This document shows, piece after piece, positions 1 through 64,000 of a DNA stretch of 64,000 bases (positions within the stretch are counted from its first letter, which is position 1; each line of letters opens with the position of its first letter). A program made the position numbers and the translations under genes. The stretch comes from Torpedo marmorata (lineage: Eukaryota), in NCBI GenBank assembly GCA_977017645.1, contig OZ360222.1, positions 230,330,001 through 230,394,000 of the forward strand, given 5' to 3'. The notes under the pieces were generated by a model. The model saw only the letters and a list, made by a program, of their open reading frames with translations, was not told where the DNA came from and searched no databases.

Positions 1-619
1 TTGAGATCCCACGACTACGGGGTGTGCGCCCAAGATGGCAGCGCCTATTAATCGGCAGCAGCCACGAGGGGCTGCAGACTCCGGGGAAGCAGAGGACTGG
101 AGCAGGGCACCAGACAACGGAAAGATCACCCCCCCCCCCATCTGAGAAAGAGAAGCGGAGGAAACGACCCACGGGACGGTGACCACAGCGGTGGACCAGT
201 GAGGGGCTCTGAGGCTGAAGGACCAGTGCATGCAGCAGGCTGCTGCCGCAGACTTGAGGCGAGGAACCAGCGGAGGCTGTGGGCTGCTGGAGACTGCTGT
301 CGGGAGACTCGTGCTGGGCTGCGGACTGCTGGAGACTGGCTCGATCTGGCTGGAGGAGTACCAGGTATCGGAACCGTGATGCGAGGGGGTGCCGAGGGCG
401 CCAAAGGGTTCCTGACCATGTCGGAGGTTCGGATCTGGAGCTCGGGTTGCCGATGGTTTGGACTGGACTCTGTGTGGCTGCAGAGACTGCGGAAGCACTG
501 GAGGCAAATCTGCGGAAACTCGGTGACTCTGGGGGGGACTCTCTTTTGCTTCTCTTTTTCTGACTGTAAGGAATGTTAGAGGCGCTTAGGCAGTTTCTGC
601 CAGTGGCGAATCTGTCTGC
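1..619 (+). mobile_element. Copy 1 (5' part outside window) of an ~820-bp GC-rich non-coding dispersed repeat; 3' tail resumes at 1483-1543 after a CR1 insertion
   Basis: Near-identical to 5281-6105 and 46865-47703 (caagatggcagcgcc...tctgactgtaaggaatgttagaggcgcttagg); tail aaaaagaaatttcatgtaatatgacac...aataaattgaatcttgaat at 1483-1543. Confidence 0.8.
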
Positions 620-1482
620 TCTTGTCAAAGATTGCAGAGGGATTTGAACTGCTTAGAGGAGTGGGCTGAAAGATGGCAGATGGAGTTTAATGCTGATAAG
701 TGTGAGGTGCTTCATTTTGGAAAGAATAATCAAAGCAAGACATACGTAGTAAATGGGAGGGCATTGAAGAATGCAGTGGAGCAGAGAGATCTAGGAATAA
801 CGGTGCATTGTTCCGATCGCATGTGGATAGGGTGGTGAAGAAGGCCTTTAGTATGCTTGCCTATATAAATTAATGCATAGAATATAGGAGTTGGGAAGTG
901 ATGCTGAAACTGTACAAGGCATTGGTGAGGCCAAATTTGGAGTACTGTGTGCAGTTCTGGTCACCGAATTATAGGAAGGATATCAACAAAATAGAGAGAG
1001 TGCAGAGAAGATTTACAAGAATGTTGCCTGGGTTTCAGCATCTGGAATACAAAGAAAGATTGAACAAATTAGGTCTTTATTCGTTGGAACGTAGAAGGCT
1101 GAGAGGAGATTTGATAGAGGTATTTAAGATTATGAGGGGGATAGATAGAGTTGATGTGGATAGACTTTTTCCATTGAGAGTAGGAGAGATGGATACAAGA
1201 GGTCATGGGTTGAGGGTTGACGGGAAAAGGTTCAGGAGTAACATGAGGGGGAACTTCTTTACTCAGAGAGTGGTTGATGTGTGGAATGGGCTTCCGGGAG
1301 AGGTGGTGGAGGCAGGGTCAATTCTGCCTTTTAAGGAAAAATTGGATAGGTATATGGATGGGAGGGGAATGGAGGGATATGGGAAGGGTGCTGGTAGGTG
1401 GGATTAGAGGAGGGTACTTGGATCAGTGCGGACTAGAAGGGCCGAACTGGCCTGTTTCCGTGCTGTAGTTGTTATATGGTTA
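620..1482 (+). mobile_element. CR1 LINE 3' fragment (RT C-terminus plus 3' UTR)
   Basis: ORFs 632-838 and 898-1407: QRDL..L.EWAERWQMEFNADKCEVLHFG, LYKALVRPNLEYCVQFWSP, LERRRLRGDLIEVFK, TRGH, FFTQRVV..WN.LP. Confidence 0.92.
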
Positions 1483-1593
1483 AAAAGAAATTTCATGTAA
1501 TATGACACTGTTTTATTACTATGATAATAAATTGAATCTTGAATGTTCGGTGCAAATGTATCGGCTGAAGGGCCTGCTCCTGTGCTGTTCCAT

Positions 1594-1606
<13 letters not shown>

Positions 1607-1663
<57 letters not shown>
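1607..1663. repeat. (TA)n microsatellite preceded by (CT)n
   Basis: Direct reading; flanks the 3' end of the Penelope-like fragment. Confidence 0.95.
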
Positions 1664-1666
<3 letters not shown>

Positions 1667-2412
1667 TTTAGGTAAGGTTGATCTTCACTATAAAATAGTG
1701 CTCAACACGTAATGTGGAGCTAAATAAATAAGTAAACAGAAAAGCACACTACTCACATGTGCCCGACAAGCTTGTTTCGTGGATCTTTCCACTCTTCAGG
1801 GGTAGTTGCTGTAAGGGATACCTCGGTTATATAGTAAGGGGTCTGGTATGTGAGTCAAATTAGGTGTTAATGGTAGACAGTGGTGTTTTGTTCAATTGGT
1901 GCCGAGTATTTAATTGCTGCATAGCAATGCTTTGTTTCTGTGTGGACATGAAGCTCCTAGTTCATTACGCTTGTTTAGGGATGATATGTTGGTGTTGCAA
2001 ATAATTAGAAGCTTTTCTTTCAAGCAGAGGTTGCATCGCTTGCTAGAACTATTGTATGCAGGGTTTGATGAAAGTATGTTCCATGAGAGGGAATAGTCTA
2101 TGTTTTCGTCCTTTAGTTTCCAAATATGTTTACTGAGTTCCGTTGCGTTCCTGTGTTTCTTGTGGCGGAATGAGGCAGTGTGGTTATTATATCTTGTTTT
2201 GAACGTGTTTTCTGTTAGTCCAATATATGTTTCGGTGGTATTGTTGTCCTTGCGGGTTACGGTGGCTTGATAGATTACCGATGATTGAAGGCACTTGCCG
2301 TTGAGTGGGCATTTTGCCTTAGGTCGGCAGTTACACATTTGATTCCTTGTTTCGTTAATGTTATGATTTTTTAGTTGGTATAAGATACGCTTATTGTGGT
2401 TGTCGATTATTT
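1664..2412 (-). mobile_element. 5'-truncated Penelope-like element with C-terminal GIY-YIG endonuclease (Hydra-clade-like), embedded between (TA)n tracts
   Basis: ORF 1910-2518: CNCRPKAKCPLNGKC (CxCx5C), VIY..TYIGLT..FKTRYNNH, C-terminal CNLC..E..LN.R.E..CPH; hammerhead in 3' UTR; (TA)n on both sides. Confidence 0.8.
1762..1802 (-). ncRNA. Minimal type I hammerhead ribozyme in the Penelope-like 3' UTR/pLTR
   Basis: Minus strand reads ccc-CTGAAGA-gtgga-aaga-tccac-GAAAC-aagctt-GTC-ggg: intact core, helix II GTGGA/TCCAC, palindromic helix III, GUC cleavage triplet, helix I ccc/ggg. Confidence 0.8.
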
Positions 2413-2463
2413 TGTGTGTGTGTGATATATATATATATATATATATTGTGTGTGTGTATGTGT

Positions 2464-2502
<39 letters not shown>

Positions 2503-2510
2503 ACACACAC
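2413..2510. repeat. (TG)n/(TA)n/(CA)n compound microsatellite
   Basis: Direct reading. Confidence 0.9.
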
Positions 2511-2934
2511 AAAAACATGTTTGAAAGTCAGAGATCACTCATTTTTTGTCACACTATGTATAATTCAGGTCATAGTAATAATTGAGCAACTGTCACTCTA
2601 GCAACTGATTTTGGCAATACAATATCACCATTTCATTGCAGCTATGTTTGGGAATGTTTCCAGTGATGTCAATTATAAGTAAATCTGCAACTGGCCTTTG
2701 AATAAGATGATCATCCTGATTAAGAGGCATGTATATTTCGTTGTTGAAAGGATATTGACAAGTAAGACCCCTCGGGCGTAGCATTCAGGATATCCTGAAT
2801 TCAATGGATAAGTAACTGATTCTGATTTGTTTGATACTTGGGATGTTGACAATGGAACTTGAGAATTCAGTTGATAATACCCTGAAACATTTTAAAATCT
2901 TGAAACTACATGCACTTTTTTGCATTTAATACAG

Positions 2935-3011
2935 GTATTGCTGTATGCATTGGAATGGCCAGCACTTTTGCTTATGCGAATTTAACAGTTAAACATCAAG
3001 TTTCTTTAAGA
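2935..3011 (+). CDS. RNFT2: RNFT2 internal coding exon (GIAVCIGMASTFAYANLTVKHQVSLR)
   Basis: AG at 2933-2934, GTAAGT at 3012; transmembrane-like peptide resembling RNFT2; phase compatible with next exon. Earlier exons are upstream of the window. Confidence 0.88.
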
Positions 3012-5084
3012 GTAAGTATTTCATCCTCAGTACCATTTCATTTTCTTTGCTCATTCTATAGGATAGGTTTTTTTAAATATTCTTCCCAAAAGCATGTTCT
3101 AATTCCTTTTAGTTTTCACTCTTTGCCTTTTGTGCTATATTATTCTGCATTTGAAGAAAAGCGCAGCAAAAGTTGCTCTCCATTCATTCTTTGGGCCTGC
3201 AACAGTCAGTGAGGAAATGATTGTAAAGTTATATGTATCTGACTTGCTGCACTAAACCTCAAGGTTCCTCAGGTTAGTTCCTTAATTGTGTGACTTCTAA
3301 TGTAAGTAGCGTATCGTGAGATCTACAGTGAAACAGTACAAGATGGAAGTGAATACACTTGCTGTTCTTTACTATGCACATTTGGAAAAACTGCATTAGG
3401 TTCAGATTTATCCTTTTTATGATTTATTACCAGATTTGCATTGTGTTCATTACTTGACTGCAGCTAAATTTGACAATTTTGCCTAGGGTAGGGTTGTGTT
3501 AAGACTGGCTTCCTTTCAGTAGCTTACCCAAATTGCAGTCCTTATCTGAGCCAAGACAGCGAGTCTTGACAAGCTGTTCATCTTTCGGAAAGCATAACAA
3601 CAGAGTCCACTCTCTCCTCAATCAACATCCACACAAGCAGTTTCCAGCAGGACCACAGGATAGCTATCAAGAGTGGGAACCTTGCCTATTTCTCCTCTCA
3701 TTTGTGTTTCCCTATGGCCATGCTGCATGAGATCAAGTAATTTGGCACAGACAGGGTTTGTATCTAATCACACAGGTTATTACAGTTCACATTCTATTCA
3801 GAGTTCCTCCTCCTAACATTTTGCAGAGGAAGAAAATTAATCATGTGACAGTGTTGCTTTCTCTTAATTTCTCATTGATTTATTAGTTGCAAACTTTGTG
3901 GTAATTTTAACTGAGTAATGAATTCTTTAACAATCAACATGATCATAGACCAAATACATTAAATATCCTAAAACTGAGGTTCCTTTAGTGCCATCTGATT
4001 TTAAATAAAGTGTAAAATGCAGTAACATTGCTTTATGTTGATTTATAAAAAAATTGAGATTGCAGAGCATTTTATAGTGAAGAATATTGCCTTCCTTGGT
4101 GCGATCACTCTTATAAATCAGTTCAGCAATTTTTCCTTGCATTCAGAGACCTGAGTGAGATCACTGTATTTTCAATTCTTCTTAAGTAATTTTATGTATA
4201 TAAAATGAAATGTCATGTAATGCTTTTGCTGTTTGCACTCATCTTGTATTGCACTTTCCAATTAATCTAAAGGGCTGACTAATGACATTAAAAGGATTGC
4301 TTGACAGTTACTACTCATGAGTCCACTTCTGCCTTAAAAATTGTATTTATTTGTTCTTTTAGTATCCCATAAATTGGATTTTATTTTCACACACTCAAGC
4401 CATTGCCACCTGCATCCACCCCAGAGATGTATCCATAGACCTACCCCTATCATTCCCTGACACCCTTTGTGACCACTTTTGCATGTGTACATTGACAATA
4501 AACAGCTCTGACTCACTACCTCCCTCTCCTCTCTTTTCAAGTCCATCTGTATTGTTGGACCTCAAAGCTTGGATGATTTTGTTTTTTCTCCAGCGCAGAG
4601 TTGGGAAAGTTAGATATATCAACTTCAGCATGCAGAAAAATCTGCATTCGCTTGTCACTGATTCCATTCTCTCCCTAACCACTGCCTGAGATTGTATAAG
4701 ACTGTCAACCACGTCATTATCCGAAAGAAGGAAGTGAGCATTTTTTGCATTCTCCAATGCAAAAATACATCTCTGACCGCAGAGGTGATGCAACCAAGTC
4801 ATCTTACCTACTACTGAAACCCTTAATCATACCTGTAGCAACACAATGTTCAACTGAATGATCATCTGGCATTCTGTCCTTCGCCTGTCAACTTCTCTTT
4901 ACCTAATGATCTGCACCTGCCACACATCAAATTCTGTCCTGCGGTGACTCCTGTTCTTGCTAACCTACAAATGCTTTCAATTCTCAAATTTTAAAAAAAT
5001 ATTTAAATCTATTTATTGCATTATTCCTCTTATTTCCTCTAAACACAAATTCCCCTCACTTTCCAGCTCATTATTCCTCCAACT

Positions 5085-5270
5085 AGGGTGTCAGAGGAGA
5101 TGTCAGGGGTAGGTTTTTTACGCAGAGAGTGGTGGGTGCGTGGAATGGGCTGCCGGCAACGGTGGTGGAGGCGGATACGTTAGGGTCTTTTAAGAGACTT
5201 TTGGATAGGTACATGGAGCTTAGGAAAATAGAGGGCTATGGGAAAGCCTAGTAATATCTAAGGTAGGGAC
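5085..5270 (+). mobile_element. Short CR1 3'-end fragment
   Basis: tttttacgcagagagtggtgggtgcgtggaatgggctgcc = FFTQRVVGAWNGLP. Confidence 0.75.
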
Positions 5271-5280
5271 ATATAAGGTA

Positions 5281-6105
5281 GGCACTGCCGGAGCCGCTGT
5301 AGCGGCAGCGCTGCCACTGGTGCGGACCCGCGGGGAGCAAGGGAGCGGAGATGCAGCACTCCCGCGGGGTCAAGCCGCCCAGTCGACTGCCGTCGGCTCC
5401 GCACAGGCTTTGAACGACCCGTTGAGGGAGCCGATGGTGGTTTTATTTGAGATCCCGCAGGTGCAGGGTCTGCGCCCAAGATGGCAGCGCCTATTAATCG
5501 GCAGCAGCCACGAGGGGCTGCAGACTCTGGGGAAGCGGAGGACTAGAGCAGGGCACCAGAGGACGGAAAGATCACCCCCCACCCCGTCTGAGAAGGAGAA
5601 GCGGAGGAGACGACCGTGTGGCAGACCAGTGATGGGCTCTGAGGCTGAAGGACTAGTGCATGCGGCGGGCTGCTGGCGACTGGAGGCGAGGAACCCGTGG
5701 AGGCTGTGGGCTGCTGGAGACTGCTGTCGGGAGACTCGCGCCGGGCTGCGGACTGCTGGAGGCTGGCTCGAACTGGCTGGAGGAGTACCAGGTATCGCAA
5801 CCGGGATGCAAGGGGGTGCCGAAGGGTTCCTGAACGTGTCGGAGGTTCGGATCTGAAGTTCGGGTTGCCGGTGGCTTGGACTAGACTCAGTGTGGCTGCG
5901 GAAGCGCTGGAGGCGAATCTACGGACACTCGGTGACTCTGGGGGGACTCTCTTTTGCTTCTCTTTCTCTGACTGTAAGGAATGTTAGAGGCGCTTAGGCA
6001 ATTTCTGCCGGTGGCGAATCTGTCTGCCTTGCAGCAGGCAAAAAGAAATTTCATGTAATATGACACTGTTTTATTACTATGACAATAAATTGAATCTTGT
6101 TCTTG
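5281..6105 (+). mobile_element. Copy 2 (apparently full length) of the ~820-bp GC-rich non-coding repeat
   Basis: Starts ggcactgccggagccgctgt, ends atgacaataaattgaatcttg; high identity to 46865-47703. Confidence 0.8.
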
Positions 6106-6419
6106 TTCCTTCATTCCTCACTTTCTTCACCCAAATGCTTGGTAAAGATAACTTCAGCTAACTAGGTCCTATGTTTCTCTACCCTCTCCTCCATCATAAA
6201 GACCATTCGACATTTGACAAAATTACCCCTGCTTAATATTTTCTTTCGTTCTTTTTTAAAAATACCATATAAATGCAGATTATCCCATATTTAACAGGAG
6301 ATTTACATTGAGCAAAGTATAGAATAATCCTTGGGGGGAGAAAAAAGTAACAGCCTCAAGAGCTTATTTTAAAATAAAGATTCAATGTTTTTAATGGCAC
6401 TGTTGTCTTATTCCAACAG

Positions 6420-6520
6420 GAAAAAAGATCAGTATTTGCAACCCTGTGGATATTGGTGTTCCTCACAGGGAACACATTGTTTTTATATTACACTTTCAGT
6501 GCCCAGGAACTCTATAAGAG
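6420..6520 (+). CDS. RNFT2: RNFT2 coding exon (EKRSVFATLWILVFLTGNTLFLYYTFSAQELYKS)
   Basis: ttccaacAG acceptor, GTAAGA donor at 6521; 101 nt keeps frame; hydrophobic TM segment. Not in the ORF track. Confidence 0.87.
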
Positions 6521-6984
6521 GTAAGATGTTTATGTACAATGTTTTCTTTGAAATGTGATAATTTTGTGTTATTATTTTGAAGCTATTCACTTTCAGTCTG
6601 TCTGTCCATCTTGTAGGCTTGGCATGTATTGTCCATCCTTAGATCTCCTGAAAGGGTGATAGTGAGCCTCGTTGATTTGCACTTGTTGCTGGCATACAAA
6701 GCAACATCTGAGGTAGAGTTGTTGGTGTAGGACTGGAGTCATGTAAACTTCGGATAATGTGAGAGTAGTGGGTAAATTTTCCTAAAGTACATAACTTACT
6801 GAGCTGATTACTAACTGAAGCATTAATGCCTTGTTTGCATTTTGAATTCTGCATCACTGCAAACAGGGACCTCAGTATTGATCCATTTTCAATCATTGTT
6901 TATCCATTTATCAAGCTCTGAATTCATAATTCATTAGATGGAATGATAAATAAAGAGGGTGTACTAAAAGGTAGGTGATGAAAG

Positions 6985-8400
6985 TGGAAAAGTCATCCCT
7001 TCGAGATGAAATGCATAGTCAATATTACTAAAGAAGTCAAAGTGAAAATTGCAGACAGCGCGACTACATTTTTCCAGACCTCTTTGCACGTAGGAGAATG
7101 ACAGGATTGTAAATGCTACATTGTTGTTTAAGAATGAAGACCAGGATAAAACCTGGCAGCTCCAGGCCAGTCAGCATATCAACAGTGGTGGGAAACGTTC
7201 AATATGTAATCCAGGATAAATTAAATTGGTATTTGGAAAAGTATGTCTTAATTTATATAAAACTGCAGATTTTGTTTAAAAGCAAATTGCATTTGATAAA
7301 TTTGATAAAGCCCTTTGAGGTAAAGGAAAGAGGCAATGAAGACAGTGGCTGATGCATAAATGGACAATCCAAAGGTGTTAGATTTATTTGTTAATAAAGT
7401 AGAAGTACAGTATGTGGAGTTGCAGAGGCAGTGTCTGTGGTATGAATGGGCTTAGGGACAAAAACCAGAACTGTGTTTGCAGTTGAGAGACCTACATACT
7501 GATGTTGCCAGTATTTAGATTGGAGCCATTGCTCAATTTGCTATTACTTAATGACTTGGACATTAATTGCATAGTATACAGACATAATTTTAACATTTGT
7601 TGATGAAACAAAATGTAGATCTAGAGTAGTCAATGAGAAGTATGAATCCAAAGATGTAGACAAAGCAACTACCAACACTGAAAAGTGAAAATGGTTTCAT
7701 TCTGATGGTAAATGAAGCAAGGCAAATAAAAACCATATAGTTCAAAGTTCAGATTTATTGTCAGAGTACATACATGACAGTATTAAAGAAGTAGAAGACA
7801 AAACTGCTCAAGGCTTCAGGACGCAGCCTCCTCGGGATGCATGTGTGAATCTTTGAAGGTGGTATGGCAAGTTGAGAAGGCTGCTTGAAAAGGATTTGAC
7901 TTCCTTGAGTATACTTGGACATCTGGAGTTCAAAAGCAAGGAACTTATAGTGAGCTTTGTGCTATTAAAAAAGAACCCCTAGCTGTAGTTTTGTATCCAA
8001 TTTCAGGCATTGCATTTTTGGAAGGATGTGTAGGTGTCAGATTTAAAAGAATCCTCTCAGAGATGAAATCTTCATTTTAGTGGTGAGACTAAAGATATTG
8101 GAATGGTTCTCCTTAAGCCAAATAAGGTTAGCACATGATTTGATGAGATGTATAAAATCATAATTGCATAAATAAGGAGATAATGTTGAAAGTGACAAAG
8201 AATTGCCAAAAGAACCAAAGTGAAATGAAAAAAAGAAAATATACCATAAGTGACTATAATCTAGAATGGATTCCACAGTGCAGTGAAAGAAAGATTTTAA
8301 AAAAGAATTAAATAAATACTTGGAATGGAAATATTTAAGGACCAAAGGAAAGAACAGTGTGATTTCAGTCACTACAAGCTAGTCATTTTAACCTCAATGG
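6985..8400 (+). mobile_element. Highly decayed CR1 LINE remnants; the last piece is split by the LTR element and continues at 11201
   Basis: Degenerate RPVSISTVVG (7160-7190), FVDETK (7597-7612); 8373-8400 joined to 11201 reads YKLVILTSMVGMLLKTLIQDRI (CR1 YRPVSLTSVVGKLLE.II). Confidence 0.7.
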
Positions 8401-8547
8401 TGTCGTGTATTTTCCCTTTGAAAATAACCTCACTCGAGAGAAGCTGTAAGCATCTTTATTCGTGCCAAGATGGCACCAAACTGAACCTCCCCATACAATG
8501 TAACTCCGTGTATATGACGTCACGCGCACTTGCGCGTTCCCATAACA
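8401..8547 (-). repeat. 3' LTR (147 bp, TGTTAT...ACGACA)
   Basis: Immediately follows PPT GAGGGGGAAGAG; contains TGACGTCA (8515-8522), GGTGCCATCTTGG and AATAAA; about 95% identical to 10994-11135. Confidence 0.88.
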
Positions 8548-8559
8548 CTCTTCCCCCTC
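8548..8559 (-). other. Polypurine tract
   Basis: Minus strand GAGGGGGAAGAG directly before the TGT of the 3' LTR. Confidence 0.85.
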
Positions 8560-9344
8560 AAAAAAAAATGTTTTGTGCTTACTGGTAAATAGGTATAAAG
8601 TTAAATTTAACTATGTTAACACTACAGAGAATTTAAGCACAACTTCCACTAATCATGTTAACTATAGATCCCGCGCTACCTAACTTAAAATGTATTAACT
8701 GGAAACATACAAAGTCTTTAAGTCACCGCCCATAATCTTTGCGATGTACTGAATAAAGTATTTAAGTCACTGCACATTGTCTTTTAAATGTACTGGAGGG
8801 TGTCTTTCTCTCTTGGATCTTCTCGGGGATGAAGAACACTGAACCAGAGTACGACTTTCCAACTTTTTTGGAGGTTTGTTGAGGAGGTTTAATTTCCAAA
8901 GAATCATCCTCTTCACCTCGATCCTCTATCGATCCTTCTCGTCTGTTTGGTAAATTGTGAATGGTTATCTCCATCTTGTGTTCTTGAAGCTCTCCTTCCT
9001 CCAGTGAGTCTCGCTTAGATTCCCTGTCATCCAAGTTTTTCAAACGTTTCCCATCAACCTTTTTCTCCTGTTCTCGCCGTTTCTGCCTTTCCCGTTCTCT
9101 ATGTGCCTTATCTTGTTCCTCTCATTGCCGTTTCCTTCGCTCATGTTCCCTCTCTTTTTCCTTATCTTTATCCTTCCCTCTCGTGTTTTCCCATTTCTTT
9201 GCTCATTTCCTTGAAGATTTTTAAGTTCATCTCATCTGCCTTAAGTGCCCTGAAGACTTTAAATTCTTTGAGTTTCTTCGTAACAGTCTTCGTTTCCCAT
9301 GATTCATTTCTGAAGACTTCAGCTGAACGGCTTCGATGCCTTCG

Positions 9345-10301
9345 TTTTTCATCAGAAATCTTCAACCAGTCCCACAGGTTAATTAAAAAACACAAAATGC
9401 TGGAGAAACTCAGCAGGTCAAACAGTGTATTAAAGGGCTCAAGCCCGAAACGTCAGTTATGTATTTCTACCTTTGCTACATAAAAGACACTGTTTGACCT
9501 GCTGAGTTTCTCCAGCATTTTGTGTTTTTTACTTCAACCACGGTGTCTACAGATTTTCGTGTTTTACCACAGGTTAACTATTTGACTTCTCAGCTCTGAG
9601 CACTTTGCTTCATTCTGAGCCCTCTTCAACTCCAGCTGTTGAAGTAATGTTTTCAGGCCTATAATATTCTCATTGGACAGACAGAATGCATCCTCATCCT
9701 CACACACAATATCTCTCTCAAAGCTAGTGTCAGGCAGTAGATCAAGTTCATCCATGCACAAAATGATTTTTTTCTTCGTTTCTACAAACTCAGCCCTTCT
9801 GCGTTCCTTTTCTTCATTAAGTGAAGCAATGTGCTGACGAAATGCATCCAGCTGTTCAACACTGGGGACAGCATCCTAATCAATTGTTGTACACAATATA
9901 TCACAAAACTCTTCATCTTCCTCCTTAAGGCACTTTAATTTTGTCATCCTCTCTTTCTTCTCCTTCAAAAGAACCTCCAAACGTGTCCGCAAATCTTTTT
10001 CGATCTGCAGCATTGTGTAATCTTCTTCTGGCAGACATGCATCCAAACCGAGTTCCTGACACACTGCATGGAGCTCTTTCTGGCACACAGCAATGCTCTT
10101 TTTCAGCCGCTGCCATAAATTTTCTTCCTCTGCAATCATCATATCCAAAAGGCCCTTAATATGCCTTTTAACAACTTCTGTTCTTTGCAGTCTTTGATCT
10201 TCTGGAATTCCAATCTCTTCCCAGATATTTCGAAGATGGGAAAGTGCTGCATTGAGACAGGTGACTGACTCGCTGGTGAGTGCATCGCTTTTCTGCACCA
10301 T
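9345..10301 (-). pseudogene. PRC1: Intronless PRC1 (protein regulator of cytokinesis 1) retrocopy, about codons 1-255, one in-frame stop (9876-9878) and a Penelope-derived insertion
   Basis: MVQKSDALTSESVTCLNAALSHLRNIWEEIGIPEDQRLQRTEVVKRHIKGLLDMMIAEEE...KDLRT...*DAVPSVEQLDAFRQH...LCMDELDLLPDTSFERDIVCEDEDAFCLSNENI...RSQIVNLW|DWLKISDEKR matches the recalled vertebrate PRC1 N-terminus; no introns. Confidence 0.93.
9383..9566. mobile_element. Short Penelope-derived insertion with 44-bp inverted arms, inside the PRC1 copy
   Basis: 11-bp TSD CCACAGGTTAA (9372-9382, 9567-9577); inverted arms 9385-9428 and 9487-9530; hammerhead remnant gggctcaagcccgaaacgtc shared with 50560-50582. Confidence 0.82.
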
Positions 10302-10329
10302 CCTCCGGGCTGGCTGCGTTTGGCTTCGG

Positions 10330-10712
10330 CTGTCTGGCCCTGGGTGTCTGGCGGCTGGCTCCGTCTGTCCGGCCTCCATCTGGGCGTCTGGCCCCCGGCT
10401 GTTCAGACCCTCGCTGGGCGTCCTGCCCCGGCTGTCCCAGCGGTCCCTGTCCCGGCCCCTCTATGGGTGTCCTGTCCCCGGCTATTCGGCCCCTCTCTTG
10501 GCGTCTGGCCGCCGTTTGTTCGGCCCCTCGCTGGGCGTCCTGCCCCAGCGGTTCCGGCTGCTCGGCCCCTCTGTGGGCATCCTGTCCCCGGCTGTTCGGC
10601 CTCTCTCTTGGCATCTGGCCCCTGGCTGTCCCGGCCCTGGCTGTTCGGCCCCTCTCTTGGCGTCTGGCCCCTGGCTCTCCCGGCTGCCTGGCCCCTCTGA
10701 GGGCGTCCTGCT
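10330..10712. repeat. GC-rich imperfect tandem repeats inside the LTR element, upstream of PRC1
   Basis: Recurring ggctgttcggcccctc(tcttggcgtctggcc / gctgggcgtcctgcccc); followed by a (CT)-rich tract at 10713-10800. Confidence 0.85.
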
Positions 10713-10977
10713 CCCTTTCTCTCTCATTTTCTCCCTTTCTCTCTCCCTTTCTCTTTTTCTCTCTCTCACTTTCTCTTTTTCTCTTTTCTTACTTTTTTGT
10801 CGTCTTCCTCTCTAGTTTCTACCTTTTTTCCTGCTGCCGAGCATGTGCTTTCGTCTCGCTGCAGCTCGACGTCGTTCCTGTCGTCGTTCTTTTTTCAACA
10901 AATTTTCACCTCCGATATCCTTTTTACCCAAAATCCTGTAGATCCCATCGTCCGGAGTGTGGAATTATTATTTTTTT

Positions 10978-10990
10978 ATCCTCGTCGCCA
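10978..10990 (-). other. Primer-binding site complementary to the tRNA-Ser(GCU) 3' end
   Basis: Minus strand TGGCGACGAGGAT, 3 nt after the CA end of the 5' LTR; plus strand ATCCTCGTCGCCA equals the recalled 3' end of vertebrate tRNA-Ser(GCT) plus CCA. Confidence 0.82.
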
Positions 10991-10993
10991 CTT

Positions 10994-11195
10994 TGTCATG
11001 TATTTTCCCTTTGAAATAACCTCACTCGAGAGAAGCTGTAAGCATCTTTATTCATGCCAAGATGGCGCCAAACTGAACCTCCCCATACAATGTAACTCCG
11101 TGTATATGACATCAGGCGCACATGCGCGTTCCCATGAATAAAGATGCTTACAGCTTCTCTCAAGTGAGGTTATTTCAAAGGGAAAATACATGACA
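10994..11195 (-). repeat. 5' LTR (10994-11135) with an appended inverted 62-bp copy of its U5 end (11134-11195)
   Basis: 10994-11055 and 11134-11195 are reverse complements with 1 mismatch; junction at palindromic CATG. Confidence 0.88.
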
Positions 11196-11200
11196 AATGG

Positions 11201-12410
11201 TGGGAATGCTTTTGAAAACATTGATCCAGGACAGGATTATACATCTGTAGGAAACTGCATAGAATAAGACAAGACATCACAAGTTTCTTCATGGCAGCTC
11301 CAGTTTAACCAATTTGATTGATTTTTTGATGCGATAACAGAGTTAAGGAGGGTAATGCAGTCAATGTGTGTGGGGCCTCCAGAACACTTCTGATAAAGTG
11401 CCTCATTACAGGCCTATCAACAAAGTCAGGGAACATGGCATGAAAGGGCATTGATAAAATGGATAAGAAATTGGTTCAGTAATAAATAACTCAGGGTCAC
11501 GGTGAACTGTTATTATTCAAATGAGAGGAAGATGAATAGTAATGTTTCACGGGAATTGGAATTTTTAATCTCTATTAATGTCTTGAATCTGGGGATGCAG
11601 GCCACAATTTCTAAGTGTGTAGATGACACAAAACTTGACAATATTGTGAACAGCAGGGAGGGTACTGATTAGTTGCAGCAGGCTGATGGAATGGACACAC
11701 ACATGCAGGTGAAGTTTAACGTGGAGAAATGAGGTGATGCATTTTGGTTAGAAGAATGAGGAGTGACAATATAGAATAAAGGATACTGATGTAAAAAAAG
11801 ATGCAGGAGCAATGAAACCTGGAGGGGTGAACCACAATCATTGAAAGTGTCAGGGCAGGTTGAGAAAGTGCTTAATGAGGTTACATGGTTTTGGCCTTCA
11901 TCAATCTGGAGGTATAGAGAGTAAAAGGAAGGAAGTAATGCTGAGCCTTTTGTAAAACTGGTCCAGCCTCAATTTGAACTCTCTTCAATTTTGTTTGCTA
12001 CATTTATAGGAAACAGGGGAGGGAGTTGGAGAGAGGGTCCGTAAAAGATTTGGGACTAGGGATACTGGGATTAGGGACGGTTGTTACGAGGATGGATTAG
12101 AGATGCTAGGACTGGTTTCTTTAAAGAGAAGGATGAGGGAAGATTTGTTGGAAGCATAAAAAAATGGAAACATCTGAATAGAGTGGATATTTGTGGGGGA
12201 CTGGTTGAGGATGAGAGGGCACAGATATAAAATAAGTGATAGCGAATAAGTAGTGACATGAGGGAAAACTTCCTTATGTAGAGTGTGGTTGTAATCTGAA
12301 TGCATTCCTGCGATGGAAACAGATTCCATTGTGGCCTTCCAGAGGGAACTGAATAAGTGAATTATGAGGAAAAGTTTGCAAGGCTACAGAGAAAGGGCAT
12401 GAGGATTAGT
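11201..12410 (+). mobile_element. Decayed CR1 RT region (continuation of the element interrupted at 8400)
   Basis: Degenerate DKVPH (11392-11406), SKCVDDTKL (11610-11636), HFG, and 3' YRVWL..NAFL motifs. Confidence 0.72.
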
Positions 12411-12930
12411 GAGTTAAACAATCTGTTGGAAGAACTCAGCGGGTCGAGCAACATTAGTTGGAAAAAAATAATGGTCAACGTTTTGGGCTGGATCCTCTCA
12501 TCAAGGTGAGGAACGCAAAGAGAAGTCAGTGCAAAGAGGACAGGTTGGGAGGCGCAGGACAGTGGCCCATGTGGGATTCGTGAGCCAGGGAGAGGTGAAG
12601 CATGGTGGACAGAGGCAGAAAATTGGTAGGTCCCATAAAAAGGGAGAGAGAGGCTGAAAAAGCAAAGGGATCAGCTGGAGGAAGATGAGTCATACAGAGT
12701 GGGGTGGAAGATAAAGTTGGCCAGTGCTAGAATCAGAAGACGAGAAGGTGACTATGGTGGAATAAAGAGAGTCCAGATTGAACCAAAGTGGGGGGGGGGA
12801 GAGAGAGAGAGCAGAAGAATTCAGAGTCGAGAGAGAGTGGAGGGGGGGGCAGTAAGGGTGGGTGAGAAAGGGAACATAAAATGGGGGAAGGGCAGGGGGA
12901 AAAGAGAATGACCCTGTGAATTGCTGTGGC
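12410..12930 (-). mobile_element. Decayed Penelope-like 3'/pLTR fragment with purine-rich tract
   Basis: ttggaagaactcagcgggtc family motif; degenerate hammerhead on minus strand at about 12472-12505. Confidence 0.55.
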
Positions 12931-14672
12931 AGACACAATGGCCTCCTGATCTGAAACCACTCTCTATCTGTGAAACTGGATAGCTGTTTCATAGGTGGTT
13001 CTTCCATAATTAGCTACATGGCTGCCTTGATCTGCAATTGCAGGCAAAAATACTGAGCAGCTTGATGTTACTTTCCTTTGTTTTATTGTATTAATCTTCA
13101 CCATTGTTGTTAGAGTCCTTTCTTTATTTAAGTCATTGGTGGAGGGAATCTCTCATTTATGTTTTACACGAGTGAAAACCTTGTTTGCACAATGTTGTTG
13201 TTAGTTAGTATAAAGCAAAACCAGTTGTTGTATCAGTGGAAACCAAGAGCCTGAAGTGAAATGTGAATAAGTTGTCTTTAACTGAGATGAGATCAGTGCA
13301 AAAATAATCCACCAGCATTTGGAATTTACAGATAGAGGATGAATGGTATGAGAACTGGTTGCATTTAGAGAGCTTTTTCCATAATGTTTACAGATTTGTT
13401 GGAATTTTCTTGTCATGACTATAAGCTTTGAATTTTTAATGGTACATATGGCCAAGAAAGGTCAATGCTAGTACAGTATTCAAAGAAGAAACATGATTGT
13501 TTCCAACTGTGTATATATATCTTGCCTTTTAATAATGACAAAACCAGTAAATATTTAGGGTATAAAAAAAGTACGATAATACGAACCTGCTTATTTATGT
13601 AAATATTACATTCCTCTATCAATGGTCATGTATTGATTACAGTAAAACATTTTGTGAATTTCTTTCTTTGAATTATGCTTTCATGCAATTATTTACGCCT
13701 TTATTTTACCCCTGCATTGTTTGCAAGGTCTCATTTGGTTTAACATTGGTTTCTTTATAGGTTTCATTTGTACAATCAGATTTTTGAACATTAGTTGAGG
13801 CAAGTGTTGTGTTAATCTGAGTCTCTCATGTAATGTGAGTATTTGATTTTGTTTCCATCTCATTTGAGTCATAACTGTAAACATTTAAATTTTTTAACTG
13901 CTCTATGTAATGACAAAATACAGAACCAGTTTACATTTTTGAACAGCCTTAAGATCCATCAAGGAAACATTTCTCATGTCCAATATATTGGTGAACAATA
14001 TTTCTTTTGTCATTTTGATCCAGTGTCTGTGATTTAAAAAAAAAAAAATCCTTGAATGCTGGATTCTCAAATTTGGAGTTGTGTCAAGGACAGAAGTTCA
14101 TGATGGAAGCACAAATCTATCACCCTGTTTCTACTTATAACATTTTTCCTGTTGTATTTTATTTTTGAGCTTTACCTTTTCTTAACTCCTGTGGCATTTC
14201 ACATGGTGAAATAAACAGGTAGCAAAATCAGGACCGTGACCAAACACTTGATAGCACACATGGGTACAGAGAAGAATCTTAAAGAATGGGAGCTTTCTAA
14301 GGAGTAAGGCCATGCCGGCTGAAGGTTCTGCTAGTATGCAGATTTGAAAGGAGAATGGGGCACATGAAAGCTAAAGGGAAAGAATCAAATTCTCTCAGTA
14401 TTCGTGGTGTTGGGTGAGGAGAATTGTAGGTGGTTATAGAGTAGAGTAACAAGTTTGAAGAAGAGCATTTTGAAGAAGTATTGCGGTGGACAGAGTCAGT
14501 GTGAAGAGAAATAATTAGTAAATAAGACTTGTCGCAGGTAAGCATGTATGGAACTGCAGTCCTTCTGTTGAATTTTGCAGGATCAAAGACAGAAAGTCAA
14601 TTAATCCAGTCTATAGTTAAAGAGCGTAGAAGTAGAAGCATTGAAGTAAAGGAGTCAAAAGACAAATATTCT

Positions 14673-17073
14673 ATTTGCCAGATTTGGTACATTTAGATCA
14701 AGCTGGTTTTATTAAAAATAGATATTCAAAGGATAATATCGCTAGGTTAATTAGTTTAATTGGTTTGCATAAAAAGAAGGAAGATTTACCATTAGTTGTA
14801 ACATTAGATGCTGAAAAGGCTTTTGATAGACTAGAATGGAATTTTTTATTTAAGGTGTTAGAAAAATTTGGTTTTGGAAATATACCGGTATTTATAAATT
14901 GGATTAAAACTATATATAAAGAACCATCAGCTAAAGTAATTACAAATGGACAAATATCGTCAAAATTCTCTTTGACACGATCTACGAGACAGGGATCTCC
15001 CCTGTCACCAGCTTTATTTGTTTTGGCAATAGAACCTTTGGCTGAATTAGTTAGAAAAAATCCTAAAATAGTGGGTATCAAAGTTGGTATGGAAGAACAT
15101 AAAATTAGTTTGTTTGCAGATGATGTATTGATATATATGACAAAATCTATTATATCACTTCAACAATTATCTATTATATTAAGAGAATATGGTGAAATAT
15201 CTGGATATAAAATTAATTCAGATAAGAGTGAAATAATGGCTTTATCTCAAGGTGATTATACTAGATGTAAAGAAGTAACACAATTTAAATGGGCTAAAGA
15301 GGGAATTAAATATTTAGGGGTTAAAGTTGGTACAAAATTGGAAAATTTATATAAATTAAATTATTTACCATTATTTGTGAAAATAAAGAAGGATTTAGAG
15401 AATTGGAAAGATTTACCTATAACTTTAATGGGAAGGGTAAATTGTATTAAAATGAATATTTTTCCAAGAGTTCAGTATCTTTTTCAATCAATTCCTTTTG
15501 GAATTCCTCAAAAATTTTTTAAAGATTTAAATTTTATTATTAGGAAATTTTTGTGGAAAGGAAAGTTAGCAAGAGTAAGTATGGAAAAATTAACTTGGAA
15601 CTATGAGTTGGGTGGATTGCAACTTCCTAATTTCCAAAATTATTATAAAGCAGCCCAATTAAAATTTGTTAATGAATTTTTTGATTCAAACAAAACTTCT
15701 GCTTGGATTAAAATAGAATTAAATAATATAGGAGAAAATTTTAAAGAAGAGATTATTTATAAATGGGATTCTAAATTAATATCAGTTAAAAAGAAAAATT
15801 CACCAATCATTAAACATTTGTTAGAAATATGGGGTAAGTTGGATAAAGAGATAGGTGGAAGAGGATTAATTTCTTCAAATATGCCTTTATATCAAAATTG
15901 ACTTATTCCATTTACTATTAATAATCAGTTATTTAGAATTTGGTTTCAAAAAGGTATTAAGAAGATTAATGATTGTTTTGAAGCTGGAAGATTTATCACG
16001 TTTCAAAGAATGAAAGATAAATTTAATATATTAGATAATACATTTTTAGCTTATTATCAAGTTAAAGCTTTTTTAATCAAGAAATTAGGTCATGCTTTGA
16101 TTTTACCAAGACAAAATGAATTAGAATTATTAGTCACCAATGGAGAAGTTAATAAATTTATTTCTCAAATGTATAAATTGTTTCAGAAGAAAATGCCTAA
16201 AGTAGGAATTCATAAATCAAGATTAAATTGGGAAACAGATTTGAATGTAAGAATAGATGAAAATCATTGGAAAGAATTATGTAAATTAAGTATGACGAAG
16301 ATTATCAATGTTAGATATAGATTAGTACAATATAATTTTTTTCATCAATTATATTTAACACCTAAAAAATTAAAGAAATTTAATCCAACATTATCAGGTT
16401 TATGTTTTAGATGTAATAATGAGGAAGGTTCTTTTGTACATTCTACATGGTTTTGTCCAAAGATTCAAGATTTTTGGTTGAAAGTAAAAAAAAATTTAGA
16501 TAAAGTATTTAATATTACATTTCCAATGGATCCTATGTTATTTTTATTTGGAGATATTAGAAAATTTAGTATTAAAAAGAAATTAAATATGTTTCAAGTA
16601 GAATTTTTACGAATTGCTTTAGCAGTTTCGAAAAAATGCATTGCTATTACTTGGAAATCTGACTTAGATTTAGGATTAGAAAGATGGCATGCAGAACTTC
16701 GTTCGTGTATACCACTGGAAAAAATTACTTATAATCTACGTAATAAATATCATTTCTTTTTGAAAATTTGGAGCCCATATATGAGAGCTGTGGGTTTAAG
16801 GATTTGAAGATCTCTAGATATCGGATCTACTGGCAAACTTGACCTCCGTAATAGAATTAGTTTATAGATGATATTCCCCTTACTCTATTTTTTCCTTTCT
16901 TTTCTTTTTTCTATTTTTATTTTTACTGTTACTTTATATTATTAGATTAGTGGGGAGGGGGGGCTAGGGAGGGGAGGGAGATGGGGGGGTGAAAATATAT
17001 CACATGTATTTTGACAATTTTATATTTTACTCTATGTATTTTGTGATTTAAAAGTTTAAATAAAATAATAAAA
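14673..17073 (+). mobile_element. Young 5'-truncated L1 LINE (ORF2 RT and C-terminal Cys-rich domain, 3' UTR, polyA)
   Basis: DQAGF, LDAEKAFDRLEW, TRQGSPLSP, LFADD, IKYLGV, GGLQLP, CFRC..HSTWFC; single in-frame TGA at 15899; AATAAA at 17059; 16-bp TSD AAAAGACAAATATTCT (14657-14672, 17074-17089). Confidence 0.95.
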
Positions 17074-17769
17074 AAAAGACAAATATTCTGCTAGAAAGTG
17101 TATTTGGGATTTCAAAGTGTCAAAACCTGCAAGGGTTTTGCATGTGGTTGGAGAGAGAAATGGTACAGTAGTGAGGAGGCAAAGTTTTCGGGCTTTGGTT
17201 GTAGGAAGCCTGACAGCCTGGCAAAGTAGAAGTTTCCAGAGTACAGCTGGAATAAAATTGGTGGATTTGTAAAAGCTGATATCATTTCTGTCAAGAGGTA
17301 GCATTTAGGTAAGAAAATCAACAGAGAATTCCAGGCAAGTCTCGGTCATGGTACGCAGATAAGTAAGGAGGTAATCACTGGAGTTACAATGGCTGCACTT
17401 GGATTGATAGGAGTGCAATCCAAAGGAGACGAGATGAGGCCTAGTAATTAGCACAAACAAAACAAGAAAGGATTGCTGTCCCAGAGAGAAAAGAATATAA
17501 ATCATCATGAATTAGGAGAATGTCATTGTGTTTTTTGTGTGTGGTCACCTCAGTATTGTGAATGGAAGTCATTGGTTGCAGAAACAGGGAGCCAAAATGT
17601 TCAACATAATGCAAAAATGAGAATGAATGCAAATTTGAAGGAATATGGAATCAAGTTTCAAATGTGACCACATATCACAACAGTACATGACAGGAAGACC
17701 AAATATTGAACAATCTTCCCTCAGTAAACAATTTTAAATGTATAAATTCTGTGTTTTTGTTTTCAAATA

Positions 17770-18008
17770 TTTTTTTTAAATTTGGTAACAGGCCCTTCCG
17801 ACCCTCGAGTCACCCAATTACACCCATGCAATGAATTAACCTACCAACCCGAACTTCTTTGGACCGTGTGAGGAAACCGGAGCACCTGGAGGAAACCTAC
17901 ACAGACACAAGGAGAACATACAAACTCCTAACAGGCAGTGGCGAATTCGAACCTAAATCACTGGCGCTGTAATAGCGTTGGGCTAACCGCTACGCTAACC
18001 GCGCTTCC
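17770..18008 (-). mobile_element. tRNA-derived SINE
   Basis: Minus strand gcgcggttagcgtagcggttagc (box A) ... ggttcgaattc (box B) ... ggagtttgtatgttctcc core; homologous to 19030-19272, 19664-19925, 22349-22610. Confidence 0.8.
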
Positions 18009-18410
18009 CATCTTTTCCTGTACAAAAAATAATAATCCTCTGTAATACATTTCTAAATGTATGAAAACTCCAGATCCAAAATGTAATTGGGAATCCCCAG
18101 AATCATCCAAGATGTTCTCATCAGGTGAGATGTATCACATCAGCAGGAGTGGTTACTCGGACGATATCCCTGCTGAAACATATTCTGGATGGCAGATTGA
18201 GGTTGTTATTTTACATTCAAAATATGCTGTTCTACATACTTCGTCTTTTGATTTCTATTTTTCACTTGTGTCATCAATGCACATATTGTTCAACAAATAA
18301 TGCAAGTTTACTCAATATTTATGCCTTTTGTTGCTAAATGATCCATTTCATGTCTGCAGTCATAATTCAGATATTTTGTACATACCCTTGTGTTTTGTTT
18401 TTCTTCTCAG

Positions 18411-18564
18411 TTTGATATTTCTGAAGACAAGTGTGAAAAGCATGGATTTCTTTGACTTACTTTGGATTGCAGGAATCACAGACTTTGTCCTGAAATACAT
18501 CACAATTGGTTTCAAGTGTCTGGTCCTCATTCTGCCCAGAATTATCTTGGCTTTCAAGTCAAGG
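18411..18564 (+). CDS. RNFT2: RNFT2 coding exon (LIFLKTSVKSMDFFDLLWIAGITDFVLKYITIGFKCLVLILPRIILAFKSR)
   Basis: Polypyrimidine tract plus AG at 18409-18410, GTATGT donor; RNFT-family motif FFDLLW..GI.DFVLKYITI..KC. Confidence 0.93.
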
Positions 18565-19029
18565 GTATGTTGGTCCTGTTTTCTGTTCATTTCTATGCAA
18601 AAGTCATTCTCTTATCAGGGATACTTTAATTTAACATATTTATAATTCACTTTAAGTGCTCTCATTTCCAAAGAATGGATTAAAAGAAGTTTGTAACATG
18701 TTAATTGAGCAGAGGAACTTTTCATGTTGATGCCATTTATTCTCAAAAGAATAGCCACTAATAATGTCATTCAAAGACTTTGCCGAGAATTGCTGGAGCA
18801 CACACAGTTCAATGATTTTGCACGCCAGTAAAATATAGTTGTGTTTTTTTTAATCTGCTTGCTAAGCTTGGTCCAATACTTTATGAATTAGCAGTACACC
18901 TGCTGAAATTTGTCCCAGCTCCACCATGTGTAAGATGCACAGAGGTGTAAATTGCTACCTTTGATGTCACCCATGAGATCGCCCACAAAGGACGGCTTAA
19001 AGGGAGCTTTAATGGGTGCTTTGTTGTTT

Positions 19030-19272
19030 TTTTTATATTTTAGAGATACAGCATGGTAACAGTCCCTTCCGGCCCATGAGCCCGTGCCACCCAAATACAC
19101 CAATTAACCTACAAACCCCGTACGTTTTTGGAGAGTGGGTGGAAACCAAATTATCCAGAGGAAAACCATGGGGAGAATGTACAAACTCCTTACAGACAGT
19201 GGCGGTTTCAAACCCAGGTCATTGGCGCTGTAATAACGTTGCACTAACCGCTACTCTAACCGTGCCACCCTA
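19030..19272 (-). mobile_element. tRNA-derived SINE
   Basis: Same family as 17770-18008; box A/B on minus strand. Confidence 0.8.
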
Positions 19273-19614
19273 ATGATGTTAGGTAAAGGGGCCGTTTGTA
19301 CATTAGCCACTGCCAGCGCCTCCAAGCAAGCGAGTATGTTCATTGTTTGTAATCAGCACCTCCCTTTGGAGCCTCACAATCATCTTTAAAAAGATGCCTC
19401 TCAATGCCCCCGATCTTCTTCTCCCCACCCAACCCCCAATTCATTTCCTCTAGTATCACCACTCTCCAAAGGGCCAAAATCAGTTATGTAAGGTATTTGG
19501 TACCACATATTGCCTGGGGCTGCTTCAAGCTCACAGGTAGTATGCAAAACTGGTATGGTCCCAGGAACAATACGATTTTAACATGATTTTTTAGGAATGT
19601 TGCAGTGTCTAGAT

Positions 19615-20071
19615 CAGCCATTCTCAACCTTTTTTAGGGCTTTGCTCAAAGTTTAGCGTAGCAGGGCGGCACAGTTAGCATAGCGGTTAGCACAACGCTG
19701 TTACAGCGCCAGCTACCCAGGTTCAAATCTGGTGCTGTCTGTAGGGAGCCTGTATATTTTCCCCGTGTCTATGTGGGTTTTCTCTGGGTGGTCCGGTTTC
19801 CTCCCACCCTTCAAAAAACATACGGGTTTTGTAGGTTAATTGGGTGTAATTGGGCAGCATGGGCTTATGGGCCGGAAGGGTCTGTTACCATGCTTTATGT
19901 CTAAATTTAAATTTAGAATTTAAATTTATGGGCCCCCTTCCCTGCAAAGCAGTCAAGTTTAGTTGATTTCTTCTGTACTTCTCTCCTTCTGACTACATAA
20001 AAAATAACAAATATTTTATTTCATTCCGTGGCCCCCCTTAAATGTGCTGTGGCCCCCATTGAAAATAGCTG
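19615..20071. mobile_element. hAT (Charlie-like) MITE with a nested SINE
   Basis: Termini CAGCCATTCTCAA / TTGAAAATAGCTG; 8-bp TSD GTCTAGAT / ATCTAGAT (NTCTAGAN); homologous to 41145-41361. Confidence 0.82.
19664..19925 (+). mobile_element. tRNA-derived SINE nested in the hAT MITE
   Basis: gggcggcacagttagcatagcggttagc ... ggttcaaatc ... tail tctaaatttaaattta. Confidence 0.8.
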
Positions 20072-20389
20072 ATCTAGATCATTGGTTTTAAATTCTTTGG
20101 AAAGATTTACGTAAGAATCATTCTGTGCCTGTGCCTGGATTGTATAAATCACTCATAAGGATCGTAATTTGAAATGCCCTATTTGCTTATCTCATTTTGA
20201 TGCACTAATCAATATTTGTGGCTTGGCTTTTATCCTATGACACGTATGGTGTAGTTTTTCATAATAGTTACATCTTCGTGAACACATTGTGAAATGCGCG
20301 ATGCATTGTCAATTGGAGAGAATATGTACTTCACTATTCTTATGGACCTGAGAATCCTGTTTGTTTATTATCGCAGTCATAGAATATTT

Positions 20390-21010
20390 CTGATACAGAG
20401 AGACATGCAGCCCAGTGTCTTTGTGACAATCGGAATAAAGTCTATCTGGCCTAATCCCACCTTCCAGCGGTAGGTCCATAACAGACCATGTCTGTTCAAA
20501 TACAGTTTAAATATGATCAAGGTTTTTGTCTCTCATTTATTTCTCATTCAATTTTATTTCATTCATTCTAAGCCCCCTTCGTTTTGATTCCCCTGCCAAG
20601 GGAATTTGATCCTTCCTATTTATCTACTCCCCTCATAATTTCATGCACCCCAGTTATATCGACCCTCAGATTCCTCTGTTCCAAAGAAAAGCAGCCTCGC
20701 TTATCCAACCCTTTTCAGCCCTCATAATATCTTTGTTCATCTTCTCCTGCGCCCTTTGCAGAGCAATTACAACATTCCTGTAATATACTGATCAGAATAG
20801 CACAGGTGTAACTATTTTGTGTACAGCTCTGGCATGACTTTCCTGCTCTTGTATTCTGTGAAGTAAAGCATCCTCTTTAATATGCACCTTTTTGGCCACC
20901 TTGTTCAGCTGCCACTAAAAATCTGTGTGCATGCACTTTAAAGACCCACTGTTCCTACACACCACTTAATATCTTGCAATTTATTGTTCGTTCACCTGCC
21001 TTGATGCCAT
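20390..21010 (-). mobile_element. Very decayed CR1 3' fragment
   Basis: Residual ccctcataatt..caccc..tcagattcctctgttccaaagaaaa and tactgatcagaatagcaca (reverse of RGDL / VQFWSP region). Confidence 0.55.
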
Positions 21011-22348
21011 CCACTATTTTTTCTGGCTTTCTTTGTTATGCTACCTGACAAACCAGCCCCCCACCCCCCCCCCCCCCTCCACCTCCCTATTCCCCATCAT
21101 CCAGGGTTTCTCTGATATCCAGTGATGCCAAATAGAAGATAAGGCATGTTTCTTCAGCCCTTCCTCAAAATGGGTGGCATAAAGAAGCAAAATGACATCC
21201 AGCATTCTTTTAACAATAAAGTGAACCAGTGTCTAAAAGCATTTGTTTTGCACTTTAACAAGCATATTGATGGCTAATTGGCGAGTGTGAAAATATAATA
21301 TATCAGAGAACATGCAGAATAATCAAAAATCGATTAAGCAAAGTCTAAATACTGATTGACATCAACCTATACACAGTCTATCTCTGTAGATAAATGGAGC
21401 AGCTTTTCATTTTTTAAAAAGACAGATTTATTCAAGTAAACATGGAAAAAGAATAACTTCTGGATGTATCCCATAGTCTTGTTAACCTTTTCTATATTAG
21501 ACAGATTAAAATACAGGGAGAAAGCATCAGATAAATGAACAACTTAACCAGTACTGAAGATAAATTGTGCTCAAATCTATAGTTTTTGCCCTTGTCGGAC
21601 TGTCTGAATGACTGCTTAAATTGAAGTAAATCTTGCTCAGACATCACCCTGAAACTTAGGTCGCTGAATCCATTACCGTCACCACTGACTCTTGTTTTCT
21701 GAGCAGTTGTTGAAGCACTTTAGAAGGGCAGTGTACATGGTTTCTGCACTTCGGTTTGTGAGGTATGATGTCATTATTTAGATTGAAAGATCTTTTCATC
21801 TCTCATTACCACAAGATGCTGTTGGGATGTAACTTATTTGACCTTTTATTTCTGTTCTTTCAATGGGCTCTGGGTTCAAAGATTTTGTGATAACTATAGA
21901 TTCATGTCATTATTAATAGTCATATTTTAAGTTCCAATTTGACCTTCAATTATTTATCAGTAAATGTTTTTTTATGGAAGTATAATGCAACAGATCATAG
22001 GGCAAGTCATTTTTGTGAAAGGAAGGCACAGCACCCGCCTAATTTCTTCACCAACCTAACAATAAATATAACTGATTTTGTAATATCTGCTATTCAACTT
22101 GGAGAAAGTTCTGAAAGAGAAGGATGCAGAAAAGAGAAGGCAGATGAATGTAATAAGAATTATTGAAAACTTGTGAACAGATGAGTTGCAAAAGATCATT
22201 GGTGTGGGTGTACTAGATATTGGATGAACTAGGGTAATAGAAGTTAATTGCCTTTTGATATTGATGCCTTCTAACAAAGGTTATTTTCCACATTCTATTA
22301 AATTTGTTCCTGTTTGACTTCTGTATTGAATATTTTTATTCTAAATAT

Positions 22349-22610
22349 GGCGGCACGGTTGGCGTAGCGGTTAGCGCAACGCCAGCGATCGGGACCGGAC
22401 CTGGATTTGAATCTCGTGCTGTCTGTAAGGAGTTTGTACGATCTCCCCGTGTCTGCGTGGTTTTACTCCGGGGGCTCCGGTTTCCTCCCACCCTTCAAAA
22501 ACGTACCGGGGTGTAGGTTAATGGGGTGTAAATTGGGCGGCACGGACTCGTAGGGCCGAATTGGCCTGTGACAGAGCTGTATGTCTAAATTTTTAAATAA
22601 ATTTAAAATT
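22349..22610 (+). mobile_element. tRNA-derived SINE
   Basis: ggcggcacggttggcgtagcggttagcgc (box A), ggatttgaatc (box B), conserved core, AT-rich tail. Confidence 0.82.
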
Positions 22611-24929
22611 AATCTAACGTGATTCGGAGAGTGGGTCGTGGAAACAATAGCATGCCTGCTGACAAACTTATAATTAACTTGTATCTGGCTACACCATTCC
22701 GTCAATATGATCACCAAGTTACGTAAGCAAGGGTTGAGATGTCTTCCAAAAATGGGGGTATTTGATGACTCTAAATGAGACATAGAGAAGAGGATAAAAG
22801 GTTTGTGATGTTATTGAATAAGGAACAGTACTTGTTTCAGATGTCATTAAAGGAAGCATAAAAAATAGATGCAGCCTGCAAAATGTAAATACAGGGAGTC
22901 CTCGTTGATCTGGGAGGAAAATAGAACTTCCAGTCAGATACTGATGACAAATGGTATGATGTCATTTGAGAAACTGTTAGGCATTGTCATGTAAGAATAT
23001 TCTTTTCCTAGATGGATGAACTAATTGGCCTTCCACCCCTATATCAATCTTTGCTGTATATTTACCTCTGACAGTGCGGTGGGGAAACTTGGAAATTTTA
23101 CTCTTTCTGTCATTTAACTAATTGATAGGTCTAAATGTAAGGTCTGAACTCAATTTTCATTATTGTGCTCTTCCCTCCATCGAATTGTGCACTTTTTTCC
23201 TTGATTGCATTGACAGCCATTAAAGGGGAATATGATCAAGATTTTTTAAAGTAGTTTTAGAATGGGAGCTATTTTAGTACAGCAGTGAGATCAGAGCTGA
23301 GATTTGTCTTGGCAATCATTTTTCATATTTTAGAGGTTTACTTATTTTTTTGTTTTAGAGGTGGTGCTCAAAGCTCCCCTTTGTAATTGGTTTCCGAATG
23401 CTTACTTCATTTCTCTTTTGCTATGTTTATGTTGTTTTCTTGAAAATGTAATTTAATTGTTAGTTTAATTTACTATACATGTGCTGTTCATGTCATCATT
23501 CTCATGCCTAGGAATTGTCCATATCCCAGGTAAAAGTTTAGTGACACGGACTTTGTATTATCCATTATTGAGGAACCAACAGTTCCTTTGTGCTTCAAAA
23601 TACAGAGAGAAGTTTGTAATGGCTTATCATGCCTTACTTCATGTTCATTATTCTTTGATAAAAATAATTTAAAAACAAAAATGTTTAAAGTACACGTAAC
23701 TGCTGAAGAATTTAAGTCAATGATCTTTTCTCAATTAAGTTGCATGTACATGGAACCGATTTTAGCTTTGCTGCTTTGGATTACTGCATAATGTTTATGC
23801 TTGTCCTTTCATCTGAATGGAAATAGAAATTAGGGCAGATCTAAAACAACCTGCCAATTTGCTGTCCCCCATTTTACACTATCGTGCAAAGTCAAAATCC
23901 ATCCCATCAGGTGGCATTTAAGGAACTCATCAGAAAACACTAGTTCATGGAAAGCATTCCCTTTATTTGCACTGAGATGACGTAACATTTAAAGCACTGG
24001 TTCTGAAAAAAATGGTGGTATTGAAAGAACCCTTACAGTACAGGAAGAACAGTGGGACAGTCCTGTGGACCCCAACCCCTTCCCTGGAAGTTAGTTCATT
24101 GGAAGTTAGACTCCTGTAGCTGGAAGGTGCAGAAAGTATCTGGCTTGGCTGTGATAGGTCTGACAGTTGAGTTTGCTGGCACAATTGAGAGCAAAGGTAT
24201 ACAGCCAACATCAGCAACATTTGCAACTGTGTCCACCTTTTTGACCAGCTCAGCTGATTAAATCTACCACAGAGTTTTACCTATATATGACAGAACTATT
24301 TACATTGTGTAATGAAACCAGAAGTGCCACTAACCAGATCAACTGTGAAAAAGTTACTAACATGCCCAGAGAGTATTGCTGTCATTTTTTAAAAATTGAT
24401 AAGTCTGTTAAAAACCATTAACTTTAATGCTCACTTTATTTTTCTGCATATTTATTTAAACTACAAGTGCTGATTACATCATTGAGGGATTTTGCTTGCA
24501 AGACCTAGTGTCTATGGAGATGTAACCATTAATCAGGAGTATTCCAATTTTAATTGTATAGCCCAGGTTAATTTTAGGTCCCTTGCACCACTGGGCACAA
24601 AGACTGTTCCAGCCCAATTTATCTACATGATATCACTGTTAAAGAAAAAAAATGTTTTAAATTTAATTTTAGGAGGACAATGATGCATTTAAGGAGCGAC
24701 TAGTACTGAAGGAGAGAGGAATAGAAGAAAATGCTCACCGGATTTGTGTGAAGCATAAAAAAGCAGCTTAGCTCATTCTATCTCTATTGCGAATTGCATG
24801 TAATTATTATTCAATTCTGTTTTTTAAAAAAAAACAATTCAACAAAACATTTTTAAAAATCCTTTGTCCACTTTCCCTTTGCTTTATCCCTCCCCTCCAA
24901 GGCTGGTTAATTATATTGGAGAGTGTTAC

Positions 24930-25170
24930 TAGGGATGCTGGCAGGCTTTCGTGTCCTTTGCCCAAGTGGCCATTCTTCATGTCTGAATCTGGTCGGTGAG
25001 TGCCAGTAAACTCAACTGTCAGACCCATCAGAGCCAAGCCAGATCCTTTCTGCACCTGTCACCCACACAGGCTATCCAGCAGGGGTCACTGGATAGTAAT
25101 CAGGAGTGAGGAATCCAGCCCAGTTTCTGTACTCGCACCAACCTGCCCACATCCTCTTCCCCTCACTCCA
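24930..25170 (-). mobile_element. Ancient SINE-like repeat (AmnSINE2-like from memory); partial opposite-orientation copy at 24110-24185 and a diverged copy near 28790-29060
   Basis: Minus strand tcctgattactatccagtgacccctgctgga...ggcttggctctgatgg...catgaagaatggccacttgggc. Confidence 0.5.
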
Positions 25171-26689
25171 AGCTCAAAGATGTAGGACTAATTGTAGCAA
25201 CAACATTATTTTTAAATAGAACAGCTATGGTTGTTTTTTCCCACATTTGTCATGTCTGAATTAAGCACCTCATCTGGAAATAGAATGAGTCATTTAGGTC
25301 CTGTCAACAAAACATTGCCTTATGTAACTAGCAAGGTTTTAGTAATTATTGTTTCAGTCCTGGTTTGTGCAATGTACTTCTCAGACAAAGTAGTTCTATA
25401 ACTGTTTTGTTTTCTAAAGTCTCACTGTGCAAAATGTTGCCAGAACTGATGGCTGTACTGGTTAATGGGAATGTTAGATATAAAACAATTGTGGTTATAT
25501 ATTTTTCCTGAGCTGTCAGCTACACAAACCAGAAATGAAAACTGCCCTGGCTGCCTGCTGCAGAACTGACATCACTCAGTTCCCTGGAGATATGAGATCA
25601 CAAAAAATGCCAAAGCTATGAATGATTATAATTGTTCAAAGCACAAAAGATTAGAGTGACAGCTTGTTATATGATCTCATCCTCAAGTCCCGTGAGATAT
25701 CTGAGTGGTTTTATTGGGTGTTGCTGAGTAGAGTCTATCCTCTAGCACCAGGCAAGGGGGAAAAGGATGACACGTGAATGTGGCTCTGTCAGATTTGACT
25801 CGTGGTCTATGGACACTGCAGGCAGGTGACTTTTTATTCTTGTTGCAGTGACATCATGCTATCTCTGCAAGGACCCATGGTTTCCATGCCAACTGTTGTG
25901 ATGCAGCTGCTCTTGGTGCAATTTATACCTGAAAATATTTCAGTCACAGCTTTTCAACCAGTCAGATGAAGGAAACCTAACTATCACCCCCCCCCCCCCA
26001 CCCCCATCTGGGTTTGGAGAATAAATTAATCAAAAGTCACAAATGGGGTGGATAAAAAATTTTAAATGCCCATCTCTCTACCAAACAAATTGTTAGTATC
26101 TGAAAAGATAAAAACATTGTATTATTTTAGACTGCTTCCATCGAGGCACATCTTGAGTTCCTGCTAAAGTATTGCTGGTTTTGAGAATAAAAGAACAGTG
26201 TCAAACAAATATGTTTTTAAAAACTCTTGAAAAAAAGGCTTATTAAAGTATTCATTGTAAATTACCTTTGGGGAGAGTTCCAGAGAAATCTGGAACTATC
26301 TCATGTGAGGGAGGGGAGGCTGGTTGTCCCATGTATCTGGGAACTCTGAGGTACAAATGTACAAGAGGGTTTCAGTCACAAAGGGAGAGGGGTGTGGTTG
26401 TAAGTGCACATTTATTTTTAGCTGACATTAAACTATAGAAAACTTAACCTTGTTGGACTTCTGGTTAGCATGGTACTGAGCATAGCAACAGCTTTGTCAG
26501 TTGGTTAAGCCTAGTGAAATTAAATGTCACCAGAATATATTTGATTCTTTGAGGATATTTGACCTGAAAGATTCAGATTACCATTGATGGGAGCAAGATT
26601 GCAGTGGTGGGGCATGTCATTTGATGAGATACCATTTGTAGCAGTTTGTCTTCTGACAGGTAAGAATGAAACCAAAAGAATCTGATGTC

Positions 26690-27045
26690 AGTGGGTCAGA
26701 GTTGTCTTACTGGTGCATTCTCGCATCTGAGTTGGAAGGTTTTGAGTTCAAACCCCAATCCAGAGATTTGAACTAATTCCCCACAGCCCTCTTAAATAGG
26801 ACAACTTGAAAAACAGAAGTGATCTTCTCCTAATGTCCCAGGCAACTTATTTCATGCATTTATTCTTCAAACAATTTTTTTTAAAAAACATCTGATCATT
26901 TAATATATTCTGTTTGAGGGACCTTGTGTAATTTGACCAGTGTTTGCCAATATTGAACCAAATATTATATTGAAAAATGCTTCATTGACCCTGAAGCACT
27001 TCTGCTGCTCTCTAAATATGAAAGACTCTGTATAAATGCAACCTT
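26690..27045 (+). mobile_element. Decayed Deu-domain SINE (SacSINE1/AmnSINE1-like)
   Basis: tRNA-like head gagttcaaacccc, ctcctaatgtcccaggcaac..tctgatcatt..ctgtttgaggg core, tail ctgtataaatgcaa. Confidence 0.5.
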
Positions 27046-27869
27046 GTTATTCAATCGGGATGGACCATGTAACAAACAAGGCATCGGTGAATCTGAGCAA
27101 TCAAAAGTGTTGATGACAATGAGGTGACCAAGGATTGAGAAACAACAATTTTGAACCACAGTGATGGAAGCCGATGAACTCTCTAGGTAGGATCCCTTGT
27201 CACAGCGATATTTATGTCCCTGTTCTGACCTCACCAAACCTGCTGTGTATTTGCAGTGTTTTCACCCAGATCCTGGTATTTGCATTTTCCTCTTAGATAC
27301 ATTAGCTACAAATAATTAATTCCAGTTCTATTTTCCTCCTTTGTTACTTTTACAGGCAAGATGTGATTTATGTAATAGAACTAAACCAACTATAAATTAG
27401 ATATATTAAATAATATTATTCCTTTGTTGAATCCAGAATTCATTCACTTGGATCACTAGTACAGAAAATGGATAATTGAGATGAGATAAAATGAAAGGAA
27501 ACTAGATATTTAATATTTCAGTATTGTAAAATTATTTTATTTATTTCTAAAATAAGGCTCATTATTTACATTTTCAAAAGTGATTCCAATAAAACAAAAA
27601 CAAAATCACATGGGAGCAGATTTTTGATTGGAAGAATTTATTTTCATGAAGGGCACACTTGAATTCAGACCAACCTCAGTTCCCTGAAGTTGAGAGCATT
27701 GAACAATTCTCCAAGACTTAGTACTAAACAGGAAATGTCACAGAGAAGTTTGACTGACCATTGAAATACATATTGTCACATTGATGCAGTAGGGGGCATG
27801 CCTCGTATGTGTGGTGGCAATGTTGATTATTTTTATTATAGAATAAGCATTTGTGTTATAACATTTAGA

Positions 27870-28620
27870 CCATAGAAGCGCACAGTACAGGCCCTTTGGC
27901 CCACAGTGTCGTGCCGACCTAATAACCTACTCTTAACAACTGCCTAGAATTTGCTGCTGCATAACCCTCCATATTTCTCAGTTCCATGTACCTATCTAAT
28001 AATCTCTCAAAAAATCCTAATGTACCTGCCTCCACCACTGTTGCCAACAGCGCATTCCATGTACCCAACACTATGTGAAAAATGTACCTCTTACATCACC
28101 CCTGTACTTACTCCCAAGCACCTTAAAACTATGTCTCCTCGTGTTAGCCCTGGGAAATAGCTTCTGGCCATCCACACAATCAATGTTTCATCATCTTCTA
28201 CACTTCTATCAGGTCACCCCTCATCCTGTCGCTCCAAAGAGAAAAGACCAAGTTCACTCAACCTATCCTCATGAGGCATTTTCTCCAATCCAAGCAACAT
28301 CCTTGTAAATCTCCTCTGCACCCCCTCAATAGCATCCACATCTTTCCTGTAATAAGGTGACCAAAACTGAGCACAATATTCCAAGTGGTGTCTAAACAAG
28401 GTCTTATTATAGCTGCAACATTACCTCACGGCTCTTGAACTCGATCCCACAGTTAATAAAGGCCAACACACCATACGTCAACACTATCAACCTGTGCAGC
28501 AGCTTTGAGTGTCCTATTGATACGGAAACTAAGATCTTTCAGTTCCTTCACTTTGCTCATAGTCTGCCCTTTAACATTGTATTCTGCCTTCAGCCTGTCC
28601 TACTGAAATGATTTAACTGA
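27870..28620 (-). mobile_element. Decayed CR1 3' fragment
   Basis: ORF 28214-28399 HLEYCAQFWSPYYRKDVDAIEGVQRRFTRML; CR1 tail caggccctttggccc. Confidence 0.85.
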
Positions 28621-29084
28621 TCTGCAAACAATAAGAATAACTAAATATTGGTATTAAAGGAATGTGATTCATTTACACAAGTGCTTCCAAGACAATGTTT
28701 GTGCTACTGAAACTTCACAATCTTGAAATAGTATCTTCTTGAAAAAATAGTTAATAAACACTTTTTGGATGACGTTGTGGATCTGAATGCACCATGTGGT
28801 GTAAGGTTACTGATCATTGCAGACAAGAGAGCACCAGGTTTGATCCAAGCTGTATGGATGCAACAGATGGATGGGGAAATTGATCAAGGTTTTTTGTCCT
28901 GATTACAGAGTTATTACTAACCTTGGATAGAAAGTGTGTATGTGTCCATACAGAGTGAGGAAAAGGTATGATTCAATGTTCTGGACTCACATAAACCACA
29001 ACTACCTCACCAAAATAACCCAGTGATTGGCTGTGGAGCTGTACCCTGCAGCATTTCAAAGAAAAAAGGATAAAGTTTGAAGTA

Positions 29085-29690
29085 AGTCAAGGTCAAGGTT
29101 CCTTTTTATTGTCACGGTATAATACATTTAAAATGTAATATTCGTGATATACTTCAACTTTTGTCTGCCATAAGGCAAACAAAAAGCTGACGTGAGTATT
29201 GCCGGCGCCCCTAAGAAGAGGAGAAAGAAAAGCAAAGAGAGTCCCTTCAGATACACAGAGTGTCCGTGGATTTGCCTCCAGCACTCCCACAGTCTCTGCA
29301 GCTGCACAGTCTCTAGTTCACACCATCGGCAACACAAGCTCCAGATCCAAACCTCCAATACGATCAGGAAGACTTCAGCATCCGAGGCCCCTCGAGAGCC
29401 CTTCTTGCCCTCAGCACCCACTCAAATGCCGGTTCTGATACCTGGTTCACATGAGCCAGTCTCCAACAGCCCGCAGCCTTTGTAGGTCTTTCGACCGCAA
29501 GTGACCTGCAGCCTGTGTGGGTGCTTCAGCTGCTGAGCACCTTGCTAGTCTGCTGCAGTGGTCACCATCCTGTAGTGTCATCTCCTATGCTTCTCCTTCT
29601 CAATTAGGGGTGTTCTCCCCTTTCTGGTGCCCTTCACCAGTCTTTAGCTCCCCTAGAGTTGGCAAACCCTCGTGGTACACTGCCCAGCAC
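29085..29690 (-). mobile_element. Diverged copy 4 of the ~820-bp non-coding repeat
   Basis: Reverse of gtgactctggggggactctcttttgcttctc and tail gtgacaataaaaaggaaccttgaccttga. Confidence 0.65.
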
Positions 29691-29874
29691 AGGTAAGTAA
29701 TGGCAGAAGCACATGTCTCAGGTTGCAACACTGAAATATCATTCCTAGGCAATCAAAGTTTGACCTGTTTTCCAGGAGTTACTTGATATAGTAGCAAACA
29801 GACACAATAGATTCGATTTTGGGCCACTAATTACAGCTGAAGTGATGGAACCAGCTTGGGTATATGAGGTTTTT

Positions 29875-29985
29875 CCCCTCATACCTTGAGGAAGGGCTCA
29901 GGCCAGAAACGTCGGTAATATATCTTTACCTCCTATGGATGCTGCGAGACTGGCTGAGTTCATCCAACATTTCTGTATTTGGGCA
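29875..29985 (+). mobile_element. Penelope-derived pLTR fragment with degenerate hammerhead
   Basis: ccttgaggaagggctcaggccagaaacgtcggt ... ggctgagttcatccaacatt. Confidence 0.65.
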
Positions 29986-30428
29986 TACACTGAAGACACT
30001 TCTTACAACTGAGTAATATTTTTTTATGTTATCTGGGCAAACACTGGAATTAGGACACATCATGTTTGGTAAAATAGAAGGAAAAGGAGGAGGAAGGCAA
30101 CAAACAAAATAATTGATTAGATCAGAGAAGCAACTGTGTGATTGGTCTTGGATCATCTTAGGCAGAGCACAGGATAAGACACTAATGGCACCTCACCAAC
30201 TGACAGAATATTGTTTGAAAGCACCTTTTGGTTTATATGTTGAAAAGAAACGTAAAATGTAAAGCTCTTCTTCATTTTAAATTAAATTGAACTTTCTGGT
30301 GCCCTTCAGAGCAAAATGTTATTGGAAAAATGCATGTATATAGCTGAAATAATAGTATCAAGTCACTTTAAAGACAAATATAAATATATTTTATTTACAG
30401 AATTAAATATTTTAAACTGTTTTTGCAG

Positions 30429-30578
30429 GGATCTCTTTACCTTCTAATAGAGGAAGTGAGCCAATTATTGAGGTCCTTGATTCCTATCCAGCTATGGTAC
30501 AAGTGCATCATGGAAGGAGAATCAACCAATAGTTATATATTGGAAGGCACCCTCATTGTTCTGTATAGTCTTTGCAAG
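30429..30578 (+). CDS. RNFT2: RNFT2 coding exon (GSLYLLIEEVSQLLRSLIPIQLWYKCIMEGESTNSYILEGTLIVLYSLCK)
   Basis: ttttgcAG / GTGAAT; 150 nt; matches recalled human GKFYLVIEELSQLFRSLVPIQLWYKYIMG...VLYSLCK. Confidence 0.94.
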
Positions 30579-31003
30579 GTGAATAAACTGAAGATGGCTG
30601 ATTAAATCATTATCATTTTTGTCCAGTGATTGCAAAAGATTTATTTTTTACCTTGATTTGTTCTGTTTACATGGAATTAATTCAGAATTGCTTTTGAGAA
30701 TTCAAAAAAAATAGATCTATTGTAATATTTTTAGGACAACAATTATTTTCACTAAGTAATTGCAAAACCATCACAAAAAAGTTCAATTTGCCATATTTAC
30801 ATTTTAATACTTTTTCAGAGAAGACTCATTTTGTATTGTTTATATCAAGTCTATAAATGATGGGTTTTTTTTTAATATTTACCTTAGTGATGTCACTACA
30901 AGTAACAAAACTAGATCACATTTTATTGTGTGTTGCTTTGACATTTTTTCCAAAAAAACAATGTTTGACCAGTAGCATATTCTCTCTTTCTAACATGCTG
31001 CAG

Positions 31004-31069
31004 TTCCTGGATGTCTGTGGTCGAGTAGGTGGTTTGCGAAAGGCCTTGAAAACCTTGTGTAAATCACAG
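31004..31069 (+). CDS. RNFT2: RNFT2 coding exon (FLDVCGRVGGLRKALKTLCKSQ)
   Basis: ctgcAG / GTAATT; 66 nt; matches SFDICGRVGGVRKALKLLCTSQ. Confidence 0.93.
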
Positions 31070-31402
31070 GTAATTTATCAACAACAGTGGCAATAGTTTT
31101 CAAATCTGCCAGGCATTTTCTTGCAAAGGGGAAGGGAATATGCTAGGGCGCTTCACCCTGTACTCTTGCGGCACAACTGGTGGTCGTTCACAAGGTAAAG
31201 GAACAGAAGTAGGCCATTCGGCCCATCGAGTCTGTTCCGCAAGTTAACAAAGACATGACAGAACGCTCCTTATCCCTGTCTCTCACTGAAAATCCAGGGG
31301 TGCCCAAAGGTGATGAGATAAACAACATTGTTTCTTTATGAATTCTGAACTGTATGAGGTGTTTTGGTGCATTTTTCATTAAATTGTTCAGTGTTCCAAA
31401 AT

Positions 31403-33945
31403 TGTCAGTAAAAGGGCACAGGCAGAGCTCCATTAGTAGGGGGAAGGGCAGAGCTCTGATGGTCAGTGACAGGACACGGGCAGAGTTCTGATGGTCAGTG
31501 ATATGGCACAGGCAGAGTTCTGATGGTAAGGGCAAGGACACAGTCAGATGTTCGATGGTCATTGACAGGGCACACGCAGAGTTCTGATGGTCAGTGACAG
31601 GGCACACGCAGAGTTCTGATGGTCAGTGACAGGGCACACACAGAGTTCCGATGGTCAGTGACAGGGCACACGCAGAGTTCTGATGGTCAGTGACAGGGCA
31701 CACGCAGAGTTATGATGGTCAGTGACAGGGCACACGCAGAGTTCTGATGGTCACTGACAGGGCACATGCAGAGCTCTGATGGTCAGTGACAGGGCACACG
31801 CAGAGTTCTGATGGTCAGTGACAGGGCACACGCAGAGTTCTGATGGTCAGTGACAGGGCACACGCAGAGTTCTGATGGTCACAGGGCACACGCAGAGTTC
31901 CAATGGTCAGTGCAAGGGCACACGCAGAGTTCTGATGGTCAGTGACAGGGCACACGCAGAGTTCTGATGGTCAGTGACAGGGCACACGCAGAGTTCCGAT
32001 GGTCAGTGACAGGGCACACGCAGAGTTCTGATGGTCAGTGACAGGGCACACGCAGAGTTCTGATGGTCAGTGACAGGGCACACGCAGAGTTCCGATGGTC
32101 AGTGACAGGGCACACGCAGAGTTCTGATGGTCAGTGACAGGGCACACGCAGAGTTCTGATGGTCAGTGACAGGGCACACGCAGAGTTCCGATGGTCAGTG
32201 ACAGGGCACACGCAGAGTTCCGATGGTCAGGGCACAGGGCAGAGTTCTGATGGTCAGTGACAGGGCAGAGTTCTGATGGTCAGTGACAGGGCAGAGTTCT
32301 GATGGTCAGTGACAGGGCACACGCAGAGTTCTGATGGTCAGTGCAAGGGCACACACAGAGTTCCGATGGTCAGTGACAGGGCACACGCAGAGTTCTGATG
32401 GTCAGTGATATGGCACAGGCAGAGTTCTGATGGTAAGGGCAAGGACACAGTCAGATGTTCGATGGTCATTGACAGGGCACACGCAGAGTTCTGATGGTCA
32501 GTGACAGGGCACACGCAGAGTTCTGATGGTCAGTGACAGGGCACACACAGAGTTCTGATGGTCATTGACAGGGCACACGCAGAGTTCTGATGGTCAGTGA
32601 CAGGGCACACGCAGAGTTCTGATGGTCAGTGACAGGGCACAGGCAGAGTTCTGATGGTCATTGACAGGGCACACGCAGAGTTCTGATGGTCAGTGACAGG
32701 GCACACGCAGAGTTCTGATGGTCATTGACGGCACACGCAGAGTTCCGATGGTCATTGACAGGGCACACGCAGAGTTCTGATGGTCATTGACGGCACACGC
32801 AGAGTTCCGATGGTCAGTGACAGGACACACACAGAGTTCCGATGGTCAGTGACAGGACACAGGGCAGAGTTCTGATGGTCAGTGACAGGGCACACGCAGA
32901 GTTCTGATGGTCATTGACGGCACACGCAGAGTTCTGATGGTCATTGACAGGGCAGAGTTCTGATGGTCAGTGACAGGGCAGAGTTCCGATGGTCATTGAC
33001 AGGGCACACGCAGAGTTCTGATGGTCAGTGACAGGACACACGCAGAGTTCCGATGGTCAGTGACAGGACACACGCAGAGTTCTGATGGTCAGTGACAGGA
33101 CACACGCAGAGTTCTGATGGTCAGTGACAGGGCACACGCAGAGTTCCGATGGTCACTGACAGGGCACATGCAGAGCTCTGATGGTCAGTGACAGGGCACA
33201 CGCAGAGTTCTGATGGTCAGTGACAGGGCACACGCAGAGTTCCGATGGTCAGTGACAGGACACAGGGCAGAGTTCCGATGGTCAGTGACAGGACACACGC
33301 AGAGTTCTGATGGTCAGTGATATGGCACACGCAGAGTTCCGATGGTCAGTGACAGGACACGGGCAGAGGTCTGATGGTCAGTGACCGGACACAGTCAGAG
33401 TTCCGATGGTCAGTGACAGGACACAGTCAGAGTTCCGATGGTCAGTGACAGGACACAGTCAGAGGTCTGATGGTCAGTGACAGGGCACACGCAGAGTTCC
33501 GATGGTCAGTGACAGGACACAGGGCAGAGTTCCGATGGTCAGTGACAGGACACACGCAGAGTTCCGATGGTCAGTGATATGGCACACGCAGAGTTCCGAT
33601 GGTCAGTGACAGGACACGGGCAGAGGTCTGATGGTCAGTGACCGGACACTGTCAGAGTTCCGATGGTCAGTGACAGGACACAGTCAGAGTTCCGATGGTC
33701 AGTGACAGGACACAGTCAGAGGTCTGATGGTTAGTGACAGGACACGGGCAGAGGTCCGATGGTCAGTGACAGGGCACACGCAGAGTTCTGATGGTAAGGG
33801 CAAGGACACCGTCAGAGTTCCGATGGTCAGTGACAGGACACAGTCAGAGGTTCGATGGTCAGTGACAGGACACAGTCAGAGGTCTGATGGTTAGTGACTG
33901 GACACAGGCAGAGGTCCGATAGTCAGTGACAGGACACGGGCAAAG
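31403..33945. repeat. Intronic minisatellite, unit about 32 bp GCAGAGTTCTGATGGTCAGTGACAGGGCACAC, roughly 80 copies
   Basis: Direct tandem reading with variant units (26-bp deletions; GGACACAGTCAG variants toward the 3' end). Confidence 0.97.
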
Positions 33946-35011
33946 CGCCTGAAAATATTTGAACCAAGGCAGCATAAAATGTGTCCTCTCGCTTTGGTAT
34001 GAATTTTTTGCTCTCCCTTTGGAGCAAGTCGTTACAAGTATGAGAGTACAGTGGTTAGAGAACTGGAATGGAAACTTAAGGCGTCAGGAACTCAAATCTT
34101 ATTATGATGGCGAATTCCGTAAATCTGCTAATTTGTGACGTGGGCAAATTAACAATGGCAATGAACACTGAGAGATTGTTCAAAAAAGACAGCTAATACA
34201 CAAATATCTTTGAGGAAAGGAAAGCCAGGCTGGGCAGCTTTATCCGGCATGGACTCTTCGCACGGATGGACTTATCTGTGCTGCCACGATTCTGTAGGTC
34301 AGGATCTCTACCAGCACTGACCGCGGTTTCAGTCTCTCCCCGTGCGATTGACTTCTGATGCTCTCGGAAGCGGCCTAGAAAGCCACTCATGTAAGGCAAT
34401 TGCCTCAGAGCGACCACGGAGAGATGATAAATGGAATTGGCAAAATGCTCACGAGCAGGTCACAAGGACTCGGAGTATGGTAAAGACATAATCAAGAAGA
34501 AAATAAAATTTAAGTGGGACCAAGAAAAAGTATCACTCAGATTAGCTATCATTGCAAAAAACGTATGGTATTTTACAACATAATTGATGTCCAGGACTAA
34601 AAGCCGCATGAATTTTACAGCCACTGATGTAATCTTCAATTCCAGTGGAGGCTTACGTGATGGGTTTGAACGGATTCTATTCTAATCAGGTTACATAGCG
34701 CTGACTTCAAAATTATGGAAGGGTCTTTGGTATTGCAGCACAGTTAACATTATGTCAGCTCACTTCGTTTTTCTTTAGATTTATTTCTTATTTGGGCCAT
34801 TGGCTAACTTTGTATCCTCATCACCAGCCTCCCAAATACATTGTCAGAAGCTGCCAGAGGACAGAAACAAAGTATAAAAACACGAGAAGTCCAGAATCAA
34901 GAGAGCGTTATACATTAACGCCTTGGTGTTGGCACAATCTGAATCTTTTTTTTTTATTCGAAATAGCAATATTAAAGCTGTGCTCATTGCAACTGCCTTC
35001 TTTTCTGGTAG

Positions 35012-35113
35012 AGGTGTGGCGTGCGAGCTACCAGCCAGCAGTCCAGCGAAGCCGGGGATATCTGTCCGATCTGCCAGGCGGAATTTCGAGAACCTGTAGT
35101 GCTGATATGCCAG
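35012..35113 (+). CDS. RNFT2: RNFT2 coding exon, RING N-half (RCGVRATSQQSSEAGDICPICQAEFREPVVLICQ)
   Basis: ttttctggtAG / GTACGG; 102 nt; CxxC...C of a C3HC4 RING. Confidence 0.94.
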
Positions 35114-36032
35114 GTACGGGAGAGGAAAATAAGGTGTGTGTGTGTGTGTGTACCAATCCTTCCCCTGTCTGGCTTTGATCGAGTCCCCCTCAGCAAAACG
35201 CTGATCAAGGTGAGCGATCGATTTTTTTTAGAAATGGACAAGGTCGCTAAACAACAGCCCATTCAGTGTGAAAATGGTCAAATCACTGGTGCGTGGCATT
35301 AGGAACCGGAAGACATGTTCTTCAAATGTTCAGTCTGAAATTTTGGGATGGGTAGAACAAGCAAGAGCCTTTCCCGCTACAGTGCGCAAGGGAAAAGACT
35401 CAGCAGGCCAAGAGGCTCTCTGAAGGGAGAAACAAGGCAGGTTTCAGGTCGATGGCCCTTTAAAAAAAAAAAGTTGACATAGTTTTTCTCTCCGCAGACA
35501 CTGTCCTGTCTGTTGAGTGTTGCTAACGCCTGCCTTTATTTTGGTGATTATAGGTTTGGCCTTCACAGAAGTTATTTTTGGAAGATAGGTTCGGCGGAAA
35601 CCTAAATATGGTTTAAAAGCATGGCGTGGTACCGAGAGTAGATAAGCAAGGTAGTTCTGAGCTGCAGGTAGAGTGTGTACATGCGTAGCTTGCAACGTGT
35701 ATTCAAAGCAACGTGATTAAATCTGTACTTCGACGGTTTTAATTCTTACGCGAGAATGCACTGGAAAGACCAATCAAGAGCCTTCTTAAGATGTGAAGTT
35801 TTGGCAGAGAATAGAGAGCGTACCCGCAACCCTTCTCCCCCATTCCCCTTCAAAATAAACCCTTTTGCTGAAAAGAGAATTGATTTTTGCGTTGTGGTCG
35901 GGAGATCAACAGTGCGGACTTATTGTGGCATGGTTTGGGTGACCTTGCGTTCACTTACCTGCGGTTTTTATTGTGGAGATGGTGCTTCATTTTTATGTGC
36001 ATCTCTTCTCCTCCTGGCTGCTCAAATGCTAG

Positions 36033-36167
36033 CACGTCTTCTGCGACGAGTGCGCCTGCCTGTGGTTCGACCGAGAGAGGAGCTGTCCATTGTGCCGAGC
36101 CTTTGTTACCGAAACCGTGCGCTGTTGGAAGGATGGAACCACTTCGGCGCACTTCCAGGTGTATTGA
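36033..36167 (+). CDS. RNFT2: RNFT2 last coding exon, RING C-half (HVFCDECACLWFDRERSCPLCRAFVTETVRCWKDGTTSAHFQVY*)
   Basis: tgctAG acceptor; H-xx-CxxC...CPLC; C-terminus WKDG.TSAHFQVY as in RNFT2; TGA 36165-36167. Confidence 0.95.
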   Translation, partial: HVFCDECACLWFDRERSCPLCRAFVTETVRCWKDGTTSAHFQVY

Positions 36168-36961
36168 ATCCCGAGTAAGATCGATGGTCGGCGCTCGGTT
36201 CTCGCCGCAGAGAATTGTTAAACCTTCAGCAACCCCGGGGAACTGAATGTGACTGCGTAATAGCTGAGATCGAGCTTGTGAAGAAATTGCTCTGTCTTCA
36301 AGTAAATGTTTAAAAACTTCATGTTAGCTTTTTTCTGCATTTATGTTTAGAAAATAATTTTGAAAAAAAATGGAAATATTTATTAATGCATTTCAATGTC
36401 AATCTTTATCTTGCAGTTGGATAGGTGGTCATTTGATTGCTATTGTTTGTGGAATGTAATCATTAAATATTTGTTTTCACTCATCACGTTTAAAATATCT
36501 TGGGGCGTTTTGCTGATTTTGAAACATTTATTTAAAGGTTCAAATGCATTTTCAACCATTCTATGAAACAACAGTCTAAAAACATGTCCATCATTGTAAA
36601 GGAGTATTTACAGTAAGACAATAGAACAACTTTTGCAAAACTCTTGTACACTTACAGTTGCATGCAGTAGAATCAACGACTCTATTCAACTGGTATAAAA
36701 TTGTGGTAACAAATGTTGCAGTCCACATTTTAAAACATGCATTTTTTTTAAAAAATTGCTCCGATGTTTTGATAAAAGTAAATGCTGCAATATTTTTTTC
36801 GGTTCCATTCCTCCGCATTCCAACAGATTGTTCTGCCCAAGTTTGGACTGAGTTTCACTCCAGAGCAACGCCCTGGCGTTTATTGCGTCGATGAATGACA
36901 GACACTCCCCCTGTCACCTGCAAAGTAGAAGATATACATTTCGGTGTTGTTTACCATATTG

Positions 36962-36967
36962 AATAAA
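36962..36967 (+). terminator. Candidate RNFT2 polyadenylation signal
   Basis: AATAAA about 800 nt after the stop; a second at about 37235. Confidence 0.45.
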
Positions 36968-37958
36968 AGTATCCCTCCGCGATAGTTATGATTTTTTTTA
37001 AACTATGGTGTCCTACATAATAGCATACAACATTTTAAAACAAGAAAGTAACTTTGTATGATTTCAGCAACTTTTAGAAATACAATAGGAAGATGAAGTC
37101 ATTTTCAGAAGACAATAGTTCCCGTTGACGTCCTTCCCTTTCGTGGAAGGGAGTAATGTCGAATGATATCGAGTTGCAAAACAATGATGCTGAAAGGCTT
37201 AAAAGTTAAACTGAGCACAAAATGTTGCTCGCAAAATAAAACAAGTCAGTTAGTACCCCAGAAGCCAAATTTCACCCGCTCTCTCCGTCTCTCTTATCCT
37301 TGAGCGGTAGCTCGCGCAGAGTGAATCCCACGGGCACGCTTTACTGCTCAAAGTGGACCGAGCTGGTGTATGTTGGTGGAAGACGACCCAAGTCAGCACG
37401 ATTGTCTCGTTCGAACACACACACACACAAACACACGCGATGCAGCTGGGCTGACTGGCTATGGATCAAAAGAAAGGCTGGCTGGTTTTCACTCAGAAAT
37501 GATGGTGGCCAGGCCAACTGAATCATCCCTTCACCGTCCAGCTGAGATCAGCTCATTCAATGGAGCCCAACACTTCACTGAGTGTGACTCGGTGCCACGG
37601 GATCGGGTGAAGCAGGAGTTGGCAAAGAGGCTCGATTAATATAAAGCAACATCTTTGGATTTATCCACCTGTCTTTAGTCAAAATGATCAGACGGGGACT
37701 AGTGTCAAAGCTGTAGAGAGGGCATAAATATTTTCCATTTGAAAAAGATGAGCTTAATTCTAGTTTCAAACATCCCATTCGGAGGGGAAAGATTTTTATC
37801 TTTGTTAATATTGAAAATAGATTCAGCATCTCAAAACATCTATCTTATCGAGGAAGGTGAAATACTCTAGTTTGATTCTGCGTAACTATTGTATTGGGCG
37901 ATTGAAAAGCCGACGGCTCTCTTACCTGTTGAAGTCCAGATCCCAGGTGTTAAACTTC

Positions 37959-38216
37959 CTACAGGTGTTTATTTCTGATGAGTATGAGGAGTGCTGTGAC
38001 ATGGACGAGCGTGCAAATTGTATAAAGGTGCCTGTTGCTGACGTTTGTGTAGCTCCTATTCCTGTCGGCGGCTTTCCTCTGTGCCCTTTCTTGCAAATGG
38101 TCCCCTATAATCCTCAACCTTCTGGCGACCTCTTGTACTTCAGAGCACCGTTCGCCTGGCCGGCTTGAGGCGCACAAACACACCGTCCTGTCCACATCCT
38201 CTCCTTGCTGACACAT
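37959..38216 (-). CDS. HRK: BH3-only pro-apoptotic protein, HRK/DP5 ortholog candidate (85 aa)
   Basis: BH3 motif EVARRLRIIGDHLQ (LxxxGD), Cys-containing N-terminus, hydrophobic C-terminal tail LYTICTLVHVTALLILI plus basic RNKHL; A at -3 of ATG; lies between RNFT2 and FBXW8 in the same orientation as mammalian HRK. Confidence 0.82.
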   Translation of the reverse strand: MCQQGEDVDRTVCLCASSRPGERCSEVQEVARRLRIIGDHLQERAQRKAADRNRSYTNVSNRHLYTICTLVHVTALLILIRNKHL

Positions 38217-38271
38217 TGTTAACCAACTGCAACTACCGAAAACCTCAAAAGTCAGTGCGTCCGTTGTTAGG

Positions 38272-38333
38272 AGCTCTATTATTAATTAAAGCTGCCTTCA
38301 AGTGTCACATGGCGTTCCGAGGGATTTACATCA
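38272..38333 (-). promoter_or_regulatory. HRK proximal promoter candidate: ATF-type site, E-box, AT-rich TATA-like element
   Basis: Minus strand TGATGTAA (38333-38326), CATGTG (38311-38306), TTTAATTAATAATAG (about 38290-38276), 60-115 nt upstream of the ATG. Confidence 0.55.
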
Positions 38334-41144
38334 TCTCTACCCCCGTGTTCAGCTTGTGTTGGAAGGTAATTCTTAACCGTTTAGGTGCTGGGCCTATTAT
38401 TAGTTGTTCTTCGGCGTTTCCAGAAATTATATGAAAGGTATGATCTTTCTGCACTGAACCCACTTGTTTTTACTCTCGTTACTTACTCCTTGAGTTGTAT
38501 TCCAAGGATAATTTGTCGTTAAAGGTCAAGGATGACGAAAGTTTTGGAAAACTTTTTATAACGCATATTTGCTACTCCAAATTTTAAAATAGTGTCTAAT
38601 ATTTATGCCACATATATTTTTTAATAAACGTTTTCCTCATTTCTTGAGTCATGGCATTCAAAGTATAGGATGGAAATAATCTCTTCAAAAGGATGCTCGG
38701 GATGGGTGGCTAATTTTTTTTTCCCCTAGAGATGCGTTAGGAATTTATACCTGTAAATGTTTCATATTCTCTATAGAACCCAGTTGTCAAAACTAACTAA
38801 ACGTGAAATCAAACAACGAAAGTTCTCTCACAGTTCCAATGAACATTTATCAAAGTTACTTTATGTATTTCAATTCATCGTATTTCAGTTCAATTGGCAA
38901 TCATTGCAGAGTGGATACAAGACATTTTTGACATAGTTGGCGTTCATGAATAGCTTGTTTTTGAAAGGATATTTGAAAGGACTAATTGCTCTAATGAGTG
39001 GTGCACGATCGCTTCAGGTGTAGGCAGGCGGTTAACGGCAAGGAAACAATTACTCCCGCGTTTCAGGAGTATTCCTCATTTCCCTTCATTTTTTTCCATT
39101 TCTCCCAGTTAATTCCCCCAACTTTTGCGGTAGTGTGTACTTGTGCACAGCCTTAGCAGTTGTTATTGGCCGTACTATACCTCCTACAAAAAAAAAATAT
39201 ATCTCTCTCTCTCGGCGATCATGTATGTTATTGGGGAAGGGAGAGGAAATACCTTCCATTTCTTCAAAGCGACCAAGCAAGGAGTTTGTTCTGGTAGGCC
39301 AAAAAGTAACCTGATATGATTTCTGTACGTTTTAAGTTCTGATCTCACTGAAAATGCCCACAACTGAGACAAAAGTGGCCCCTCGTAAATTTCCAACTTC
39401 AACTAAATACAGTAAACCAGGCCATTAAAATATATGGAACTGCGTATCTTACGTTTACTAAGCGAGAACCTTTAGGGTTACAAGTTGTACTCCCTTGCCC
39501 TACACATAATGCCATAACAAGACACGATCACCAAAATATAGTCACAAGAGCTTTTTAAATTGAATGTTTATGTTATGTAATCTGATGTTTCTAGTAGCAT
39601 TTACTTCGACCATTCAAACATAAAACATAAGGCAGATAGACAGAAATAGTGTGTTCTCCAGCCTTCACGTCATGAGAATACACTTAATACGTTACATTGC
39701 ACACATTGTTGAAGTGCTTTCATGAACTCTTATGTAAGGGAAGCAACTCGTGCAAAGCAAGCCGCCACAAACAGCAAACTCGTCCTGTCGATTGAGGGAG
39801 GGTTGGCAGTCAAGGCATCAAAAAAAACATCAAACTCCTCTTTAATGATCCTCCTCATGATAGATGGGGTTACAACATGTGGGGAGTGCGTGAGTGTAGC
39901 AGGAGGGCTTGGTGAGCGAGGGTTGTTGGACATGGCGGGACCTACCTCTACCTTGTCAGCTTCCCTCCGTCATACACTGATTAGTGATTTTATGTCCTGT
40001 GTTTTGCGTGTCAGAGAACCAGACCACGACTTGATATCGCCAAGAAGTGTTACAGAGCTTTTATAATTTAAAAAAAACTTTAACATGCATATGTAATTTA
40101 CATTTTGAGTCGCAAAAGCCCCCAAACCGAAGCAATTGGGTTTCAATAATCTAATGACCTTCTGCAATGAAGGGGGGAGGAAATCCATGCCCCATCACCA
40201 ACATTATAAATAACTTTCTGTAACAACTTTGATTTAAAAAAATACACAACAGTGTCAAAGAGGTTGGAAAAAAGTTGTGAAATCGATGCCTTCCTGGTTT
40301 AAGGGAAAAATACGTGTATGCTAAATGTGTGCATGGTCCCGCAATGCTAGTGAAGACATTGCGTTTCCATTTATCCGTGACTCGGACAATATATTTAATG
40401 ATAACATCTTTTAATTTAAAGGAAACGTATTCATGTATACTCCCCCCAGAGGTGAAAAAGATATGTCATGGGTAACATTTACCTAATGATATTCAAACTT
40501 TTGGTTTTGGTTAAAGTAAGTTCGCGCTCCCTCGCTTGTACATCTGTTTCATCTGAGAACCCTATAACGCCCATTCGCATTTGTCCTTCTTTATCTGAAT
40601 AATACTAAACCATACCACCGAGCTGGGAAAGTGGAACCTCGGGAAATGTATCTGGCTTGTAGGTTCCTTTAGAATTGGACTAATGGGAAGTTTGCAAGTT
40701 GGTTGTGATTTATTTCTCAACGAGATAGAAAAGAATGATTTTAAATGGATAACAACCACATATGGTGTAAGTCTATCTATGCTTGTATACAATAAAAATA
40801 TAGATGTAACTTGAATGGAAATAATTGTGGAAAAACAGATCTTTTATCATGTGTTCTGAAATGAAGACCAACAGCACCATCCGTGAATAAATCTCAGAAT
40901 CGTCATCGGAACTAAATGCGGCAACCAATTTATCGCATGTCGATAGAAACAGTCGATGCGTTTGGAAGTTAACATGTTTATGAAAACCCATTCGAGCTTG
41001 TCATATTGACAATTAACTTAGTTGGTTACATGCAAGAGAAATGCTAATTTAATTTAAAATTAAAAATGTTAATGTTATATCAGCGGACTAATTCCCGCAT
41101 TTGGATTGTATTAACTTGGATTAACCCATAAACACGCTGTAAAC

Positions 41145-41361
41145 CAGCTATTCTCAACCTTTTTTTTGTGGCTATGTCCCCCTTAGGACTCTGTTCCGTT
41201 TATGGCCCCCCCTTCCCTGTGAAGCAGTCAAGTTTAGTTAGTTTCTCCCACCGACTACATAAAAAAATACAAAAACTTTATCATTGCGGTCCGTGCCCCC
41301 ACCCCCCCTTAAATATTGTGTGGCCCCAGAGGGACCGGATGGCTCCCGTTGAGAATGGCTG
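41145..41361. mobile_element. hAT MITE (217 bp)
   Basis: TIR CAGCTATTCTCAAC / GTTGAGAATGGCTG; 8-bp TSD CTGTAAAC / CTGTAAAG. Confidence 0.85.
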
Positions 41362-41924
41362 CTGTAAAGCAACCGGGTTGTTTTAAATGTCTAGTTACAA
41401 TGCAGAGCAGCGGTTCCACTATTTTGCAAGTGCTTGGGCAAATATTTATCTGGAGTGGATTTGCTGCAGGTTGGAATTGAAAGCAATTCCACCGTTTTCA
41501 CAGTTTGGAAGCCAAATTCCCAGAAGTAGCCCAGTGTCGAACGTTTCAAATGAGGTTTGAGGTCGCCAGAAGGAACAGACCTGTTATCGTCGAGGTTGAG
41601 GTGGCAGTGATAGCACATGCAGAGTGCATGTACGTGTTTTTGAAAACATGTAACCGAATGCCAGGAACTATTTTTAGTCTACATAGGAATAAGGAAAAGG
41701 GACTTTCACAAATGTACGTGGAAACGGTAAGTAGAATGCAATGTTCGTTCTCAGGGTTAAAATAATCGACCGGACTGGGAAGCAAACTAATCTGCACCAT
41801 TAATTATTGACACAGACTTCAGTGAAAGTAGGAATGAGTGAGCAAAATGCTCACCCGGCGAGCCCTCCATCCACAAAGCTCCAAGAGATCATCTCCCACT
41901 ACATTCAATCCCTAAATGTCCCTT

Positions 41925-43250
41925 TCATGGAACATGGAAAGGCACAACAAAGAAAAGGCTCTTCTGCCCGTTGTGTTTCTGCTGACCATGATGCCAACTT
42001 AATCTGCACATGGTTTACATCCATTCATTCCCTGCTTATTCATGTTTTTGTCTAAATGCCTCTAAAACATTGTAACTATTTGTGTTTAAACTATTGCCCC
42101 TGACAGTGCATTTCCAGGCACCTCTCATCCATCTCCCATCCATTGCAGGCATTTGTGTGACGTGCTGCCTCAAGAAGGCAGCCAACTTCATAAAGGACCT
42201 CCACCATCTTGGCCACAACCTCTTCTCACTGTTACCTTCAGGCAGAAGGTACAGAAGCCCGAAAACAAGCACGTGTAGATTTCATAACAGTTTATTTCAA
42301 AAAGCTATCAGACTCTTGAACCTCCCCTTGGTACACTAATCATGGACTGCCTGACAATAGTGATTGTCTGCATTATTGCAAGTCACTGTTTTGCACTATG
42401 ATTACTGTGAATATTTATATCTATCTTATGTTTTATTGTCTCTTTACATCGATTTTAATCAGTTTACTATTATAGTTTTTTTCTTTACAAGTACCAGTTC
42501 AACTGCAGCAAGTAGGAATTTAGGCACATATGTACATTGTAAATGTGTATGGCAATAAACTCATCATCCTCATCAGGTTCCCCATCAGCCTCTGATGCTC
42601 CATAAAAACCAGTTCAAGTTTGTCCAACTTCTCCTTCTAGATATTGTACCCCAATCCAAGCAATGTCCTGGTGAGTCTCTTCTGCACTCTCTCCAGAGCC
42701 TCCATATCCTTCTAATAATGCAGCGACTAGCACTGCACAAAATACTCCAAGTATAGCCTAACCAATACCTTATACAGCTGCAACAAGGTTTGTCAACTTT
42801 GGTCCAATGAAGGCAAGCATGCCATATACTTTATTTACTACCCTATTTGTGTTGCCATCTTCATGAGTTATGGGTGTACCTGAAGACCCTTCTATGCACG
42901 AATACTCCTGAGGGTCCTGCCGTATACTTTCCTTTTACATTTGACTTCCCAATGTGCATCACGTCACAGATGTCCTGGTTAAATTCTATTTGCTATTTCT
43001 CTGCCACTTTCCCAACTGATCCATATCCTGCTGTATCTTTTGTCAACTTTTCTTACCATCCACAACTCTGCCAATGTTTGTATATTCTACAAAGATACCT
43101 ATATTTCCATCTACATCATTAATATTTATATTACAAACAGCAGAGGACCTAGCACCAATCACTGGTCACAGTACTCCTGTCAGAAAACTTCACTCCCGCA
43201 GTACTCAATTTTGAACCCTATCTGCCAAGTCACCTGTCCGAAAGCAAAGG
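41925..43250 (-). mobile_element. Decayed CR1 fragment interrupted by a Rex1-like 3' piece
   Basis: CR1 tail at 41930-42125; cactgcacaaaatactccaagt (reverse of LEYFVQC) at 42731. Confidence 0.65.
42130..42575 (+). mobile_element. Diverged Rex1/Babar-type LINE 3' fragment
   Basis: CLKKAANFIKDLHHLGHNLFSLLPSGRRYRS..T.RF.NS.F..AIRLLN; tail aataaactcatcatc. Confidence 0.75.
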
Positions 43251-43784
43251 TGCAGACATTCTCTGGGTCTACAAATGTTATGGTTATTCAGGAGTCACCT
43301 CTTGCTGCAGTGTAGTTCAAACTACCGGAGCATTGGAAAAGATGATAGAACAACATTGGCTGACTTTCTTGCTCCTTGCTCCACCTGTTACCAAGGGAAA
43401 ACCGACTGCAAGATAAATGTTGTGAGCATTCTGCATAACCCCGCCACCATAATCCTGCTGTAGGCATGTGGTGTGAGATCATGTGTAAATAAATTGTACA
43501 GATTTTTCCCAAGTATTACCGGGCGGTTTGCTTAATTACAAATGAGATGGAGAATGTACGGTGGTATACTTGACTGTGGCATACACCCAAGGTTGGAGGA
43601 AGACTTGTATTTTAAAGCGCATTTCGCGGCCCGAATAAGGGCTAAAAAATACTTTTGAACTTGAATGTCAGAACATACTTTACCAAGAAAGTATTTGGTA
43701 AAACATTCACACGCTACAACTGTTTATAAGCGTGAATATGGCATAAATGACAGAGACACACAGGATAGTGCAGGTGTTGGAATT

Positions 43785-46580
43785 TAGACAATAGGTGCAG
43801 GAGTAGGCCATTCGGCCCTTCGAGCCAGCACCGCCATTCACTGTGATCATGGCTGATCATCCACTATCAGTATCCCGTTCCTGCCTTCTCCCCATATCCC
43901 TTGACTCCGCTATCTTTAAGAGCTTTATCTAACTCTTTCTTGAAAGTATCCAGAGAATTGGCCTCCACTGCCTTCTGAGGCAGAGCATTCCACAGATCCA
44001 CAACTCTCTGGGTGAAAATGTTTTTCCTCAACTCCGTTCTAAATGGCCTACCCCTTATTCTTAAACTGTGGCCTCTGGTTCTCGACTCCCCCAACATCAG
44101 GAAGATGTTTCCTGCCTCTAGTGTGTCCAATCCCTTAATAATCTTATATGTTTCAATCAGATCCCCTCTCATCCTTCTAAATTCCAGTGTTTACAAGCCC
44201 AATCACTCCAATCTTTCAACATATGACAGTCCCGCCATTCCGGGAATTAACCTCGTGAACCTACGTTGCACTCCCTCATATATAGCAAGAATGTCCTTCC
44301 TGAAACCTGGAGACCAAAACTGCACACAATACTCCAGGTGTGGTCTCACCAGGGCCCTGTACAACGGCAGAAGGACCTCTTTGCTCTTATACTCAACTCC
44401 CCTTGTTATGAAGGCCAACATGCCATTAGCTTTCTTCACTGCCTGCTGTACCTGCATGCTTACTTTCAGTAACTGATGAACAGACACCTAGATCTCGTTG
44501 TACTTCCCCTTATTCTAACTTGACACCATTCAGATAGTAATCTGCCTCCCTTTTCTTGCCACCAAAGTGGATAACCTCACATTTATCCACATTAAACCAC
44601 ATCTGCCATGCATCTGCCCACTCACCCAACCTGTCCAAGTCCCCCTGCATTCTCATAACAGCTTCCTCAGATTTCACACTGCCACCCAGCTTCGTGTCAT
44701 CTGCAAATTTGCTAATGTTACTTTTAATCCCTTCATCTAAATCATTAATGTATATTGTAAACAGCTGCGGTCCCAGCACCGATCCTTGCGGTACCCCACT
44801 AGTCTCTGCCTGCCACTCTGAAAGGGACCCGTTAATCCCTACTCTTTGTTTCCTGTCTGCCAACCAATTTCCTATCCATGTCAGTACCCTACCCCCAATA
44901 CCATGTGCTCTAATTTTGCCCACTAATCTCCTATGTGGGACCTTATCAAAGGGTTTCTGAAAGTTCAGGTACACTACATTAACTGGCTCTCCCTTGCCCA
45001 TTTTCATAGTTACATCCTCAAAAATGTCCAGAAGATTAGTCAAGCATGATTTCCCCTTTGTAAATCCATGCTGACTCGGACCAATCCTGTTACTGCTATC
45101 CAAATGCGCCGCTATTTCATCTTTTATAATTAACTCCAGCATCTTCCCCACCACTGATGTCAGGCTAACTGGTCTATAATTCCCTGTTTTCTCTCTCCGT
45201 CCTTTTAAAAAAGTGGGATAACATTAGCTACCCTCCAATCCGCAGGAACTGATCCTGAATCTATAGAACATTGGAAAATGATTACCAATGCGTCCACTAT
45301 TTCTAGAGCCACCTCCTTAAGTACCCTGGGATGCAGACCATCAGGCCCTGGGGATTTATCAACATTCAGTCCCATCAGTCTACCCAACACCATTTTCTGC
45401 CTAATGTGAATTTCCTTCAGTTCCTCCGTTACCCTAGGTCCTCTGTCCACTATTACATCTGGGAGGTTGTTTGTGTCTTCCCTAGTGAAGACAGATCCAA
45501 AGTACCTGTTCAACTCTTCTGCCATTTCCTTATTCCCCATAATAATTTCACCCGTTTCTGTCTTCAAGGGCCCAACTTTGATCTTAACTATATTTTTCCT
45601 CTTCACATACCTAAAGCTTTTACTATCCTCCTTTATATTCTTGGCTAGCCTACCTTCGTACCTCATCTTTTCTCCCCGTATTGCCTTTTTAGTTATCTTC
45701 TGTTGCTCTTTAAAAGTTTCCCAATCCTCTGGCTTCCTGCTCATCTTTGCTGTGTTATACTTCCTCTCTTTTATTTTTATACTGTCCTTGACTTCCCTTG
45801 TCAGCCACGGTCACCCCTTACTCCCCTTAGAATCTTTCGTCCTCTTTGGAATGAACTAATCCTGCACCTTCTGTGTTATTCCCAGAAATACCTGGCATTG
45901 TTGTTTCACTGTCATCCCTGCTAGGGTATCTTTCCAGTCAACCTTGGCCAGCTCCTCCCTCATGGCTCCATAGTCCCCTTTGTTCAACTGTAATATTGAC
46001 ACTTCTGATTTTCCCTTCTCCCTCTCAAATTGTAGATTAAAATTTATCATATTATGGTCACTACCTCCTAATGGCTCCTTTACTTTGAGTTCCCTTATCA
46101 AATCCGGTTGATTACACAACACTAAATCCAGAATTGCCTTCCCCCTTGTAGGCTCTGGTAAAAGCTGCTCTAAGAATCCATCTCGGAGGCACTCCACAAA
46201 CTCCCTTTCTTGGGGTTCAGTACCAACCTGATTTTCCCAGTCTACCTGCATGTTGAAATCCCCCATAACAACCGTAGCATTACCTTTGCGACATGCCAAT
46301 TTTAACTCTTGATTCAACTTGCACCCTATATCCAGGCTACTGTTTGGGGGCATGTAGATAACTCCCATTAGGGTCTTTTTGCTCTTACAATTTCTCAGTT
46401 CTACCCATACTGACTCTACATCTCCTGATTCTATGTCACCCCTCGCAAGGGACTAAATTTCATTCCTCACCAACAGAGCCACCCCACCCCCTCTGCCCAC
46501 CTGTCTGTCCTTTCGATAGGACGTATACCCTTGAATATTCATTTCCCAGCCCTGGTCCTCTTGCAGCCATGTCTCTGTTT
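43785..46580 (-). mobile_element. CR1 LINE, 5'-truncated, endonuclease remnant plus RT, several frameshifts
   Basis: GVIYMPPNS, VMGDFN, SDHN (APE); KSPGPDGLHPRVLKE, SQHGF.KGKSCLTNL, SGVPQGSVLGP, FADDTK; 3' tail with agacaatag. Confidence 0.95.
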
Positions 46581-46864
46581 GGGACATAAAGTGCAATGGC
46601 CGTTGAGATGTGTTTAAAGTTAATTAAATTAATTGGATTTCCGAAGACCAAGATTACCGTTATGTGCCTTACCACTTTAAAGATGCCAGGATTTGAAAGA
46701 TACAATATTTAGAAGAGGGCGAGGATTTCTTAGTTATCTTAATTTAGACTCATGCACCCCTTACCCCATGAAGAGATTAGATGGATCAACTTTATTCAAT
46801 AATTTTGATTCAGGGCATGGACACACACTTGAATTGCTTTCGACTGTCTAAACTGGGAAATGGT

Positions 46865-47703
46865 GGCGCTGCCGGAGCCGCTGTAACGGCAGCGCTGCCG
46901 CAGGTGCGGACCCGCTGGGAGCGTGGGAGTGGAGATACAGCGCTCCCGCAGGGTCCAGCCGCCCAGTCGACTGCCGTTGGTTCCGCACGGGCTTTGAACG
47001 GCCCGTTAAAGGAGCCGACGGTGGTTTTATTTAAGATCCCGCGACCGCGGGGTCTGCGCCCAAGATGGCAGCGCCTTTTAACCGTCAGCAGCCACGAGGG
47101 GCTGCAGACTCTGGGGAAGCGGAGGACTGGAGCAGGGCACCAGAGGATGGGAAGATCACCCCCGTCTGAGAAGGAGAAGCGGAGGAGACGACCCACGGGA
47201 CGGTGACCAGGGCGGAGGACCGGTGAGGGGATCTGAGGCTGAAGGACCAGTGCATGCGGCGGGCTGCTGGTGACTCGAGGCGAGGAACCCGCGGAGGCTG
47301 TGGGCTGCTGGAGACTGCTGTCGGGGGACTCACAACGGGCTGCGGACTGCTGGAGGCTGGCTCGAACTGGCTGGAGGAGTACCAGGTATCGGAACCGGGA
47401 TGCGAGGGGGTGCCAAGGGCGACCTGACCGTGTTGGAGGTTCGGATCTGGAGCTCGGGATGCCGATGGTTTGGACTGGACTCTGTGTTGCTGCGGAATCG
47501 CTGGAGGCGAATCTATGGACACTTGGTGACTCTGGGGGGACTTTCCTTTGCTTCTCTTTCTCTGACTGTAAGGAATGTTAGAGGCGCTTAGGCAATTTCT
47601 GCCGGTGGCGAATCTGTCTGCCTTGCAGCAGGCAAAAAGAAATTTCATGGAATATGACACTGTCTTATTGCTATGACAATAAATTGAATCTTGAATCTCT
47701 TGA
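46865..47703 (+). mobile_element. Copy 3 (full length) of the ~820-bp GC-rich non-coding repeat
   Basis: Starts ggcgctgccggagccgctgtaacggcagcgc, ends aataaattgaatcttgaatctcttgaa. Confidence 0.82.
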
Positions 47704-47799
47704 ACCCTGAGAACGTTGCAGCACAGGAGGCTGTTGGGAATGATGCCTCAGCAAGTGATGGATGCACTGTTTAAAACAACACAAATAAATACCTAAATA

Positions 47800-48660
47800 T
47801 GGAACTTTAAATATGCGTGTAAATGTAAATATTTTCAAGATTTGCTGACACTAATCACGAAACAGTAACAAATGCAGTGACTGGCACAACAGGCAGGGAA
47901 GTGGCAGATGTAATTTCGTACTTATAAGTTAGGAGTGATAAAAAAATTGGCAGAAAGAACACTATTCTAAAGAGTATGCAAGAACAGAAATGTTGCCAAG
48001 TGATAGGTCATGCTGACGGAGCAGTTAGTAATACATTTGGGATCTTCCTAAGAAGAAGCAATGAATATAGTGTCTTGAACCTCTTTAAAGCACTGGTTGA
48101 ACCACAAATGGAATACTGCATTCAATTTTGGTCACCACATTTTAGGAAGGATGTGAAGATCTTGGAGACAGTGCAGTAAAGTACCAGGGTGAAGAATTTA
48201 AATTGCAGGTTTAGGCTGTAGAAACCAAGGCTATTCTCCTTGGAACTAAAGTCCGACAAGGGGTTTGAAGGAAGTGTATAACATAAAGAGAGGATAAATA
48301 GAGAGAAGCTGTTTCCATTTGTGGATGTTTCAAGAGACAGGGGATCAGCCTTGGAAATGGACAAAAGGCACAGGGGAGAATGGGGGAGTGAAACACGAAA
48401 GTTGCAGATGCTGTGATTGTAATAAAAATGCTGGAGGAACTCAACGGGTCACGCAGCGTCCATAGTAGGTAAAGATATATCAGCAACATTTTGGGTCTGA
48501 GCCCTTTTTCAAGAGAATGGAGAGAAATCATTTTTATACAGAGGTAATTATGATCTTCATGTCACTGCATGGAAAAGGTGGGAGATAATCAGGACTTTGA
48601 CAAGGGAACTGGTTCAGCACCTGAGGGAGAGCAATTTGTGATATAGGGAAGGAATGGATC
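47800..48660 (+). mobile_element. Decayed CR1 3' half with a nested Penelope-derived piece (about 48388-48515, -)
   Basis: LFKALVEPQMEYCIQFWSPHFRKDV; nested aatgctggaggaactcaacgggtc and degenerate hammerhead. Confidence 0.7.
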
Positions 48661-48689
48661 ATTTCATTCAGATCCTGATCAATATAGTT

Positions 48690-49051
48690 TGGATCTCACT
48701 TCAGTTTTGGTAATTGATTTCTCAGTCAGCAATTTCAAAGCTCAGGTCTCACTCAGAGACTTGAGGATAAAATTTGAAAAATCTATGGGGAAATGTTGAA
48801 GGAACCATCTTTTGGAGGAGACAAACAAGGCCTGCTTGCTCTTATAGATGGATGCTAAAATCCTATGATACTACATGGACAAAGTGATTTTTTTTCCGCA
48901 GTTATCATAGGCAATGTTTATTTCATTGTATAAACAAATTACTTGGACATTAATTCTTCTACTTATGAGATCTTACTGCATGCTGATTGGCTACTATGTT
49001 TTCAATATCACAACAACAGCTGTAATGTACTTTAGGCAATTTACTTAGGTG
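48690..49051 (+). mobile_element. Decayed Deu-domain SINE
   Basis: gagacttgag..ccatcttttggaggagac..gatggatgctaaaatcctatg..gatcttactgcatgctgattggct. Confidence 0.45.
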
Positions 49052-50115
49052 TACAGTGCCCTTCATAATATTTGGGACAAAGACACATTTTTCCTTTATT
49101 TGCCCTTGTGCTCCACAGTTTTAAATTTGTAATCAAACAATTCACATGTGATTAAAGTGCACCTTCCAGATTTTATTGAGTTATTTGTATACATTTTGGT
49201 TTGACCATGTAGAAATTACAGCACTTTTTATACATAGTTCCCCCATTTCAGGGCACCATAATGTTTGGTACATTTGGTTTCACGAGTTTGTGATTACTCA
49301 GGTATGTTTAATCGCTTCATTGGTGCAGGTATAAGAGAGCTAGGCTTGCTTCTAAGCTTTTGATCACCTTTGGAGTCTGTAATTGCCATTTTCAACATGA
49401 GGTCCAGAGTTGTGCCAATGAAAGTCAAAGAAGCCACTATGAGGCTGAAAAACAGAATAAAACAGTAAGAGACATAACCCAAACCTTAGGATTACTAAAA
49501 TCAACTGTTTGGAACATCATTAACAAAAAAGAGCGTACTGGTGAGCTCAGTAATCGCAAAGGGACTGGTAGGCTAAGGAAGACCTCCACTGCTGATGACA
49601 GAATAATTCTCATCATAATGAAGAAAAATCCCCAAACGCCTGTCCGACAGATCAGAAACACTCTTCAGGAGGCAGGTGTGGATGTGTCAATGACTACTGT
49701 CCACAGATTTTATAAACAGAAATACAGAGGCTACACTGCAAGATGCAAACCACTAGTTAGCCACAGAAACAGGATGGCCAGATTAGTTTACCAAGAAGTA
49801 CAGTATTTAAAAGAGTCTGTAGAATTCTGTAAAAAGGTCTTGTGGGCAGATGAGACCAAGATTAACCTGTATCAGAGTGATGGCAAGAGCAAAGTGTGGA
49901 GGCCTAAAGGAACTGCCCAAGATCCAAAGCATACCACCTTATCTGTGAAACATGGTGGTGGGGTTGTCATAGTCTGGGTATGTATGTCTACCACAGGTAC
50001 TGGTGCACTTATCTTCATTGATGATGTAGTGTAACTGCTGATGGCAGTAGCAAAATGAATTCTGAGGTGTATAGTAATATCTTATCCGCTCAAGTTCGAG
50101 GAAATGCCTCCAAAC

Positions 50116-51059
50116 TGTCCTGGAGCCTCCACGTTGATGCAATCACAAAGAAGGCTCGCCAGCGGCTATACTTTGTGAGGTGTCTGAGGAGATTCGATAT
50201 GTCACCGAAGACTCTCGTAAACTTCTACAGGTGTACCGTGGAGAGCATTCTGGCTGGTTGCATCACTGCCTGGTATGGAGGCGACAACTCTCAGGACAAG
50301 AATCTGGGCACTCTCCAGCCAGATGGCATTAACATTGACTTTTCTGCTTTCCACTAAACCTGCTTGACTTTTCCTTTCCCTCCCCCCTCACCTGTCCTTC
50401 CTGTTTTTTTTCCACCCACCCAGCCATCCCTCCTCCCCCTCTTTGCTGCTGACCCCTCCCTCCTTTCTCCACCTATCATCTCCTGCCTTTGCCACCCACC
50501 CCCTTCCCCCCATCATTCTTTTGTTCAGACGCCTGCCGGCATTTTCTCATACTTTGATGAAGGGCTCAAGCCCGAAACGTCGGTTATGTATTTCTAACTT
50601 TGCTACATAAAAGACACTGTTTGACCTGCTGAGTTTCTCCAGCATTTGTGTTTTTACAATAAAATCCAGAGGGTTGTTAACTCGGCCTGTGACATCACAG
50701 GCACCAGACATCACTCCATCGAGGACATCTACACGAGACGGAGTCTTAAAAAAGCAGCCTCTATCCTCAAAGACCCCCACCACCCAGGCCATGCCCTCTT
50801 CACTCTGCTACCATCAGCAAAAACTTACAGGAGCCTAAAGACGAGCACTCAACGGCACAAGGACAGCTTCTTCCCCGCTGCCATCGGATTCCTGAATAAT
50901 CAATGAACCAAAGACACTGCCTTACATTTCGTGCACTATTATTTATATATATTTTTTATAGTAATGTCGTAAGATGGTTATAATATGAATGTTTGCACTA
51001 TGATGCTGCCGCAAAACACCGAATTTCATGACTTGTTCATGACAATAAATTCTGATTCT
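50116..51059 (+). mobile_element. Rex1/Babar LINE 3' fragment inserted in the Tc1 transposase
   Basis: [19 protein letters not shown]...[13 protein letters not shown]; tail aataaattctgattct; flanking repeat CAAACT; nearly identical to 56030-56614. Confidence 0.9.
50302..50655 (+). mobile_element. Penelope-like 3' fragment inserted in the Rex1 piece
   Basis: LGTLQPDGINIDFS (GIY-YIG C-terminus), pyrimidine tract, hammerhead-like TTGATGA-a-GGGC-TCAA-GCCC-GAAAC-GTC at 50554-50581. Confidence 0.8.
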
Positions 51060-52242
51060 CAAACTCATTGGACGGCGCTTCATCCGACAGCAAGACAATG
51101 ATCCCAAACATACTGCTAAAGCAACAAAGGAGTTTTTCAAAGCTAAAAACTGGAAAATTCTTCAATGGCCAAGTCAGTCACCCAATCTAAATCCAATTAA
51201 GCATGCCTTCCATATGCTGAAGAGAAAACGTAAGGGGTCAAGCCCCCGTAAAAAAGCAGGAGCTGAAGATGGCTGCAGTAGAGGCCTGGCAGAGCATCAC
51301 CAGAGAAGATACTGAGCACCTGGTGATGTCTTTGAATCACAGACTTCAAGCAGTCATTGCATGCAAGGGATATGCAACAAAGTACTAAACATGAATAATT
51401 TAATATACATTCCATTGCTATGTCCCAACTATTATGGTGCCCTAAAATGAGAGGACTATGTATAAAAAGTGGTGTAATTTCTACATGGTCAAACCAAAAT
51501 GTACACAAATAACCTTGAATAAAATCTGGAATGTGCACTTTAATCACATATGAATTGTTTGATTAGAAATTTAATACTGTGGAACACAGGGGCAAATAAA
51601 GAAAAAAAGTGTCTTTGTCCCAAACATCATGGAAGGCACTGTATGTCAGAAAGAAACATCATAATTTGTGCTCATACCTCTGGAAATACTTCTGCCTGTT
51701 TACAACTAGCCATCGTAAAGTGCTTTTAATGTAAAACACACAAAGGCACTTCATGGTAGATTATCAAAGAAAAGCTATTGCTGAGGCAGAAAAGGAGATA
51801 TCAGGAAAATAGATAGCAGCATTTTTGCATTTTCTTATGAGATCAATCAAGCCTATGCCAGCTCTTAGAACATTCCCATCAGCCATATTCCCCTACTTAG
51901 TTTCCTATGACCAGTTTCTTCTTACATGCTCATCAAATATCCCATCACTCTTCTGCCAGCCATCTACACGAGTACTACTACCCACCAGTACATCTATGGG
52001 ACACTGGAGAAAGATAGTGAGGACATATCAAAGTCTGCTGCGAGGCAAATAAAGATGATGTGACGTAGATTATCTTTGTCCCAATCATATACCAGTTTGT
52101 AAGGTGATATACCTGCTGTCAACATTATAAAAAAATGATAGCCCTTAATTAATCTTCATTAGGCAAATAATGTATTGTCTGTGGATTGACTGGAGATCTT
52201 CTATTAACCTTGTGAAGGTATCAACAATACGTAAACGTACAT

Positions 52243-52419
52243 TTTTGGTCTCTTTGCATTTGACTGCTCAAATTTCAACATCAGGCTTTACAATGTAATT
52301 ATTTTCCATATTCAATTTATTTAACAGAAAAAATGGTTGAATAATTTGAACATGAAATATAATTACATTGTAAAGACTGATATTGAAATGTGAGCAGTCA
52401 AATGTAATGAGACCTAAAA
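52243..52419. repeat. AT-rich imperfect palindrome (arms about 83 bp, spacer about 10 bp)
   Basis: ttttggtctctttgcatttgactgctcaaatttcaacatcag...tttacaatgtaattat pairs with ataattacattgtaaagactgatattgaaatgtgagcagtcaaatgtaatgagacctaaaa. Confidence 0.8.
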
Positions 52420-54194
52420 GTTTCCACCATTTCCTGTTGAGAGAGTAAACATAAATACTGTAGTGTCAATTCCCCAAATTGATTTTCTTTTCTTTCCATG
52501 GTATCTTCAGCTCTACTTCCACTTTCCTAATTTCCCTTTCCTTATTCTAGTGCAGGATTTAGGAAACAATCCTTGAACACTTCATGAAATTTTCTTCCTA
52601 AATCTTTTTCCAGAAATTCTAATTTCATAGAGCAAGATCTCTTTCACAATCTTTTTTTAAAAAACAGTTTGATTAAAGGAGATCTGTTGTGCTCTTTTTC
52701 TCATGGCACGTTGACACCATCAGAATATTGGAATTAGGTTTGTATGTGTGCACACTTGCACTTAATTGGTGTAAACTAATTACTCCTGAAAGAGCAACAA
52801 ATTGCAACAGCAGTAAACATGAATCAAGCACAATGAAAGATGTTCAAAAGAAGATAATTAAGAAGGCTATATAAAAAACAAAAATAAGCAGAATTATCAA
52901 TAAGAAATAAGGAGAACCAACACTAATCCAATATCTACACCAATGAAAGAACTGGGTACACTCACCATCAATAAGCATATTTGATTAATGAGCACCTGTA
53001 AAGAAAGTCTGGCATGCACCAGATAAGGGAGACTTCATTTCACTGGGATTTTGTATTTTGAACACAATCATTTGCAAGTGTTTCTTCTGGTTGGGTCTAT
53101 TTTGCTGTACCTTTTGAAATAATTACGAGAATGGCATAGAGATTATTAGATGGTGGAGGAGCCAATCATAATTCAACTCTGAAAATGTTAGGAACCCCTT
53201 GTACCCTTGATCGTCCACTGGTATGAATTCGATGCTTTTGTAACTAGGACTTGGAATTTCACTCTCTGAAGCATGAATGGTTGATTAAATAGCCTTCTTC
53301 GTACAGGAGAAATTCTACGAATTACAGTGCAGAGTTTTGGAAGGTTGTCTTTCTTATTGAGTTGTAGCTGTCACCTAACCGTACACACGGAGGTAAACAA
53401 GAAAACATAGAGGTAATCATACACGAGTAGGTATGCTTGTAAATAATGTGTGTATGCCCAAAGCAGACCAAGTTAGACTGTCGAAACTGGTGTGAACTTT
53501 GAAGAATCCAAAGCAAGAAAAAAGTGGGAGAGACTGCAACTTCATGAAGGTAAAGAAATACATTAGGCTGCTGTGTCAGTAAACTGCACAGCAATAACTC
53601 TCTGCTTTTATCTGTTGCATTAATATTTTATGTGTTGACAACCTATACAGATAAGATTGATATCCTAAATATTGCTGAACCTTCAAGTAAGCTAACAGAC
53701 CCAGGAGAAAAAAAATCTGCAACCTCCATAGTGTGACTGCGTATTCAATTGACAGGTGCTATGACCACCATAATGTCTACAATATTTAATTTTCTCATAG
53801 AAACTGATAAGAACTAGAAAGACCTGATTAGTAGGCAACAGAGCATTTCTGCACTAGATTCTCCACTAATTTGTCACGATCATTGCTGAAATGAATAACA
53901 GATAAAAGTCAGTAATGGATTCTGCTGAGTCAGTCTAAGGAGTAGGGACCAAAATTAACAGGAAGAACTAGAATGGTAATATTCACAGAATTATTACCGA
54001 GCCATGTGCAAATTGGCATGTAGTCAAACAGATCAGCGAGTTGAATGTGTGCCTCAATGAGCGATGTGGGAGAAAGAGGTTTTAACTCGTGAGGCATTGA
54101 AACATATTTAAATGGAACATGTTCAATCTTCACTTGAATTAGACAGGGAAAGTCAAATACTTAAGGCTAAAGATAAGGCTTTAAAGTAGATAGT

Positions 54195-54512
54195 GGGTCA
54201 AGGGGTTCCAGGAAAAGTACATTTAGAATGTTGGAGAGGAAGTACAGGTATGAGTGAGAATAAGTTGTGTCAGAGGGCACTGTTGTGCAGCCATAATATT
54301 CTTCCCACATTCCCATCGATTCCAACCAGATTGCATCACCTTCCTTCACTCTCGGGAAATTTACAGTGCCATTTATCTGACAGCTCTTTTGTACATGAGA
54401 GGGAAGTGGAATAATCAGATGAAATCCACACAGACAGCACCAGAAGTCAGGATTAAGGCCACAACTTTGGAGCCATGAGCAGCTGCACAATCAGCGGCAC
54501 CACTGTGCCCAG
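54195..54512 (-). mobile_element. Old tRNA-derived SINE
   Basis: Minus strand ggcacagtggtgccgctgattgtgcagctgctcatggctcc ... cctgacttctggtgctgtctgtgtgga. Confidence 0.6.
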
Positions 54513-55309
54513 CCCCATGCCACTGTGCTGCCTACCTTGTAGATGCTGAGTGTAAGGCCATCCTTCTTTACACTTCTGTGAATGAGTTAATGATGGCTTG
54601 GAGTTTGTTTTTGTACTGCATTTTGACATTTTTTTGTCGGAATGACCTCGGTTATGGAATGTAATCAACACACGTAGAAAAGTTTCCTATTTGTTCAATA
54701 TTAGCTTATTCCCTTGGGAAGATTCTTGGAAGTAAAGTGTGGCTGATGCCTTTCCTGCAAGCCTTTCAAACTTTTCAAAGAGAATAGCCTTTGGATAAAA
54801 TAATTTATATCTTGTAGCCAGTAATAGGTGTTCATTTTAGGATACATCAGTCAGTGTACCAGAAGATGAAAGTAGGTGCATCATAAGTATTGCATATTGA
54901 GAACCCTTTTAAAAGTGGAATGAAAGCATTAGTTTTGACATTAAATATCTTCTCATAAAGCATTCAGGAATTTTCTTCCTCTGGGGAAAAAGGAATTACT
55001 CAGTGCAATTTTGACTTTGTAGAAATTGAGGACAAAGAGCTTTTGGAGCATGTGCAAACAAATCCTATCTGCCAATAATTGTCCTTTAGCCATGCATCTG
55101 ACTCAAGCCCTCTAATCCTGGCAATATCTGGGTGAATTTCCTCTGCACCCTGTCCAATTTATTCAGGTCCTTCCACGAAGCCAATTTTGAATCCAATTAG
55201 CCTGCTCCCCTTGGAATCCATGTGATTTACCCTGAAAGACTAACCTACCATGTGGGACCTTGTCAAAGACCTTGCTAAAGACCATACCTAGAATGTCCAC
55301 TGCCATGTC

Positions 55310-56614
55310 CACCGCCCAGTAGCACTAACTTCTACTGTGATGAAATGCTTTGAGAGGCTGGTCATGGCCAGAATTAACACATACCTAAGCAAAGATCTGG
55401 ACCCACTGCAATTCGCCAATCACCACAATCGCTCTACAGCAGATGCAATATCGCTGGCTCTCCACTCAGCTCTGGATCACCTCGAAAACAGCAATTCATA
55501 CATACAGTTGCTCTTCATCGACTACAGCTCGGCCTTCAATACCATTATTCCCTCAGTGCTGGTCAAGAAACTACAAACTCTAGGCCTATGTACTCCCCTC
55601 TGCAACTGGATCCTTGACTTTCTCCTTGGAAGACCACAGTCAGTACAAATTGGAAACAACGTCTCCTGCTCACTGATTATCAACACAGGCACACCCCAAG
55701 GATGCGTGCTTAGTCCACTGCTCTACTCGTTATACACTCATGACTGTGTGGCCAGGCACAATTCCAATGCCATATACAAGTTTGCCGATGACACCACAGT
55801 TGTCGGCAGAATCACAAACGGCAATGAGGAAGCGTACAGGAGGGAGATAGATCAGCTCGTTGAATGGTGTAATGACAACAACCTTGAGCTCAACGTCAGC
55901 AAAACCAAGGAGATGATTGTGGACTTCCGGAGGAAGTCAGGGGAACACAACCCAGTCCTGATCGAGGGCTCCCTAGTGGAGAGGGTCAAGAACTTCAAAT
56001 TCCTGGGTGTCAACATCTCCGAGGATCTGTCCTGGAGCATCCACGTTGATGCAATCACAAAGAAGGCTCGTCAGCGGCTATACTTTGTGAGGTGTTTGCG
56101 GAGATTCGGTATGTCACCAAAGACTCTTGTAAACTTCTACAGGTGTACCATGGAGAGCATTCTGGCTGGTTGCATCACTGCCTGGTATGGCGGCGCCAAC
56201 TCCCAGGACAAGAGTAAACTCCACAAGGTTGTTAACTCGGCCTGTGACATCACAGGCACCAAACCTCACTCCATCGAGGACATCTACATGAGGCGGTGTC
56301 TTAAAAAAAGCAGCCTCTATCCTCAAGGACCCCCACCACCCAGGCCATGCCCTCTTCACTCTGCTTCCATCGGGGAAAAGGTACAGGAGCCTAAAGACGA
56401 GCACTCAACGGCACAAGGACAGCTTCTTCCCCGCTGCCATCAGATTCCTGAATAATCAATGAACCAAAGACACTACCTTACTTTTCGTGCACTATTGTTT
56501 ATAATTTTGTATAGTAATGTCGTTAGATGGTTAATATGAATGTTAATTGCACTATGATGCTGCCGCAAAACACCGAATTTCATGACTTGTTCATGACAAT
56601 AAATTCTGATTCTG
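55310..56614 (+). mobile_element. Rex1/Babar LINE, 5'-truncated RT, inserted into an antisense CR1 remnant (about 55170-55309 and 56615-57120)
   Basis: ORF 55337-56455: [51 protein letters not shown]; tail ttctgattctg; flanking repeat ATGTC. Confidence 0.93.
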
Positions 56615-58787
56615 ATGTCATCATCAATCTGCTTTATCACCTGTTTAAAAATCTCTTTCAGATTCGTGAGACATGATTTCCCACACACAAAGCCATGCTG
56701 ACTACTTTCAATCAGTCCATACTATCCAAATGCTGGTAGATCCTGTCCCTCAGAAACCCTTCCAGCAGTTTTCCGACCACTGATGCCAAGCTTACTGGCC
56801 TGTAGTCCCCAGGCTTGTCTTTGCTGCCCTTTTTAAATAACTGCACAACATTAGCCACCCTCCAGCCTTTTAGCTCTTCACCCAGGCCTACGATTACATA
56901 AATATCTCTTCCCTAGTTTCCCATAAGATGCAAGGAAACATTTCATCTGGCCCTGGGGATTGTCCACCTCAATATTCTCCCCCAAGATTACCAATACTTC
57001 CTCCTGGCACTTCTGAAATGGTCCTGGACATTTCCTTCAATTCCTTCGCTTCCATGATCTTTTAAAAATTGATGAGAAATATTCATGTAAAATTTCACCC
57101 AACTCCTGTGAGTCCACACAGAAACAGCCATGTTGATCTTTATTCTAAACTGCAAAGGAATAAAGGGATCTAGTTCTTTGTGGCTGGTCTGTAGGCTCCA
57201 GAATCAATTTTTACAAAATCAAGACAGGAACAGAGATAATACGATCAATCTATATAAAAATGTAAACCATGAGCATGCACCTAAAATGATTTTGATGTTC
57301 ATTATCTGGTACACTGACCTATATTCCCTTAAATATATGGGAATTATTCACGTTTTAGGTTACATGGGATCCCAATCAGCTCAGGCTGTTTTACATTACT
57401 TGCAAATAAGCTGATTCTGAGAGATATCTTTTCAAACAAAAGTCAGTCCTCTTCATCTCACTTACAGGATGAATAAAATACTCTGATAATGAATAATTGG
57501 CCAAAGATCTTCATGATCAGATTAATAAAGAAAATACATATTGTGCCTGCTGCACCTTTAGAAAGTTAGATTGCATTTCAAAAATATTGATGGGTGAAAG
57601 TATAATATGCCACAATGCCAGAAAAACCTAGTAAATTCTTTAAGCTAGTTGCAAATGTGAGTTGCAAAAGGAGTTTGTTTCACGATTCAAATATGGAGCA
57701 AAGAATGGAATCAGTAAAACAAACATGCAGTGTCGCAGTTGCAATTTAACACTATGCTGTTCTGCCTTTTAAAAATGTGTCAAAAAGTTTCAAGAGTTCT
57801 TGAAAGCAACATAAAGCAAGTACTGATTTAACAAGAAAGAACCTGCTGCAAAAACACTGAATGACAAAAAGAGTTACATCTTAAGATAAGTACAATATTT
57901 AAAAGTTGCATCAATTGGATCATGTGGGTGCATTTCAACCACAGTGAACAGTCACAGCCAGCACAAAAGAATATAAGGGCATAAAGATAGAAGCATGAAT
58001 AGACAATTTGACTTTTTGTTTCTGCTCCACCATTCAATAAGATCGTGGCTGAAATTTCTTCACATCTCAGTTCTGAATGATGACAACTTGCAATGTGTGT
58101 TTCCTCTTCATTCTTAGCCAAGGGACATATCATCCAAGCATCTTTCCAGTCAAGTCCATAAGAATGAAAATTTAAAAGACTGCAGATGCTGGAAATCTGA
58201 ATCAAAAACAGAAAATGCTTGGAAAAACTCAGAAAGCCGCACAGCGTCTGTGGAAAGAAAACAGACAATATTTCAGATTTGTGACCCTTTGTCAAGAAAT
58301 AAAAGTCTATTAGAGTATAGTGTCTTTAATTCAGGCCACCTAAACTCGAGGAAATATAGGTACAAAATCCTCAAATGACAAATCGGCCATCTGGTGAATA
58401 CCGGGCCCCGGGTGTGTCAAAGATGTGCAAATGTTCAAAATCCGAAATAAAAAAAAAACAGAAAGTCAGCTGGCGTCTGTGGAGAAAGAAGGAAAGTTAA
58501 TGTTTCAAGTGGATGGTTCTTAACACAACGTCCAATCTGGTGAGTATCCTTTGCATTCCCTGCATCACAAGCATATCCTTCGTCTGTCTGGTCGGCGGAC
58601 CAGACCAGTTCACCACATTCCAAGCACATTTGTTTTCCGGAACCAAGTCTGAATGCATGGGGTTCCACCCGGTGCAGTTTGAAGATGGACCGCGAACAGA
58701 GGGGGGGAAAGGTGCAGCGGGAGAAAATGTCCGGGTAGTGGGGCACTACAGCCGAGGTGTGCTGTTGGAAGTTTGCGGTCATGGACT

Positions 58788-59348
58788 ATGGGCGATAAGG
58801 ATCTGGAAGCATTTCGACAGCAGTGGAAGGTCGAGATCTCGGGGAACGATTGCACCAATAGGGGAAACGGCACGGGCGAGTGGTGCAACAAAAGGAGACG
58901 CCAAGGGGTCCCGGGGCCCGGCTACCATGGGGACAAGGGGGTCCCGAGATCCAGTTACCTTGGGGACAAGGGGAGCCCGGGGCCCGGTTGCCATGGAGAC
59001 GCGAGCCCAGGGCCCGGTTGTCATGGGGACAAGGGGATCCCAAGGCCCGGTCATCACGGGGACAAGGGGATCCCCGGGCCCGATCCCGAAGGGTCGGCGA
59101 GTCGCAGCCCTCCGCCGCCCGATTACATCTACCTGGCGGAGAGTCTGTTGAAGGGGCGGACCAGCCCGCTCAGGCACCGTATCCAGAGTGAAAGACGCCG
59201 CCGGAGCGGGCACGTCGCTAGATGCCATAAAGGGTCGGGCAAGCCGGCCGAAGGCTGCGGGAGTCCTCCAGGCCGAAGCGCACGGGCCCCGGGCGGCGGC
59301 GGCATCAGCAGCGAGGAGAGCCTGCTCGACCAGTTGATCAGCGACCTG
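58788..59348 (+). CDS. FBXW8: FBXW8 coding exon 1 (187 codons); remaining exons lie beyond the window
   Basis: MGDKDLEAFRQQWKVEI resembles human MDDYSLDEFRRRWQEEL; ends ESLLDQLISDL (human EQLVDQLIRDL) then GTAATC donor; syntenic with HRK and RNFT2. Confidence 0.87.
58905..59085 (+). repeat. Coding minisatellite (about 33 bp, 11 aa PGPG.HGDKG.) inside FBXW8 exon 1
   Basis: PGPGYHGDKGV-PRSSYLGDKGS-PGPGCHGDAS-PGPGCHGDKGI-PRPGHHGDKGI-PGP. Confidence 0.85.
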
Positions 59349-61239
59349 GTAATCACCACGGCTTCTTCTACCCACGCCTGTTTTGATCATCACAGGCAGC
59401 CAGCATTTAATTGTCAGCATAAGATAATCGGTTCATTTTAATTGTCCATTTTCCATTCAGTTAGCATTTTGCATATGTCTCGAGGTTATATCTATACTTG
59501 GAGCTCTGTGTTCTGGGGATCACTTGTGCATTAGTCTTTTATTGCTACGAAGCCGTACATACAACTCCGTGGGTATGCTGTCAGATGTGTATGCGATTAG
59601 CGATCAAGCGAGTCGAGGAAACCAGAAAATGCGGAATTCCCTGGGGAAAAGCTCCGTGCTTGATATTACTGTAACGGGGTTATTTGCGGTTGTATTGCAC
59701 CATAAGTCAAACTGTTAGATCACTGATGAGTTAAGGTCAGAGGCGCAGCTGACAGTCGTGTTACGACGATTTCAGAAGCTGCATTTTCGAGTTACTGTAA
59801 GTGGTACTCTCTTCTAAATGCTACTTATCATCGGAAAATTACGCTTAGAAACTAAGCTGTGTGTGGGAGTGAAAGTCATTAGGAACTAACCACCAAGGGA
59901 TCCCAAGGGTACAGTTACTGCCTCTTCATTACATCTGCGGCAAGTCATAAAACTAATTGAAGATTGTTATTTGCGAGTGATCAACTGAGGTATTGGAATT
60001 AGAAGCCGGTACACCGATTCAAAATGTTGTTTCAAAGTTGTATTCGTTTGTTTCAACGTATCAAAAAAAAGAGTTATCAATTTAAAACATGAAATTGCAG
60101 TCATGGCAGCAGATTGTTCTCTTGTCATTTCAGCAATTAAGAGTGCAGAGTTTACTTCAAGAACTAAAACAAAATGTTATCGATATTTGTCAGATTGGCA
60201 GGACCAGAAGAAACTGAATTCAATCGGATCATTTTGTTTTCATGTGAAAATAGAGTGGTCAAATTTGATAAATCAATTGATTTCTCAGAAGGGCGGTTGC
60301 AGAAATCGTATGACTTCTCATTTTAATATTTTGGATTTTCATGTGTATTATTGTATACTTTTGTGAGAAATATTTCTGAGAATTTTTCAAGCAATTATTT
60401 TTGGATTCAGTTTTAAATTAATTTTATTACAATGATCCTGATTGAATTATGGCAGCATTTGTAAATGAAAAGCAAAACAAGCCTGCAAATTACCGGTATA
60501 TATACTTTTTTAATGAAGAATGCTGGAAATACTCAGCAGGTTGGGCAGCATCTGTGGAGGAAGAAGCAGAGAGTACTGTTTTAGGTTGGTGATCTTTCAG
60601 AAGATCCAGGAGAAATAAGAAAACAAAAATGTTTAAAGTTGCAGAGAAGTTGGAAATGTAGGAAAGGGAGACTGAGCTCAGCAAAAAGTGATGGTGTCCA
60701 CGGAGGATGGTGAGGGCTTGTTAATCATGGCTGATTCATTTGGAGGAGGTGTGAATAGAGGAAGATGAATGAAGATAAAGCAGTTAGAGAGAAAAAAACC
60801 AATGCTGGAACTTCAGAACACTGTAGTTGCAGAAAATCCTAAATTCTTTTTGTTTTTCTTTCTCTCTCAGTGGGTTTTTAGGTATTTTCCAAGTCTCATT
60901 CAAAGTGAATTCTCAGTCCCACATATTTAGGATAAATACAAATAAAAAAAATAGATTCTTGAGTTGTGTGTAATTCTAGAATAATGAAACACAGGTCGGC
61001 AGTGGATAGAATTCTATTTTAAACATTCCTCTGATTAAAACAACTCCAAATTCACTTTGATGCTTTATTCATTTTAAATAATTGCTCGATTGCCTCACAC
61101 TTACTGCCAGCAATGCTGTAGATGGGGAAACAGCTAGTTTTGGTTTATTCAGATTCTATTATTCTCGAAAAAAAATTGGTATACCGTGTATGACTAAATT
61201 TAAGCAAAAGAGGTTGTGCTTGTTATTTGCAAGACATGA

Positions 61240-61570
61240 ACAAATTTCCAGTCTCCTTTCCTCCAGCTCCTCACCCTCTTTCCTCTCCATTCAGAGAGCT
61301 ATCTCCTCCCCTGATCACTTCTCAGCTTCTTTTCTCTTCTACCCTCCCATCCATATCCATCTATAACCTCTTACCTGTCCCTCCCACTGCCCATTTCTTC
61401 CTCCTGTTCTCTCCTCCCCACACCATTTTATTCAGACACCTGCCTGCTTTTTGCTCATGCTTTGACAAAGGGCTCAGGCCCGAAACGTTGGTAACCATTT
61501 ACTTCCTATAGATGCTGTGTGACTTGCTGAGTTTCGCCAACACTTTTGTGTATTGCATTCAGTTTTACTA
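61240..61570 (+). mobile_element. Penelope-like 3'/pLTR fragment
   Basis: Pyrimidine tract then tttgacaaagggctcaggcccgaaacgttgg and gctgagtttcgccaacact. Confidence 0.7.
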
Positions 61571-62210
61571 TTGAAAGGTTCATTCAGTGAAGCTTCAAAA
61601 ATTCTACACTTCTCACATAGTGGATCAACATCTACATAAAAATGAGAAAATTTAAGTTTGGACATATGTATTCTATGTACCACTTTAAATTGTAATAAAC
61701 AATGCCTTGCACAAAATGAGGAATCATTGATCAAACTAAGAGTAGAGTACCAATTTTCATCTGAAAATGTTATATTCATATCACGTTCCCTATCATTCGT
61801 AATCCCGGCCATTGAGGCTGATCTTAAATCCAATAGATCATTATAAATATATGATAATAATCCACCGTGAACAAACTGTAAATTAAAAAATGAATCAAGG
61901 ATATTAGTATTTGAAATTCGAGGAAAATCCGAAAGCTTGGACTGAACAAAATGTCTAACTTGTAAATATCTAAAAAAATGTCTGTTAGAAAGAATAAATT
62001 TGGCTGATAATTGTTCAAAAGACACGAAGTTATCTTGAATAAAAAGATTGTTGTAACTTTGGATACCCAATCTATACCATTCCTTAAAACCAGCATCTAA
62101 CACAGACGGCTGAAAAAGATGGTTATCTATAATGGGACTAGCCGAAGAAAAACTGTTATAGCCAAAAAAAATTCTAAATTGAGCCCATATTCTCAACCTA
62201 TTTCTCATTA
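61571..62210 (-). mobile_element. L1 ORF2 C-terminal fragment (different subfamily from 14673-17073)
   Basis: FKEWYRLGI, FVSFEQL..KF.L...FFRYLQVRHF, RHCLLQFKVVHR, DPLCEKC. Confidence 0.85.
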
Positions 62211-62211
62211 T

Positions 62212-62303
62212 CAGGTTATGTTAATTGCACTATGATGCTGCTGCAAAACACCGAATTTCATGACTTGTTCATGACAATAAATTCTGATTCTGATTCTGAT
62301 TCC
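62212..62303 (+). mobile_element. Extreme 3' tail of Rex1/Babar
   Basis: gcactatgatgctgctgcaaaacaccgaatttcatgacttgttcatgacaataaa(ttctga)n. Confidence 0.85.
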
Positions 62304-62464
62304 GATGTGTCAATTTAGAAAAGGGCAAGGGTGAAAAAGAACCTAAAATTGCCAACATAGATGATTTCTTAGAAAACTTCAGTTCCATTTCTACCCACGA
62401 AGGGCTTCACTGATTCATATGTTTTGGGTGTGCCCTAATTTAGAAAGATTTTGGAAAGATACTT

Positions 62465-64000
62465 TAGACAATAGACAATAGACAATAGGAGCTGGAGTAG
62501 GCCCTTCGGCCCGTCGAGCCAGCACCGCCATTTTACAGATCATGGCTGATCTCTACTATCAGTACCCCTTACCAGCCTTATCCCCATAACCCTTAAATCC
62601 TCTGCCCATTAGAGTCTTATCTAACTCTCTTTTGAACATAATCAGCGAATCTGCCTCTACCACCCTCTGTGGCAGAGCATTCCACAGATTCACACTTCTC
62701 TGGCTAAAGAAATTTTTTCTCATCTCCGTCCTAAAGGGCCTTCCCTGAATTCTTAAACTATGCCCTCTAGTCCTCGTCTCTCCCAACATTGGGAACAAGT
62801 AATCTGACTTCACCCTGTCTATCCCCTTGATAATTTTGTAAACCTCAATCATATCCCCCCTCATCCTCCTAAACTCCATCGAATATAAGTCCAGTTTTTC
62901 TAACCTTTCAGCATATGTCAACCCTGCCATTCCTGGAACTAACCTTGTAAATCTGCGCTGCACACCCTCTATAGCTAGTATGTCCTTCCTCAAATTTGGA
63001 GACCAGAACTGGACGCAATACTCCAGGTGGGGTCTCACCAGGGCCCTGTACAACTGCAGAAGGGTGTCTCTGCTCCTATAGTCCAATCCCCTCTTTATGA
63101 AAGCCAACATGCCATTTGCCTTCTTCACAGCTTTCTGTACCTGCATGTTAGCCTTCAGTGACTGGTGAACAAGTACACCCAGATCCATTTGCACTTCCCC
63201 ACTCCCTAGCTTGTCACCATTTAGATAATACTCTGCTTTCCTATTACTGCCCCCAAAATGGATAACCTCACATTTGCTCACATTGAACTTCATTTTCCAT
63301 TCTTCAGCCCACCCCCCCAACCTGTCCAAGTCCCTCTGCATTTTCCTGACATCCTCTTCACACTTTACACCGCCACCCAGTTTAGTGTCATCTGCAAATT
63401 TACTCAAGTTATTAATAATCCCATCATCCAAATCATTTACATAAATGACAAACAACTGAGGACCCAACACCGATCCCTGCGGCACTCCACTCGTCACATC
63501 CTGCCATCCTGAAAAAGACCCGCTTACCCCAACCCTTTGTTTCCTATTTCTTAACCAATTTCCTATCCACGTCAGCACCTTACCATCAATACCATGCTCC
63601 CTGATCTTGCCCACTAGTCTCCCGTGCGGTACCTTATCAAAGGCCTTCTGGAAGTCCAAATACACCACATCCACTGGCTCTCCCAAGTCCACCCTCTTTG
63701 TCACATCTTCAAAAAATTCCAGAAGGTTAGTCAAGCATGACTTACCCTTAAGGAATCCATGCTGACTAGCCCTTATACTATTATTTCTTCCTAAGTGTTC
63801 TGCTATTACTCCTTTTATGATGGATTCCAATATCTTCCCCACCACTGACGTCAGGCTGACTGGTCTATAATTACCCGTTTTTTCCCTCCCTCCCTTCTTA
63901 AAAAGCGGCACCACATCAGCCACTCTCCAATCCACAGGTACCTCCCCCGAATCTATGGAGCTTTGGAAAATGTCGACCAGTGCCTCCACAATTTCCAGAG
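62465..64000 (-). mobile_element. Young CR1 LINE, uninterrupted RT ORF running off the window edge
   Basis: ORF 62559-63989 (476 aa) without stops: NYRPVSLTSVVGK, QHGF, SGVPQGSVLGP, FADDTK; 3' (TCTATTG)n tail. Confidence 0.95.

What the first reader, a model, noticed from the sequence alone, without database searches (positions are those of the whole stretch)
8401..11195. Non-autonomous Gypsy-type LTR element that has captured a spliced PRC1 mRNA
Seen: all cis signals of an integrated LTR retroelement are present (AATGG TSD, TG..CA ends, 147-bp LTRs, PBS, PPT), and removing the element restores the interrupted CR1 reading YKLVILTSMVGMLLKTLIQDRI. Where gag-pol should be, there is an intronless 5' PRC1 coding region between a GC-rich repeat region and a charged region that ends in an integrase-tail-like motif. 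Established: template switching onto co-packaged cellular RNA produces LTR-flanked retrocopies, as in retroviral oncogene capture. Inference: this is a host-gene-transducing non-autonomous element. If it is a multi-copy family, it is a mobile carrier of a cytokinesis gene fragment, which I do not know to be described.
Basis: partly seen in the sequence, partly recalled or inferred. Interest (0 to 1): 0.92.

Follow-up and report, generated by a model that had tools for sequence, protein, structure and literature searches.

The report
Gene-collecting retrotransposon with circular-RNA fossil
This is one decayed copy of a family of jumping elements in a shark- or ray-type genome that lost their own genes and instead picked up pieces of host cell-division RNAs one after another, including what looks like one lap of a circular RNA.

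Summary
The element is real and belongs to a family. It is a non-autonomous Gypsy LTR element. PRC1 exons 1-6 are present without five introns. At least 81 loci on 29 contigs are of this type; 17 of 29 two-LTR copies have their own perfect 5-bp TSD.

Two other loci keep the exact exon 6-to-exon 2 back-splice junction. One lacks PRC1 and starts where the family's CDK11 piece ends, which closes one lap of a 648-nt circle.

A derived form adds TPX2, CENP-E and POLR3F pieces; its junction patterns match 245 and 143 places. All 11 propagated host-host junctions are in frame, against about half expected. All 42 sampled copies with the PRC1 start are broken.

LTR-mediated retrocopies and circRNA pseudogenes are known. 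I did not find the one-lap anatomy, five-gene serial capture or in-frame bias in print. Verdict: new variant of a known kind.

The parts
8396..8400 (.). left 5-bp target-site duplication AATGG
8401..8547 (-). 3' LTR, 147 bp, TG...CA, with AATAAA; 140/147 and 142/147 identical to LTRs of gag-pol relatives L061 and L063
8548..8873 (-). Gypsy 3' internal remnant: last codons of integrase, 3' UTR, polypurine tract (8559-8548)
   Evidence: about 88% to L061/L063 over 8401-8873; PPT
8863..9084 (-). CDK11 piece B: 3' part of exon 2, exon 3, first 56 nt of exon 4 (spliced)
9070..9350 (-). CDK11 piece A: last 32 nt of exon 4, exon 5 (alternative), exon 6 to nt 123. It lies upstream of piece B although it is downstream in the gene. 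The A/B joint is a microhomology deletion over the back-splice junction.
9343..10301 (-). PRC1b coding sequence, codons 1 to about 257 (exons 1-6, five introns lost, ends inside exon 6), joined in frame to CDK11
9372..9579 (.). later insertion of a 195-bp inverted-repeat (MITE-like) element with a 14-bp duplication; seen at this position only in this copy
10302..10710 (-). PRC1 5' UTR with its GC-rich tandem repeat expanded
   Evidence: matches parent exon 1 region L090:594-776
10711..10783 (-). GA-rich low-complexity tract, shared with PRC1-less CENP-E-bearing elements; origin not found
10784..10993 (-). Gypsy leader with primer-binding site (10990-10978); ends before the gag start
   Evidence: 87-93% to relatives over 10781-11135
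10994..11135 (-). 5' LTR lacking its first 4 nt; 136/142 identical to the 3' LTR
11133..11195 (+). inverted duplicate of the last 63 nt of the 5' LTR, forming the element's outer end; specific to this copy
11196..11200 (.). right 5-bp target-site duplication AATGG

Best explanation
The locus is a decayed copy of a non-autonomous Gypsy family built by repeated template switching of a helper's reverse transcriptase onto host RNAs packed in the same particle.

Step 1 (inferred from shown junctions): RT left the Gypsy RNA at an A-rich microhomology in the integrase tail and entered a CDK11 circular RNA (exons 2-6, 648 nt) in exon 4. It crossed the back-splice junction and came back to its entry point, where RNase H had already removed the template, so it jumped back to Gypsy RNA. 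The result is one lap.

Step 2 (junction shown, order inferred): PRC1 mRNA with its 5' UTR and start codon replaced what was left of gag-pol and 35 nt of the lap.

Step 3 (shown): a microhomology deletion removed the back-splice junction in the line that amplified. Copies spread with new TSDs. Recombination and further captures gave a five-gene form with TPX2, CENP-E and POLR3F.

Step 4 (pattern shown, cause inferred): lines that spread kept one reading frame from the PRC1 start, most simply because an RNA translated nearly to its 3' end escapes nonsense-mediated decay. After insertion, copies decay neutrally. Capture probably took place in oocytes or early embryos, where these RNAs are abundant (inference).
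For: Family: 81 loci on 29 contigs. Junction patterns match 39 and 54 places with reversed controls at 0. 17 of 29 two-LTR copies have perfect, all-different TSDs and 6 more have one mismatch.

Helper: L061 and L063 share the LTR and PBS and show PR-RT-RH-IN order.

RNA origin: five PRC1 introns and four CDK11 introns are lost; one CENP-E intron is lost. Microhomologies lie at the PRC1/CDK11, exon 6/exon 2 and CDK11/Gypsy joints.

Circle: L147 and L148 join the last base of exon 6 to the first base of exon 2. Both are used splice sites in linear contigs of run X11 (RNA is a guess). L148 has no PRC1 and starts at exon 4 nt 54, while the family's piece ends at exon 4 nt 56. Exons 2-6 occur once in the 140 kb fetched around the parent gene.

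Frame: 61/62, 40/41, 22/22 and 4/4 copies are in frame at four recurrent joints. Seven more joints lie in one frame in L192 and L193. Chance from microhomology phase is 0.46-0.52 per joint for matches of 5-8 nt, so about 2e-4 to 8e-4 for 11. Only 25 of 136 private small indels are multiples of 3.
Against: The circRNA itself was not observed: no contig bridging the back-splice junction appears among the rows shown (most rows were not shown). L148 is cut off in exon 2, so its 3' joint is unseen, and it shares no derived base with the family that proves one capture event. The tree is star-like and does not resolve L147 as basal. Inverted repeats in the flanking introns are not special to this exon block. 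Seven small frameshifting indels occur in 3-6 copies each, and 10 of 13 single-copy large rearrangements are also in frame, so a mechanical phase bias may explain part of the pattern. Stops are not significantly rarer among shared substitutions (3/117 vs 41/684, p=0.19). The phase baseline came from PRC1 and CDK11 only.
Confidence: 0.78

Rival explanations
1. Same family and mechanism, but the CDK11 template was a linear RNA with repeated exons (trans-splicing, exon repetition or a lost tandem duplication). The same A-run served as both entry and exit point.
For: An exact exon 6-exon 2 joint also arises this way; PMC4897178 itself warns of other routes to non-colinear joints. Both breakpoints sit on one A-rich run that could be a hotspot.
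Against: No second copy of the exons in 140 kb. A genome-wide exon 2 search found the 5' part of exon 2 only in the parent and two element loci among 40 scored of 69 candidates. No sequence from exon 1 or exon 7 onward was seen next to the CDK11 piece in the elements mapped.
Confidence: 0.12
2. The chimeric protein is useful to the element. PRC1's N-terminal dimerisation and rod part, later with TPX2 and CENP-E pieces, would tie the element's particle or RNA to the oocyte spindle or protect it, and that is why the frame was kept and the five-gene form out-multiplied the two-gene form.
For: 11 of 11 propagated joints in frame. Three of five cargo genes are spindle proteins. Shared substitutions are more often synonymous than private ones (39/117 vs 149/684, p=0.009). 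The five-gene form has about three times as many matches.
Against: The synonymous excess is small and may reflect recurrent transitions. PRC1 codons were repeatedly deleted or replaced. The captured part stops well before the microtubule-binding region (recalled from PRC1 structure). All 42 sampled copies with the PRC1 start stop early. Abundance in oocytes explains the cargo without function.
Confidence: 0.2
3. No selection on frame at all. In-frame joints are a by-product of codon-phased microhomology among A/G-rich coiled-coil coding sequences.
For: The baseline is already about 0.5, not 0.33. 10 of 13 single-copy large rearrangements are in frame too.
Against: 11 of 11 at 0.46-0.52 has probability below 1e-3. 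The single-copy events may belong to small lines sampled once.
Confidence: 0.3
4. A LINE-made processed pseudogene of PRC1 landed in an existing LTR element, or the locus is a one-off or an assembly artefact.
For: LINE-type and MITE-type insertions are common inside copies.
Against: No polyA tail or inner TSD; PRC1 is 3'-truncated inside exon 6 and replaces gag-pol. Dozens of copies share the joints. Contigs bridging the CDK11/Gypsy joint occur in 3 of 4 runs laid.
Confidence: 0.02

Closest known systems
LTR-mediated retrocopies in metazoans (Tan et al. 2016, PMC5131818; section 5 and passages read)
   Same: Internal ORFs replaced by partial mRNA, microsimilarity at switch points, multi-gene chimeras, further rounds as non-autonomous elements, often in frame with the parent.
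   Different: In the passages read, two Drosophila retrocopies have more than one site and the four-gene mouse 'Super' retrocopy is a single locus. Here there are tens to hundreds of dispersed copies, serial captures along an amplifying line, and a circularly permuted cargo. The stem 'circ' does not occur in that paper's main text.
circRNA-derived pseudogenes, e.g. mouse circRFWD2 (Dong et al. 2016, PMC4897178; part 1 of 2 of the text read)
   Same: [quoted passage not shown]
   Different: That paper leaves the mechanism 'mysterious'. Here full LTR-PBS-PPT-TSD anatomy, helper relatives, both switch points and a one-lap length are seen, and the circle piece is fused to further captured mRNAs.
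Maize Bs1 (passages in PMC13317346 and PMC5131818)
   Same: LTR element carrying pieces of three host genes that form a hybrid ORF.
   Different: Plant. One of its three pieces is out of frame. No circRNA cargo in the passages read. Here five genes in a vertebrate, with all propagated host-host joints in frame.
Oncogene capture by acutely transforming retroviruses (recalled)
   Same: Template switching onto co-packaged host RNA; helper-dependent spread.
   Different: No env was seen in the two helper relatives examined; germline copies; no sign of a living product.

Membership tests
Ty3/Gypsy LTR retrotransposon (non-autonomous member) | TG...CA LTRs, PBS, PPT, 5-bp TSD | tested here: met
   the window's 5' LTR is altered by an inverted duplicate
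Ty3/Gypsy LTR retrotransposon (non-autonomous member) | Helper with PR-RT-RNaseH-IN order sharing the LTR and PBS | tested here: met
   L061 and L063; both are broken copies
Ty3/Gypsy LTR retrotransposon (non-autonomous member) | Mobilisation in trans by that helper | not testable with these tools
   inferred from distinct TSDs and absence of gag-pol
LTR-mediated retrocopy (Tan 2016) | Host insert is spliced and replaces internal ORFs | tested here: met
LTR-mediated retrocopy (Tan 2016) | Microsimilarity at switch points; no polyA tail or inner TSD | tested here: met
   three 3' joints read; the joint between the GA tract and the PRC1 5' UTR was not resolved
LTR-mediated retrocopy (Tan 2016) | Co-transcription from the LTR | tested here: inconclusive
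   run X11 is only guessed to be RNA
circRNA-derived pseudogene (Dong 2016) | Exact non-colinear back-splice junction | tested here: met
   met in L147 and L148; deleted in the window copy and in the other copies that cover the joint
circRNA-derived pseudogene (Dong 2016) | Parent circRNA detected in RNA | tested here: inconclusive
   no bridging contig among rows shown; contigs only
LINE-mediated processed pseudogene | PolyA tail, own TSD, intact 3' end | tested here: not met
DIRS/Ngaro-type element (considered for the inverted end) | Inverted or split terminal repeats as a family trait, tyrosine recombinase, no 5-bp TSD | tested here: not met
   inverted end in 0 of 29 other copies; 5-bp TSDs; rve integrase in relatives

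The most novel reading that the evidence does not exclude
A vertebrate retrotransposon line that lost gag-pol, captured a stop-free CDK11 circular RNA, and then built and kept, by serial in-frame exon shuffling, a chimeric protein of spindle-gene parts (PRC1, TPX2, CENP-E) that helped it transmit through the oocyte.
Probability: 0.2. Interest if true: 0.93.

Novelty: new variant of a known kind. Interest (0 to 1): 0.8.

Why it matters
It offers a base-level model for how circular RNAs get retrotransposed, which PMC4897178 left open: Gypsy RT template switching limited to one lap. That rule can be tested on the mouse circRFWD2 copies. It shows that a non-autonomous LTR element can act as a long-lived exon-shuffling platform in a vertebrate germline, with intermediates still in the genome. 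The cargo is a fossil sample of RNAs that were near retrotransposon particles, enriched for spindle genes. Practically, hundreds of PRC1, TPX2, CDK11, CENP-E and POLR3F fragments at about 94-98% identity (measured for PRC1 and CDK11) will confound gene annotation and read mapping in these fishes.

Tried and rejected
Run X11 (RNA guessed) shows a short-form joint and the PRC1/TPX2 loose end, but DNA cannot be excluded. One search returned nothing and was not used.

The CENP-E piece was not identified by word search, Pfam or the Atlas (generic coiled coils only); the profile search and name look-up identified it. The tree of 54 of 81 loci is star-like and dates a burst (median end branch 0.025) but orders nothing. 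Inverted repeats exist between the introns flanking the circle, but also between control intron pairs. L161's CDK11 piece has no difference from the parent; an independent recent capture was considered and left open, because the piece holds no diagnostic site and its LTRs differ at 10 of 147.

First-look candidate numbers (806, 454, 213) are not copy numbers. My PRC1 reference lacked 3 nt of exon 1; this has no frame effect and explains the '3-nt insertion'. One of 40 loci gave no alignment and was dropped. Parents of TPX2 and POLR3F were not located, so their intron loss is inferred from contiguous Pfam matches only.

Earlier findings: three look-ups returned nothing. Literature: searches listed nothing on this family or on circRNA capture by an amplified LTR family; one search listed circCDK11A in two reviews (listing only). 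Subscription journals and Repbase/Dfam were not searched. Supplements of PMC5131818 and PMC4897178 were not read and may hold junction details that bear on the novelty of the one-lap point.

Full report
What is there. The window lies at G000:C11:230,330,001-230,394,000 in a 6.2-Gb genome. Its PRC1 piece is 81-88% identical to shark and ray PRC1b. Only 8401-8873 and 10784-11135 align to gag-pol relatives. Those relatives (L061, L063) have PR-RT-RNaseH-IN order, the same LTR and PBS, and their own TSDs, which makes them Ty3/Gypsy. The PBS looks complementary to the 3' end of tRNA-Ser(GCT) (recalled, not tested).

Two oddities of this copy. A 195-bp inverted-repeat element splits PRC1. The outer end is an inverted duplicate of the 5' LTR's last 63 nt. 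It matches the adjacent LTR at 62/63 but the 3' LTR at 60/63 plus a gap, while the two LTRs differ at 6 of 142. It shares the 5' LTR's private changes, so I infer a template switch during DNA replication after insertion, primed by the LTR's TGT...ACA ends. None of 29 other two-LTR copies has it.

PRC1. The parent is at C76:34.64-34.67 Mb. Exons 1-6 are joined without five introns, at 93-98% identity, and end inside exon 6. The GC-rich repeat matches the parent's 5' UTR repeat, expanded. There is no polyA tail or inner TSD.

The charged region is CDK11. Its best homologs are ray CDK11B at 84-86%. The parent is at C60:1.28-1.36 Mb. In the element the order is exon 4 (3' end), 5, 6, then 2, 3, 4 (5' part). 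In most copies exon 6 joins exon 2 through a gapped 16-nt microhomology that removes both exon ends. Two loci, the only ones with the 5' part of exon 2 among 40 scored of 69 candidates besides the parent, keep the exact junction: last base of exon 6 to first base of exon 2. In run X11 (RNA is a guess) one linear contig leaves at that exon 6 base and another enters at that exon 2 base, so both are used splice sites. L147 carries PRC1. L148 does not: it is LTR, leader, gag start, a pol piece, then exon 4 from nt 54, exons 5 and 6, the junction and exon 2 to nt 63, where it is cut off. The family's CDK11 piece ends at exon 4 nt 56. Entry and exit therefore meet, covering one lap of a 648-nt circle; that length is a multiple of 3 and one frame has no stop over two laps. 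One lap is what an RT with RNase H should give on a circle (inference). Limits: L148's 3' joint is unseen, no derived base ties it to the same event, the tree does not order copies, and the circRNA was not seen in RNA.

Family size. Four searches give 81 distinct loci on 29 contigs, with overlap estimates of 58-100; a few of these lack PRC1. Of 81 loci examined, 29 have two near-complete LTRs: TSD mismatches are 0 in 17 (all different), 1 in 6, and 2-4 in 6; median LTR-LTR divergence is 5.4%. Copies with both long pieces differ from the parents by about 2-6%. The tree of 54 of 81 loci is star-like, an old burst. Contigs bridging the CDK11/Gypsy joint appear in runs X1, X4 and X5 (coded organisms A, B, C; three studies; one may be the source sample), and not among rows shown for X11.

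More cargo. L161 is a complete PRC1-less element (TSD CTTTC) with gag and pol remnants, the GA tract, a third host piece and CDK11 exons 3-4 with the same 3' joint. That piece maps exon by exon to C2:266.017 Mb; its three best relatives are named CENP-E or CENP-E-like. Following it revealed a derived form: PRC1, TPX2, PRC1, CDK11, CENP-E, CDK11, POLR3F, Gypsy 3' end (Pfam PF06886 and PF05158). One copy was read end to end, with TSD CATCC and LTRs 115/136 identical to the window's. The PRC1/TPX2 joint pattern matches 245 places and the POLR3F/Gypsy pattern 143, with controls at 0. Only 100 of each were listed, and some cluster on C1 and C25, probably segmental duplications. By structure these are a different set from the 81; I did not intersect them formally. 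I read five such copies (L192-L195, L200), one of them end to end.

Reading frame. At four recurrent joints of the two-gene form, 61/62, 40/41, 22/22 and 4/4 copies are in frame. In the five-gene form seven further host-host joints lie in one frame from the PRC1 start. Three of the stops in L192 are absent at the same places in L193 and L194, although L195 shares two of them. The in-frame share of 5-8-nt microhomologies among PRC1 and CDK11 sequences is 0.46-0.52, giving below 1e-3 for 11 of 11. Against this: 10 of 13 single-copy large rearrangements are also in frame; seven small frameshifts recur in 3-6 copies; stops are not significantly depleted among shared changes (p=0.19); the synonymous excess is modest (p=0.009) and may be mutational. 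All 42 copies with the PRC1 start stop within 399 codons, short of the roughly 460-490 expected. So the frame pattern is real, its cause is uncertain, and no sampled copy is an intact retrogene.

Order of events. CDK11 first is favoured at about 70%: PRC1-less elements carry the CDK11/Gypsy joint or the circle with gag-pol remnants (L148, L154, L161), and no PRC1 copy joined directly to the Gypsy 3' end was seen. Recombination could also produce those forms.

Why these genes. PRC1, TPX2 and CENP-E are spindle proteins (established). CENP-E mRNA is enriched on microtubules in Xenopus egg extract (PMC2373496, passages; PRC1 and TPX2 do not occur in its main text). Germline abundance is the simplest reason (inference).

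Against what is known. LTR-mediated retrocopies, multi-gene chimeras and further cycles are described in PMC5131818 (section 5 and passages). LTR-associated circRNA pseudogenes are described in PMC4897178 (part 1 of 2), which calls the mechanism mysterious. Bs1 carries three host genes (passages). My searches for this family or this combination found nothing (listings only; open-access library). It works like a Tan-type LTR retrocopy and passes that membership test except for transcription. The family passes the back-splice test through two loci, while the window copy has lost the junction. Verdict: new variant of a known kind; interest 0.8.

Noticed in passing
L092:9047-9182 (G000:C76:34,694,047-34,694,182) and L090:2498-2570: A second copy of PRC1 exon 2 lies about 35 kb upstream of exon 2 of the parent gene, and an inverted piece of exon 4 lies just upstream of exon 1.
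   Followed up: no
G000:C1:38.37-38.38 Mb (L082-L085): A second intron-containing PRC1 paralog at about 50% identity; not the donor.
   Followed up: no
L191 (G000:C53:29.44 Mb): An element of the same LTR lineage with a roughly 700-nt GA tract and CENP-E but no CDK11 or PRC1, so CENP-E may have been captured separately and brought in by recombination.
   Followed up: partly
G000:C1:344.41-344.59 Mb and C25:202.7-205.2 Mb: Clusters of five-gene-form junction matches about 30-200 kb apart, probably tandem or segmental duplications of a block containing the element.
   Followed up: no
L148 (G000:C76:18.986-18.988 Mb): The PRC1-less back-splice fragment is cut at both ends and flanked by a roughly 60-bp duplicated repeat sequence, suggesting capture at a DNA break.
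   Followed up: no
L107:374-499 (CDK11 exon 5): A 126-nt alternative exon present in a sawfish isoform and skipped in run X11 was included in the captured RNA.
   Followed up: partly
L186: A 63-nt piece spanning CDK11 exons 3-4 is repeated four times in tandem, in frame.
   Followed up: no
L007 (G000:C41:129.382 Mb): Two LTRs of this family lie tail to tail about 230 bp apart.
   Followed up: no
L190 (G000:C2:266.016-266.018 Mb): The CENP-E coiled coil is built from tandem exons of about 240-270 nt with a repeated unit.
   Followed up: no

Follow-up and report, generated by a model that had tools for sequence, protein, structure and literature searches.

A few-hundred-copy Gypsy LTR element family of Torpedo marmorata carries serially captured, spliced pieces of six host genes fused in one reading frame

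We find that spliced pieces of six host genes were picked up serially by a family of Gypsy LTR elements that numbers a few hundred copies, and that these pieces were fused in one frame. Individual copies decay neutrally, while the lineages that spread kept the frame open and held its amino-acid sequence loosely. The capture mechanism itself is already known; what is new is the number of genes, the kept frame and a cargo that leans towards the spindle. We establish here the anatomy of the element, its donors, its partner element, the order of capture, the neutral decay of copies and the keeping of the frame on spreading lineages. The copy from which the analysis starts lies on the minus strand at positions 8401-11195 of the window, by which we mean the whole 64,000-nucleotide stretch of DNA that was analysed, and is a decayed non-autonomous Gypsy LTR element without gag or pol. 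Its features are as follows.

8396..8400, no strand: left copy of the 5-bp target-site duplication, with five identical letters at 11196-11200
8401..8547, minus strand: 3' LTR (TG...CA), a direct repeat with 10994-11135, 10 differences in 147
8548..8559, minus strand: polypurine tract, a purine run adjoining the 3' LTR, read from the sequence
8560..8862, minus strand: Gypsy 3' non-coding tail, 85% identical to the integrase-LTR interval of the gag-pol element L086
8863..9069, minus strand: CDK11B piece 2, parent CDS nt ~74-283, exons 1-3, a jump back within the mRNA
9070..9350, minus strand: CDK11B piece 1, parent CDS nt 319-601, exons 3-5, including a 126-nt alternative exon
9343..10301, minus strand: PRC1 CDS nt 1-773 (codons 1-258), six exons, intron-free, with its own ATG at 10301
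9383..9566, no strand: later palindromic insertion, seen in the window copy alone, which interrupts PRC1; it measures 184 nt and brought an 11-nt duplication
10302..10700, minus strand: GC-rich repeats, which are tandemly expanded PRC1 5' UTR, 67-81% identical to the UTR repeats of the parent's exon 1
10701..10800, minus strand: AG-rich simple repeat of varying length, no origin found
10801..10977, minus strand: Gypsy leader, 82-94% identical to the leaders of the gag-bearing elements L086 and L085
10978..10990, minus strand: primer-binding site (PBS), common to the gag-pol elements
10994..11135, minus strand: 5' LTR, first ~6 nt absent, a direct repeat with 8401-8547
11133..11195, plus strand: inverted copy of the LTR inner end, 65-nt arms, 98% complementary, inside the target duplication
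11196..11200, no strand: right copy of the 5-bp target-site duplication, matching 8396..8400

The LTRs of the window element are 95% identical to those of L086, and its leader and tail are 82% and 85% identical to the corresponding parts of that element. When the 6.2-Gb genome was searched for the LTR end together with the PBS, 56 exact matches were found, with none for a reversed control. Thirty such loci were retrieved, and PRC1 was present in 15, gag or pol in 10, and neither in 5. The relatives L086, L087, L089, and L090 have the order gag-PR-RT-RNaseH-IN, as judged by Pfam on eight natural frames. Like the Ty3/Gypsy partners L086, L087, and L090, the window element has the LTR, PBS, leader, tail, polypurine tract, and 5-bp duplication, but unlike them it has no gag or pol. 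No frame of 170 amino acids, where the env gene of an endogenous retrovirus would lie, was found in L086, a decayed copy, between the end of the integrase frame at 4965 and the LTR start at 5450. We take the PBS to be of the tRNA-Ser type, which presumably points to an affinity with the Mag clade. No tRNA genes were found within the 64-kb window, and an Rfam search of 8300-11300 gave three weak matches, all far below the gathering score. An origin as a LINE-made processed pseudogene was considered and excluded: the element holds internal mRNA pieces between LTRs, and not an mRNA 3' end with poly(A) and without LTRs.

The PRC1 part of the window element matches PF03999 and is 95% identical to six exons of an intron-bearing parent PRC1 in the same genome (contig C76); in another copy, L031, this part resembles residues 5-262 of human PRC1 (4L3I). 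An initial annotation of the window had recognised N-terminal PRC1 here, correctly, and had set its extent at residues 1-255, which we revise to codons 1-258 (parent nt 1-773). A longer capture was also considered, as a Pfam MAP65_ASE1 match reached position 282, but the parent exon shows that PRC1 ends at nt 773. What had been described as a charged tail is in fact CDK11B, present as two pieces in swapped order (parent nt 319-601, then a jump back to nt ~74-283), with parent exons that are 97-100% identical. The tail is 92-94% identical to shark and ray CDK11B, and the parent gene lies on contig C60; a PDB search with the tail gave no matches.

The same annotation had proposed that the element interior was formerly one continuous chimeric frame made up of the repeats, PRC1, and the tail. 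Its frame arithmetic holds: one frame runs along the minus strand over 10811-9567 with three TAG stops, and removal of the insert at 9383-9566 takes out 184 nt plus the 11-nt duplication, or 195 nt, a multiple of three. Once the insert is removed, PRC1 joins the tail in frame, as it does in 26 of 29 insert-free copies. All three TAGs are present, one of them (9876-9878) within the PRC1 part, where it aligns at codon 145 beside a deletion. These are not the only breaks, however, as CDK11B piece 1 of the window copy carries a 2-nt deletion near 9182 and a TGA stop at 9122-9124. The window copy also has in-frame deletions at ~9884 and ~9073. Because the breaks in the window copy are private or recurrent, and because the joins are in frame across copies, we conclude that the progenitor had one continuous frame.

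This frame did not include the repeats as its N-terminus. The repeat region is PRC1 5' UTR and has no conserved frame; the exon-1 5' UTR of the parent contains the same repeat unit, has no ATG in 300 nt, and has an in-frame stop 64 codons upstream. Across copies, between 296 and 881 nt separate the PBS from the PRC1 ATG; the phase is not fixed, and no upstream ATG sits at a common position. The three sense frames of the repeat region contain 2, 3, and 0 stops in ~163 codons; stops are rare in all three, so their scarcity reflects base composition. The PRC1 ATG is retained in 25 of 29 window-type copies and in 34 of 37 copies of the derived kind described below. Since this ATG is kept while the stretch upstream of it varies, the chimeric frame begins at 10301. 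From there the expected window-type frame is about 450 codons long and stops ~34 codons into the Gypsy 3' tail, a stop position taken from natural copies.

The window element is one of many. The PRC1-CDK11 join had at least 35 matches in the genome within one mismatch, with none for a control, using a probe whose sensitivity can be gauged from a neighbouring 24-mer that caught 24 of 29 known copies. One PBS locus contained a TPX2 domain, and a genome search then scored 150 TPX2-domain matches among 295 candidates; 40 TPX2-domain loci, picked partly for long open frames, were retrieved whole. Derived copies have their parts in a fixed order: PRC1(1-95), the TPX2 C-terminus, PRC1, CDK11B, a CENP-E repeat, POLR3F, and mostly also ANKRD26. 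Intron-bearing donor genes for PRC1, CDK11B, TPX2, ANKRD26, and CENP-E are present in the same genome. For POLR3F, one parent exon was found, and a search for the parent through a neighbouring gene gave no matches. In the elements, six PRC1, five CDK11B, four TPX2, and six ANKRD26 exons are joined without introns and on the sense strand. The captured parts are 91-98% identical to their parents (93-97% for the six ANKRD26 exons), adjoining donor matches overlap by 4-15 nt at the joins, and every captured piece is purine-rich (59-72% A+G).

A phylogenetic tree built on parent coordinates (78 rows and 465 columns; 12 of 89 copies were dropped for gaps) has the form of a ladder, branch supports not having been read, in which copies with PRC1 and CDK11 are basal, those with TPX2, CENP-E, and POLR3F follow, and the ANKRD26-bearing copies form the crown. 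Window-type copies branch in a star-like manner near the parent. The crown lineage has lost 2+1+3 codons and accumulated many residue changes in the first 55 PRC1 codons, and its PRC1 beyond codon ~95 is replaced by TPX2.

The family is common to more than one species, since the CENP-E-to-POLR3F join is also present in an NCBI protein from Narcine and a 756-nt assembled contig from another organism spans both window-type joins. The run behind this contig is guessed to be RNA and could contain traces of DNA, and the contig is therefore read as presence only. The same applies to a contig from a second run that crosses the PRC1-CDK11 join, as hundreds of DNA copies could yield such contigs; the parent's spliced CDK11B is found in contigs of three of the four runs covered, including the one with the 756-nt contig. 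Host proteins come closest to Narcine bancroftii, as would suit an electric ray: a captured ANKRD26 piece is 85% identical, and the TPX2 parent differs at 22 of 373 sites. Of 401 representative proteins the best 150 were examined; apart from the Narcine protein, none of these spans two modules as its best stretch, and none is a full-length fused protein.

The copies, judged by the differences between their LTR pairs, are old and decayed. The median divergence of LTR pairs is 6.1% in 17 window-type copies, and the range is 1.6-13% in 10 derived copies; a perfect 5-bp target duplication, read by eye, flanks 17 of the 27 copies with both LTRs, and 4 of 5 letters agree in 5 more. Changes were counted relative to the parents, with no consensus built, in 40 window-type and 49 derived copies; for POLR3F and CENP-E, natural copies served as the reference, as only one POLR3F parent exon was seen. 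For changes private to single copies, pN/pS outside CpG sites was 1.14 in window-type and 1.01 in derived copies, and at the level of lineages it was 0.47 and 0.64. Stops make up 55 of 1168 private changes. Most private indels are frameshifts, with only 12 of 73 in window-type and 22 of 93 in derived copies being in frame. In a part sample, none of 29 window-type and none of 37 derived copies had an intact frame, for which ~450 and ~700 codons are expected; the longest frames from the start codon were 399 and 473 codons, respectively. Taken together, none of the 66 sampled copies is intact, and private pN/pS, at 1.0-1.1, is neutral.

These results bear on what the fusion was for. The initial annotation saw its point in a fusion protein, the PRC1 N-terminus with its tail, that would be able to dimerise with host PRC1 though not to bind microtubules, and that could affect the spindle midzone or germline bridges. 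The window-type cargo does correspond to human PRC1 residues ~1-258, which include the dimerisation-rod part at 1-168, and a fusion protein, if made, would plausibly dimerise; this 1-168 part is reported to bind CENP-E and Kif4A (10.1101/2023.03.11.531660). Yet the claim finds no support beyond domain content: decay is neutral and 0 of 66 copies are intact, the most widely spread lineage has shortened and degraded its PRC1 N-terminal part, no full-length fusion is seen among the best 150 of 401 representatives, and a copy gains no advantage of its own from encoding a trans-acting protein. We consider this the least probable of the readings discussed here.

We next turn to the frame on lineages. 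Ten of eleven widely shared joins are in frame, and in the main rows 90-100% of carriers are in phase (43/45, 40/41, 34/34, 32/32, 31/31, 29/30, 29/30, 26/29, 16/18, and 12/12). The one exception is the return from ANKRD26 into POLR3F, an out-of-frame join at which the frame terminates. An out-of-frame CENP-E-to-ANKRD26 join in L105 and L118 was rejected as a counter-example, as these loci share 98.5% identity across 2.4 kb that takes in flanking sequence and are likely one duplicated insertion. The joins alone are nonetheless weak evidence, because short matches of 6-10 nt favour the frame without selection (45-57% between genes, 51-88% within genes) and because rearrangements seen in single copies are often in frame too (11 of 21, and 8 of 9 clean ones). 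The p-value of the join test is 0.03 if the in-frame rate is taken as 0.6, and 0.65 if it is taken as 0.89.

It could thus be that there was no selection at all, that switches at short matches simply land in frame, that master copies are few and short-lived, and that the cargo mirrors abundant germline mRNAs. The frame bias of short matches and the clean single-copy rearrangements fit this reading, as do the shared purine-richness of the captured pieces and the star of window-type copies close to the parent, for which an open ancestral frame is the default. A vertebrate survey likewise reports that formation bias is set by the supply of germline transcripts (10.64898/2026.06.26.734816). However, the join past the stop (POL1 to POL2) is out of frame, being in phase 2 in 4 of 4 carriers, and small indels, which need no long match, also respect the frame. 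Seven small indels are common to at least five derived copies, and all are multiples of three; two are probably parent-side and were set aside. When crown copies are compared with basal ones by net length, 6 of 6 changes within the frame (-6, -3, -9, -3, -3, and +24) are divisible by three. In the leader and tail this holds for 0 of 5 (p=0.002, or p=0.008 if the +24 is left out), and among private indels for 22 of 93 (p=0.0003). The contrast with leader and tail comprises 11 events, all from the derived subfamily, and its intervals were picked once the list of indels was known. This contrast in indels says that translation mattered, and we regard the absence of selection as unlikely, though worth keeping in mind.

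Substitutions point in the same direction less sharply. No stop is found among 62 changes common to at least five copies, versus 55 of 1168 private changes (p=0.054), and the pooled N:S ratio is 38:24 at the level of lineages versus 823:290 for private changes (p=0.038), such that there may be some amino-acid constraint on lineages. A frameshifting 2-nt deletion occurs in 6 of 35 window-type copies, including the window copy; it lies in a dinucleotide run, and its carriers are scattered on the tree.

Why, then, was the frame kept? The explanation that we favour, and to which we give close to an even chance, is that translated RNA survives and is packaged better, and not that the protein is useful. 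Pieces would enter the element through template switches in particles supplied by the gag-pol partner, and selection would work in cis, on the RNA that each element makes for itself. An interior left untranslated over a long stretch would be expected to trigger decay or silencing, which could be escaped by an RNA that ribosomes read for the greater part, starting at a strong start codon of host origin and stopping a few hundred bases short of the LTR. The cargo may mirror purine-rich mRNAs that are abundant where particles form in the germline. A trans-acting protein, by comparison, aids broken and intact copies equally, and therefore could not keep the frame lineage by lineage. Counting against a translation requirement, mini-Ty elements of yeast are reported to move without internal frames (PMC4974528).

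Alternatively, the protein sequence could matter in cis. PRC1, TPX2, and CENP-E are spindle proteins, ANKRD26 is a centriole protein, and CDK11 is a kinase with a mitotic isoform. The coiled coils of the nascent chimera might serve as an address label, dragging their own translating RNA to germ-cell microtubules or centrosomes, where packaging or access to chromosomes would be better. Such a label would account for both the kept frame and the spindle-leaning cargo, every later capture marks a subfamily that spread, the weak amino-acid constraint on lineages (p=0.038) agrees with it, and centrosomal mRNAs are described as localising through the nascent protein (10.1101/2020.09.04.282038). Set against this, POLR3F is not a spindle gene, the PRC1 N-terminus is eroded in the crown lineage, the CENP-E piece is a repeat from the middle of the stalk and not the C-terminal PRC1-binding motif (10.1101/2023.03.11.531660), and a set of six genes is too small to test for enrichment unless compared with a germline transcriptome. 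We judge localisation in cis distinctly unlikely, and are more doubtful again of its fuller form, in which a host-derived label evolved by the serial capture of PRC1, TPX2, CENP-E, and ANKRD26, and every new piece gave rise to a subfamily that did better than the one before. A spindle bias, should it prove genuine, would tie the assembly or targeting of retrotransposon particles to the germline division machinery.

A further possibility is that the captured sequence works at the level of RNA, as camouflage or in conflict with the host, with pieces of essential division genes making it costly for the host to silence the element. This has been proposed for plants and partly shown for Drosophila telomeric elements with captured piRNA-pathway genes (PMC13534243); the close identity of the copies to their parents would suit it. 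But no reading frame is needed for such an effect, and the parents show no speed-up in the captured parts, with 4/131 versus 6/149 sites for CDK11, 9/183 versus 26/510 for ANKRD26, and 10/114 captured versus 12/259 other sites for the TPX2 parent (p=0.15). We find this very unlikely, and return to better survival and packaging of translated RNA as our preferred, if tentative, account.

Known systems offer several points of comparison. LTR-mediated retrocopies, for which capture by template switching is known in animals, as described by Tan et al. 2016 (PMC5131818) resemble this family in that partial, intron-free, sense mRNA pieces replace element genes between LTRs, with short shared sequence at the joins, further transposition, and chimeras of at least two genes. 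The present family likewise has LTR-flanked mRNA pieces on the sense strand that have lost their introns, and has transposed onward with target duplications of its own. It differs in that the retrocopies of that study are mostly young and low-copy, while here there are six serial donors, a few hundred copies, a distribution over more than one ray species, and statistical signs that the frame was kept. Maize Bs1, another LTR element, combines fragments from three host genes in one hybrid frame and is reported to be transcribed and translated (PMC13317346), whereas the present vertebrate family has six genes, no intact copy among 66, and is known from DNA. The Drosophila telomeric elements share repeated capture from one functional class, and capturing families among them reach higher copy number (PMC13534243); in contrast to the present family, which is an LTR family with an in-frame coding fusion and parents that are not faster, they are non-LTR elements that act via piRNAs. 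The literature covered, which did not extend to subscription journals or to supplements of bioRxiv papers, gave no report of this family or of these genes being captured by LTR elements in rays; supplements of the vertebrate retrocopy survey could list these loci.

The family is a natural, many-copy record of LTR exon shuffling in a vertebrate, in which donors, partner, and capture order are all readable. Its hundreds of copies separate changes on the spreading lineages from decay after insertion, which makes it testable whether captured sequence helps through RNA, translation, or protein. There are also consequences for annotation. A retrocopy survey places SUDS3 among the top parents in cartilaginous fish (10.64898/2026.06.26.734816), and this and a second source attribute retrocopies to non-LTR elements (10.64898/2026.06.26.734816; PMC13320880). 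Copy-rich "retrocopy" counts in cartilaginous fish may instead stem from LTR families and not from LINEs, and one copy of the present family has apparently been filed as an RPC6-like gene in Narcine.

In the window element (8401-11195, minus strand), the 5' LTR has lost its outer end; in its place stands the inner end of that LTR, copied in inverted orientation (11133-11195), and this fold-back end still reads TG. Because the 5-bp target duplication flanks the element outside the inverted segment, the DNA integrated with the fold-back end already present. The other features of the window considered here are as follows.

9383-9566: palindromic repeat of 184 nt, with an 11-nt duplication
9190-9315: CDK11B alternative exon of 126 nt, in the captured piece (host gene, contig C60, 1344374-1344499)
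14645-16804, 55292-56452 and 62562-63998: long frames resembling LINE reverse transcriptases, as judged by eye
31448-33937: minisatellite, 79 units of 32 bp

The palindromic repeat, which interrupts the PRC1 part and may be Penelope-like, recurs near many unrelated loci. Rfam returned nothing reaching the gathering score across window 8300-11300, this insert included. The 126-nt CDK11B exon also occurs in some shark and ray isoforms, and is skipped in the parent-type CDK11B contigs of three runs of guessed type (X1, X2 and X6); its capture may mark the tissue in which the event took place.

We found that both ends of the CENP-E piece carried by the derived subfamily match the last repeat exon of the parent gene (contig C2, 266011500-266021400), and that the piece also matches the start of the exon that follows. 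Its middle has no close match within the 9.9 kb of this region; the element may preserve a repeat exon since lost from the host gene. Basal derived copies hold the POLR3F coding sequence nearly whole, through to its stop (e.g. locus L076, 2622-3780), and what follows that stop looks like the POLR3F 3' UTR. The Narcine bancroftii protein XP_069759224.1, labelled RPC6-like in the database, begins with the CENP-E-to-POLR3F join and retains the ANKRD26 join in its first few residues; it is likely a copy of this element family annotated as a gene.

On contig C25, 14 TPX2-bearing matches are clustered within 2.5 Mb (202.74-205.22 Mb); they show the same few scores and have an identical stop in common, and likely form a segmental-duplication array. 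Among 30 LTR-plus-PBS loci, half carry PRC1, 10 carry gag or pol, and five carry neither as judged by motif. Loci L051, L068, L069 and L070 were singled out in this tally, and L070/L084 is an element of 1.75 kb with both LTRs present.

Follow-up and report, generated by a model that had tools for sequence, protein, structure and literature searches.

A probable ortholog of the BH3-only gene HRK/DP5 next to RNFT2 in a batoid genome

We describe an uninterrupted 85-codon reading frame in a 64-kb stretch of batoid DNA (the whole stretch is hereafter called the window) that appears to be a real, intact ortholog of HRK/DP5, a reading to which we assign a probability of about 0.9. By analogy with mammals, its product would be a BH3-only sensitizer that is inducible by stress. 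In the accessible part of PMC6124574 (2018), HRK is reported as undetected in zebrafish, in Xenopus and in axolotl and is called restricted to higher vertebrates; the accessible part of PMC8998228 states that Hrk seems to be lacking in fish and omits the gene from what it gives for sharks and rays. The zebrafish negative that an earlier, sequence-only reading of this DNA had mentioned is in print second-hand in these two sources, the former of which cites a zebrafish survey. The accessible parts of PMC7022251, PMC3121775, PMC3256215, PMC11503884 and bioRxiv 2026.08.22.746193 contain nothing on fish HRK, and none of the openly readable papers listed among the matches reports HRK from a cartilaginous or bony fish in its main text (database labels fall outside this count). 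As we read them, the ray ortholog, the Xenopus proteins and a turbot candidate contradict the printed view of an HRK limited to higher vertebrates. The gene itself is a known one with an expected role; what is gained is a correction of the family history together with several leads, and no new mechanism.

Identity of the reading frame

The coding sequence (37959-38216, minus strand) translates from ATG to TAG over 85 codons, and the plus strand of the same interval is interrupted by a stop. Its translation bears out the BH3 core LRIIGDHL previously noticed in an 85-residue frame, which falls at residues 34-41. Pfam assigns residues 11-76 to the Harakiri family (PF15196) with a score of 31.3 bits (E 3e-07), which exceeds the family's curated threshold, 27.9 bits. 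Within a limit of E 10, the sole additional family has an E value of 0.15, and none of BCL2L15/BFK, PXT1, NOXA, BIK, BIM or BMF has a Pfam model of its own listed within that limit. A further view came from a profile of six of the seven named frog proteins described below (P0010 was omitted for its aberrant ends), on which the frame scored 50.8 bits (E 5.8e-14), with the runner-up among the 2081 frames of the window at E 1.3. No shuffle of the protein reached 50.8 bits (0 of 998 scored; maximum, 12.0). The profile used to recruit the frog proteins included the window protein itself; the frog-like relatives tested, four of four, clear the Harakiri cut-off on their own. When profiles seeded from the 85-residue protein were run against 177635 PDB sequences, human HRK peptides were the top three. 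The sequence by itself drew no PDB match, HRK peptides included, and a homolog search from it alone gave one candidate, which was not scored. Rfam returned no match. HRK identity is thus supported by PF15196, by the frog profile and by the neighboring RNFT2 gene.

Two other explanations bear on these scores. A loose BH3 pattern matches at six places in the frames of the window, as it might if ours were a chance frame with a BH3-like motif. However, HRK profiles score the frame at 37959-38216 alone; given its E value on the frog profile and shuffles that never approach its score, we regard a chance origin as excluded. Alternatively, the frame could be a different or convergent BH3-only gene, whether derived from BCL2L15/BFK or akin to PXT1, NOXA or BIK, since BH3 is a short motif. 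In keeping with this, human BCL2L15 weakly matches the profile (E 0.0047 and 0.0018) over its BH3 and the cysteine stretch before it, and an Atlas search with the protein gave only matches below 0.9, scattered over unnamed clusters, PXT1, BIM, BIK, NOXA and BMF, none of them named HRK, with structure matches at TM below 0.5. Yet BCL2L15 is larger (a 183-residue chain in its PDB entry) and the match spans only ~40 residues, whereas similarity to HRK extends over the N-terminus, BH3 and tail, and Harakiri is the sole Pfam BH3 family matched. RNFT2 adjacency, the promoter site and the predicted intron position, described below, are moreover independent of the protein motif. We consider a non-HRK origin highly improbable and retain the assignment to HRK.

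Protein anatomy and partner preference

The N-terminal arm (residues 1-24; 38145-38216, minus strand) is predicted to be unstructured from low pLDDT in a structure model whose confidence is low to moderate (pLDDT 65, pTM 0.34). The model has no helix before residue 26 and places helices at residues 26-55, which include BH3, and 61-84, the tail. Across 10 aligned nonmammalian proteins, Cys2, Cys15 and Cys24 are invariant and Cys13 is nearly so; these N-terminal cysteines weakly resemble the stretch preceding the BH3 of human BCL2L15. The BH3 helix spans residues 28-42 (38091-38135, minus strand), helical in the model, with a register taken from PDB alignments, a script and the accessible Results of PMC12396273: Gln28, h1 Val30, Arg33, h2 Leu34, h3 Ile37, Gly38-Asp39, His40 and h4 Leu41. 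The human HRK equivalents are Gln31, Thr33, Arg36, Leu37, Leu40, Gly41-Asp42, Glu43 and Leu44 (PMC12396273, in part). As expected of a BH3, the ray helix has Leu at h2 preceded by Arg, a Gly-Asp pair, and hydrophobic residues at h3 and h4. No other BH motif was found in the 85-residue protein by Pfam, the hydropathy script or the structure model. The hydrophobic anchor that had been noticed at the C-terminus holds up as a transmembrane segment at residues 64-80 (37977-38027, minus strand; mean Kyte-Doolittle hydropathy, 2.27; model helix, 61-84), followed by a short basic tail with a net charge of +2, the arrangement of a tail anchor.

Human HRK (PF15196; PDB 2L58, 6XY4 and 9LI8) is built in the same way: it is short, its N-terminus is unstructured, and it has a single BH3 helix and a membrane helix at the C-terminus. 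The two proteins share the RNFT2 locus and, in the same BH3 register, Gln, Arg, h2 Leu, Gly-Asp and h4 Leu. The 85-residue ray protein differs in having Val for Thr33 at h1, Ile for Leu40 at h3, His for Glu43 and Gln for His45. Opposite Cys24 the human HRK peptide has a Ser, and the ray tail has no Trp, whereas the human tail has three (PMC3121775, in part).

It had been suggested that reading GDH in place of the mammalian GDE might shift partner preference. In favor of this, human Glu43 is a computed hot spot that forms a salt bridge with Arg100 of BCL-XL; against it, the BCL-XL R100A substitution left HRK affinity unchanged (PMC12396273, in part). In addition, the residue after Gly-Asp varies among relatives, being His in the ray, Gln in the turbot protein, one of six frogs and one unnamed relative, and Glu in the other five frogs. 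Because this position varies and R100A had no effect, the GDH difference probably matters little, and h1 is the more promising lead. At h1 of human HRK, all three substitutions tested for Thr33 (Ile, Met and Leu) raised potency on BCL-2, and replacement of Arg36 lowered potency on BCL-XL as well as on BCL-2 (PMC12396273, in part). The polar Thr, a human feature linked to BCL-XL selectivity, is missing in the ray (Val30); it is present in all six frogs, and it does not define the family, since Leu takes its place in turbot and in one unnamed relative. By analogy with the human substitutions, Val at h1 is the likelier specificity change. [quoted passage not shown]

Relatives in frogs and turbot

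Two relatives came from a search of 1.84 billion representatives. A profile of three sequences then yielded 10 relatives from 115 candidates, comprising seven named frog proteins, one from turbot and two unnamed. None of the 10 is named HRK or comes from a named cartilaginous fish. Since no amniote HRK was returned either, the search was incomplete and its negatives are weak; named RNFT2 proteins of seven elasmobranch genera are present in that same collection. The closest named relatives are the frog proteins, from Xenopus tropicalis (XENTR_v10002585), X. laevis (XELAEV_18007878mg), Eleutherodactylus, Pyxicephalus, Leptobrachium and Hymenochirus. They are 83-84 residues long, have the cysteine pattern and tail in common with ray HRK, and show 34-39% global identity to it in the three compared. 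They are unlike it in their uniform Thr at h1. Ray and frog proteins align end to end, and over the span Met1-Leu85 a total of 13 columns are invariant. In their source records, these frog HRK proteins (P0003 and P0005-P0010) are labeled hypothetical, uncharacterized or transmembrane protein.

The turbot protein F2P81_014303 (P0011), labeled hypothetical, is a probable HRK ortholog, judged by its sequence. It is 93 residues long and shares its start, BH3 register and tail end with ray HRK. It was found at E 1.5e-3 in 5.8 billion sequences, and on the frog-only profile it scored 24.6 bits, while the best of 965 scored shuffles reached 7.0. Unlike ray HRK, it falls below the Pfam cut-off (11 bits, E 0.64) and has a Gly/Ala-rich linker. 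An Atlas search with it gave only matches below 0.9, none named HRK, and structure matches at TM below 0.5. If this gene were found to adjoin rnft2 or fbxw8, it would contradict the statement that HRK is absent in fish.

Genomic neighborhood

In human, the gene order is RNFT2-HRK-FBXW8, with HRK on the strand opposite to both neighbors, and the ray frame had been placed between the same two genes. The RNFT2 side of this placement is confirmed. The last seven coding exons of RNFT2 lie on the plus strand within 2935-36167 (2935-3011, 6420-6520, 18411-18564, 30429-30578, 31004-31069, 35012-35113 and 36033-36167) and join into one open 260-residue frame that ends at 36167, tail-to-tail with HRK. 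On the other side, ~20.6 kb upstream of HRK and divergent from it in orientation, an open reading frame with a donor (58788-59348, plus strand) is the probable first coding exon of FBXW8. We take it to resemble the mammalian FBXW8 N-terminus; searches with four different stretches returned no Pfam and no PDB match. RNFT2, HRK and FBXW8 are described at one locus in human (PMC6445783, in part) and in goat (PMC12686773, in part).

The RNFT2 frame also indicates the source of the DNA. We compared it with 21 of 120 listed proteins and found 93.8% identity to Mobula; four sharks gave 88-91%, and the 13 bony vertebrates in the comparison 64-72%. In a tree of 20 rows, from which the shorter isoforms of Amblyraja and Chiloscyllium were left out, the window sequence joins Mobula (97/95) within elasmobranchs (98/95); the omitted skate isoform, too short for the tree, agrees with the last exon at 95%. 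The impression of a cartilaginous-fish genome is borne out by this tree and can be narrowed to a batoid (a ray or skate), because RNFT2 groups with that of a devil ray.

The interval 34501-41000, which takes in both HRK and the 3' end of RNFT2, has CpG observed/expected ratios of 0.54-1.05 in all 13 windows of 500 nt, against a median of 0.34 for the window as a whole. Such CpG retention at 34.5-41 kb is what would be expected of a low-methylation regulatory domain.

A probable intron in the 3' untranslated region

In rat dp5, the entire open reading frame lies in exon 1 and an 18.9-kb intron interrupts the 3' untranslated region (PMC2685101). The ray gene probably has the same layout, judging from a consensus splice donor close behind the stop codon: the untranslated piece of exon 1 (33 nt) and the donor occupy 37920-37958 on the minus strand, with the first intron base at 37925. 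Donors of that kind number 10 on both strands of the 64 kb, and 0.005 would be expected within 60 nt. The earlier description of the gene as single-exon is therefore accurate for the coding sequence, which would lie wholly in exon 1 as in rat, and probably fails for the gene as a whole. By the usual rule of 50-55 nt for nonsense-mediated decay, the HRK transcript would escape that pathway because the predicted junction is only 33 nt past the stop.

Only 1.76 kb separates the donor from the RNFT2 stop (36167-37925), far less room than the rat intron takes, unless exon 2 overlaps RNFT2. Candidate exon 2 acceptors are found at 37710, 37458 and 35419. Minus-strand polyadenylation signals occur from 36884 downward, and signals on both strands are found in 36167-37925. 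With this spacing and these candidates, the HRK transcript would be either compact or overlapping with RNFT2, and the 3' ends of the two genes may overlap.

A promoter element shared with rat dp5

Upstream of the frame lies an ATF/CRE-like site, TGATGTAA (38326-38333, minus strand), identical to the c-Jun/ATF2 site that the rat dp5 promoter carries ~133 nt before the ATG (PMC2685101). The ray copy begins 117 nt upstream of the ATG on the coding strand, 16 nt closer than in rat, and 14 of 20 bases agree with the rat dp5 probe. It is followed by two tandem E-boxes, CATGTG and CACTTG (38299-38311, minus strand), and by an AT-rich, TATA-like run (38276-38290, minus strand) that was located by eye and with a script. 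This run begins 74 nt before the ATG, with no intervening ATG ahead of the start codon, and contains no match to a strict TATA pattern. An E-box and a TATA-like element also lie downstream of the 8-mer in rat dp5, and the ray order of ATF site, E-boxes and TATA-like run is that of the mammalian promoter alignment in the accessible legend to Fig. 3, a comparison of order that leaves the mammalian E-box letters aside (PMC2685101). The promoter GC box, described only for four mammals in that work, differs: neither GGGCGG nor CCGCCC is present within 300 nt upstream of ray HRK.

How far this match exceeds chance was gauged with the whole, unedited 20-base rat probe. An exact core together with 14 probe matches occurs in one of 640 200-nt tiles of the window, the HRK promoter tile itself, and in one of 5000 shuffles of the 200 nt upstream. 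Another DNA pattern is also unique in the window and arose in none of 100 shuffles, and it is not relied on because it was constructed after the match was seen. The 8-mer alone is not rare, with five copies in the 64-kb window and 3.5 expected. Another site, at 39883, agrees with the rat probe at 15 of 20 bases and lacks the core, being the best coreless match in the window. It lies within a 67-codon reading frame with a hydrophobic end (39730-39933, minus strand), 1.5 kb upstream of HRK, that has no Pfam match; this is probably chance.

A true HRK ortholog could still carry this site by coincidence, or be regulated differently in the ray, through another ATF or a CEBP factor or without neuronal stress induction. 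The chance frequency of the 8-mer would fit such a view, as would the missing GC box and the four probe bases 5' of the ray match that differ from rat. The same 8-mer also works in another stress gene, rat trib3 (PMC3256215, in part), so that it does not name its factor. Nevertheless, strand and order are right, the spacing is near that of rat, and among the five core sites the HRK-upstream copy has the best flank (14 of 20, versus 9-12 of 20 elsewhere); one of the 5000 shuffles reproduced the match. We judge coincidence unlikely; a stress-response promoter element is probably conserved between ray HRK and rat dp5.

Proposed mechanism and age of HRK

By extrapolation from rat, c-Jun/ATF2 activated by JNK, or else some related ATF factor, would bind the 8-mer and induce transcription, probably in neurons. 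Exon 1 would supply the whole reading frame and be spliced just past the stop to an exon of 3' untranslated sequence. The hydrophobic tail would anchor the protein in the mitochondrial outer membrane, where its BH3 helix would fill the groove of BCL-XL or BCL-2, with Asp39 paired to the BH1 arginine. Occupied BCL-XL and BCL-2 would in turn free BAX and BAK, leading to permeabilized mitochondria. Killing by human HRK requires L37, D42 and BAX/BAK, and its tail, required for localization to mitochondria, increases potency (PMC12820597, in part). The ray protein keeps the equivalents L34 and D39, as well as Arg33, the equivalent of Arg36.

The exact 85-residue protein is absent among ~15 billion sequences. 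Together with relatives that bear other names, this fits a gene that is not called as a protein in rays and partly supports the earlier view that annotation had missed it. The accompanying explanation that HRK is too divergent to annotate was overstated, because Pfam finds ray HRK above its cut-off. The same absence, and that of any relative from a named cartilaginous fish, could also point to a relic, a recently silenced pseudogene whose frame has yet to decay. We hold this to be very unlikely: the start and stop codons, BH3, the tail, the donor and the elements of the promoter are all intact, residues are conserved at both ends of the protein, and an apparent pseudogene in the same window, a copy of PRC1, shows an in-frame stop and truncation.

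We continue to treat the frame as an intact HRK ortholog. Because ray and tetrapod HRK share the protein, promoter site, probable intron position and RNFT2 neighbor, the gene would have been present in their last common jawed-vertebrate ancestor. This supports the earlier proposal of an origin at least that old, and HRK probably dates to the first jawed vertebrates. Any absence from zebrafish would then represent a loss or a search failure. The 8-bp stress element, apparently kept since the split of rays and mammals, would put the JNK-to-HRK circuit of neuronal death as far back as that ancestor. One joint reading, which we put forward tentatively and lean against at present, makes HRK an ancestral jawed-vertebrate module of protein plus c-Jun/ATF switch, kept but unannotated in rays, frogs and at least some teleosts. 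In it, an ancestral protein with a hydrophobic h1 antagonized BCL-XL and BCL-2 alike, and the BCL-XL selectivity of mammalian HRK came with the appearance of Thr at h1 in the tetrapod lineage. The N-terminal cysteines would serve an unrecognized role (lipidation, or control by metal or redox state), and their resemblance to BCL2L15 may reflect descent from a BFK-type BH3 exon.

Other features of the window

The PRC1 copy is intronless and lies in an RNFT2 intron at ~9540-10300 on the minus strand. It matches PRC1 in the PDB at E 6e-47, is truncated after ~240 codons, and looks like a processed pseudogene. An RNFT2 intron also holds a minisatellite at 31448-33937, with 79 copies of a 32-bp unit at 89% matches, and a 33-bp (11-codon) tandem repeat of 5.6 copies falls at 58902-59082, within the probable first exon of FBXW8. 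Many other frames, among them those at 901-1407, 15089-16807, 43867-46368, 55340-56455 and 62559-63341, read like fragments of LINE reverse transcriptase, which we presume them to be, and the frame at 49618-50034 is presumably a Tc1-like transposase.
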